64,000 nt of DNA from positions 1-64,000 of the forward strand of contig CAXHJY010001656.1 of assembly GCA_964016885.1 (NCBI GenBank). Reading direction: 5' to 3'. The notes under the pieces are model-generated. The model saw only the letters and a program-made list of their open reading frames with translations. It was not told the DNA's origin and did not search any database. Below are positions 1 through 64,000 of this stretch, in pieces; position 1 is the stretch's first letter; each line of letters starts with the position of its first letter. A program made the position numbers and the translations under genes. Source of the stretch: Eledone cirrhosa. Taxonomy: Eukaryota.

Positions 1-705
1 ACCACTCTCAGAAAGAGGGAGGGGGGGGGGGGGGGGCAGACACAGACAACCAGGTGGGGGGGGGGAGAGAAAACCATATGGACAGAAATAGACAATGAGA
101 GGTGGGGGTATGGTGTTTCTGTGGGGTGGGGCATCCTGTTGATGGTGGGATAAAGGTATGCAGGATGTGAGGAAGAGGAAGAGGAGAGGAGTAACTCTGA
201 AGAGAGGGCTGGGGAGTTGGTATGGGATGCAGCAGAAAGACAACTGAATATAATAGTGAAAACAAAAGGTGGTGATGATGGAAGACAGGTTGGGATATAA
301 TGTGGTTGAGGTGGGGCTGGGGTGGGCGGTGGAGGAACAGGAACGAGGGAGGAGGTAGTATGGCAGAGGGAGGAGGTAGTATGGCAGAGGGAGAGGGTCA
401 GGCTCACCTCCACCCATTTCTCATGACTGGGTGAAATGATTCACTTGTAGGTGGAGTAGGTGATGATGGTACTGGGAGAGAGAGAGAGTGAATGGACTAT
501 ATGGTTATAATAGGGGTAAATGGAAATAGAGAAAGAGAAAAGGGGAGTGAAAGGTAGAAAGAAAGAAAAGAAAAAAGAAAGAAAGGGTGGGGGTGGGGGT
601 TAAGGTGGGCATACATCTGTACATTGAAGGGCATTTAGTAATTTTAAGGTTTACTCAGCAATAATATTTAGGGCATGATGATAATTTGGTGTTTATGTAT
701 CATCA

Positions 706-890
706 GGGACCCCGATGGCTGAGCTTCTGCCGTTTCAACAGCTAGATCCGAACTGTTCAATCTAGCTGTTGAAATGGCAGAAGCTCAGCCGTCTGTGTCC
801 CAAATTTTTCATACTACCCACTCTACTACCCCAAATGTCGGGTACTCTAGTGAGTGATGATCTAACTGGTTTTTACTGCATTCATTCTGA
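706..890 (+). mobile_element. Short palindromic-head PLE derivative (3' half of hammerhead + tail)
   Basis: Hairpin 706-801 centred on GCTAGATCCGAACTGTTCAATCTAGC; tail TACCCACTCTACTACCC; ends in (TA)n. Confidence 0.75.
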
Positions 891-948
891 TATATATATA
901 TATATATATATACTTGAGGTAGTAGAGTGGGTAATAGGAACCAGTAAG

Positions 949-1042
949 ACCCCGACAGCTGAGCTCAAGCCGTTTCGACGGCTAATTCTGGACTAAATGA
1001 ACATTTATCCTGGTATTTAAATAGCCGATCTTCTCAAGGGGT
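949..1042 (-). ncRNA. Type I hammerhead ribozyme with U3-A8 covaried core in the PLE 3' end
   Basis: Minus strand: ACCCC-UUGAGAA-GA(U)CGGCUA...UAGCCGUC-GAAA-CGGC(uugagcuca)GCUG-UC-GGGGU; all three helices pair; GUC cleavage triplet (cut between 954 and 953). Confidence 0.8.
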
Positions 1043-1244
1043 AATTCCATATATGGTCAAAGTGATTGTCAAAAATCAGTAGTAATTCTGTGGTTGCAAA
1101 TTAGTAGGGGAGATGGTGGCTAAACCTGCCAGTAGGAGAAAGAGGGGAGGGGGTGGAGTAGACCCAATCAAGCGTTGGTAGTGCCAGCTACAGCTGGGCA
1201 TGAGGTCAAAGAAGATACAGGGGAGGGGGAGGGGGAGGAAGTCG
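1001..1244. repeat. Arm 1 of 244-bp inverted repeat (partner 4018-4261)
   Basis: Reverse-complement match; no mismatch noticed by eye. Confidence 0.95.
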
Positions 1245-2144
1245 GAACGGTAGGTAGAACAATGGGGGGTAAAAATAGGAAAGAAAAAATACTGAGAGTG
1301 AAGAAAAGCAAATAAGTGTAAAGAAAAAATTAAATTCTACGACCTAGGTGTCAGGCTATTGTTAGGCGAGAATAAAATAAAGAAAGAAAGAAAGAAAGAA
1401 GTAAATAAATAAATAAATAAATAAATAAGGAAATAAGTAAAAGAACTAGGTGGGACGAATTAGGCAAGGACCCTATTAAGAGGTATAAGTACGTAAATGA
1501 TACGGTGACTGGTCAACAAAAGGGGCCAAAATACTAAAGAGACTACCACGAAATAAACAATAAAGGTTTCCATCCCGGGCCAGCAACGACCCAGTGCAGC
1601 AAAGTGAACTTGTACGACATAATAATTCTGAGTCCCGGGAAAAATATATACTAATGCTAACTCTAAAAGATCTAAAACAAGCTACATGAAAGTTCGTACG
1701 AAATAAAGGTAGAATACGGAGAAATAAGTTCAGAATCCACCCCGCCCAGAAGAAAAGCGAAGCAAGAAATACTGAAACGAAAAAATAAGGCATAAGTGCC
1801 ACTAAGAAATATAGAGGGCACAGAGAATAGTGGGAGCGGTCGGAAAAGGGGGGCAAGTATCCGGGGTCTAAGCCAACTGCTATAAAGGGCGGAGTCCGCC
1901 AAATCTATCAAAGACTAGGGGAGGGGGGAGTGGGGGTACTAAGGCTACATGGGGCCAAAGGGCAGCCTCGGGTGGGCGAGAAAAGACGCCGACAAAGGAG
2001 AAGAGCTGGGGTAGAAGGACAAAGGAGAGAGGGGGGAAGGAAATAAAGGATGCGATAAAAGAATACAAAGAAGATCTTACGTCTTCCTTGGCAAGCAGGG
2101 GTTACCCATTGCAAAATCGGCAACTGGGGTGTTATAGCCCTAGT

Positions 2145-3962
2145 CTACCCCCCCGGGTCATTATGGGGTTTGAGGGCGAGGTAAGTCCTACGCAATCTAT
2201 GTTTACATGCAGTAACCAGTTCATCTTTCTTGTTTAGGAGTTGGTCCGTCGAAAACAGCATTTGTAAAGTTTCCTCCGAGCATAAATTGCACGGACGGCG
2301 TCCTCCCGTGTAAGAATTGGCTCTGGACAGTAATCTCCAAGTGAGATCATAGGTGATGTTGTTGTCCTTGAGGTCCCATATGTGGCCCGAAAGTGTAGTG
2401 GCGTGACGCCGGGCCGGGTTTCGGAAGGTATGTCTATGTTGGTATAGCCGGGTCTTGAAGTCACATGCGGTAAGTCCTATATAGGCTTTGTTGGAGGTAT
2501 CCGTCCTCACGTTGCACTGGTAGATCACATTACGGTCTCTGCATCTATTGTCGAGTGGGCAAATAGATCTATCCGGGCAGTTACACCTCCTGGTCGGTTC
2601 TCCACTGCTATTTAGGTTATTTCTGCCATCGGGGTTGAGTTTTTTGTTGTTAGAGGAGACGATGTTTTGTGCGAAGTTTGGTGTAGTGCTGTAAGAGAGT
2701 TTGATGGTATTTTTGTTAATTATGTTGTGGTAGCGGTGTTGTAATGGGAAGTGTTTTTCAATGAGCCTAAAGAATAGTTTCCCGATGGGAGTAGTCACCT
2801 CTGCGTTGTGGGGAGGATTGAACCATGTTACATTGCGTGAGCGGCGGTGTCTCCTGCTGGTTCCGCTAATGGGATCTGGACAGTAGGATATTTCCTCCCG
2901 GAAACCACTCCGCTTGAGGGCCTGGTTGTAATAAGGCGCATGTTCATCGAATATCCGCTCATTAGCTGACAAACGGGATATGCGGAGGGAGATGTTTTTG
3001 ACCAGGTTGTTTGTGATGTTCCTAGGATGGTTTGATCGGCGGTGGATGTAGTGCAGATTGTCATTAGGTTTCCTGTATGGGTAGTACAGGTCGTTTTCGA
3101 GGTCGAGGGTTACGTCCAGGAAGTTTACTCGGGTCAGGGACGTTTGTAGGGTTATTTTAAATCCCCAGTCGCGGAAGAATCTGATTAATTGTTTCCGGAC
3201 CCGATCTGTACTACTGGGGTTGTACCCTTTAAGGGTAAGGAGCCCATCATCACGGTACAATCCACCACCGAATGCAGGAAACATATCAGTGAGTTTGGCT
3301 ATTAGGAATAATCCTATAAGATCAGTGACCTCCGCCGAATCAGTGGCGCCCATGCTGACGTCGAAGGGTGAGTCGGGAGCTCTTTTTATCCATTTAGAGT
3401 CGTCAAAGAGTAAGACTGTCTTCCTGGCGTGGAGGATGATTTTTCTTTCCTGGTCGGTGATGGGCACGAGTGTTTCGGCGAAGTCCAAGGCGGCAGTAAG
3501 TAGCGGTAAGGTGATTGAAGCATAGTAGCTCTCTATGTCGAACTGTATGAATTTAGTTTCTCGTTTATCCTCCATATTGCTGAACCAGGAGATTACTTCC
3601 TGGGTGTTGATCCATAGGCTAAGTCGGGTGTGTTGCTTGACTTTTGGTATCACGCGGTCTAGGATTTTTTTGCTGATTCTCCCTATGTCGGACTTCGTTG
3701 GGTTAATAAGCCTGATGGAGGGTTTACGGTCAAAATCGGATTTATGGTCCTTCAGTGTGAAGTATGGTGTCCGTGGGTCTAGAGGTTCCGTGCGGTCGGC
3801 GACCCCGAGGCTGGAGGTGATTTGTTGTCCATCTCGATTTATGTCCTCGATGCAAGAGTGGTTGGCCTTTTTATAGGTGGAGTTTAGGCTGCTCCTGATC
3901 AGTGTGTGGTATCTGTCAGGGTTGACAAAGTATAGGTTCCCAGTTTTATCCGAATGCACCAT
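2145..3962 (-). CDS. PLE reverse transcriptase + GIY-YIG endonuclease (605 aa from first Met; frame stays open upstream to the junction at ~4017, so N-terminally truncated)
   Basis: RT motifs SDKT, FDIESYY, SMGATDS, LYRDDGL, NFLDVTL, YRKP; Cys linker CNC-x5-CPL-x3-C; GIY-YIG as NVIY...YIGLT; C-terminal CNLC-x-EE...LLNKKDEL...CKH; no internal stops. Confidence 0.93.
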   Translation of the reverse strand: MVHSDKTGNLYFVNPDRYHTLIRSSLNSTYKKANHSCIEDINRDGQQITSSLGVADRTEPLDPRTPYFTLKDHKSDFDRKPSIRLINPTKSDIGRISKKILDRVIPKVKQHTRLSLWINTQEVISWFSNMEDKRETKFIQFDIESYYASITLPLLTAALDFAETLVPITDQERKIILHARKTVLLFDDSKWIKRAPDSPFDVSMGATDSAEVTDLIGLFLIAKLTDMFPAFGGGLYRDDGLLTLKGYNPSSTDRVRKQLIRFFRDWGFKITLQTSLTRVNFLDVTLDLENDLYYPYRKPNDNLHYIHRRSNHPRNITNNLVKNISLRISRLSANERIFDEHAPYYNQALKRSGFREEISYCPDPISGTSRRHRRSRNVTWFNPPHNAEVTTPIGKLFFRLIEKHFPLQHRYHNIINKNTIKLSYSTTPNFAQNIVSSNNKKLNPDGRNNLNSSGEPTRRCNCPDRSICPLDNRCRDRNVIYQCNVRTDTSNKAYIGLTACDFKTRLYQHRHTFRNPARRHATTLSGHIWDLKDNNITYDLTWRLLSRANSYTGGRRPCNLCSEETLQMLFSTDQLLNKKDELVTACKHRLRRTYLALKPHNDPGG

Positions 3963-4017
3963 GATGTCATTTGTGTTATCATACTCTGTTAAGTTGCTAC
4001 GGAGTTTTTGTAGGAAT

Positions 4018-4257
4018 CGACTTCCTCCCCCTCCCCCTCCCCTGTATCTTCTTTGACCTCATGCCCAGCTGTAGCTGGCACTACCAACGCTTGATTGGGT
4101 CTACTCCACCCCCTCCCCTCTTTCTCCTACTGGCAGGTTTAGCCACCATCTCCCCTACTAATTTGCAACCACAGAATTACTACTGATTTTTGACAATCAC
4201 TTTGACCATATATGGAATTACCCCTTGAGAAGATCGGCTATTTAAATACCAGGATAA

Positions 4258-4261
<4 letters not shown>
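4018..4261. repeat. Arm 2 of 244-bp inverted repeat (inverted pLTR-like segment)
   Basis: Reverse complement of 1001-1244; interrupts the ORF frame at 4017 and runs into (TA)n. Confidence 0.95.
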
Positions 4262-4309
<48 letters not shown>

Positions 4310-5183
4310 TGCTATATTTATATGCACCAGTTTATAGCTGTTTTCCCATGCTGGCAAGGTCTAACAAAAACTAGTCGGAGACATGGTGTAAATTTTCAAA
4401 ATCTATTTAAAGTTGTGCCCCAGAAAAATAAAAAAAGAATATATATGTGTGTCTAATTTAGAATAGGAAGTGATTAAAAAGGGGTTGGTGTCATAAAGGA
4501 TATCCAGCTGTAAAACATTGCCTCAAATAGTCCTGCCCAACCCAATATATATATATATATATTTTCATATTTGGATGATGAAGCTCGGCCATATGTATAG
4601 TGTTTTCGTGGAATTAAAATTATAAATTTTCCAGTCCGGCCTTCTGTTGCTTTTCATGAATATTTCATTTCGTTCCTGCACCAACCACTGGATACTACAT
4701 CTACAATGGATGATCTGCATAACATCGAGTGCTTTAATTTATTGTATTATCGTTTACTAACCGGGATCGCCAGTTTTACCTACACGGATACACTGGAAGA
4801 GAAAGACTGAGCATGACATATATTGATGCCCTTACATATGTCTCTGGGAGACATAGGACATAGCAGCGATGATGAAGGACAGAGACTGCTGGAGAGAATT
4901 CATCCATGGATGTTGGGTTATTAATGGATGTAAGAAAAAGTTCTCAAAACTGAAGTAGAGTTTAATATTATTTGTTAAACAGGGAGCTTTGTTACACTGG
5001 TGTTTCACCTGCACACTCACAGAATTATCTCTCTTTCTCTGTGTGTATCTCTAACAAAATACACCCCCGTCTCACCACCCCCACCCCATCCACACTGCCC
5101 CTTTCAATGTAAAGTTATGTTGGTGCCACAACATCCAAGCCGAAACAAATGAGATTGTGTAGGTGTCACGACAAAAAAACACA

Positions 5184-5518
5184 CAGTCCACGCTGTAATG
5201 TGGCCGTGTAGGTAACACGGTAAAAACCTCCCAACCCCACACTGTAAATGTGGTTGGTGTTAGGAAGGGCATCCAGCTGTAGAAAGCCCGCCAGACAGTC
5301 CACGCTGTAATGTGGCCGTGTAGGCAACACGGTAAAAACCTCCCAGCCCCACACTGTAAATGTGGTTGGTGTTAGGAAGGGCATCCAGCTGTAGAAAACC
5401 CGCCAGACAGTCCCTATGCGAGCAAGACAATCACTCTTGCCTCAAGTGGAAAACCCCCGTCCAAACCCATGCAAGCGTGGAACACGGACTTTTAAACGAT
5501 GATGATGATGATGATGAT
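5184..5518 (+). mobile_element. SINE 3' region with ~112-bp internal tandem duplication and (GAT)n tail
   Basis: CAGTCCACGCTG...GGAAGGGCATCCAGCTGTAGAAA..CCGCCAGA occurs twice; similar motif at ~4482-4520. Confidence 0.6.
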
Positions 5519-6900
5519 ATATACACACACACACACACACGACAGGCTTTTAAAGCTTCCACTTACCAAATTCCTTTCACAAGTGATTAGTCAACACTAG
5601 TCTACTGTAGGAGGTGCCACACAGTGGGAACTGCACTCAGTTCCTCGTGGTTGCACAGAGCATACCTTCAACTACATACATACACTCACTATACACACAC
5701 ACCCCATGCACAGAATGGTTTGCTGTATTCATTCTGGAACTCTGTGCTCTGAGTTTCAAATCCTGCCCTTCATCTACGTAGGCTCTACAAAAAAGTAAGA
5801 GTCCAGTACTGGGGTCGATTCTTCCTCCATATCTCTTTCGTTCTCTCTTCTTCTCTGGAAGAAATCTGGTTGTGGTGCAGGCCTGGAGAGGGATGGGCAC
5901 TGCCTTATTTCATATGTCCTTACAGCACTATCAGGAGTTACAGGGGATGGAAGGGGTCCAAACATTTATATATATGGAAATTAAAAACCACAGGGCTCAC
6001 ACACATGTGTATATCATCATCATCATCATCATCATCATGGGTGTGTGTGTAAATGAATACAAACACACACTCAGGTCTGTTTATCTGTCTCCAGTACCTC
6101 CACAAAATGAAATAGTGACATCTCCTCTCTTCATATAGACATAAATCAACCCAGAAAGACAGTCAAATTGAACCTCCCTACACAGCCCCTATCTCCCAAA
6201 TATCCCCCCCCCCCTAACTATCTACAAAGATTTTTAATAGAATTTGCTTAACTATTATTGTGAAAAGGCCAAGTGTCTGATGTGTTGTGCACCTCAACAC
6301 CTACCCCACTGGTTGATGTGGGAGGGTGGGGTGATGTTGAAGTAAAGGGTGTGGGGGCTATTGTCTGAGAAACCCCCTTTTTTTTTCTTCAAAACTGAAC
6401 CTTTAAAACATTCTCCCTGAAGATAAGAAATGGGGGTGTGGTGTGTTGTGATGGAGGGGAAGTACCATAAATAGCTTCCCATTCAGTTGACTAAAACACA
6501 ACATTCAACACTTTGGCTGTCTAGTTTGGTGTAACCCACCCTTATTATTTGGTGGTGATGGTGGTTGATGATGGCCTCATTGTCGTCGTTGTTGTTGTTG
6601 TTGTTTTTCTAGTGTTGGTATTGTTATAATGATGGTGATGGTGGTGGTTCCAGGGTTGGTGGTATTGACGATGTTTTTAAGAATAGCGTTGGTCTTGTTG
6701 TGATGATGTGGTAGTGGTGGTGGTGGTGTTGTTGATGCTGTTGGTGTGGTGCCAGTGTTGGTGTTACTGCTTTTGTGGTGATGTTCTTGTGGTGGCGTTT
6801 GTTGATGGTTTTTGGTGATCGTCTTGTTGCGGTGTTGGTGGTGTCAGTGTTTGTGGTGGTTGTTGCTGTCATTATTATTGCTACTGTTCAATATTTGAAG

Positions 6901-7240
6901 TCGCGGTGAATTGGCAGTATCGGTAGAGGGTTGGACGCCATGCTTTCTAGCATAGTTACGTCCCTTTACAGTCTGAGTTCAAATCCTGCCTTTCATCCTT
7001 ACGGGGTCGATAAAATAAAGTACGCAGTAATGTACTGGGTAATTGCTGGCCTTGTGCCAAAAGTAGAAACAATTATTATATTTGAAGTTACGCATAGAGT
7101 TACGGCCCTTGCCATTCTGAGTTCAAATCCCGCCGAGGTTAACTTTGCCTTTCATCCTTACGGGGTCGATAAAATGAAGTACCAGTAATGCACTGTGGGT
7201 AATTGCTGGCCTTGTGCCCAAAGTAGAAACAATTATTATA
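6901..7240 (+). mobile_element. Two tandem copies of tRNA-derived SINE (family A)
   Basis: A-box-like TGGCAGTATCGG, B-box GAGTTCAAATCC, core CTTTGCCTTTCATCCTTACGGGGTCGATAAAAT, tail GTAGAAACAATTATT; ATATTTGAAGT repeated at all three junctions. Confidence 0.85.
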
Positions 7241-7433
7241 TTTGAAGTTATAAAACATTAAAAACATTTGTGCGTATGTGTATGTTATCTGTGAAAGTAT
7301 GTGTGTTTCTATGTGCATGTGTTTTGTGTGTGCGAGTGAATTAGAATTTGATTTTTTCGCTGTAACATAACGGATACGTAAAATGTACTCGTGCGTTTTG
7401 AAAATAAAAATACAAACGAAAGACAGATTTCCA

Positions 7434-7590
7434 TGATCATCTGCCATGTCTTGGACAGTTTCGACTCCTACCAATGGTACAGCTGGTCCACCCCGGATCA
7501 CAGCGTCTCATACAAGCCAAAGCGCAGTCTAGCTGGAGTCAAGAAACAAGACAATGCAATAACTTATAGCAATTAAGCTATAACAAGTAC
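7434..7590. repeat. Unclassified dispersed repeat, second copy at ~9256-9420
   Basis: Shared CAGTTTCGAC.CCTACCAATGGTAC and TTATAGCAATTAAGCTAT.ACAAGTAC. Confidence 0.7.
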
Positions 7591-8265
7591 GCATTGAATT
7601 TTTTATGTGACGTCAGAGAGAATGTATTGTACTTTTTGTAGCACGAAAGTTTTTTTTCTCGTTTTCTCTGTCTCCCTCTCATCTTAACCCCACTCTGTGG
7701 TCAAATCTGGAGAAGGATGGGTGCCACGAGGTTTAAATATCCAAGGGATGATGCATGTCACGATGAGGTCACTACAGATCCCTCAAGGGTTAAGGGAGCA
7801 GCGATAAATGAATGTACATGATGTACTTAGAATTAATAGAACAGATTAGAAACATTTTGTTTTTATTGCGCTAATATCTAATAATATTTCCAATTAAGAA
7901 AACAATAATATTTAAATGAAACAAAAAAGGAAAGAGAAGAAAGAAAAAAGAAAAAAAAAGAGAATTAAGCAACGAAAGAAAGGAAGGTGAGGAGGGAAGG
8001 ACAGACTCTGCACACCAGTCTGAGCGGTGATTCAGCCGTGTTCTGCAGACAGAATGGCGAAACCCGCTACAATAGACAGCCCGCCTCAAGGGGGCTCCTT
8101 AGAACTTGAGAGGATAAACAACTGCTGGTCGTATCTAGATCACTTGCCCTCTATTCTGCCAAGGGTGTGTCACACTACTAGGTATGTGGCGGGGTGAGTA
8201 GGGGAACGGTTAGTTGCATCAAGGGAGATAATTTAATGAGTGTACGAAATAATTGTGACAATTAA

Positions 8266-8326
<61 letters not shown>

Positions 8327-8437
8327 GTGTGTGTGTGTTTGATTAAAACAACAATATATATATATATAAGTATTGAAGTTTCCGTTGAAAAGTGAAAATT
8401 GAAAAAGTCATATGGAGTGAAGAGTGCTCTATGCAAC

Positions 8438-8478
<41 letters not shown>

Positions 8479-8490
8479 TATGTGTGTGTG

Positions 8491-8530
<40 letters not shown>

Positions 8531-8996
8531 TATAAGGGGACTTTTTCTTTCTTTTTCTTGTTGACATCGTATGGAATATAAAAAAAAAATCAAATTGAAA
8601 CCGGAAATTATAAATCAGTTAATTAGAGCAGAAAATATTAATCTGATAATTAGGCAGTGAGGTAAGGGGCAAAATAAATTTGCCAGGATGGGATTGGCTG
8701 GAAAAGTAGTAGACACTGTTTTGTAAATAGATAAAGTTTTTAGATTAGTGATGAGCGGAGTAGGAAGGTGAAGTGGGTGGGTAGCTGGTTACTTTGTTAG
8801 ACCCAAACAAGTTTTGGAGCCATTGGCGTAATCTAAAAATAATAAACTACGAAGAATTGAAAAGTGTGTGTAAAAGAGAGAGAGAGAGATTGTGTGTGTG
8901 TGTTACATTTCTTTGAATATCTTACGAGTATATAATCATAAATATGTAGACAACAATACTGTATACACACACAACCTCTCCCATACCTATATATAC

Positions 8997-9039
<43 letters not shown>

Positions 9040-9461
9040 TATATATATATATATATAAATGTCTGGTTTTGCTTGATTGGTGAGCAAAATGGGGCTGGAG
9101 TCGGGTGTATAACACAAATATGGATCTAGAGCCACCTATCTGTGGAAACCGCTCGTAAATCAACAAAGAGATGACAAGACAACAAATGAAAAACAAAAGA
9201 GGAATCCTTTAAAAAAATGTTAAATAAAAAATAGAAACGAAAAACAAAACACTAGGGTCATCCGCTGTTGAGATGGACTTTGGCAGTTTCGACCCCTACC
9301 AATGGTACCTAGCCGGTCAACTCGGAGTCATAGCGTCTGACACATGTCAGAGCGCTCTCCTATGGAATAAGAGACGAGTCAAAACAGCAATTTATAGCAA
9401 TTAAGCTATGACAAGTACACATACAATTTCACATGACGACAAAGGATATATATATATATAT

Positions 9462-9582
9462 ATAATTGTTTCTACTTTTGGCACAAGGCCAGCAATAACC
9501 CAGTACATTACTGGTACTTTATTGTATCGACCCCGTAAGGATGAAAGGCAAAAGTTAACCTCGGCGGGATTTGAACTCAGAC
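9462..9582 (-). mobile_element. SINE family A, 5'-truncated
   Basis: Reverse complement of B-box, core and tail. Confidence 0.8.
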
Positions 9583-9773
9583 TATATATATAATGGATGC
9601 AAAATGCCGACTGTTTAAGAAGTTTGTTTGGTAATCAGTTCTCAGGTTTGATCCCGTAGTGTGTGATGTTGAGCAAGTGTCATTTACCATAGTCTGTGGA
9701 GACTCTTGCCAAGTGGGTGAAATTAAGTAGACGGAGGTCCATAACACACACACATATATTTATATATATATAG

Positions 9774-9846
<73 letters not shown>

Positions 9847-10112
9847 AATAAACACCAAGGTTCAATACATTAACATTATTTAATTGATTTACATGTTTCA
9901 TTCAAATACAAAAGAAGGTAGTATTTACGTTAGAACTTTAAAAGTCTGACTGCCTTATATAGTTGTATCAACTCGTATAATCTACCTTATATATACACAC
10001 ACCTTACACACACATATATATATATATTTATGTGTGTTTGTAGACATGTACATGCATTTGTGTACATAAATACTGGCTCACGCACTTTATTATTGCCTAC
10101 CATCCCCCCTAC

Positions 10113-10397
10113 CAGAGGTATAACTAGGGAAAATAGCGCCTATGACAAGCAGTGAAATTGCACCCCTACCTAGCACTGTATTTTTACCTATGGCCCTAAT
10201 AATTTATATAAATGGTTTAATGATCCGGCCACCATAGTGCTTCTCACTCATGATAACCAGAGACAGATCATACATCTGAAGGAGTTTCTTTTTTTCACTC
10301 ACCGACGAGGCTTATTTGACTTTTATAGAACGTGCTCCTAGTCAAAGAGGCGCCCATGTCACGTGCCATGCTTACCATAACCCTAGTTACCCCTCTG
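10113..10397. mobile_element. hAT-type MITE
   Basis: 17-bp TIRs CAGAGGTATAACTAGGG / CCCTAGTTACCCCTCTG; 8-bp TSD CCCCCTAC / CACCCTAC. Confidence 0.75.
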
Positions 10398-11272
10398 CAC
10401 CCTACCCTATTCCCGAATTATAAGGTTGATCTTTGTTCCCCTACCCAGTTGAAAAACATAAAAACATACAAAGACCATTGTTTGCTTTCGGCATCAATAA
10501 GTACTTTTAACGTTCACAATAAATTTATTTATCCCACGTAATTTTATTTTATCAGTTCTAACCCACACACAAAGACCCACACACAAAGACACACACACAC
10601 ACATGCGCGCGCGCGCGCTACGCTAACTTTAAGCCAGACTTCAAAATTTCATTTTATTAAAATCTAATGGATAATTTTTTTTTTACGTTTATTTATTTGT
10701 TTATTGCTTATTCAGAGAAGGAGGAGAAAGGCCACCGTGACCTTTCTGTGGGTCATTCGAGAATGAGGACAGGAAGGAGAGAAAGAACTCATGATTCATG
10801 AGTTACCAACTTTGAATAAGTTGATTCTGCAGGGCAATATGAGTGTGTGTGGGGGTTGACGGGGGGGCAACCGGTACATTGGGACGAGTGTGGGGTCGGG
10901 AGTGTGAGTGGGTGTTCGGAGAGCCAAGAAGAAGCGGGTACATGAAATCTGAGATATGTTGTCTGTTCAAATGAAATACAAATACAATGATATTTTGTTT
11001 ATATCACTTATATTCAACACGTAGAGGTTGTGGGTGGGAATGTTTCTTGGCGTTTGCGAGGTGGGGTTCTGTTGTTTTATTTTCATTTCAAACCCCTTTA
11101 CTACAACAAAAACATACGCTATTGTTGTTAGTGTTTAGGTCGAGGTCAGTAAATCTTTGATTAAAGAAAGACCATCTCGGCCTATCCCATCAGGTATTAC
11201 ATTCCTCAATGTATCCTTCCTTATTTGTTTAAGATAATAGAGCAGATAATGATTCCTAAAGCGGTTCCGCGA

Positions 11273-11320
<48 letters not shown>

Positions 11321-11738
11321 TATTTTTCTCCCCAAACTACCAAATCACACACACTTATTTGTATATGCGTTACAATTTATATATGTTGTTTTTCGCATAT
11401 CGAATTTTTTTAATATATCTTTGTCGATATTTGATAATAACAGCTAAACTAATCACTACAACTAAATTGACCAAATTTGCCCCCCCCCCCCCCCATTCGA
11501 CCTCATTCAGAAATGCTTCCACCGCCCCTGATATATATATATATATATATATATTTAATATAGAAATGGCTTCGACAGGACTAGAACTTCATTCAGAGGA
11601 AATCATCAGGAAAGTCTGATTGAACCCGGGATAAACATATATATCCGTATTTGGTTGACGGCTGAGAAAAAAGAGAACTCAATAGCAAAGTAGAGTTTTA
11701 ATATTCAATTTATTAAGGTGGTAAATAGTGGATCGTGT

Positions 11739-11776
11739 TACTCGAGAGTTTCGCCTGTTTATCACAGGGTCATCAG
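11739..11776 (-). ncRNA. Partial hammerhead core (helix I disrupted)
   Basis: CUGAUGA-CCCUG(ugauaaa)CAGGC-GAAA-CUC(uc)GAG-UA; upstream sequence is replaced by another repeat at 11777. Confidence 0.45.
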
Positions 11777-11874
11777 ATATTCTACCATACTATTTCATTC
11801 TAATACCATTATAAATTTTAAAGGATTGTAAATAAAAAGAGGTAAATCAGACAAAATTGGAATTCCTTTTATTA

Positions 11875-11909
<35 letters not shown>

Positions 11910-11945
11910 ACATAAGTCAATTGCATGAACTCATAATCCTTATTT

Positions 11946-12001
11946 ACTGCTATATATATTTCGATGATAGCCATTGAATGGCTATGACCTCATCAGGCAA
12001 T
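11946..12001 (-). ncRNA. Minimal type I hammerhead ribozyme (family B, inverted partner)
   Basis: Reverse complement of 12166-12221, within the 102-bp inverted repeat 11910-12011 / 12156-12257. Confidence 0.75.
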
Positions 12002-12027
12002 TAGTCAGTTCATCTTGTTGTGACTCT

Positions 12028-12087
<60 letters not shown>

Positions 12088-12165
12088 AGTCATCAGACAT
12101 ATGTCCCAAGGCTCTGATACCATCAACACTATAAACACAGAGCTGGCATATCTAAGAACTGACTA

Positions 12166-12221
12166 ATTGCCTGATGAGGTCATAGCCATTCAATGGCTAT
12201 CATCGAAATATATATAGCAGT
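12166..12221 (+). ncRNA. Minimal type I hammerhead ribozyme (family B)
   Basis: AUUGC-CUGAUGA-GGUCAUAGCCAU(uca)AUGGCUAUCAUC-GAAA-UAUAUA-UA-GCAGU; helix I, long helix II, palindromic minimal helix III. Confidence 0.75.
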
Positions 12222-12261
12222 AAATAAGGATTATGAGTTCATGCAATTGACTTATGTTTCG

Positions 12262-12910
<649 letters not shown>

Positions 12911-12935
12911 CTGAAGCTGGGTAATTATTACACAG

Positions 12936-13112
12936 AGTATCGGTAGAGGGCCAGACGCCACTCTTTGCAGCAGAGTTACGCCCCTTTACAGTCTGAGTTC
13001 AAATCCTGCCGAGGTTAACTTTGCCTTTCATCCTTACAGGGTCGATAAAATAAAGTACCAGTAATACACTGGGGTATTTGCTGGCCTTATGCCAAAAGTA
13101 GAAACAATTATT
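12936..13112 (+). mobile_element. SINE family A
   Basis: B-box, core and tail; flanking AATTATTACAC duplication. Confidence 0.85.
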
Positions 13113-13574
13113 ACACTAGTTCCAGCAAATAGTAGCCGACTATTTTGATGCCACTTCCAATACGGTCCACATATCAATGCTATTCATCAAGATTATGAAT
13201 AGGAGAGCTGTCAATACGCACCCTTCACGGAGTTCGTACGCACGCACACGCACACACGCACACACACTTTCGAACACACTCATATACATACATGTATACA
13301 TACTTATTATTCATATATATTATGAATCGTACGCTAGAAATATTTATAACGCTACCTTAAGTTTCATGGCTAGGCTCAGATTGTAAATGCAATCTGTAAA
13401 ATGGAGGGCTTTTACAGACTGTATTTGCAATTTGTGTCTAACCATGTAACCTAAGGTAGCATTATATATGTTTTGAATGTACGATTTATAAATTAGATCT
13501 TTTCCTATATAGTGAGCGCTCTTTTCCTTCTTGTTGACTCTCTCACTACGGAAACACACACATAGGGACACTTT

Positions 13575-13604
<30 letters not shown>

Positions 13605-13609
<5 letters not shown>

Positions 13610-14022
13610 TAATAAAAGGAATTCCAATTTTGTCTGATTTACTCTTTTTATTTACAATCCTTTAAAATTTATAATGGTATTAGAATGAAATAGTATGGTA
13701 GAATATTAAATGTTAAGTGTTAATTGAACAAGTACGTTCATGCTTTCGCAATCTTCAGGTTCACATTCTGTGGTGACAGTCAAGTTTGCAATGTTCAACT
13801 GTGACAGTCAAGTTTGCAATTTTCAACTGTTGAAAATTGCAAACTTAACTGTCACCACAGAATGTGAACCTGAAGATTGTGAAAGCATGAAAGTACTTGT
13901 TCAATTAACACTTAACATTTAATATTCTACCATACTATTTCATTATAATACCATTATAAATTTTAAAGGATTGTAAATAAAACGAGTAAATCAGACGAAG
14001 TTGGAATTCCTTTTATTAATAT
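13605..14022. repeat. ~420-bp palindrome (fold-back PLE-type remnant) centred at ~13828
   Basis: Arms ~190 bp, left arm with ~28-bp internal duplication; a third copy of the distal part lies at 11777-11880. Confidence 0.85.
13865..13903 (+). ncRNA. Minimal type I hammerhead ribozyme (family C)
   Basis: UGAAC-CUGAAGA-UUGU(gaaa)GCAU-GAAA-GUAC-UU-GUUCA; inverted partner at 13725-13763 has GAAC in place of GAAA. Confidence 0.65.
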
Positions 14023-14365
14023 AATCTTCTATACACAATCGTGTATATTTATTTATATATATGAATAAATTTAGTCCTTCATCAGTGATCTTCCAACCTT
14101 CATTGGTATTTCATCGCTTTAAAGACCATATACCTCTGGTTGGTGCGAGCAACGGCTAAAGAAAGTCGCTTGGACACGTAAATAGGGGGAACGAGCGAGA
14201 CAGTAAACAAACAAAGATGGTAATGCAACGAAAAGTGAGGAAGAAGGAGTCAAGTCCCTGAAATCGATGAACATAAGTTCTGTGAAATCGTGGACGACCA
14301 TCAAACCTGATCGAAATATGAGTAAGGAAAGAATTTCGCGCAGGTCAAACGGGAGGCAGAAGGAG

Positions 14366-14452
<87 letters not shown>

Positions 14453-14505
14453 GGAGTAAAAGGACAGGAGGCTGGACTGGTGAAATTCCTTAAAGGTTTA
14501 TTATA

Positions 14506-14565
14506 AACACTATGCACATTTCAATGACCGGGCTCTGCAAGTACCCGGTGACATCATCAGGTGTT
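14506..14565 (-). ncRNA. Minimal type I hammerhead ribozyme (family D)
   Basis: AACAC-CUGAUGA-UGUCACCGGG...CCCGGUCAUU-GAAA-UGUGCA-UA-GUGUU; perfect helix I; (TA)n ~55 bp downstream. Confidence 0.65.
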
Positions 14566-15161
14566 ACGAAATTTATCTAATAAAGGAATATAATAATGGT
14601 AGACACAATCCAGGGTCGCTGAAAAATAGAGAGAATGTTTAAGACCTGAAGGCGGCCAGAGCCAGCAGTTGCCAGCTTGGGTGACCGAATATATATATAT
14701 ATATTTGGCGGTGAGTGGGGGCGAGATAAAGTGTCTTCTAATAAAATTTCCGAAGCATGTTATTTCAACCGTCAACTTAAGCTTAATTTCTTGACATTAT
14801 CCTCCTTTACATATAAAAATATATATCGGGTTTTTCTTTTCCATTTCTGTTGACGAGGGAAATTTTAATGTATGCTCAATGAAACAATTATTTTTAATAA
14901 AACAATATATGTTTTGTCGTGGAGAGAAGGGCAGGGCCTGTGTCGCCCTTCAGGACTTGTAAGACTGGTTGGAGGGAGGTAGAGGAAGGTAATTTTAAGC
15001 CGGAGATCTGGCCCGAATGCTTGTATTATACTGAGTTCCTTCTGAAGGCATCAAGTGTCAAGTGGTGCTATTAAACCGGGCAACGAGTTGTCCATAAAAT
15101 ATAGACAAGATTTCTGCGATTTCAGAAAAATAGTATTTGGGATCATATGATATTATCTGGA

Positions 15162-15510
15162 TTAGCAGTATCGGTAGAGCGTAGACACCATGCTTTGCAG
15201 CATAGAGTTACAGCCCTTTATGATCTGAGTTCAAATCCCGCCGAGGTTAACTTTACCTTATCCTTACGGGGTCGATAAAATAAAGTACCAGTAATGTACT
15301 GAGTAATTGCTGGCCTTGTGTCAAAAGTAGAAACAATTGGCAGTATCGGTAGAGTGTCGGACAACATGCTTTGCGGCAAAGAGTTACGGCTTTTTACATT
15401 CTGAGTTCAAATCCCACCGCGGTTAGCTTTGCCTTTCATTCTTACGGGGTTGATAAAATAAAGTACTTCTTCCCTTCAAATTGCTGGCCTTGTGCCAAAT
15501 GTAGAAACAA
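15162..15510 (+). mobile_element. Two head-to-tail SINE family A copies
   Basis: A/B boxes, core and tail present twice. Confidence 0.8.
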
Positions 15511-15928
15511 GTATTTGAAGGAGATTTTACTGCTATTTCTACTATATCAAGGGGTCGTATAGAGTCTCTCTGGTTGATTTTTCGAAAATATACATATGTC
15601 GCAATGTGGTGTGTTTTTATAGATGTAAATCTGTCCGTTTGTTTACATGTTTGTCTATCTTGTGCCCGGGTGAATCTATGTTTCACATAAAGTTATTTTA
15701 CCTCGGCTATCATCTATCTCTAAAGCCACCCGGCCACCAGCCTACTACCTATGTAAAGTTGGTTTTATTTTCTAAGTTCTGGCTCTTATCTATAGATGCA
15801 GTCGGAGAAAGTCGATCTTTGTCTCTCCATATCTTATATATAACAGGCACACACTCACAAAGATGTATACAAGTACACATGCAGATACATAAGGCTCTCA
15901 CACATATTTATGTGAGTGGAGTGTACTT

Positions 15929-15998
<70 letters not shown>

Positions 15999-16356
15999 GA
16001 ATATATATGACACAGGTAGACAAAGATAAACACGCAGATACACACCCATTCCTTTGCCTCGACCTTTTATTCAATGAAAGAAAAAAAGAAATAAGCAAAA
16101 CGTGGAGATAATCCGAATGAAAGAGTAAGAGATATAGAGGAGGAGTGATAGAAGAAAATAAGCTGAAAGAGAGAGAGGGGTGGAGATTTGTATAGGAAAA
16201 GTGACAGAGAGATAGACGAAGAGTGGAAGAGAAAAATGAACTATGACATAGAGGGGGGAGTTAAGAAGAAATAGAAAGAGAGAATGAGTGCTGAACAAAG
16301 AGTGAAAGGGAATTATTGAATAGAAAGTAGGAAAGATAAGGAAAATGAAGTGGGAT

Positions 16357-16440
<84 letters not shown>

Positions 16441-16454
16441 TTTAATAGGATGAA

Positions 16455-16770
16455 TTTAAATGTACCTTCGTCGGTTTCGTCGATGAGTATTAGAGTTGTC
16501 CGATCATCAGAACAGCCTGCTCGTGAAATGAATGTGCAAGTGGCTAAGCATTGAAGGACTCGTGTCGTGAACCCTTAATCTTATTCTTAGGGAGATTCAA
16601 CGTGAAACGCTATCTGGGCTAAACCTGGCCCTTTGAAGTATATTCATAGTCAATCTGATGGGTTTCCAAACAGTTTCCGCATAGCCAATTTCAGTTGCAA
16701 GGCTTGGTTCGACTCGGCGTTTTGAAATTGACACTTGGTCAAGATGCTACGCACTGAGATAGAACCTGGA
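16455..16770 (+). mobile_element. Dispersed repeat (SINE-like), related to 25850-26120 on the minus strand
   Basis: Shared TCGGTTTC..CGATGAGT...CAGCCTGCTCGTGAAAT.AA..TGCAAGTGGCTAAGCA. Confidence 0.6.
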
Positions 16771-16881
16771 AATTCGAGAGTCGCTAACAATGACAACTAG
16801 TTATCATTTTTTTTTATTTATTTTTTTTTTTTTACTAAATACTTAATTCAGTAGATCACTTTTATTTATCTAAGTAGTTAC

Positions 16882-17325
16882 TCCGTTATAATAGGAAGGC
16901 GGCCGCAAGCTCCAGTTATAATAGGAAGGCGGCCGCAAGCTCCAATTGTTACGGGAAGCCAGCCGCAAGGTCCAGTTATAATAGAAAGGTGGCCGCAAGC
17001 TCCAGTTGTTACGGGAAGCAGCCGCAAGCTCCAGTTATAATAGAAAGGCGGCCGCAAGCTCCAGTTGTTACTGGAAGCCGGCCGCAAGCTCCAGTTATAA
17101 TAGGAAGCCAGCCGCAAGCTCCAGTTATAACAGGAAGGCGGCCGCAAGCTTCAGTTGTTACGGGAATCCAGCCGCAAGCTCCAGTTGTTACTGGAAGCCA
17201 GCCGCAAGCTCCAGTTGTTACTGGAAGCCAGCCGCAAGCTCCAGTTATAATAGGAAGGCAGCCGCAAGCTCCAGTTGTTACGGGAAGCCAGCCGCAAGCT
17301 CCAGTTGTGACGGGAAGCCGGCTGC
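16882..17325. repeat. Minisatellite, ~30-bp unit GCCGCAAGCTCCAGTTRTWAYRGGAAGSCR, ~14 copies
   Basis: Direct inspection. Confidence 0.95.
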
Positions 17326-18482
17326 ATTGAGACTGTCCTTAATTCTTAATATCCTGCAAACTGGTTAATTCAAATGTTCATAACATATTTATTAGTGGGC
17401 AGATCATTGTCCACAAATAAAGTATTAGAGTAAAGATTTTAATGTTTAATGTGATGCAGTTACAGTGATGTTTTGTACTTGTCAAGAATCTCTTGCTAAT
17501 GCAGTTTCAGGTGGTTTTTTAATTCAAATGTTTATAGTATCGTTATAATTGACAGGTCATTGTGAAATTTTTTAGTATTAGAATAAAGGTTTTAATGTTT
17601 AATTTGATGTAGTCGTGATGTTTTTATACTTGTCAAGAATCTTTTGCTAATGTGGTTTCATGCGGTACAGGACATTAAGCGTTAATAATGTTATTCACAG
17701 CATGTAAATTAATTTTGACAAATTAATTCTTAATTTGTTGTAATTATCTCCCCCTTTCTTTTGGAGTGGTGGTGGGGGGGGGGGTGATGTAGAATGAGTG
17801 AAAAGGCGACAGTATGATAACGCGTGTGGAGTTAAGACACGGCGAGAGTGAGGGAGAGAGTGTGCGAATGGGTTTTCATATAGGACGTGCAGTGCTAAGA
17901 CTGAGAGACATTGAGCGTGTGTGTGTGCGCGCACGTATGTATGTATGTGCGTGTGTGTGTGTGCGTACGTGTGTATGTGGATGTGTGTGCGTATATATGT
18001 ATAAATGTGTGTATGTATGTGAGTGTCATATAGTACGAATGAAAGGTAGATAAACGTGTAGGTCTACTAGGTGATGACCTGTGACAGATCCTGTACACAG
18101 AGGGGGAGAGAGAAAGTAAGTCTATAGAAAGAGTAAAATGGAGAAAGAGAGAGAGTTAGTATGAAAGGAAGAGGAAGTGAAAGAGAGAAAGTGTGAGAGA
18201 GAATGTAAGAGGAAATCATTACGATTTATGATATATGCACGTGCGTGCCCTGTTGCGTTGAGACGTTCTTTTCTTTTTGTTTTTTTGCCGCTGGTGTCTT
18301 TTAAACATACCCTCAATACCCCATAAGTAATATGACTGAGAGAACATATCTCAGGGGAGTGTTGTGTACGTACCTACATACGTACGTACGTACGTACGTA
18401 CGTACGTACGTACGTATGTATGTATGTATGTATGTATGTATGTATGTATGTATGTATGTATGTATGTATGTTTGTATGTATG

Positions 18483-18945
18483 TTATTCTGGTTTTATAAT
18501 TTCACAAAGTTTTACCAATAGAGAGAGAGTCGGTTTCTAACATAGACACAAGACTCTCTCATTGGAATTTACACATCAACTAGGTAGATATGTCTGTATG
18601 CATGCATGTGTAGATATATATGTTATTGTATGTGTGGATGTGTATGTTTTGAGTTGTATGTGTGCATGTGTATATGCTTTGTATCTGTACATCTGTACAT
18701 GCAGTTATTAGATGCAAAATGTTTGGAATGTTTTACATATTTTTACTGTTCCATTAATGGATTGTACTTGTAATTTCCTAACTAGTTGTGTTCTTTCTGT
18801 TCCTGTGAAGCCTAGCTTCTCAAGATTTGTATTGAGGCAGTTACTAACATATCCCAGTGCCCCAATAATCACAGGCATAAATCTGAAGGTGTAATCAGGG
18901 TGGAGTATCTGCAGATTTCTCATCAGTTCTGCATAAATATTCTCC
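18483..18945 (-). mobile_element. 3' fragment of R4/Dong-like RLE non-LTR retrotransposon inserted in (CATA)n
   Basis: ENIYAELMRNL...FMPVIIGALGYV (C-terminal restriction-like endonuclease region), stop at 18708, 3' UTR; (TATG)n on both flanks. Confidence 0.7.
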
Positions 18946-19173
18946 TATGTATGTATGTAAGTATGTATGTATGTATGTATGTACATATCTATGTATGTAT
19001 GTGTGTGTATCTATGTATGTATGTATGTATGTATGTATGTATGTATGTATGTATGTATGTATGTATGTATGTATGTATGTATGTGTGTATGTATGTATGT
19101 ATGTATGTATGTATGTATGTATGTATGTACGTATCTATCTATGTATGTATCTATGTACGTACGTATGAATGTA

Positions 19174-19415
19174 TCAGGGGCGGTGGTTCTGGGGAGCAGG
19201 GGTGTGTCCCCACCCCTATTTAATTATATTTTTCTCCCCAAACTACCAAAACATATCTATTTGTATATGTGCTACAATTTATGTGCATGTTATGTGTATC
19301 GCATATCGAAAGTTTCTGATCATTTTAGATTACAAAGAGCTAAGCTAATCACTGCAACTAAATTGACCAGATTGCGCCCACCTTCCACCGTCCCGTCCCC
19401 AATTCAGAAATGCTT
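19174..19415. mobile_element. MITE-like element (terminus CAGGGGCGGTGG); second copy 11318-11530 keeps the opposite terminus CCACCGCCCCTG
   Basis: Shared internal sequence TATTTTTCTCCCCAAACTACCAAA...CTAATCACT.CAACTAAATTGACCA; complementary termini across the two copies. Confidence 0.55.
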
Positions 19416-20444
19416 GGACGATACATTAGTCCATCGTAAAGTTAACTCTCAGCTGCTGCTGTTGCTGATAGTGGTGGGGGTGGGGGGGATAGAGCTGATG
19501 GTGGTAGAGGTAGTTTGGGGAATAGGGTTGATGGTGGTGGTGGTGGTGGGGAATAGGGTTCATGGTGGTGGTAGATACTCAATTCTTCCAGTTGTGGTGA
19601 CTGGAACAACGGGGACTAAATTGTTTTTATGAAGGAGACAATGTTCGAGCATACGATCGTGGGCACAACACCTTACACACTGGGCCGCACGCCTCCACAA
19701 TATACTCGCACCCGACCCATTTTACCAATTGTTCATTCTTTCGTCGTTTGAACAACAGTCTTCGTTCACAGTCTATTGTAGTTCTTTAGAAGTTATATTT
19801 AATGAATATACTATATTGGTCTTACTTCCCTGAACATGTCACTTCATCACACGTTGTCAGAGTCTTACAGCATTTTTGTTTTGGAATCTTTACAAAAAAA
19901 CATTTTTCTGTCGCGTATGTTCAAAACTAAACTCTCTGAAACCGCGTATGATGCGGGTCCATTATGTTTTGACAACATGACTGTTTCTTACTACACTACC
20001 ACCACTTCATCCCACGAATATCTTGGCCCATACCAGTGATTCTCAAACGGGAGGAAATTTAGATTAAGGGAAGAATTGGAAAGGAAGGTTAATCAGGAGT
20101 GGGAAAGAATAGTATAGATTGTGCATGTATGCATGGTCTCTTAACTCCTGATGGAGTCGTAGGGGTGCCGCAGTGCCATACGGCATTTCTAGGGCATTTT
20201 AAAACCTGGCAGAGTACAATACTCTCCAGGCCTGAGTGCAGCAGATTTCTTCCAGAGAAGGGTAGAAAGTGAGAGAAAAAAAGTGAGTAAGAAATATAAA
20301 GAAAGAATCTACCCCAGTACTTGACTGGTACTGTTTTTGATGATCTCGGTGGTATTTGAACGCAAAGAGCAGAGGGCTGAAATGGATGTCGCTAAGCAAC
20401 GACGTTCTAACGATTCTGCAAATTCAGCACCAGATTGTGTATTT

Positions 20445-21900
20445 AATACCAATATATATATAGTGTATAATGTGTATATATCACATGAAATACCAATATA
20501 CCCAACTATAGTGTATAATGTGTATATAACATGAAATACCAATATACCCAACTATAGTGTATAATGTATATATAACATGGAATACCAATATACCCAACTA
20601 TAGTGTATAATGTATATATAACATGGAATACCAATATACCCAACTATAGTGTATAATGTGTATATAACATGGAATACCAATATACCCAACTCTAGTGTAT
20701 AATGTGTATATATAACATGGAATACCGATATACCCAACTATAGTGTATAATGTATATATAACATGAAATACCGATATACCCAACTATAGTGTGTAATGTA
20801 TATATAACATGAAATACCAATATACCCAACTATAGTGTATAATGTATATATAACATGGAATACCAATATACCCAACTATAGTGTATAATGTGTATATAAC
20901 ATGGAATACCGATATACCCAACTATAGTGTATCATGTATATATAACATGAAATACCAATATACCCAACTATAGTGTATAATGTGTATATATAACATGGAA
21001 TACCAATATACCCAACTATAGTGTATAATGTGTATATATCACATGAAATACCGATATACCCAACTATAGTGTATAATGTATATATAACATGGAATACCAA
21101 TATACCCAACTCTAGTGTATAATGTGTATATAACATGGAATACCAATATACCCAACTATAGTGTATAATGTATATATAACATGAAATACCAATATACCCA
21201 ACTATAGTGTATAATGTATATATAACATGGAATACCGATATACCCAACTATAGTGTGTAATGTATATATAACATGGAATACCAATATACCCAACTATAGT
21301 GTATAATGTGTATATAACATGGAATACCAATATACCCAACTATAGTGTATAATGTATATATAACATGGAATACCAATATACCCAACTATAGTGTATAATG
21401 TATATATAACATGGAATACCAATATACCCAACTCTAGTGTATAATGTGTATATAACATGGAATACCAATATACCCAACTCTAGTGTATAATGTGTATATA
21501 ACATGGAATACCAATATACCCAACTATAGTGTATAATGTATATATAACATGGAATACCAATATACCCAACTATAGTGTGTAATGTATATATAACATGAAA
21601 TACCAATATACCCAACTATAGTGTATAATGTATATATAACATGAAATACCAATATACCCAACTATAGTGTATAATGTATATATAACATGGAATACCGATA
21701 TACCCAACTATATTGTATCATGTATATATAACATGAAATACCGATATACCCAACTAAAGTATATATTATGTATATATAAGATAAATACCAATATACAGAG
21801 CTATAGTGTAATTTGTGTATATATCAAATAAATACCAATATACAGAGCTATAGTGTAATTTATGAATATATCACATACATAACAATATACTCAACTAAGT
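20445..21900. repeat. Minisatellite, 46/48-bp unit TAACATGGAATACCAATATACCCAACTATAGTGTATAATGTATATA, ~30 copies, decaying at right edge
   Basis: Direct inspection. Confidence 0.95.
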
Positions 21901-22476
21901 GTAATTTGTGTACTTATATCAAACACAATATCAATATACTCAGCTATGAGAGCAATCATGAATTAACAGTTTTCCCAAAACAGTGCTGGTACTTCAGATT
22001 TAATCCAGTTTGGGACTACACAATTATTAAGGTTAGAAAAGTTTGCCCATGTTTAATATGATGAAAAATTACTAGATGTCAATTTAAAATGGGGTGGGAG
22101 GGGGGGGGGGGGGTGAGAAAGCTCGGGATAATAAAGGGAGGAACGTGACCTGCGTCTCTGAGAACCACTGCCCTCTATAGTATCTAGCAAGAGCACACCT
22201 CTCCGCTCTTGAACATTTGTGTTTTTTACCTAGATTCTCTTTAAACATAGCCCTTTATCCAGAGTCAGACAACTTAGCAGGTTCTATTGATAATGAAATA
22301 GGAAATGATACCACACACACATTACTTATCTTTTATTTTAAAAAACCCTTATGCTACTTCCCTCTCCTTCATCCCTCGACATGGGCAACACCCAAACAGT
22401 CACAGACACGCACACACACACACACACATATGTAATATATATATATATTTATATATATATATAGAGAGAGAGAGAG

Positions 22477-22544
<68 letters not shown>

Positions 22545-22656
22545 CGGGGAGATATCTTTCAAGACTACATATGTTAGGGCTAAAATATCTTCAGTGACCT
22601 TTCTTTTTCACCAGTCCCCACTTTCACTTCATATCTTTGATTGCAGAAACTGTGTC

Positions 22657-22713
<57 letters not shown>

Positions 22714-22714
22714 T

Positions 22715-22792
<78 letters not shown>

Positions 22793-23575
22793 ATGCACAC
22801 ACACACGCACACATATATACATATACCCACACACACCAAGTTTTGGAAGCTTTTCTAAGATAAGATGTACTTTATCTTTTGAGTAGCCCAATTTTGTTAC
22901 TTCCTTCCTTCATTCCTTGCTACAGCGGCTACACGGCCTCACTACCAATATCAATGGAATCTCTTCCATTCCTTACTACAACTTGCTACGACGTTTTCCC
23001 GGTGGCCAGGACGCAACCATGATACTACACTTTGCGCCTTAGTCTGGCTCACCAATCTCGATCTTTCTCTCTAACCAATGTGCATATGTCATACGACAAG
23101 AAGAAACTACACGGTTACATGGTCTCACTACTAATACCAACGGAATCTCTTCCGTTCATTCTTCACTACAACCACACGGCTACATGCTGTTTCTCTACTA
23201 ATCTCAGTGGAATAACCTTTATTCCTTGCTACAACCACACGGCTACACGGTTTCACTTCTATTCCAATGGAACCTAACATTACTATGAACTTCAGATTAT
23301 ATTTTCCATTTCTATTGATATTAACTCATGAAATAATCATTTTAGAAAAGAAAAGGTTCCATGCGGTTACGATTGACCATGTTTTATGCTCCCATAAGTG
23401 ACTGGCTTGCTTCTCTAAAGCACAATCCTAGACATAGTACTTTGTAGAAAACTAGCAGTTGCTCGTGTATGCCAGTCTTACCTCTCCACAGTATCCAATA
23501 CTAAGAATTGCAGATTTTATTTTCCATTTCTAGTGTACTTACATTGTGGAAAACATTTTAGTTAGTTCGTCTATT

Positions 23576-23627
<52 letters not shown>

Positions 23628-23778
23628 TGGTAGAATTAATTTGTCACTCGGATTTATACCATCGTATTTTAGTCCTTTTGCTGTCTTTGGGAAGGACTAG
23701 ATGCTTTGAGAGGCGATGTCCATAACCAAGCATTTTTATGGCCCACCAAAACGCCATGTTGGACAAAGTTAAACGGCT

Positions 23779-24625
23779 AGAGTGGCACCCCAACGATTAG
23801 CTGCACTAGTGACACAACAAGAGTGGCACCCCAACGATTAGCTGCACTAGAGACACAACAAGAGTGGCACCCCAACGATTAGCTACACTAGAGACACAAC
23901 AAGAGTGGCGCCCCAACGATTAGCTGCACTAGTGACACAACAAGAGTGGCACCCCAACGATTAGCTGCACTAGAGACACAACAAGAGTGGCGCCCCAACG
24001 ATTAGCTGCACTAGAGACACAACAAGAGTGGCGCCCCAACGATTAGCTGCACTAGAGACACAACAAGAGTGGCGCCCCAACGATTAGCTGCACTAGAGAC
24101 ACAACAAGAGTGGCGCCCCAACGATTAGCTGCACTAGAGACACAACAAGAGTGGCACCCCAACGATTAGCTGCACTAGAGACACAACAAGAGTGGCGCCC
24201 CAACGATTAGCTGCACTAGAGACACAACAAGAGTGGCGCCCCAACGATTAGCTGCACTAGAGACACAACAAGAGTGGCGCCCCAACGATTAGCTGCACTA
24301 GAGACACAACAAGAGTGGCGCCCCAACGATTAGCTGCACTAGAGACACAACAAGAGTGGCGCCCCAACGATTAGCTGCACTAGAGACACAACAAGAGTGG
24401 CGCCCCAACGATTAGCTGCACTAGAGACACAACAAGAGTGGCGCCCCAACGATTAGCTGCACTAGAGACACAACAAGAGTGGCACCCCAACGATTAGCTG
24501 CACTAGAGACACAACAAGAGTGGCACCCCAACGATTAGCTGCACTAGAGACACAACAAGAGTGGCGCCCCAACGATTAGCTGCACTAGAGACACAACAAG
24601 AGTGGCACCCCAACGATTAGCTGCA
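23779..24625. repeat. Minisatellite, 41-bp unit AGAGTGGCRCCCCAACGATTAGCTGCACTAGAGACACAACA, ~20 near-identical copies
   Basis: Direct inspection; no unique spacers. Confidence 0.97.
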
Positions 24626-25609
24626 TCACTTGAGACCTTCGTTGATTAACTAAATTGAGTTCCCCCAGTTTACTCCTGGCAGACTTAATCGGTCGCCGGG
24701 TTTAAAACTATCGTCATCTGATCCTTTGGTGTCTTTAGTAAAGTTGGAATGCAAATATTCTGACCAGTCTCCAGTTTCAGGATATCAAGTTCTCACATCA
24801 CTTTTTTTCCAGTAGTCCCGGTGGCTTTCGAAAAAATAGTCATAGGCGCTGCTCTGACAGACAAGAAATGTGTAGTTTAAAGAATTAAACAACACACCTT
24901 TCATATGTCAGACAATCGGACTACTATCAGACCACTGGGAGTTCTCTGTCTGGTTGTATCTCTCTCTCTCTCTCTCTCTCACTAACTGTCTCTCTTCCCC
25001 CTCCCTCTTTCTGTCTCTCCTCCTCTCTACCCCCACCCCCCGTTGCTCGCGCGTGCCATTCAGTAGTGGAAATCTCTTGTTGGTGCCGAGTTTTTATCGA
25101 AAAACTCAAGTTAGATTTCCTGTCGACTAATTTCCCTTTTCTTTTAACTTCATACTTATAATTTCCGGCGTATTCAGTAGTTTGTTAAATGGTCGGGCGG
25201 ATCAGGCTGACTTTTTTCTTGGAACTCTATATGGGAGTGAGAACACGGGGGTTTAGATGATGTTCTAAGGAATCATTGAAGGTTTGAAGACGATATCATT
25301 TAACAGACACACACACACACCATACTAGCATTTGGGCAAAGCCGGGTAGGCTGCTGCGTTGGATACAAAGGGATGAAAATAGTTGCGTTAAATGCTGCTT
25401 CACAAGTATTGAAACGAAAATAATACTCACCTTAGCTGATCAGTGAAAACACCATTGACCCTCAACAGTCAGCAGATATGTTAGTCAGTGTCACCCGATT
25501 TTAAAAACCCGGCCTTCTTCTCACACATACATGATCACCGTAGCCTGAACAATCTAAGTATTTTTTATATATATAATACATTTTGACCGTTGCAAAACTG
25601 TACCTATTT

Positions 25610-25687
25610 ATTATATACCACGAGTAATACACTGGTATAATTGCTGGCCTTGTGCCAAAAGTAGAAACAATTATATACCACGAGTAA
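25610..25687 (+). mobile_element. Very short 3' SINE A fragment with 18-bp target-site duplication
   Basis: ATTATATACCACGAGTAA at 25610-25627 and 25670-25687 flank the SINE tail. Confidence 0.8.
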
Positions 25688-27479
25688 GTAGTTAAAGGAC
25701 TATTAAATTTTGTTTAAATCCTGGCTAACTAACTTATCCAGAATTAATCGCAATTGGGCGAGAGAAGTAAAATATGGGAGCAATTCAGCTTTACTCTCTG
25801 AATAGTTGAGAAGTTTTGCTGCGTAATCATTAGATCAAGCATTCGATTCTATTGCGTGGTATCTTGGGAAAGTGATATATACCATTGCATCGGGTAGAAC
25901 CAAGCCTTGTGAGTCATATTAAATAGTCGGAAACTGTTTGGAAGCCTGTCGGGTTGACTGTGCCAGCCTGTGCCATGCTGAAGCTCCCTGAGAATGTCAT
26001 TAAGTATATACGTGTCTGTGGAATGCTTAGCTACTTGTAAATTAATTTCACGAGCTGGATGTTCCGTTGATTGAACAACTGGAACACTCATCGTTGAAAC
26101 CGATGAAGGTTTATTCCACACTCCTGTAACGAAAACTTTTGCTGAAGGGTTGTATTAAGCCGGCGGCAAATTAGTATCGGAGTAAATACTTCGATATGTA
26201 TATATTCGGATTTCTACATTATGGGTTAAATTTTCAGTGGGGTCAACTTTACTTTTTAACTTTTGGGGATCGATAAATAAATTATCAAATCAATGGCAAA
26301 AATAACGAGTCGGACAAGATAATTTGCGCTATCTGTTCAGGCTTTCTGCATTTTGAATTCAAATCCCGCCTCCTCTCGCTGGAAAAGCGGCGAGGTCTCT
26401 CCAAAGATTTGCTACTGACAGTTGGTATCAGTAATGGAAAGAGCGGTGTTTCATTGGTCCAATCTATTGATCGGCTCCTTTCCTTTCCTTGGTTTTTATG
26501 CTGCTGAATGAATTACCTTCGAACATTGACTATTTTTTAAAAGAAACTTACAACCAGTTTCATAGATAAGCGTTACGAAGAGAATCTTACATAAAAATAT
26601 GGAAATCAGATTAACGCAGGTGAGAAGATAACCAAATACCAGGCACTGATTGACCGCTTTATTTTTCTGTCTATCACCATCGAGACCTCCGATGTTCTTC
26701 GTTCCTGGTCTACAGTATGCCTTTTCCAAATTGGGAGGAGTGTATCACGCCTGAAGAACGGAGCCCCGAGAGGTGGAATGGCTGATGCAAACGGTACCGC
26801 TGGCTGTTCTCCGCGTCATTTTGTCCATAGGGCGCAGCATCTGAGATGTACCGTCCAGCCAAGCTTACAGAGTTTGTCATGTCCATACCCTGCCTTTAGT
26901 TTAATATATTTTTATTCTTTTTAAGTATCTTTTTGTTAGCTTTCTAAAGTCCATTCCTAATATATAAGTTAATCAACGATGATCATGAATCATTGAAAAT
27001 GATTCCTTTTCAGCTATAAGATGGTTACCGAGAAGTAATTGTGTAAAAAGAATTCTTAGACAGTGGGATGCATTAAGATTACATTTTCAAAGGGCATATA
27101 GTTGGAACAAGCATTATGCAATGGGATTACATGCTATGTACTCAGATGTACGAGCTAATGAACTTTATTTAACATTTATAAGAGCACTGTGTTGAGTGAA
27201 TTTGAAAAATTCACCCAACGCAGTAGGCGGGGCTGTATGGAGTGGGAGTGACAGCAACATTATATGAATGCAGCTGGTGATCCTCGGTTGCCAGATTTAT
27301 CAGAATATGCATTAACTGTATACAACGTGCCACTAAACAGCGCCACGGTTGAAAGACTGTTTTAAAAGAGTAACCTTTTCCAAAACTAAACTAAGAAATA
27401 GAATGACGTTCGCTTTCTTTCGTCAAAAATATAACTAATAAAAAAAATGTATTTGTGCCTGTTCATGTGTGTGTGTGTA

Positions 27480-27573
<94 letters not shown>

Positions 27574-28399
27574 GAGAGGGAGGGGGTAGAGAAGGGAGAA
27601 ACGCGCGCGCTTTTGGTTTTGAAGTTGCTGAAAGTTGTGGTATAACGGACTAAATCACCAGCTGTCTTCTAAGAAATATATAATTTTGGTAGCCATTTTT
27701 CTTTGATGGCTGTTTATATGAAAATAAGACCATATGTCAGATTGAGCTGATTGTTGTTGTTATTGCTGTTGTTGTTACAGCTCACATCTATGTACGTTTA
27801 GTTGGCCTCACAGTGGTTATTTGAACGTGTAGTTGACCCCTATTCGTGTAGTTCTAAATATAATTTTGTGCAGTAAGTTTACATTTTGTGTCAAATACTA
27901 CATGTTCTTACATGATAAATGGCGGTTAAAAGATTTAAAACACTCGTAAAATGTTAAAAATAAACATTACAATTGCTTCACAGACCCAGATAATATCAAA
28001 GATATGTGGAGTTCTAAAATTACCTTAACACAGACCACATGGCCTCATATGGAGTTTCATCTCATAGGAGGTTTCTCGGATAGGTTTCCTATTATGAAAA
28101 GCAACGTGAAATGGGGCATTTTGCTCAAGAACACAATGCGCTGCCCAGTCAAGGAATCGAACTCATTATATTCGTGAATCCCACTAGGTCGCGCGCCTTC
28201 ACTAAGTTGAATTGACTAGTTAAATGTTACCTACGCAAAAGTATATTCCATTCATCCATCCATAGGCCCTTAAATTCTGATTCAGTCGTAGGAGTGCTGT
28301 AGTGATATGTCTTGGGCATTTAAACCTGTAGAACCCCCATCCTTCTGCAGGTTCGAACATTGCTAATGTCTTCCAGAGAGAGAGAGTCAATCAATCGCA

Positions 28400-28738
28400 T
28401 TACAGAACTGGTACTTTATTTATCGACCTAGAAAGCACGAAAAGCAAAGTTGACCACGGCGGGATTTGAACTCAGAGAGCAGAGAACCGAAGCTTTCTAT
28501 TCGTTATCTTAGAGGTAGATTACTTAACAAAATGAAAACAATTAATATCATTTATCCATAGAACTGTAGTCTTTCCGCCCTCACATAGGCGCTGATACTG
28601 GGAATGGAATATCAAGCTCACCAGGATCACTGTTTTAAACGCCAACCGATAAATATCCACAAAAATAATTGTTTCTACGTTAGGCACAAGGCCAGTAATT
28701 ACCCAGTGTATTACTGGTACTTTATTTTATCGACCCCG
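28400..28738 (-). mobile_element. Two SINE family A fragments (about 28400-28478 and 28666-28738)
   Basis: Reverse complement of core and tail motifs. Confidence 0.65.
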
Positions 28739-29039
28739 TTGACTGACCATGGGCTTGTCTCTCTGAGGTACATGCCTGGGTAGGTTGTTTTGTGGAAGAC
28801 TAGCAGTTACCCAAGTATGCAGGTTTACCTTCTCTCCTAATGTTTTCCAAGGGAAAGGCAAAAGCCGATACAACTTTCTACCAATGTCATCACAAATCCT
28901 GAAAGGACAGGAGCAAAATCTCCTAAACTAGGAATCGAACTCACGAACGTTCTAAGTCACATACCGTCACAGAAATAGACAGATGATAGACTCAATGATC
29001 ATAGCGTTGCTTTGGTGGGTTGGTGATTGTGCTTCAACA

Positions 29040-29190
29040 GGACAGCGCACTATTCCTCATTCAGCTCATCTGCATTCGCCTCAAAGCAGTCATATGCCAA
29101 TCTTCGCTTCTTCCCGAAGGTCTTCAATGCAGTGCCATGGGTGGTGTCTCTGAGAGAGTCCCATCATTGCTGAACATCACCTTTCGGAAA
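29040..29190 (-). mobile_element. RTE-clade LINE internal fragment
   Basis: Minus translation WDSLRDTTHGTALKTFGKKRRLAYDCFEANADEL resembles the post-endonuclease W..L...A...G..+..DWFD.N region. Confidence 0.55.
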
Positions 29191-29695
29191 ACGAAGAAAC
29201 GGTTTTAGACAACCCTAAAACACCGACAACACAAACATAGCTAAAAACACGTCTAACACCCATACACAAAAAGCGCGCGTATAAATATATGTCTCATTAA
29301 CATATGTATGTCAGTACCTGTGTGCTATGTATGTGTGCATGTGTATATCTGTACTTATGTGCTTGTATATGTATGCGTGCATATGTATATAATGTGTATA
29401 ACATGTATATGATATACGTGTTTATCGCTACCTACGAGTGTGTGTATGTGGGATGGTGAGTGTATATGATTATCTGTACCTATGTGCTTGTATGTGTATG
29501 CGTGAGTACATGTATACAATGTATGATGTATGTGTTTAACGGTACCTGTGTGTGTGTGTGTATGTGTATGTATACACCTGTATATGTGTGTATACAGTAC
29601 CAATGGTATATTTGAACTCTACAACAGATTTTAGTCACATGATACAGCTGATAACGAACAAAGTTTGCATGCTGTGACTTTTTCTGTTTTGATAG

Positions 29696-29744
<49 letters not shown>

Positions 29745-29928
29745 TTATACACACATGCTTTCTCTGCTTCTCCTTTTCCCCTCTTTTCTTATCTATCCCC
29801 AATTCCCTCTCCCCTTCGCCCTTTCGTTTCCCTTTCCGTCTTACCATTTTCCTTTCATCTCACTTTCATTACTTCTGTTCTGAGCCCTCTCTCTCGTCAT
29901 CTATATCTACCTTATTTCCCCACTATTT

Positions 29929-29981
<53 letters not shown>

Positions 29982-30879
29982 CACGTTTGATAACACGGGT
30001 ACTGACGGTGGTGGTATTGGTTGATGGAATCCCTTGGGACAAGCGAGGAACGGTAAACACGGTAGGGCCTCACATATGTAATACTGTGAGTTGAAATTTC
30101 TCCATTAACTGAGATTATCTAAGCCCTCCATAAAAAATACTTCAAGGACTTCTCTAAAATCTAAAAAGAAAAAAACAAGTAAGGGAGATTACTCCAATAA
30201 GATCGATTAATTGAAATTTTTAGAAAATAGAGAAAATGCAGACAATTTATTTCACATTGCTCCAATCCACGCAACTGAAAAAAGAAAAAAAAAGTAGAAA
30301 AAATAATACTTATCCAATATACAATATATTGGGATTGAACTCACAACCTTATGATTTCGATGCGAACCTCTTCACTATTCAACCATATATTATATAATAT
30401 GCACTTCTTTTAAGAGGGTAGGTGTATCATTTATGGCAGATGTGGCTGTTGTTCCTAGCAAGTCAAGTGATCGTATAGAGGCTCCTTATTTACCTTGTCG
30501 GTAATTAGAAAATTTTGAAAAATATTTTACTTTTAATTTTTCCTATCTCAGGCTCCAGAAACTAATGAAACAACCATCGATCAAACAGTGCCCCCGCTGC
30601 GTACAGAAGTGAATCGTATTTATATCACTTAGTATCTATTTACTGCTGCTTAGATTGTATTATTGAAAAATTGACTTTCTTCTTTAAAAAACGACAGAAG
30701 TCTCTCTCTCTCTTTATATATATATTGTTATACTTTGGGAGGGTCATGTTGCCAATAAGAAACACACGCACCAGTTGCTTTCACTTCAATTTATTATAAT
30801 AAATTTATAATAAGTATAACAATATCGGTTTCAACACACGATTTCAGATAAAGAATCTTGCTAAACAAATTCAGAAACG

Positions 30880-30922
<43 letters not shown>

Positions 30923-31065
30923 GACGATGATGATATTGAGAAAAACGCAAAAGAAAATGTCTTCTCTTGGCAACAAACTTAGATCGTCTCTTTTTCTTTT
31001 TTCACTCGGTTGATACTTTTACCTACTCAGGCTGCCACCACCACTACCTAGCTGCCTCTAGTTTT

Positions 31066-31174
<109 letters not shown>

Positions 31175-32062
31175 CACTGGGAGAATTGTGTTTACTAGCG
31201 ACACAGCACAGTCCCGATTACAGGGGACTTGAATTATTACCTAGTCTACCGAGTCTGGTGAAAGAAAGCGAAGAAGTGTACACCACGCTCTTGGGGTCGC
31301 ATAATTTATTATGTACAAAAATACACACAAGAAAATTCTTTAATACTTTTCTCATTCAATGTGATCTTTGGCTTTGAATCTTATCGGAAATTGGTTCAAT
31401 ATCCAGGTCATAATTTCTGGCTTTTATTTTGTTTTAATATGAGATTTCAGATTTAATAAAATATAATTGAAAAAATATTTCGATCTTCAAAGAGTCACTT
31501 GAGATAGGCTAATGCGATACAAGTTCCGGATTCTTTCTCAGACAGGATATCTAGTCTAACAGAATGGACTTAGCTTCTAAAGATATTTGAATAAAACGAC
31601 AAATATTTTTAGCAGTTACCTTGTAAGTGCCTGTGTGTAGGCTGGTCCGGCGCTACTATCAAGTCCAACTTGGCAGTCACCAACGATGCAGATCTCAGAG
31701 AGACGCATTACTGAACCTTTCAAATTTTTATAAGTAAATTAAATACATAATAATTTCTTGTGATCAATAAACAAATCACTAAACATCTTTGCCGTGAAGC
31801 GGTACAAAGGGATATATGGTATTATGATCTGTAACACACGCTCTCCCCATCTCTCTAAAGAAGAAATGTTAAAGTAATAAAAACATATATATTCTCCCAA
31901 CGTCAAGTGACGTTCAGAATTTATAAACCATGGGTAACCGCAGCCATTTTGCCTGTCTGAATGGCACGTCTTACGAAAGTTTACCATTCAGGCAGCAGCC
32001 TACTACTCTAAAAGTGGTGCCCATGTCTGCTTTAAACTTTATCAATAAATTCATTTTTTTTC

Positions 32063-32168
32063 AACATCGCAGACACCAGCCCACCACCAGTCTTTAAACA
32101 TCGCAGACACCAGCCCACCACCAGTCTTTAAACATCGCAGACACCAGCCCACCACCAGTCTTTAAACA
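32063..32168. repeat. 34-bp unit x3
   Basis: AACATCGCAGACACCAGCCCACCACCAGTCTTTA. Confidence 0.9.
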
Positions 32169-32464
32169 CACAGTGTAAATATTTGTCGTAGTTCTGAGAT
32201 AACTCTTAGTTATCTCAGGATTCCGTTTTCTTTTAACACACACACACACATATATATATATGCATATACGTAAGTGTGCGCGGACGTGTGGATGCATGCA
32301 CAAGAATGTGTTTGTTATATTATCTATTATATATATATATACATATATATAAAATAGTTGGTAGATAAATATATAGACACACTATATATACAATGTGTCC
32401 CTCGAGTCAACCAGTCTTTATATAAAACTTTTCAATGCTTGCCTTATGAGACATACTGATATCT

Positions 32465-32500
<36 letters not shown>

Positions 32501-32503
32501 TGA

Positions 32504-32560
<57 letters not shown>

Positions 32561-32623
32561 GGAATTCGCGTTGTGTGCATGTTCATGTTATCTGTCAGAC
32601 TGAAGAAAGTTGACCTCCGCCCT

Positions 32624-32703
<80 letters not shown>

Positions 32704-32814
32704 TACATATATATATATATACACGACCTCATCCTCGGGGCACTTTACAACTATTTTTTTTTTTTCGCAAGACATCACTGACAACTAATCTTTTAGGTCT
32801 AAATATAGATTCTA

Positions 32815-33162
32815 CCCCTATATCTATCCATGTACCCTCCTCTCATCTAATCCATGCAACCTACCCCTCATCTCTCCATACACCCACCATCATCTCCATG
32901 CAACCACCCCCTCATCTATCCAGGCAACCTCCTCTCATCCATGCACACACCGCTCATCTACCCATGCACCCACCCCTCATCTACCCATGCAACCTACCCC
33001 TCATCACTCCATGCACTCACCCTCATCACTCCATGCACCCTCCCTCATCACTCCATGCACCCTCCCTCATCACTGCATGCACCCGTCATCATCACTCCAT
33101 GCAACCACCCCTATCTCTCCATGCACCCCCCTCTCATCTCTCCATGCAACCACCCCTCATCT
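32815..33162. repeat. Degenerate ~22-bp C-rich minisatellite
   Basis: Recurrent CCATGCA(A)CC..CCCTCATC. Confidence 0.8.
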
Positions 33163-33233
33163 GCTGGCTGCATTATAAATTTCTTATAACGAGGTATTGG
33201 ATGTGTGTGTGTGTGTCTATATATATATATTTA

Positions 33234-33332
33234 TAAGGTGTCCTCCAAAAATGTATACACACTTCAACTGCATTCTAATAAATATTGTAATGTACATGTA
33301 ATCAAAGTGTGTATACATTTTGGGGGACCCCA
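33234..33332. mobile_element. Tc1/mariner-type MITE (decayed)
   Basis: TIR-like GGTGTCC..CAAAAATGTATACAC; TA flanks; related to 41371-41448. Confidence 0.65.
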
Positions 33333-34593
33333 TATATATGTGTGTATATAATAGAAGAACACGGGTGGGTTATATCGGTAGTAGTAGAGCACTCAATCCA
33401 AGAGACGACTTTGGTAGAAGTAGTTCCACAATAGTTAGTTCACCTTATTCGGATCCTCAGCTCGGTCTAAATCGGATTTTTTTCTGTGAACGAAACTTCG
33501 TAATAAGGAATTTATAAGGCAACAGTTTAACACCGAAAAAAAAAACACAAAAAAACCCATACATACTCTCGCGGCTTGTTCAGTCCCAAACTCGGAATCT
33601 CTCGATTAAATGTGAACCTCCTTACCCGGATCTATCGAGTCGGTTTATTAGTACGCAACAAATAAAACAATCAGTTGGTTACGCTTGATTTGCGTACTGG
33701 CGTGTTTGCGGCTACTACATTGTACCACTCGTGTAGTAGTTTCTTAATTTCTTAACGAACGATATTTTTTTAATTAATTCAGTAAATATTATAAAAAGAG
33801 TAGAAAGAGAAGAAAAGAAAAGTGTTATTGCCAAATCATTAGAACTTTCATTGTCAATTTCAAAATCTATAATGAATCAATCTAACAAAATAAAAGTTGC
33901 TAAGCAAAATTCAAATGAGCGTAACGTTTCTTCTAAGCTAACATGAACACGCTGGAAATGCTGGTAAATATGGACAAAACGTTAAGTGATTTGCTTGATG
34001 ATACGTCACAACATTACGCACCAATCTCCCAAGCCATTATCCAGCAAAAAGCGTAAAATTTATTCAATCAGTTGAAAGCAGAAGAAAAAGACGACGAGCA
34101 AGTTACTCAAACATTTCTGGCTTCTTGTGAATATTTTGAAAGACTCCAAGAAATGACCTAGCAGACAAAGTATTTCGATAACAGAGGGACAAACAAATGT
34201 TGACACATAGACTTCCAGGCTGCATCGGAATGTCCAGCACAATTGATAGGTATAATATGAAAAGGACTGTCTACCATGTTGGTAGAACGTCAGATAGAAT
34301 ACTTTACAGTATTCGTTCTAAGTTCAAGTCTCACCAAGATCGACTCTGCCTGTCATCATTTCAAGTTGATGAATAAAGTACCAGTCAAGAACTGTGGCCT
34401 ATCGCTCCCTCCCTTCGTCCCCTTCTCTCTCCCACTCCCTATCTTCGAGAGGGATGAGCTCTACTAGGTGTAATATGTCACAACAGTGCCACTACAGTCC
34501 ACCAGGAGTTCAGAAGAATGAGTATGAACCAAATGTAAATTTTAATACAGACGAATGAAGGCTATTTTAGAAGCGTTTAGACTCGTCGGAGAA

Positions 34594-34637
<44 letters not shown>

Positions 34638-35111
34638 ATTTTTATAGTTCTGGTATCTCGAATTAGTACCATAGAACAACAATTATATTGTAGACACCCT
34701 ATATATCTCAGTGTGTACTTAGTGGTCAATGAGATATTTACCTCATTTTTATATATTCTCCAATCTATGTAGAGAAAAAATTCGTTGTTGCTTACTGCTA
34801 TTTTTTTAGCAGCCAAGCCATCAACAAGTCTATAATATTCCCGCATGCTCTAGTGGCCGGGTCACGTACGGGTCACTTTAACGGCTATAACCCATACGTG
34901 CTGGTAGTTAGCATTATATTTGCTGACCGTGGGACAAATGTCCTATAGAATGGAAATAGCTATCTGAAGAAATCTACTTTCCGTTGGAAATTCTCCGAAT
35001 TTCCAATCTTTTGTGGATGGAAACCGCCGGTAATAGCATTATGAACAGGTAGATATTTAAATTATTTTTTAATTTATTTAAAGGATTGTTTAATGTTTGT
35101 TCTGCTCATCA

Positions 35112-35186
<75 letters not shown>

Positions 35187-35467
35187 CATACATGAGTGTG
35201 AAATGTAACTGAAAAATAATAAGCCCTAAATATATAAATATAGAGTTACTTTATATTAAAATACATGGCAACTAAGAATATGTTTTTGTAGGTACCCACT
35301 TTTATTATGGTATCTGATTAATCGTAGCAGATTATTGTCACATGCACCATCAAACTTCAGCCTTCACAAAGGTTGAAGTTTGATAGTGCATGGGAGATTA
35401 AATTGGATACCATCATGATGCTCTGAGTATCTACAATAACATATGGTTAGTTATCATGTATTTTAAG

Positions 35468-35510
<43 letters not shown>

Positions 35511-36503
35511 AGAAGATATATATATATATATATATATATACATACATTGTAGAAGAGCTATTTTAGTCATTTAATAACACACAAAACTGTATTATGTTTA
35601 CCTTTCTTTTGATTCTTGAGCTGTGAAAATGTTTTGTCGCACGTCTGTGACTTGATCACTGACACAATTCCACTGTACCTCTCGCTCTCATTATACATGT
35701 TTGTGTATTTGTGAGTGTGTGTAAATCTCTTTTCTTATCATTGCTATCACAATATATCACAACCCTTCTTCTCCTCCTCCTCCTCCTCATCATCATCACC
35801 ATCACCACCACCACCACTACCACTTTTTTTCTTTTAAACTTCTCTACTGCTGTTTTCTTTTGATGTGAAGTTTCATTTCCTTGTTTTTGTTTGTTGTTTC
35901 ATTTCTAAAGTTACTTTATTTCCCAAATGTTGTTACTTATCATTACAGCATCGCTCCCCTACTGCTAGCCTTCATCACTTCTTTACTCATGTTAGTCTCT
36001 CTCTTTCCTAACATCCCTTTCTCTCCTCTAGTTATCTATTATTTTATCTCCTCCCTCTCAGCTTCCTTGTGTGTGTGCGCGCGTGCGTGTGTGTAAGAAA
36101 CAAGCGTACAAGACAGAAACAATGGAAAAAACGAAGAGTCCCTTCTCTTCAGTCAATTTGTGGATATCTTTATAGTTTCGGTGGATTGATGTAAATATCT
36201 ATATGAGGGGGCGAATTAGCAGAGTCGTTAGAACATTGGATAGAATGCTTTGAGGTATTCGTTTCGTCTCTCTAGTTCAAATCGCGCCCAGCCCAATTTT
36301 ATCTTTCATCCTTTCGATGTCAATAAAAAAGTATTAGTCTAGTACTGGGTCGATTCTTCCTCTATATCTCTCTCTCTCACTTTCTATCCTCTGGAAGAAA
36401 TCTGGGAAGAGATGGATTCCTACAGGCTTAAACTGCCCTAGAAACACCATATGTCAATACGGTGCTCCAACGACACCATCGGGAGTTACGGGACCATACC
36501 ATT

Positions 36504-36550
<47 letters not shown>

Positions 36551-36612
36551 GAGAGAGAGAAAGTGTGTGAGAAAGATAAGGAAGAGAGTGAGTGATAGGA
36601 AATGAAGGAGAG

Positions 36613-36662
<50 letters not shown>

Positions 36663-36667
<5 letters not shown>

Positions 36668-36771
36668 AACGAGTAGGACCCCGACTCGTTCCTATTACCC
36701 ACTCTACTACCCTAAGTATTGAGTACTTTCGTGCGTTATGGTCCACCTGGTTCCTTACCACATTTCCTTCG

Positions 36772-36772
<1 letters not shown>
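36663..36772 (+). mobile_element. Short PLE derivative, same family (small fold-back head)
   Basis: ATAGGAACGAGT...ACTCGTTCCTAT hairpin then TACCCACTCTACTACCCTAAGTATTGAGTAC tail; flanked by (TA)n. Confidence 0.75.
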
Positions 36773-36811
<39 letters not shown>

Positions 36812-36861
36812 CAATAGAAGGCTGGACAGTAAATATCCATTTAAAGTTTTAATGTTACAAA

Positions 36862-36940
36862 AACCACTATACATATTTCAATGGCCTAGTTACATCATCC
36901 GATCATGACATAAGACCTCGGCGACATCATCAGATTCGGA
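36862..36940 (-). ncRNA. Degenerate hammerhead resembling family D
   Basis: CUGAUGA-UGUCGCC...GGCCAUU-GAAA-UAUGUA-UA; helix I pairs poorly. Confidence 0.4.
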
Positions 36941-37121
36941 TTGCATAATTAGTTAGTCAATAAAAGGAAATATGGCAAACACAAAAAGAGAATGGAGAAT
37001 ATAGTTGATTCGGAGATGGCCATGAAATGCCCAGCATCATTAATGCTGATAGGCAATATCCGGGATTCTTTCGGGTCTTATTGTAACACATGTTCATATA
37101 TTACTTGTATGTATGAGCGCC

Positions 37122-37221
<100 letters not shown>

Positions 37222-37560
37222 GTTAAGTATTTCTGTGGAAAAGGTAAAATATATATGTGCGTGCATGTGTATATGAATGTGTCTGTGTATAAATCTGTGT
37301 ATGTGTGTGTGTATAAGTGTGTGTATGTGTGTGCATACACATACAGACATATAAAGACTCCGAAACCTTTGTGATCTCTAGTCGACAGCTGATGAAGCGA
37401 ATGTCCCGCAGTGCAAGCTGTAAAATAATACGTCAGTATGTCTCTCTCTCTGTCTCTTTCTCCTTCTCTCTCGCTCTTTCTCCTTCTCTCTCTCTCTTTC
37501 TCCTTCTCTCTCGCTCTTTCTACTTCTCTCTCTCTCTCTCCCCTCCATCTCTCACTCTCA

Positions 37561-37603
<43 letters not shown>

Positions 37604-37929
37604 CACACACATACATACATACATACATGTTTGTGTGTGCATACTTTAGACTTGTCCTAATTCTGTTCTAGTTCACTCACCCACATTAAGCCCCACCCAC
37701 AAACTATAGCCCGCCTGTCATGACGTCTACGTCTTTCTTTTCTATCTACATTACATTACATTTAGTTGTCCGTCTTCTTTTGGGACCTTTCTGACCTCAT
37801 ACCACACACACACACAATACTCTGAATAGACACAAACATGCATGCCTTAGTACATGACCACTCACCCAACAAAAACATCTGTGTGAATATGTATGTATGT
37901 GTATATATTTGTGTGTATATATATGTGTG

Positions 37930-38345
37930 TTCTGGCTTCGTATTTTATAACTTCTCATCAATAGTGAAAATACATATGTATGTCTGTGTATATGTCTGTG
38001 TGCAGATATAGAATGTATTACATGTATAGACCTATATGTTTTCAGTTATATGTGTACACGTGCATATGTTTCTGTGTCTATACATGTGTATATTCAGTTA
38101 TTATATGCTAAATTTCTGAAATGTTTTACATATTTTTACATTAATGGACTGTACTTGCAACTTCCTCACTAGCCGTGCCCTTTCTGGTTCTGTGAAGCCC
38201 AGCTTTTTAAGATTTGTACTGACCCATAAGCTCCAATAATCACAGGTACAAATTTAAAGGTATAGGCAGGGTAGAGGATCTAAAGATCCCTCTTTAGTTC
38301 AGCATAAATGTTCTCCTTTTCACTAATCTTTAGCATTATAGACAT
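37930..38345 (-). mobile_element. Second, more decayed R4/Dong-like 3' fragment
   Basis: KISEKENIYAELKRDL*ILYP...FVPVIIGAYG; clear nucleotide similarity to 18710-18945. Confidence 0.65.
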
Positions 38346-39045
38346 CCGATAAGGTGGCAAATTGGCTGAGTCGTTAGAACGTCAGATAGAATGGTTTGCA
38401 GTATTCGTTCCGGCTTTCTACTCTCTCAGTTCAAATCCCACTGAGGTTAACTTTGCCTTTGATCCATTCGGTGTCGATTCTTCTTTTTTTCACTTCCATT
38501 CTTCTCTCACTCTCTGGAAGATATCTGTTGCAGACAACAAGGTCGCAACAATTGCGAAAGCTTCTATGCTTTTAGCATTTTATTGATCTAATTCCATACT
38601 ATATACATATATAAAAAATTGAAAAAGTGTCTTGCGTAACTAAGATCATATAAAATCAATAATAAAAGGGTGAACGAAGTCAACGGAAAAATGGACGAAA
38701 GACCGTGGTTTCGGCTTCGTACAATTGATATCACAAGCTCCAGTGCATATGGGACAGTTTTTTCGACTATTTCCACTATAGGTATATAAGTGATTATAAT
38801 GGAGTATTCCACTATTACTTTTGTTAAGTTGAGAGAAGCTCAATGAACACAAAAAGTCCTCTTCGCGTAAGGAATTCGAAAAGGGCAAAATATGCTTCGA
38901 AAGTTAAAATTCCTGTTGTTGAGGACAGTACTGGTAGCAAAGCATTAATACGTAAAATGAAGAAAAACCAAAGTTAACAACTTAAATTCATTTTTTAATT
39001 TCTACGTACGTTCCTATACAGGTGATAATGGTACATGCACATGCA

Positions 39046-39112
<67 letters not shown>

Positions 39113-39425
39113 AAATTAATTTAAGTAAATTAAATTAAGGGAGTCATGTCCGAGACATGCGCCATATCCACCGTAGAATAAGCTCAAAGATTCCAATGAA
39201 TAGATCCGAGCATTTTATATCAACTAGAAATTGATTGACATATATATATATTTAAAATAAACACATGAAACAATCACAGAGGATAATTTGTAAAGTGTGT
39301 AATCACACATAGCTAGGTAGGTAACTAATTGAAGTTTAACTAGAGCCTCAAATATCCACTGTGATTGTTTCATGTGTTTATTTTAAATATATATACATGT
39401 CAATTAATTTCTAGTTGATATATAT

Positions 39426-39620
39426 GAAAAGAGTCAGGACCCCGACGGCTGAACTCTGACCGTTTCGACAGCTAGATCCGAACAGTTCAGATCTAGCTGT
39501 CGAAAAGGCCGGAGCTCAGCTGTCAGGGTCCTGACTCTTTTCCTATTACCCACTCTACTACCCTAAGTATCGAGTACTCTGGTGCGTTGTGGTCCACCTG
39601 GTTTCTTTCCACACTTTCTT

Positions 39621-39622
<2 letters not shown>
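39426..39622 (+). mobile_element. Short palindromic-head PLE derivative
   Basis: Hairpin 39426-39542, family tail, (TA)n at 3' end. Confidence 0.8.
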
Positions 39623-39662
<40 letters not shown>

Positions 39663-39959
39663 CAAAAGTAAGTGTACAAACCAATCAAGGAGGAGAGATA
39701 GGAGATTGGTTGAGAATGATAAACCTGTAGTGAAGAGGACGGTGTGCTCAATGCGTATTAAGTGCAAGACAAGCACACAGTGAAAGTAAGCAAGAGAATC
39801 ATACATCATGCAAAAAGAGTATAGGCAGAGCGTTAATATAAAAATTATTGTTAGAGAATACAGTACCAAATTCTTGAACATATATATTTATTTGAGAATT
39901 TGGTTCTGTATTCTCTAATTCTCTAGCAATAATATATATATATGAGAGAGGGAATCTGT

Positions 39960-40120
39960 GGTGCTAAGATCGGGGAGACCACTAATCATGGGAGTACTCA
40001 ATGCATGGGAAGATGGAGAGTGGGTATAGAGATACGCAAAATCCCGTCCACAGCGCCAAGCGGTTTCGGCTTGTGTGACATATAAACCGAAACCGCTTGG
40101 TGTCGCTGTCGGGATTTTAC
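39960..40120 (-). mobile_element. Diverged subfamily of palindromic-head PLE derivative
   Basis: Hairpin with GAAACCGC...GCTGTCGGGAT; minus-strand tail TATACCCACTCTCC...ATTGAGTACT resembles the family tail. Confidence 0.55.
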
Positions 40121-40140
40121 ACCCCCTCTCTCTCCCTCTT

Positions 40141-40192
<52 letters not shown>

Positions 40193-40197
<5 letters not shown>

Positions 40198-40340
40198 AGA
40201 TTCAGGAGCGCGATAGCTGAGCTCCGGCCGTTTTGACAGCTAGATCCGAACTGTTTGAATCTAGCTGCTATCGTAACGGCCGGAGCTCAGCCGTCGAGGT
40301 GCTGAATCTTTTCATATTACCCCTAAGTATCGAATACTCA
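40193..40340 (+). mobile_element. Short palindromic-head PLE derivative
   Basis: Hairpin 40193-40316 with the same loop as the 706 and 39426 copies; preceded by (TA)n. Confidence 0.75.
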
Positions 40341-40400
40341 TGAAAAAAATTTACCTCTTAATTTTGAATCTTTAATTTTTAGTTTTTAATTGTAATACTC

Positions 40401-40448
40401 AACATTTGATAAGATGAATTTTACTAATACATCGAAACCGGTAATACT
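40401..40448 (+). ncRNA. Candidate minimal hammerhead with U3-A8 core
   Basis: UUGAUAA-GAUG...CAUC-GAAA-CCGG-UA; helix I only 2 bp. Confidence 0.4.
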
Positions 40449-40615
40449 TTATATACATTATATACATTATATACATTATAAAACTCTTTTTTAAAAGAAT
40501 TGTCCCTCTCATTTTTTTCAATAATGTCACTTTGACGAATCTCAAAGAAAGGGAAAAAAAGAAAAACAGACCCTAAAATATATTTTCTATGTTATTTCCA
40601 ACTTCACCTCTCTCT

Positions 40616-40697
<82 letters not shown>

Positions 40698-41370
40698 CTA
40701 TCTCTTCTGTGTAATCATATTTCTTTCCCCTTTATACATGTCTCTCTTTCATTGGCTCTCAGCCATTCTCTCTGGTTCTCGTTTTTGATCACTAATATTA
40801 ACACATATTCCAACATCTCTCCCCCCTTTTCTGGTAAACTTGAAAATCTGCCGCAGCTAAAACTATCTAGGGTGTTGTGTTGTTGGTTGTTGGTTGAATG
40901 ACAAGCCCGTCCAAATGTTAAGGCTGTGTTGCTGAGATAGAAAAAGAGGATTCGGGTAGAGGTGGGGGTAATAAGACAGATATGTAAAGAGATGAGACTG
41001 TGAGAGGGGATGTGTAATAGGACAGACATACAGAGAGAGAGAGAGAGACGGATGGGAGGTGTGTAATAAGAGAGAGTCGAGGTATGTATTAGAAGTAGAG
41101 GTATAAAGGTAAAAAAAATCATTAGTATAAGATTAGGAAATCGAGAGAAAGATCGCGGTAAGAGCTGTACAGGGGGATGGGGGGGGGGGGTAGATAGAAA
41201 GTGAGATGTGAGAGGTGTAGTAAGAGAGAAAATCAGTGAAAGTAATGAAATAAGGACGTGGAGGCAAACTAACCCCTTACTTCTTTACCCCCCACCCCCT
41301 CACACCTACCATCAAATAGTGACAGATTAGCATCACTCGTGTAATTAAAGAAATTGCATATATATATACA

Positions 41371-41448
41371 CAGGGTGTCCCCCCAAAATGTATACACATT
41401 TCAACAGCATTGTAATCAAAGTGTGTATACATTTTTTGGGACACCCTG
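41371..41448. mobile_element. Tc1/mariner-type MITE, 78 bp
   Basis: TIRs CAGGGTGTCCC..AAAATGTATACACA / TGTGTATACATTTT..GGGACACCCTG. Confidence 0.75.
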
Positions 41449-42059
41449 TGTGTATATATATATATATATATATATGCTCGTGTCTGTGTGTATGCATTTA
41501 TCTATGTATAATGGTAAATAGTATCTATATTATATGCATGTATGTATATATATATATATGGAAAAAATGAAACGAAATTTCATTTCTCATATATATATGT
41601 GTGCATGTATGTATATATATATATATATATATATATACTTACTATTGTACGTCTGTATACATATATGTATGTACGTATACATCCTTATATATATATATAG
41701 TTTCTCATTAACTTATTTGCAATATATTCACACACACACACACATATATATGTATGTGGTGTATGTGTGTGTGTGTATGCATCTATTCCAAACATGGAAT
41801 ACATTAATGAGAAACATAAGATATATGCCCCAGCATGGCCGCAGTCTAAAGACCGAAACCAATACAATAAAATAAAAACAACTAAAATTTATTTAAACAA
41901 ACAAATTACTTTTTCTAGTTATAAAAGTCCAGAAAAGTTAACACACACACATACGTACACATACACATATGAAAGGAGGTTTGCTTTAATGTTGTCTGTA
42001 TTTATCTGTTGCATGTGTCTCTCTTCAGCACGTGTATATAATATATATATGTATATGTG

Positions 42060-42335
42060 TGTGGATGTATAACTGCCTGCTGCTTATGTATGTGTGTGTG
42101 TATTCTACATGTGTTATCTGTATGTGTGTTTGCCTGTTGTTTACGTATATGTGTGTGGATGTATGTTTTATATGGCTATTTGACTGCCTGCTGCTTACAC
42201 ATATGTGTGTACATGTATGTAGGACTGCCTGCTGCTTACATATATGTGTATATATGTATGTGTGACTGCCTGCTGCTTACATATACGTGTACATGTATGT
42301 GTGACTGCCTGCTGCTTACATATATGTGTACATGA
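42060..42335. repeat. ~40-bp degenerate minisatellite
   Basis: Recurrent GACTGCCTGCTGCTTACATATATGTGTA. Confidence 0.75.
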
Positions 42336-42444
42336 ATACACAACTGACTATATGTGTGTGTATGAATCTCTTATGTGGATGTGTGCTTAAGAGATTCATA
42401 CACACACATATAGTCAGTTGTACATTTATGTGGATGTGTGCTTA

Positions 42445-42678
42445 TCCCGTGGTGTGGAGTGACTGAGAATACAAGACCCCCTCCTCCCCGGACAGGATGC
42501 CAGTCCATCGCAGGGTTAAAACCCCAGCTGGTACTCATTTTCAGCTGACTATACTGGAGCAACGTGAAATGAAGTGTCTTGCTCAAGAACACAACACACA
42601 ACCCTGTCCAGTAATTCAACTCACGACATTACAATGTAAGCCGGAACACATTAACCACTAAGCCACGCGCCTCCACAA
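42445..42678 (-). mobile_element. tRNA-derived SINE (second family)
   Basis: Minus strand GGAGGCGCGTGGCTTAGTGG (A-box), GTGAGTTGAATTAC (B-box-like), GTTCTTGAGCAAGACACTTCATTTCAC; relatives at ~28100-28200, ~48960-49045, ~49535-49650. Confidence 0.7.
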
Positions 42679-43606
42679 TGTCTTTTTTATATACATCCAC
42701 ATTTATAGTAGTAGCGATACCAAGGAAAAGTCCAGAAAGTTAAGATGAAAAGAAGAGTCTGCCTGGTGCTATCTGTTATCTGTTGCATATGTCTTACAGA
42801 ACTTTTCGAAACAAAAACAAAAGTAACTTTAAAATAAAAATAAACTAGAGAGAGAGAAAACTAACGATGAAAGATAAAAGAAAGAAGGCTTTGCTCTTAT
42901 ATCTAAGAAATAACATCAGAGAGAAAAAGAAGGGGAGAGGGTGAGAGGTAGATAGATAAGCAGATAGACTGATATATGGATGAATAGGAAAACGAATAGT
43001 TAGATAGATATATTTCTTTATTTAGATAGGTAGATAGATAGATAGGCAGATAGATATATTTCTATGCAGATAGGAAGGTAGACAGATATCTTTCTTTATT
43101 TATTTATATTTTTATTTAAAAAAATTTTTTTAATATTTTTTATTTATTTATTCTTTATTAGATAGATAGATAGATAGCCAAACAAGTAGATAGGTTTTGG
43201 CTGTGCAGACGGGAGAAACCAAACTTTTACATGTGGAATGATATGTTTTATTGTAAGTGTACATAGGCGGATGTGAGCCAAACAACTATCAGGTTTAGTC
43301 CCTGGTCATCTTCATCACACTAGCCCATGACTTCCAAAACTGATGATCCCATCTTTTTCTTTTGTTTCTTCAGATATAAGATTACATCATACAATGTGTC
43401 ATTCCCTTTTCTTTTTAAAGAGAGTAGTGTACAATTTAAGAGATTTGACTGCTATTTCTAGCAAGTCGAGAACCCTTGTAACAAATTGGTTCGTCAGTCT
43501 TCGTTGTTGTTGTTAGCTCTAATTAGACTGATAAAAAAAAAAACCCATTAAAACCAAGGCTATCTCGTCTTATATTCGGTCGGGGATAGTATAATATGGG
43601 CTACAT

Positions 43607-43788
43607 TGGCAGTATCGGTAGAGGGTCGGACGCCATACTTTGACGTATAGAGTTACGACCCTTGCCATTCTGAGTTCAAATCTCGACGAGGTTAACTTTG
43701 CCTTTCATCCTTACGGGGTCGATAAAATAAAGTACCAGTAATGCACTGAGTATTTGCTGGCCTTGTGCCAAACGTAGAAACAATTATT
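43607..43788 (+). mobile_element. SINE family A
   Basis: A/B boxes, core, tail. Confidence 0.85.
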
Positions 43789-45448
43789 AATGTCTCCAGC
43801 ATTATTTCTTGAGGTCAGCTTTGACTTTCATCCTTCCGGAGTCGATAAAATAAAGTAGCAGTAAAGAACTCGGGTCGATATAATAGCCCCTCCCCCCACT
43901 CCACTCCTTAAAAAATGACTGGCTTTCTTGACGATAGTGTGTATAATTTGAAGGATATTTGGCTGCTATGTCGAGCGACCACATAGGTTTCCTCGCGCTA
44001 GGTCGGCTGTAATCAAAACTATCAAAGCCATGACTATTCGGGTTACATTATCCAATGGGTTCTTTTTATAAAGACTTTTTGATGTTTGAGGGATATTTGG
44101 CTGTTATTTCTAGCATCCATGTAGAGGTTACCACGATGGTTGCTAAAGTTATATGTATTAGTGAAGTAGAGACGGATGGAGGCAAGGCAGATAGTCAAAT
44201 GTTTATATATTCATCTTATCTTACCTACTACCTAACATACAAACTAGTGGTATATTTTGGTAGTCTCTAATTTATACACAGCTCTTTATAGACACTCGTG
44301 TGTGTGTATACATATATATATGTGTGTGTATACATATATATATGTGTGTGTATATATATATGTGCGTATGTATATATATATATATACACACACACACACA
44401 TCTCTCTATAGGCACTCATATATATACATACATACATCCCAAATATATAATTTATACACCTATAAATATATCTATACACATACCAGTCGGCCTAGAAATC
44501 TTTCTTCGTGTCCCCATCCTTCCCTTTGCCAGTCCCCACCCTCTCTATATCATCTCTATAAAGTAATATAAATTACATCTACATCCACCCAACAATTCTC
44601 TCTCCCTATCTATGTCTGTCTAGCAATATTTATCTATCTATCTATATCTGTCTATCTCTATCTATCTGTCTATTTACTTATCTATTTGTCTATTTACCTA
44701 CTTATCTCATCTATTTACAAATTCATCGCAAGCAATAACGCATCACTTCTACCACACACAAGAAGCAGGCAATCACGTACAAGACACACACAAGAAGCAG
44801 GCAATCACACACACAGTCACAGGCAATCACACACACACATGCAACAGATAAATTCAGGCTTCCTTTCATCTTAAACTTTTCTAGAATGAAATAAAAATGA
44901 AAACTTTTTAACTCGAGAAAGTTTTTCAGTATTCATCGGAGAGTTTTGTTTTTAAATCCATATTTACAGAAAAGAAATTAGACTTTCTTTGGTAGAATGG
45001 TATAGTAACTATAAACACTACACTACGCACGTGTACACTTACATATGCACACATACAAATACTCACACACACTTGCAAATGCACACACACATATACACAC
45101 TTGCGAATGCACATAGTCGCATTTACAAAAATATATGATATACATACATATATAGTACAAGCCGTTTATTATAAACGTGGGTAATGCCAGGAACCTGTTA
45201 TCGATATCCAAATATACTTCGTCCCAAACAAACTCTTTATTTGCTTAATGTTATCCGCCGCTTATTATGATCATCCAAAAGTGATCATTATAAGCGACTT
45301 CCTGGGTTTATAAATGTACTTACATGCACTGACACATAAGCATCTTTATTTTATATAGAATTTACTTCTACAGGACTAGAACAGTTTCATTCCTGATGTT
45401 TTCATACGAATGAAACAGCTCTAGTCCTGTAGAAGACATATCTATATC

Positions 45449-45499
<51 letters not shown>

Positions 45500-45666
45500 A
45501 GAACAACAAGAGGTTGGCCTTATGCTACGTCGTTTCTGGTGCGGGTTTGTAAAGACAAATCTAAGAAAGAATGAACTCGTGGAAGCCATGCTAGATAGGG
45601 ACAAGTAGAGAGGTATAACTATCAACGTTGTCCGAGGAAACTCGACATGATGATGATGATGGTGGT

Positions 45667-45859
45667 TAGGAAAAAGTATGACCCCGACGGTAGAGCTCAA
45701 GCCGTTTCGACGACTATTTCTAGTCCAGAAATAGCCGTCGAAACGGCTTGAGCTCTGCCGTCGGGGTCATACTTTTTCCTATTACCCACTCTACTACCCT
45801 AAGTATTGAGTACTTTGGTGCGTTATGGTCCATCTGGTTCCTTACCACAATTCCTTCGC
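45667..45859 (+). mobile_element. Short palindromic-head PLE derivative closest to the coding element
   Basis: TAGTCCAGAAATAGCCGTCGAAACGGCTTGAGCTC nearly matches the minus strand of 961-995; hairpin 45667-45781; short TA run after tail. Confidence 0.8.
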
Positions 45860-46094
45860 TATATATATAGGACAATTTCTAAACAACTCACCCACTAAAC
45901 CTTAACCATCATCATTGTCATCACCGTCAACAATAACAATATAAGCATAAATAATAAATCATGATAACAACACCAACTTTGTGAAAGGAGGAGTAGAGAA
46001 AGATAGATACTTGTTGATAAGTATCTATTTTATAGTCATCCACTCTCTCTTTCTCCCTCCCTCTCTTTCTCTGTATATCTATATATGTGCCTAG

Positions 46095-46178
<84 letters not shown>

Positions 46179-49100
46179 AACTTTTACCTAGTACTATATA
46201 TATATATATGTATATACACACACACACACATTGACTGACTGACTGACAGAAAAGTTTGTTGGCAAATCCAGCTATCCTTCCTCCCCAACTCTGCCCAGCC
46301 CAACACACCACCACAACCTCCATCACCACACATCACACATCACACATCTTACACACACCCTCATTACAAACTATTCAGGAGGAATTGGCTTATGAAACGT
46401 TAAAAGGTGGATGGATACTTTCAAAGAAAATTCGAACAATTAATATCTCGAAAGACAGATAACTGGATTTTACGCATTTTATATATTTATAAACTTATTC
46501 ACGAACGAATCTCATATATGTATATATATATTATATATATACATACAATCAATGTCTGAAGAGCCGGCGGCACGTTGGGGAAACTAAAGCAACAGGCAAA
46601 TGGATCTTAGCCTTTATAAAAATCGATAAATCTCTACTGTGGGATTAAGTATCCCCTTTAGCGTCCGACAATACTGACGGATATATAAATAAATAAATAT
46701 ATATATATATATATATATACCTTACTGTGGTTAACCCCGATTGAACCCGGGATAAACTTATATATATAATATACAATTATATATATATATATATATATAT
46801 ACAATTGGTCTATACGTTTACTTACAAAACAACCAGGATGTTTAAACATGTGTGAATGAAAAGTTGGAAACTTTCTAGTTGAAAAAGTTGGATTAACTTA
46901 TACAAGCGAGTGATCAGCGAATTACAAATTTTGTTTATTTATTTCTCACACAAGGAATGTAACGATTATAAGGAAAACGAAACAACGAAGTTACTACTAT
47001 GTTTGGAATTTGTTTACTTTTAAACAGGATAAATTTACATATTGGATTATTATAATAACCCACGATGGATTTATTTACCGTAATGTTTTTTTGTTATTAA
47101 TCTCAACTGAAAAAAAAAAATCCTCAACTCACAAATACATACACGCACACACCTACACACATACACACACAACATATTTTATGTTGTATATGTGTAGATA
47201 TTTATATATATAATATATAAATGCATCTATTTATATAGATCCTTTATGTGTGAATTATACATAAATACATATATAATCATTTAGATTTTCTTTTTATTGT
47301 TTTTATTTTGCACAAGTAAGGAAATTTCCTATATCAATAATTAAGCATTATGTAGACACACACACACGCTCACACACGCGCACACACACACACACACATA
47401 CATACACACTGAATTTATAGCAACAAGTTTGTTTAGAAAAGTTAAGAAAACATACAAAATCAAGAAGAAAACACGTGAAGTACCCCAACCTCCCTCACAT
47501 CACCCACATCTTATTTCTATCTCTTTCTAAGCACATCATCATCATCATCATCATCATATCTCCAGCATCTTGAAGTGTTTATATTATCTCTCTCTCACCA
47601 CCTCTCTTTCTATCTGTCTACTTATATCTATATATATATATTTGTGTATGTATGTATGTGTGTTGCATGAAGTTGATAAAAATATAATTTTTATCACATG
47701 GTATATCTAATTAATTAATTAATTAATTGATATCGAATCGTTCAATTAATTAACCAACTACTCAATCAAGTATTTTAATAATTTATTTATTTTTGTATTT
47801 CTGTGGTTGTTCTTATAGTGTCCTTTGTTTTTGTAATAGATGCTGTTGTTGTTGTTGTCAATGCCAATATCATTCACTTTGACATCGTTATCATCATCAT
47901 CATCGCCGTCGTTATTATCATTGCCATCATCGTCATCATCCTTTTTTTTTTCATTAGCCTTATCGTTCTGAATTCATTTACTAACAAACTTTCACCAACC
48001 AGCTAATCATCCAACGAAACTTCTATAGCTACACTCACACACGCACACACACACACACAGACAATTCACAAACACACTTATAATATATATGTGTGTGAGT
48101 GTGAGTATGTTTGTGTGTATTTATCTTCATACATGTAAATATTTATTATAATAAAAAAAAAAAGAAGGGAAAAATATATTTTTTAAAAATAGTAAAACAT
48201 CTCCCACGTCCCCCCTTTTTATTCTCTCTGTCTACACGTTTCTCGTCCTCATCCCCACCGCCTCCTTACCAACTTGTGCTGGTCAGAATGGCCCTTTTCT
48301 CTGACAATCTTTTACCAAAGTACCCTGTTCGATTTACTGCTTGGATATGTACCCTGGTTGTGGTGATATAGAAATACTGTATCGATTCTTCCATGCTTCG
48401 AAAGTGAAATGGATTTTGTCATTCTCAAAGTGAGTATACATTGAGACCACCTTTATTATTCTATATTCTATTATATTATTTTATATTATATTATTCTGTA
48501 TTATATTATACTATATTATACTATATTATATATGTATATCTCTTGTTTATTTATGTAATCCTGTGTTTTTGTTTAAATTGGTCAAAGATGGAAAGGAGTG
48601 CTCTAATTTTTTTCAGTGTCTCCGAAATTGTGGGTAGGTCAAGGAGTGAGTTATCGTTATGTCTGACACCTGATCCGAATACTTGCAACATAGGTAACTC
48701 CACTAAAGTTACCCTAAGATCAAGTGGACTGTGGTTTAAATCACTTAACTGATATAATGTCTACTATCATCCAAAAACTCTGAATCTATCCATCACCGTG
48801 GAGTGGTAGATTTCATTTTAAAAAGAAATAAAGCCGATCGTTAAATCAGACCAATGGAAACGGTGCTTCCATAATGGAAACGAAGCTTCCATTGGTCTTC
48901 CATTGTCGATACTATCTGTCCCTAGCAACTCCTGGTAGAAGAAGCAACGCGTAATAAAATATTTTGCTCAATAAGACAACTCGCCGCCCGGTCTATGAAT
49001 CGAACTCACGACCTTGTTGTGATAATGAGTCCAACACCTTAACCAAAAAGATGACAGGTAAAATTAAAAGTTGCCTTTTGCTGGAGTTAAACTCGTGAGT

Positions 49101-49221
49101 GCAGTCTACACGAAGGAATACAACAAAGTATTTTGTCCTGTACCGTAATAAATCCAATTCAGCAAAATTTCGTAAATCAAAATACATAGGATTTCATGAA
49201 ATTATATGAATTATTAAGAAA

Positions 49222-49412
49222 GGGCGGTGGATTGGCAGTATCAGTAGAGGGTCGGACGCCATGCTTTCCAGCATAGTTACGTCCCTTTACGATCTGAGTT
49301 CAAATCCCGCCGAGGTTGACTTTGCCTTTCATCCTTACGGGGTCGATAAAATAAAGTACCAGTAATGCACTGGTTAATTGCTAGCCTTGTGCCTAAAGTA
49401 GAGACAATTATT
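49222..49412 (+). mobile_element. Full-length SINE family A with TSD AATTATTAAGAAAG
   Basis: GGCGGTGGATTGGCAG head, B-box, core, tail; 14-bp duplication at both ends. Confidence 0.88.
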
Positions 49413-50297
49413 AAGAAAGTTATGAGATAGGGAATCTTTGACAATAGAGCTTGAAATAAGAAAACAAAAATATCTCGTCTGATACACATTAGGTTTCAGA
49501 TTAGGGCTAGGGTTAGAGTTCGTTACACTTGGGAACGAGATGGTCTAGTTGTTGGGGTATTAAATTCACGATGTTAGGTCGTGGGTACAATTCCTGGACT
49601 GGGCGGTGAGTTGTGTTCTTGAACAAGACACTTATTTCACATTGCTTTTCATGATAGGACTGTATACTTTCTCATCAAAACCACCATAGAAACCTCTCAA
49701 TGTGATGCAACCTGGTAAGAGACCAACTAAACCTGTATTGCTGTGAGCTGTAAATTTTATTTCAATTTTCAGCGTTGGGTTTTGTTAGGGTTAAGACTTC
49801 CTTGTCCGCTCGCGCGCGCGCGTGTGTATATGAGAGAGAGAGAGAGAGGGGGGGGGGGGTCATGCTCAATGAATTCTGTAAACCAGGGAAGATATTTTAA
49901 TTTTCTTATTTCAAGCCCTGTTGTCAGTGGTACCTGTAGTATTCTGTCTTGATTTTAAAGACAACAATTCTTCGATTCGAGTAAATTTGAGTGTTGAGAA
50001 TGTCTCGATATAATCTGGTCTAAGGTAGTTTTGCTTGATATAAGCTGCTCTAAGGTAGTCTCGCTTTAAGTTTATACCAAAGTAGGTACTACCGACACCT
50101 TGAGTTGCTGGGAAACATAGAGGATGGGGGTGGGAGTATTGAAAGACAATGGGTAGGATGGGGGTGATTAAAAAGGCAAGGGAGAAAGGAGGGAGGAAAA
50201 GTGCAAAGAATACAAATTACTAGTATTTGCTCGTAAAACTGATATTTTTAGTTATTCAATAAATACTTAAATAAAATACGTTGATACAGCAATCATT

Positions 50298-50688
50298 AGA
50301 TTCTCGGTTTGATCCCACTGAACGGCATCTTAGACAAGTTCTTTGGTTTAATCTCACTGTATTGCGTCTTAGACAAGTTCCTCAGTTTAATCCCACTGCA
50401 AGGTATCTTAGACAAGTTCCTCGGTTTGATCCCACTGTACGACATCTTAGACAAGTTCTTTGGTTTGATCTCACTGTACAACATCTTAGACAAGTTCCTC
50501 AGTTTGATCCCACTGCACGGCATCTTAGACAAGTTCCTCAGTTTAATCTCACTGTACTGCGTCTTAGGCAAGTTCCTCAGTTTGATCCCACTGTACGACA
50601 TCTTAGACAAGTTCTTTGGTTTGATCTCACTGTACGACATCTTAGACAAGTTCCTCGGTTTGACCCGACTGCACGGCATCTTAGACAG
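50298..50688. repeat. Minisatellite, 39-bp unit, ~10 copies, SINE B-box derived
   Basis: CATCTTAGACAAGTTCCTCGGTTTGATCCCACTGYACGR. Confidence 0.9.
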
Positions 50689-51180
50689 AAATCGATGAAG
50701 GTACATTTCAAATAAAATTTTACAAAGGTAAATGTTTACTATTACACCCGTCTCGCTTGGTTTTGGATGCGTTAATGAAGCGTTTTGAACGAATCGACCA
50801 TTAAAACCATCAGAAAATATACGATTTCTTTTAGTCAACTAGGAGCGGGGGAACCCTCGGAGTTCACATGTTTGCAGGAGAACATTAACAATCGTCTCGC
50901 TTGGAAGGTGAAATGTATGTTTTTATTATGGTTTTTGATGTGTTTTGAACGAATCGCTGGACATTATGGTGGTGGTCTTGGTGGTGGTTGTGGAGTCAAG
51001 AAGTGGTAGTGGTTTGTGGTGTTTGTGGCTTGTGGTGGTGGCTTGAGGTGGTGGTAGTGATGGTGGCTTATGAGAGATCAAAATCTGTTTGTACATGTGT
51101 TTGTGCTTGTATACATCTATATGTATGCTTGTGTGTTCCTGTGTATGGATATATGTATATATATTTGTGTACGTGGTAAA

Positions 51181-51285
51181 TAATAATTGTTTCTATTTTT
51201 GGCACAAGGCCAGCAATTACCCAATGCATTACTGGTACTTTATTTTATCGACCCCGGAAGGATGAAAGGCAAAGTTAACCTCGGC
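51181..51285 (-). mobile_element. SINE family A, 3' half
   Basis: Reverse complement of core and tail. Confidence 0.8.
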
Positions 51286-51477
51286 TTGGTGACACTAATC
51301 AAAATAACAATTATTAAAACTTAAAATTCAATATATAGTTTTGTATCAACTTTACGGTGTGTGTATTTGAGTTGTGTTGGCGCTGATGAAATATATATCG
51401 TTTGTGAAAATCTGGTCTAGTCCAACCAAAAATAGTGTTGTCGAAGGAAATCAATAATTATTTTTTGTCCGCTAGGT

Positions 51478-51810
51478 GCTGCAGCAATGGCTGTTGTAGT
51501 TATGTAGTTTGCTTCGCAACCATGTGGTTCCGGGTTCAGTCTCACTACGTGGCACCTTGGACAAATGTCGTCTATAGCCTCGGGTTGACTGGTGCCTTGT
51601 GAGTGGAAATTGGTTGACAAAAGAAAGTGTAAAAGCCCTTCGTGTGTGTGTGTCGTAACGTAGCGATTCGACAAAACAAAATCGATAAAATAAGCCTTAC
51701 TACTACACTTGAAGAAATAAGTACTGAGGTCATTATGATCGACTAAACTCCCTTCAAGGTGTTGCTCCAGCTTGACCACAGTCTATTGACTGAAACCAGT
51801 AAAAGAATAT
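51478..51810 (+). mobile_element. tRNA-derived CORE-like SINE
   Basis: TGGCTGTTGTAG A-box-like, CCGGGTTCAGTCTCACT B-box-like, GGCACCTTGGACAAATGTC. Confidence 0.6.
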
Positions 51811-52028
51811 TCATCAATTGAATGAGACGGATGACACCTCTCATTCGCAATGTCTTCATAACCTAACAGAACAGAACAAACAAGAAAACTAAGGGTAAAA
51901 AACATACCTTGCAACTGTAAGGATATGGTTATTTCATACAGAGTAGGGGATATGGAGTTAAAGAAAGGAAATGGAGCTTCTTCTTCTTCACCCTTTATTC
52001 CTGGAAGGGTCGTGGAGGCAGAGACCTC

Positions 52029-52160
52029 AAACATGCCGTCCAGTGGGTCTTTTCAGAAGCAACTATCTCCAACTAATCAGGCAGGATCCCCCAAACATGC
52101 CGTTCAGTGGGTCCTTTCAGAAGCAACCATCTCCAACTTATCAGGCAGGATCCCCAAACA
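52029..52160. repeat. ~65-bp tandem duplication
   Basis: AAACATGCCGT.CAGTGGGTC...TCAGGCAGGATCCCC occurs twice. Confidence 0.85.
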
Positions 52161-52996
52161 AGACTAACCGAGCTTATGTTTGTTATCCAACCATTTTGCT
52201 CGGCGTCTACCTCTGGATCTCCCGCCGGTTGATTTAGCCCGTAACATTCAGTTTACGGAAATGGAGCAAATTAAGAACATATAAATGCCCGAATGTGATA
52301 ACGCATGGCGTCGTTGTTTGATTTCAATGTTTAGTATTTGGGGAAAGTGCCATTTGCCATAAACTCGGTACAATCCAAGCTGTGTGTATGGGTAGTGTTT
52401 GGAAGTTCGTCTGGTAGATTTTACAGGTAATTCAAAGGGCCAGCCTTGTTATACGATGTCATGCTGAATTTCCCCGAGAATCTAAACTATAATAAAGTAA
52501 GGAGCGCGGGACTGCGTACGGTTTATAATTTGTTATCCCGTTAGTAAAATAAGTTGGATCTAAATTTCGTGGCTGTTCATTAAATATATTTTATTATTTA
52601 TTTAAAGATTCACTTCTTTAAAATTTTCAAATGTCAACACTTCCGGTGGCGATCGCTTAAATAAACATACTAATTTTCTGTCACTAATTTTCTCCTAATG
52701 CAGTTTATATATAATATCGTCTTTTTTAATATATCATGGATTACGTTACTGATTACATCAGAGAGTGTAACTCAGTCTTCGTTCAATTTCTGTGTATATT
52801 GTCAATTACGATTTTATTTGATGTATCATATCTACATACATATATACCTACGTATAATATCAATATACACACTACACATGCTAGCAGAAAACGACCCGAA
52901 GGGTGGTTTTTCTGATAGTTACATTAAAGGTGCTACGGATAGTGGAATGCTCAGCCACTTTCACGTTAATGTCACTAGCAGACTGTACCATTGATA

Positions 52997-53093
52997 TAAT
53001 TGTTTCTACTTTTGGCACAAGGCAAGCAATTAACCCAGGGTATTACTGGTACTTTATTTTATCGACCCCGTAAGGATGAAAAGCAAAGTTAAC
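52997..53093 (-). mobile_element. SINE family A, 3' half
   Basis: Reverse complement of core and tail. Confidence 0.8.
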
Positions 53094-53231
53094 CAGTTAA
53101 TAACTGGAAAACACACATCGCCGAAACTGACTGAGATTTATTCCCATATTAAATCCTAGATATGAATAGAATTCATAATGTGCATATCTGTGTTGTGTGT
53201 ATATATGTATTCATATAGATGTGTGTGTATG

Positions 53232-53275
<44 letters not shown>

Positions 53276-53602
53276 CACATATGTATACACACACACACAC
53301 ACATATATATAGTTATGTATGTGTGGTTTATGCTATACGTACGACTGCTTCTTACCCCCATGATGTGTTTATATAATAATTCGGCGGTATATACATATGC
53401 CCATATATGTAATACTTATTGCTTGGCACAGGGTATTTGGTGCGTGAGTGCAGGGCAGCTGTTTTACCTTCCATACGCACATACTCTCATACATATATAC
53501 TCGCACACACACACACATTTGTTGATTTTTCACCATATCAGTCAATGATAGATGGACGGGGTAGTAGTGGAAACTGACTTTCATGCCGTTCCCATGGGCA
53601 TT

Positions 53603-53925
53603 AGGTTAGCTTTGCCTTTCATCCTGACAGGGTCGATAAAACAAAGTACCAGTAACAAACTGAGGTCGATTTAATAGACTTCCTCCTCTCCCAAAAATGT
53701 GTTGGCCTTGTGCCTATATCAGAAACGGTTATTATTATCGGTAGAGCGTCTGACATGTTTTGCGGTGTATAGTTACGTCCTTTTACGTTATGAGTTCAAA
53801 TCCCTCTCAGGTTAGCTTTGCCTTTCATACTTACTGGGTCGATAAAATAAAGTACCAGTAACGCACTGGAGTCGATTTAATCTACTTCCTCCCCACCCCA
53901 CCAAATTGTTGGCCTTGTGCCTAAA
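53603..53925 (+). mobile_element. Two tandem SINE A subfamily copies with an extra ~35-bp segment before the tail
   Basis: Core followed by GTCGATTTAAT.GACTTCCTC before TGGCCTTGTGCC. Confidence 0.75.
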
Positions 53926-54821
53926 TCGTCCGTTACAGTGCGTTTAATTAAAATTATTTATGTTCTGTGCAGACTTCTAGGGTTTTCCAAACACAACTGC
54001 TCAAGCAAACAGTCTCTTTATTTCCGTCCAAACACATCACATTTATATATGTTTGAATATGTGCCTGTCCTCACACAAACACACACAAACATATATATAT
54101 ATATATATATACACATACACACCCACACTATAATTTTGCACTGGTGTGCAAAGTCATTGCTAAAAAGGACTCAATACAGCCATAGAATGAATAAGAATAA
54201 TTTAAACTTAGTTCGCCTATATAATATATCTTGTGTGTGCGTGTGTGCTACTGGGTTGTTAATGAAAAGCCATCGTGAAGATAAAAAGCGTTCATTAGGT
54301 CGGAGTGTCTGTTAAGTTGCAGGCAACAGTTAAAGAGACCATTTTAATACACGCTATATACGAAACAGCAGTTAGTTATGTATCGTTGTTTCTTTGTAAA
54401 TATTCTGGTTATATCATTTATTATATACTATCTAAATTAATATGAAGTATTTTTTTCTTTTATTCTTTTGCTGGCTTCAGTCTTTAGACTACGGCCATGC
54501 AACAGCACTGTCTTAAAGTCGACCATGTTGACTCCTGTAGATATTTTTATATCTGTTAATTATTTTATCGATTTTTTTTTTGTCGAACTGCTAACTTATT
54601 AAGCATAACCGGAGACTAACATAAACACACACACACACACACACACACACCACATACACATGCAGATCCATCTACCAAATTTCACACATAAGGCTGATTG
54701 ATTGATTGGAGGCTATACTAGGAGAGACTTGTCCAAGGTTCCATGCAGTGGGACAGAAACCCCAACCACGAGGTTGCAAAGTGAACGCCTTAATCACACA
54801 ACCAAACTTACGTCCATTATA

Positions 54822-54993
54822 ATCGGTAGAGCGACGAACAACATGCTTTGCAGCATAGTTACGGCCCTTTACGGTTTGAGTTCAAATCCCGCCGAGGTTA
54901 ACTTTGCCTTTCATCCTTACGAGGTCGATAAAATAAAGTACCAGTGGTGCACTGGAGTAATTGCTGGCTTTGTGCCAAAAGTAGAAACCATTA
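54822..54993 (+). mobile_element. SINE family A
   Basis: B-box, core, tail. Confidence 0.85.
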
Positions 54994-55486
54994 AAATTTA
55001 ATTGTTCTGTATTGTATGCTTGCTTGCAACACTTAATTCCGAAGTGTAGTGTATATGTGTATGATAAGGTGTGTGTGTGTATGTGTCTGATAAGGTGTGT
55101 GTGTGTATGTGTCTGATAAGGTTTGTGTGTGTGTGTGTCTGATAAGGTTTGTGTGTGTATGTGTATCATAAGGTTTGTGTGTGTGTGTGTGTCTCAAGGT
55201 TTGTGTGTGTATGTGTATCATAAGGTTTGTGTGTGATGTGTGTGTGTGTGTGTGTGTGTGTGTGTCTGATAGGGTTTATGTGTATGATAGGGTATATTGG
55301 GATAGATCGGTGGGTATGTTGAATACATTGGCGTGTCTGTGTTGGCATATCTCGATGTATGTGTTTGTGTGTGTATATGTGTGTTAGACAACATCGTTAA
55401 ACTTGTTTGTGCTTTAATAGATCGATAGTGACCGAAAAGAGCGATGTTTTTTAATTTGATTTGCTTACTATATTGTCTAGACGATT

Positions 55487-55489
<3 letters not shown>

Positions 55490-55534
<45 letters not shown>

Positions 55535-56048
55535 TGTTGTGTGTGTGTATATATATATGTATATATATATATGTGTGTATGTATGCATGTATATATATAT
55601 GTGTGTATGTATGCATGTATATATATATATATGTGTATGTATGTATGTATGTATATATATATGTGTATATATGTATATATATATGTATATATATATGTGT
55701 ATGTATGTATATATGTGTATGTATGTATATATATATGTGTATGTATATGTATATATATATATGTGTATGTATGTATATATATATGTGTATGTATATGTAT
55801 ATATATATATATATGTATAATGTGTGTATGTATATGTATATATATCTATCTATGTATATATATGTGTATGTATGTATATATATATGTGTATGAATGTTTA
55901 TATATATATGTATGTATATATATATGTGTGTATGTATATGTATATATATCTAACTATGTATATATATATCTATCTATGTATATATATATATATCTATGTA
56001 TATATATGTGTATGTATGTATATATGTATGTATGTATATATATATATG

Positions 56049-56087
<39 letters not shown>

Positions 56088-56151
56088 ATATATATGTGTA
56101 TGTATATATGTATATATATATATATGTGTATGTATATATGTATATATATAT

Positions 56152-56211
<60 letters not shown>

Positions 56212-56312
56212 GTATATATATATGTATGTATATATATATGTATGTATATATATATATATATATGTATGTATATATATATATATATATATGTATGTATATA
56301 TATATATGTATG

Positions 56313-56344
<32 letters not shown>

Positions 56345-56368
56345 TATGTATGTATATATCTATGTATG

Positions 56369-56440
<72 letters not shown>

Positions 56441-56480
56441 CGTGTGTGTGTGTGTATGTATGTATGTGTGTGTGTGTAGT
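55490..56480. repeat. Compound (TA)n/(TATG)n array
   Basis: Direct inspection. Confidence 0.97.
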
Positions 56481-56656
56481 AGATAAGAGAAAGAGAGAAA
56501 TAAGCCTGTGTCTGTGTGTAAGATTGCGTGTGTATGCTGCAAGGTCTTGACACCAGTCGATGCTTAGAATACATCGAAACGGCTTAGAACGTGCACTCTC
56601 TCTCTCTCTCTCTCCGTCTCTCTCCGTCTCTCTCCGTCTCTCTTTCTCTCTCTCTC

Positions 56657-56721
<65 letters not shown>

Positions 56722-57044
56722 GTATCTAGGAGAGACAACGTTTTGTTTGGGTATGTGTCTAAATTTCACTCTGCACGTTCAAATGTTGCCAGGGTTTGCT
56801 TTGCTTTTCATCTTCCGCCTGTTAGTTAGTATATTATCTTCTCAGTCGGGTGAAGCTCAAGGTTTTAAGCCAATCCTTCCGACACCCTAACAATAAATGC
56901 CAGCTAGCCGCTACTCCACTGTGTTACTCTATTAATCGGTCCCGAAAGCAAAGCTGATCTTAGCGAGATTTGAATTCATGTTTGCAGAGAGACGGATCAA
57001 ATATTGCAAGTTATCTAATGCAACTGTCTAACATCAAGATTATA

Positions 57045-57180
57045 CCAGTTTTAAACTAGTAAGACCATTATTCAGCAGAGTACTCGGTACTTGGGATAGT
57101 AGAGTGTAAATATAGTAGAGTTTCAGGGCCCGACGGCCGTTTTCACAGCAAATTCCAAATGGCAAGAGCTCAGCCATCTC
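57045..57180 (-). mobile_element. Degenerate copy of the PLE-derived short family
   Basis: GAGTACTCGGTACTTGGGATAGTAGAGTG...CAGGGCCCGACGGC matches the reverse complement of the family tail. Confidence 0.5.
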
Positions 57181-57245
57181 TACTATATATATATATATAC
57201 ATATATATATATAAAAGTAGTTGCACAACAGTTAATTCACCATTT

Positions 57246-57283
57246 CCGAGAACAATTTCACCTTAGTCGGATCATCAGCTCGG
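57246..57283 (-). ncRNA. Minimal hammerhead (family F), inverted partner at 57308-57348
   Basis: CCGAG-CUGAUGA-UCC(gacuaa)GGU-GAAA-UUG-UU-CUCGG; plus-strand copy has CUGAUCA and palindromic CAAUUG helix III; related copy at 33362-33470. Confidence 0.55.
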
Positions 57284-57525
57284 TTTACAAAAAAAAAGAA
57301 TTTTAAATTGAGCTGATCATCTGATTAAGATGAAACAATTGTTCTCGGAAGTGGTGAATTAACTGTTGTGGAACTACTTCTACCAAAGTCGTCCCATTAG
57401 TAGAACACTGGTGGTGGGTTATATCCGTAACTAGAGCACTCAGTCCATGGGACGACTTTGGTAGAAGTAGTTCCACAACAGTTAATTCACCACTTCCGAG
57501 AACAATTGTTTATATATATATATAT

Positions 57526-57710
57526 AGGGAAAGAGTCAGGACTCTGGCAACTGAGCTCCGGACGTTTCGACGGCTAGTCCGGATCTAGGTGTCGAAACGG
57601 CCGGAGCTCAGCCGTCGGGGTCCTACCTCTTTTCCTATTATCCACTCTACTACTCTAAGTATTGAGTACACTGTTGCGTTATGGTCTACCTGGTTTTTTT
57701 ACCACACCCT
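57526..57710 (+). mobile_element. Short palindromic-head PLE derivative
   Basis: Hairpin head, GAAACGGCCGGAGCTCAGCCGTCGGGGTCC, family tail; TA runs on both sides. Confidence 0.78.
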
Positions 57711-57822
57711 ATCTGATTATATCTATATATATGTATAATATATATATATAAACAAGAGCTCATTCTCCAGTCTCCTGTAAAAAACCATGTTAGAAGGATA
57801 TTCTCCTCTCTCTCTCTCTCTC

Positions 57823-58004
<182 letters not shown>

Positions 58005-58029
58005 ATATATATATATATATATATGTATG

Positions 58030-58228
<199 letters not shown>

Positions 58229-58277
58229 GTATGTATATATATATATGTATGTATATATGTATGTATATATATATATG

Positions 58278-58308
<31 letters not shown>

Positions 58309-58326
58309 GCATATATATATATGTAT

Positions 58327-58366
<40 letters not shown>

Positions 58367-58415
58367 GTATGTATATATATATATATATATATGTATGTAT
58401 ATATATATATGTATG

Positions 58416-58446
<31 letters not shown>

Positions 58447-58461
58447 ATATATATATGTATG

Positions 58462-58640
<179 letters not shown>

Positions 58641-58664
58641 TGAGAGGAGAATATCCAGGAGAGA

Positions 58665-59062
58665 TGACCCCTTAGCCTTTGTCAAGGCAGAATTCTAGGA
58701 GAAGGAAAACTCTGATATAACACCTGCAACCCTGATGGTATCCAATGATGTTGACTTGTTCTTCTTTTTGGTACATATCATCTTGGTTAAGAGAGTGGGA
58801 CTGGCTTTGTGCAGTGCCTTTGCTCACTATAAAAGCTTCACGGCACAGGCATTGCTTTATATCTGGAGATCTCTCTGCACTTGTCACATGGTACCATGGG
58901 CCCAGCACTATGTGTCAATAATGGTCACAGGTGTAGTCTTTGTACCAGAGTTTTCAAGTCGCTGGCTGGACTAAAAAGTCACATTCGTTCAGCGCATCGG
59001 TAAGGGTTCTCCTACATGGATATAAAGTAGTGGCCGTACTCGAAAACGAGTTGGCAGCCACC
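58665..59062 (+). mobile_element. ~400-bp non-autonomous RTE-like element ending in C2H2 zinc-finger remnant (copy 1)
   Basis: CTAGGAGAAGGAAAACTCTGA head; 58932-59003 reads [23 protein letters not shown]; embedded in (TA)n. Confidence 0.6.
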
Positions 59063-59121
59063 ATATATATATGTATGTATATATATATATATATGTATGT
59101 ATATATATATATATATGTATG

Positions 59122-59154
<33 letters not shown>

Positions 59155-59179
59155 ATATATAAATATATATATGTATGTA

Positions 59180-59226
<47 letters not shown>

Positions 59227-59249
59227 ATGTATATATATATATATATGTA

Positions 59250-59473
<224 letters not shown>

Positions 59474-59956
59474 TATATATATATATATATATATGTATAT
59501 GTATGTATATATATATGTATATATGTATATATATATATATGTATATATGTATGTATATATATATGTATGTATATATATATGTATATATATATGTATGTAT
59601 GTATATATATATGTATGTATGTATATATGTATGTATATATATATGTATATATGTATGTATGTATATATATATGTATATATGTATGTATATATATATGTAT
59701 ATATATATGTATGTATATATATATGTATATATGTATGTATATATATATGTATATATGTATGTATATATGTATATATGTATGTATATATGTATGTATATAT
59801 ATATATGTATGTATATATATATGTATATATATTATGTATATATATATATATGTATATATATATATGTCTATTTATATATATATGTATATATATATGTATA
59901 TATATGTATATATATATGTATATATGTATATTTATAAATATATGTATATATATATG

Positions 59957-60107
<151 letters not shown>

Positions 60108-60184
60108 GTATATATATATGTATATATATATGTATATATATATGTATATATAAATGTATATATATATGTATATGTATATGTATA

Positions 60185-60277
<93 letters not shown>

Positions 60278-60278
60278 G

Positions 60279-60374
<96 letters not shown>

Positions 60375-60376
60375 TG

Positions 60377-60487
<111 letters not shown>

Positions 60488-60507
60488 GTACATGTATATA
60501 TATATAC

Positions 60508-60691
<184 letters not shown>

Positions 60692-61092
60692 AGACCCCTT
60701 AGCCTTTGTCAAGGCAGAATTCTAGGAGAAGGAAAACTCTGATATAACACCTGCAACCCTGATGGTATCCAATGATGTTGACTTGTTCTTCTTTTTGGTA
60801 CATATCATCTTGGCTAAGAGAGTGGGACTGGCTTTGTGCAGTGCCTTTGCTCACTATAAAAGCTTCACGGCACAGGCATTGCTTTATATCTGGAGATCTC
60901 TCTGCACTTGTCGTCAGATGGTACCATGGGCCCAGCACTATGTGTCAATAATTGTCAAAAGTGTAGTGTTTGTACCAGAGTTTTCAAATCGCTGGCTAGA
61001 CTAAAATGTCACACTCGTTCAGCGCATCGGTAGGGGTCCTCCTACATGGATATAAAGTAGTGGCCGTACTCGAAAACGAGTTGGCAGCCACC
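60692..61092 (+). mobile_element. ~400-bp non-autonomous RTE-like element (copy 2)
   Basis: Direct repeat of 58665-59062; 60962-61033 reads [23 protein letters not shown]. Confidence 0.6.
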
Positions 61093-61184
61093 ATGTATGT
61101 ATGTATATATATATATATATATGTATGCATATATATGTATGTATGTATGTATGTATTTATGTATATATATATAAATGTATGTAT

Positions 61185-61225
<41 letters not shown>

Positions 61226-61381
61226 TATATATGTATGTATGGATATATATATGTATGTATGGATATATATATGTATGTATGGATATATATATGTATGTAT
61301 GGATATATATATGTATGTATGGATATATATATATATGTATGTATGTATATATATATGTATGTATGTATATATATATGTATG

Positions 61382-61483
<102 letters not shown>

Positions 61484-61553
61484 TATGTATATATATATGT
61501 ATGTAAATATATATGTATGTATATATATATATGTATGTAAATATATATGTATG

Positions 61554-61584
<31 letters not shown>

Positions 61585-62360
61585 ATATATATATTATATA
61601 TATATATATGTATGTATATATATATATTATATATATATTATATATATATATAAGTATATATATATATATGTTTATATATGTATGTATATATATTATATAT
61701 ATATGTATATATATTATATATGTATATATATATTATATATGTATATATATATTGTATATGTATATATATATATTATATATGTATATATATACATTATATA
61801 TGTATATATATACATTATATATGTATATATATATATATATTATATATGTATATATATATATATTATATATGTATATATATATATTATATGTATATATATA
61901 TATATATTATATATGTGTATATATATATATTATATATGTGTATATATATATATTATATATGTGTATATATATATATTATATATGTGTATATATATATATT
62001 ATATATGTGTATATATATATATTATATATGTATATATATATATATATTATATATGTGTATATATATATATTATATATGTGTATATATATATATTATATAT
62101 GTATATATATATATATTATATATGTGTATATATATATATTATATACGTATATATATATATTATATATGTATATATATATATTATATAGGTATATATGTAT
62201 ATATATTATATATGTATATATATATATTATATATGTATATATGTATATATATATATGTATGTATATATATGTATATATACGTAAATATATATGTATATAT
62301 ATATATTATATATGTATATATGTATATATATATATGTATGTATATATATGTATATATACG

Positions 62361-62391
<31 letters not shown>

Positions 62392-62460
62392 GTATATATG
62401 TGTATATATGTATATATGTGTATATATATATATATGTATGTATATATATGTATATATACG

Positions 62461-62493
<33 letters not shown>

Positions 62494-62587
62494 GTATATA
62501 TGTGTATATATGTATATATATGTATATATGTATATATGTTGTATATATATGTATATATATGTATATATATGTATATATATGTATATA

Positions 62588-62618
<31 letters not shown>

Positions 62619-62773
62619 CATATATATTTATATATATATATGTATATACATGTATATATATATATATGCATATATATGTATATATGTATATATGTATATA
62701 TATGTATATAAGTATATATATATATGTATATAAGTATATATGTATATATATATATATCCATATATAATATATG

Positions 62774-62811
<38 letters not shown>

Positions 62812-62877
62812 CGTATATATGTATATACATATGTAATATATGTATATATATATATATATATGCATGTGTGTGTGTGT

Positions 62878-62952
<75 letters not shown>

Positions 62953-63112
62953 TGTGTTTGTGTGTATATATATATATATATGCGTGTGTGTGTATATATA
63001 TATGCGTGTGTGTGTGTATATATATGCGTGTGTGTGTATATATATATGCGTGTGTGTGTATATATATATGCGTGTGTGTGTATATATATATGCGTGTGTG
63101 TGTATATATATG

Positions 63113-63195
<83 letters not shown>

Positions 63196-63220
63196 AGTGG
63201 TAGATTTATCTGTGTATATA

Positions 63221-63296
<76 letters not shown>

Positions 63297-63444
63297 ACAC
63301 GTTTACACTCGCGTGTTTAATGTTTATGTACTTAAAACGAAGTGACGATTTCCGAAAACTCAGTTTTCATAACATTCTCTTTAAAGTGTTCCGCCATTTG
63401 ACCGTAGAATCGCTGTATTTATTATAATTGGAAGGGTATGCATA

Positions 63445-63510
<66 letters not shown>

Positions 63511-63827
63511 GTGTGTGAATGTGTGGTAATACACACATATATATAGTGGTGTGCTTGACTATTCGTTTTATGAGTAATATAATTTGTGTCAAATTGTCTG
63601 CATATATAACTTATATGGTTGTGTGCCTCTGGCGAAGTATGTGAATATGAGGAGGGTCTTTGGGGTGGGAATGATATTAGTGTGATAGATAGACGTGGGG
63701 TGTGTGAGAGAAGGTGTTAGTAGTAGTAGTACGTGGTGGATGTGGTGCTGTGTTGTGCTGTGAAACTAGAAACGCTCTCAGTGCAAACGGATTTTTGTTA
63801 AATTGTTTTGCATATGCACACACACAG

Positions 63828-63868
<41 letters not shown>

Positions 63869-64000
63869 ATGTGTGCGTGTGTGTGTGTGCATACTAGCTG
63901 TAGTACCCGACATTGTTCGGGAAGGTTATGACTTTGTCAGTGGAGAATTTCTTGTAAAAAAAAAAATTAATTGCAATCCTGCACTAATATATTATTTAAA

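Follow-up and report, generated by a model that had tools for sequence, protein, structure and literature searches.

Copies of a Penelope-like element (PLE) in Eledone cirrhosa show a sharp excess of 5' ends exactly at G1.1, the first base downstream of the cleavage site predicted for the hammerhead ribozyme in the terminal repeat (pLTR) of the element. This excess likely records cleavage by the ribozyme in vivo. The ribozyme was examined in a window of 64,000 nucleotides, which comprises positions 1-64,000 of the forward strand of contig CAXHJY010001656.1 (assembly GCA_964016885.1). We consider it probable that this type I hammerhead, which has a U3-A8 core and lies in the terminal repeat of a young PLE assigned to the Hydra clade, cleaves itself in vivo after C17 in a minority of RNAs. 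The motif belongs to a known type, in an architectural form that is new, and the new result is the genomic footprint at the cut site. Whether and why PLE hammerheads cut in living cells is described as open in three earlier papers (PMC4209133, PMC8557442, PMC11167929). If genomic 5' ends peak at the cut site within a single base, this would amount to direct fossil evidence that cleavage took place.

Positions in the element are numbered relative to the cut, with +1 at window position 953 (G1.1) and -1 at 954 (C17), and the coordinates of all features are collected in Table 1. On the minus strand, helix I pairs 1042-1038 with 953-949 and the core occupies 1037-1031, with U3 at 1037 and A8 at 1032. 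Helix II pairs 1030-1022 with 984-977 and contains a single bulged U, and helix III pairs 973-969 with 959-955. Cleavage is predicted from the structure of the motif between 954 and 953. The hammerhead fold is the minimum-free-energy structure, with pair probabilities of 0.61-0.99 across helices I-III. Helices I, II and III pair as they had originally been drawn, and the proposed extension of helix I across the bulge (1048-1043 with 942-937) is likewise present in the predicted fold. For the extra hairpin that had been placed in loop II, the tip is not supported: its tip pair has a probability of 0.0, and the tip is not conserved across subfamilies.

Table 1. Positions of the hammerhead, its host element and neighbouring features in the window
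Feature	Position	Strand	Basis or remark
Type I hammerhead with helix I extension	937..1048	minus	motif reading, fold, descriptor, covariation
Loop III, 9 nt, with 8-nt palindrome; predicted dimerisation site	960..968	minus	duplex energy prediction
Loop II zone with most genomic 5' ends (-35 to -46); putative transcription start or RNA 5' end	988..999	minus	94 tail-anchored copies
Start of tail downstream of the cut	910..953	minus	window copy ends at about +42 to +44; most copies at +20 or about +98
5'-truncated body of PLE, assigned to Hydra clade	910..4019	minus	unit positions 470-3531 plus +1..+44; 99.8% identity to intact unit
ORF with RT and C-terminal GIY-YIG-type domain	2145..4019	minus	open to stop; ~93 first codons missing relative to intact 717-aa ORF
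Inverted pLTR arm (unit 3241-3484)	4018..4261	plus	only hammerhead 5' half; ends at -48, in loop II, next to (TA)n
(TA)n target microsatellite, 3' side	889..912		repeat annotation
(TA)n target microsatellite, other side	4261..4306		repeat annotation
Older-subfamily palindromic insertion	694..813		head-to-head joint inside loop II; hammerhead 3' halves only

The folding energy of the hammerhead was no better than that of shuffled sequences (z -0.22), and support for the motif was therefore taken from its geometry. A type I descriptor that allowed either 3-8 pair gave a single match in the 64-kb window, which is the present motif, and 0 matches in 100 doublet-shuffled windows. The window copy has a Watson-Crick 3-8 pair (U3-A8), and the bulge in helix I and the long loop II are both present. 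U4, G5, A6, A9, A13-A15 and U16.1 were invariant in 53 of 53 aligned rows, which had been picked with the core pattern. The window motif is a real type I hammerhead. Rfam returned no hammerhead at the gathering score (0 matches) and none among 23 matches at E<=10, probably owing to the long loop II and the variant core.

The unusual parts of the window hammerhead are its 9-nt loop III and its 37-nt loop II. The minimal PLE hammerhead (min-HHR) is defined by a helix III that is absent or of 1-2 bp and by an extra base between 9 and 10.1; the present motif falls outside this definition, having a helix III of 4-5 bp and no extra base there. The length of helix III had been presented as atypical; it does differ from that of minimal PLE hammerheads, but 3-4 bp is normal for hammerheads of the Hydra clade. 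For the loop III palindrome, energy prediction favours a duplex over two monomer hairpins by about 16.5 kcal/mol, compared with a predicted dimer advantage of 13.9 kcal/mol when the palindrome is shortened. The 6-nt centre of the palindrome is kept in most of the aligned subfamilies.

The hammerhead sits at the 3' end of a 5'-truncated element that is flanked by (TA)n tracts and accompanied by an inverted arm. The intact unit of this element is 3,531 bp long, has a 717-aa ORF and occurs in genomic tandem arrays, where four hammerhead copies stand at the exact spacing of the unit. Judged by sequence identity, the element carrying the hammerhead is young: the window copy is nearly identical to the intact unit, and the 186 nt of the element end were 100% identical in 40 of 40 scored genomic matches. 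Searches of the ORF against Pfam and PDB sequences gave no match, and its Atlas neighbours were PLE-like clusters at 0.96-0.99, the value being 0.99 for a cluster with cnidarian members. Using the definition of the Hydra clade given by Craig et al. (PMC8557442), we read in the 717-aa ORF the motif DKT, a CxCX5C linker, and CxxC and CxH flanking E and N, with RWR replacing RWK. By-eye comparison showed that the ORF also resembles Hydra-1_Obim. Other Hydra-clade traits found were (TA)n targeting, a pLTR, tandem and inverted structure, and a tail. The clade tends to a length under 3 kb (PMC8557442), which is a tendency and not a rule, and the unit of 3,531 bp exceeds it because of a 1.2-kb 3' UTR. 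We assign the host element, by its motifs and its by-eye likeness, to the Hydra-clade EN+ PLEs. The initial identification of a type I hammerhead set in the pLTR of a young PLE was upheld in both respects.

In another copy of the element (L061:6268-8607), the frame of the ORF is already open at +2 downstream of the cut, 63 codons ahead of the first ATG, so that a cleaved RNA would begin almost in frame with the ORF. A second organism (organism B, run X5) carries close relatives of the pLTR and the tail.

Genome-wide, 6,162 cores were counted in one pattern context. These comprised 4,556 with U3-A8, 1,534 (25%) with C3·A8 and 72 with G8, the last divided into 12 C3-G8 and 60 U3·G8. The 3-8 pair is not strictly conserved in the family; mismatched C3·A8 copies still spread, and transposition continued despite the mismatch. 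U3-A8 also predominates in an older subfamily (245 matches). Position 7 of the core takes all four bases among different subfamilies, and this freedom to vary confirms that the register of the core had been read correctly. The 26 Hydra rows that Craig et al. give in supplementary file S2 all have C3-G8, with a helix III of mostly 3-4 bp (PMC8557442), and the double change to U3-A8 was therefore made in the present family. The original prediction regarded U3-A8 as a compensated pair kept by selection. The double change stands, but the mismatch in so many copies speaks against a pair that was always maintained. The novelty of the core had been overstated, as natural U3-A8 hammerhead cores have been reported as active in vitro (Perreault et al. 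2011, PMC3088659) and U3-A8 has been described in PLE pLTRs, with about 1,300 matches in Schistosoma mansoni (Cervera and De la Pena 2014, PMC4209133). Both the U3-A8 variant type and the longer helix III were already known.

Covariation was assessed in an alignment of the window copy with 52 of the 84 distinct hammerheads from the loci read, hand-chosen to cover the subfamilies. In these 53 rows, two-sided changes were present at 4 of 11 pairs of helix II, in single rows only in helix III, and at no pair of helix I. Over the whole structure, 45 cells were changed on both sides, which was reached by 0 of 500 shuffles, and 6 pairs had a two-sided change, which was reached by 207 of 500 shuffles and is unremarkable; the covariation counts are inflated by related copies. 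The 3-8 pair was U-A in 35 rows, U-G in 6 and unpaired in 12, and never changed on both sides. The covariation anticipated among genomic copies was thus found in helix II, but changes at the 3-8 pair were one-sided only. Divergence of the tails (up to 25 in each group) was 0.040-0.046 in the older groups and 0.018-0.021 in the younger. Taken with a tree of 86 rows, which has a midpoint root and a bootstrap that is not settled, these values suggest that the order along the lineage was U3-A8, then C3·A8, then U3-A8 again.

We also compared the abundance of different parts of the element. The 3' half of the hammerhead gave 68,290 genomic matches (control 0), the tail 36,895 and the 5' cores about 6,200. 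The anatomy of copies was read from 94 tail-anchored copies in the first ~18 Mb of contig C1. The 5' ends of these copies lay at -46 to -35 in 48 cases, at -59 to -47 in 3 and at -129 to -60 in none, and the whole ribozyme was spanned by 7 of the 94. An inverted arm was found by a script rule within 20 nt in 78 of the 87 truncated copies, 4 of these being probably spurious tail matches. For the 78 inverted arms, the start lies at -46 to -35 in 53 and the end at +20 in 64. Both arms bear the same subfamily tag in 71 of 76 palindromes. A step in depth at about -45 was seen in the contigs of DNA runs X1 and X4, which are possibly from the assembly's own sample; a search of sequencing runs listed no RNA run that carries the sequence. 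At the other end, copies have two 3' ends, at +20 and about +98, which by analogy would match the two internal RT start sites of the anole PLE (PMC11167929).

The concentration of 5' ends at -35 to -46 forms a wall within loop II. Among the copies read it is 12 nt broad, whereas the class at +1 is sharp, a breadth that would speak for a second RNA cut in loop II, or a block by protein or structure, in place of a transcription start. The 3' end of the inverted arm in the window, at -48, adjoins the wall and could hint at a break in the RNA, although this is one case. We nevertheless regard a cut or block as rather unlikely. The strongest barrier, helix II, is located downstream (-24) and is passed in most cases, and in the aligned subfamilies the wall has a pyrimidine-A-rich sequence, which we take to be initiator-like. 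The Penelope element of D. virilis has an internal promoter within its pLTR (PMC2377424), and on this precedent the template end in loop II is most likely the transcription start.

Snap-back of tail cDNA was considered as the sole origin of the palindromes and was rejected, as the inverted arm often extends further 5' than the tail arm. Two further recurrent classes of junction were noted (L274, L280, L282, L286), one centred on the loop III palindrome and the other a deletion between a short direct repeat located where helices II and III end.

The footprint at the cut site was counted as tail arms with three non-native bases upstream. Genome-wide, this gave 703 raw 5' ends at +1. Counts at four control positions were 33 at -3, 51 at -1, 55 at +2 and 52 at +5, where the filter at +5 is more permissive and the count at -1 includes +1 ends preceded by a chance C. 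Among 100 matches listed of the 703, 42 were G-run slippage, 49 had A/T at -1 (3 of them a one-base deletion) and 9 had another G context. Extrapolation from these 100 matches places the strict +1 class at about 325-345. When 30 of the +1 loci were read, 21 proved to be true junctions, 8 were slippage and 1 was a deletion. The inverted arm also ended at +1 in 10 of the true junctions and nearly so in 2; the others abut the microsatellite directly (5), join other arms (3) or join ORF sequence (1). Head-to-head joints in which both arms end at +1, separated by 1-3 bases, were matched 375 times, or about twice per locus; the separating sequence is most often a single A/T. About 15 of ~54 loci among the matches listed belong to an ambiguous class with native bases in the middle. 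At one locus (L315, around 1503), ORF sequence is fused directly to +1, as if RT had jumped from the 5' end of a cleaved RNA into the middle of another template.

The pile-up of genomic 5' ends coincides with the cut site originally predicted, between 954 and 953, and offers indirect support for activity. It might also have arisen without cleavage, through a minor transcription start at C|G, RT stopping at the G run or at helix III, or repair with a preference for the G run; the hammerhead would then be a conserved silent fold. A pyrimidine-purine step such as C|G suits a polymerase II start, G microhomology is possible at some +1 junctions (L305, L308) and more so in the mixed subfamily described below, and the footprint does not follow the 3-8 pair in all subfamilies. 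However, the peak is one base wide and falls on a site that the structure had already predicted. RT halted by helix III should leave ends at -1, a position with a count of 51, and the bases added at +1 are mostly A/T and not the G expected from a cap. Both arms, moreover, often end at +1 together. An origin without cleavage is in our judgement improbable, and we favour ribozyme cleavage as the source of the +1 ends.

We next consider the footprint in individual subfamilies. In the window's subfamily, 245 arms start at +1 compared with 14,680 intact sites, a share of at least 1.6% that is higher after allowing for the filter. The clean double-ended footprint was about 1.0% in the U3-U7-A8 subfamily (41 of ~4,200), 0.60% in the window's subfamily (36 of 100 matches listed of 245), about 0.15% in a mixed subfamily (15 of 100 matches listed of 167, over 16,759), about 0.2% in an older, mostly C3·A8 subfamily (3 matches from 2 loci, in a total of roughly 1,350) and about 0.05%, the lowest value, in an older U3-A8 subfamily with a shortened palindrome (6 of ~11,000); for three subfamilies the denominator rests on 100 matches listed of 16,853, and the signatures used in the counts vary by one base. 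The mixed subfamily has C3·A8 in 73 of 100 matches listed. Its footprint is about a quarter of that in the similarly aged window subfamily, a drop that matches its U3 share. Since the footprint is smallest in the older U3-A8 subfamily, its size is not predicted by the 3-8 pair alone, and a broken palindrome or age may matter for it. The proposal that only U3-A8 RNAs are cut was rejected, since it fits two subfamilies and fails for the older U3-A8 subfamily. In the portion of the literature that was covered, we found no prior report of PLE 5' ends at a hammerhead cut or of a start site inside loop II.

These results are consistent with the following course of events. Reverse transcription would start internally at +20 and about +98 and run as far as the template's 5' end. 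Most templates would begin in loop II (-35 to -46), likely at the element's own start site, and would carry only the 3' half of the ribozyme, which would preclude cutting in cis. From such templates would come the short head-to-head palindromes that lie in (TA)n in their tens of thousands. RNAs produced by read-through and containing the complete ribozyme would at times be cleaved after C17, possibly as dimers formed through the loop III palindrome, and would leave copies beginning at +1. Run-off of the cDNA would add an untemplated base, and two cDNA ends would be joined. Cleavage is probably not required for transposition, and the expansion of C3·A8 copies together with the loop II wall suggests that it is a side route and not an obligatory step.

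Cervera and De la Pena proposed a circular-RNA model for PLE hammerheads (PMC4209133), under which cleavage would be essential here, with unit-length RNA released, circularised and copied into tandem arrays. The four hammerheads at the exact spacing of the 3,531-bp unit accord with this model, as does conservation of the core across subfamilies, and re-ligated circles would leave no footprint. Against it, the C3·A8 mismatch is present in at least 1,534 full cores of subfamilies that expanded, only a few percent of arms start at +1, and read-through of existing tandems accounts for the arrays without circles. We consider an essential role very improbable and retain cleavage as a side route. More tentatively, the element's own transcript might start in loop II and so split the hammerhead, with the substrate half at the RNA 5' end and the enzyme half at the 3' end. 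Cleavage would thus be confined to RNAs that arise by read-through, form dimers or pair end to end, and the genome could hold a fossil record that quantifies in vivo activity for every core and loop III variant, the mismatch phase and the reversion included. The counting of junctions is applicable to any PLE-rich genome, the footprint makes the question of in vivo cleavage testable, and the series of subfamilies supplies natural ribozyme variants ready for assay.

Among the closest known systems are the hammerheads of Cercyon PLEs in S. mansoni (PMC4209133). Like the present ones, these are type I motifs in the pLTR with U3-A8, a long helix II, G10.1-C11.1 and a palindromic loop III, and they lie 100-700 bp apart on opposite strands. 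Unlike Cercyon, the present hammerhead has a stable helix III of 4-5 bp, a 9-nt loop III, a 37-nt loop II and no extra base between 9 and 10.1, and C3·A8 copies make up a large sub-population of its family, which also shows a footprint of 5' ends at the cut site. By that paper's own statement, in vivo evidence for PLE hammerheads was absent at the time (PMC4209133).

The Hydra-clade PLEs, such as Hydra-1_Obim (PMC8557442), share with the present element a single ORF with C-terminal EN, RW[K/R], DKT, the CxCX5C linker, CxxC and CxH around E and N, (TA)n targeting, a hammerhead near the 3' end and a helix III of 3-4 bp. The published Hydra rows differ in having C3-G8, a loop II of at most about 10 nt and a loop III of at most 3 nt, and the elements are usually <3 kb, compared with 3.5 kb here (PMC8557442).

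The anole Poseidon element PAc (Frangieh et al. 2024, PMC11167929) resembles the present element in its AT-rich targets, in two internal RT starts (putative here) that delimit the tail, and in a hammerhead upstream of the RT starts, which insertion does not require in PAc and probably does not require here. The tail measures about 80 nt in the present element and 30-40 nt in the D. virilis case cited in that paper, and the ATG is 191 nt after the cut here but inside helix II in PAc (PMC11167929). Ends at the cut site were seen here in DNA copies, whereas for PAc no RNA read had its start or its end at the cut and the insertion of ribozyme mutants was normal (PMC11167929), which counts against in vivo cleavage. 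In R2 elements, which have an HDV-like ribozyme (PMC3774820), cleavage likewise sets the template 5' end and is recorded in genomic junctions. The R2 ribozyme is of another class, and its cut is the normal 5' end of full-length copies rather than that of a few percent of copies (PMC3774820).

The window contains further traces of the same family. Head-to-head insertions of different subfamilies of the element, all in (TA)n-rich sites, are present at 36665-36778, 39426-39623, 45668-45865 and 57527-57706. Three of these four short insertions are joined in or near loop II, and one has an inverted arm ending near the cut site. The older palindromic insertion at 694-813 has a perfect 34-bp core to which numerous miRNA precursor models give weak scores, below the gathering scores; palindromes of this kind, present in tens of thousands, could be a source of hairpin RNAs or of siRNAs directed at the element. 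At 57861-63288 lies a degenerate (TA)n array about 5.4 kb long, with about 2,700 units and 73% matches.
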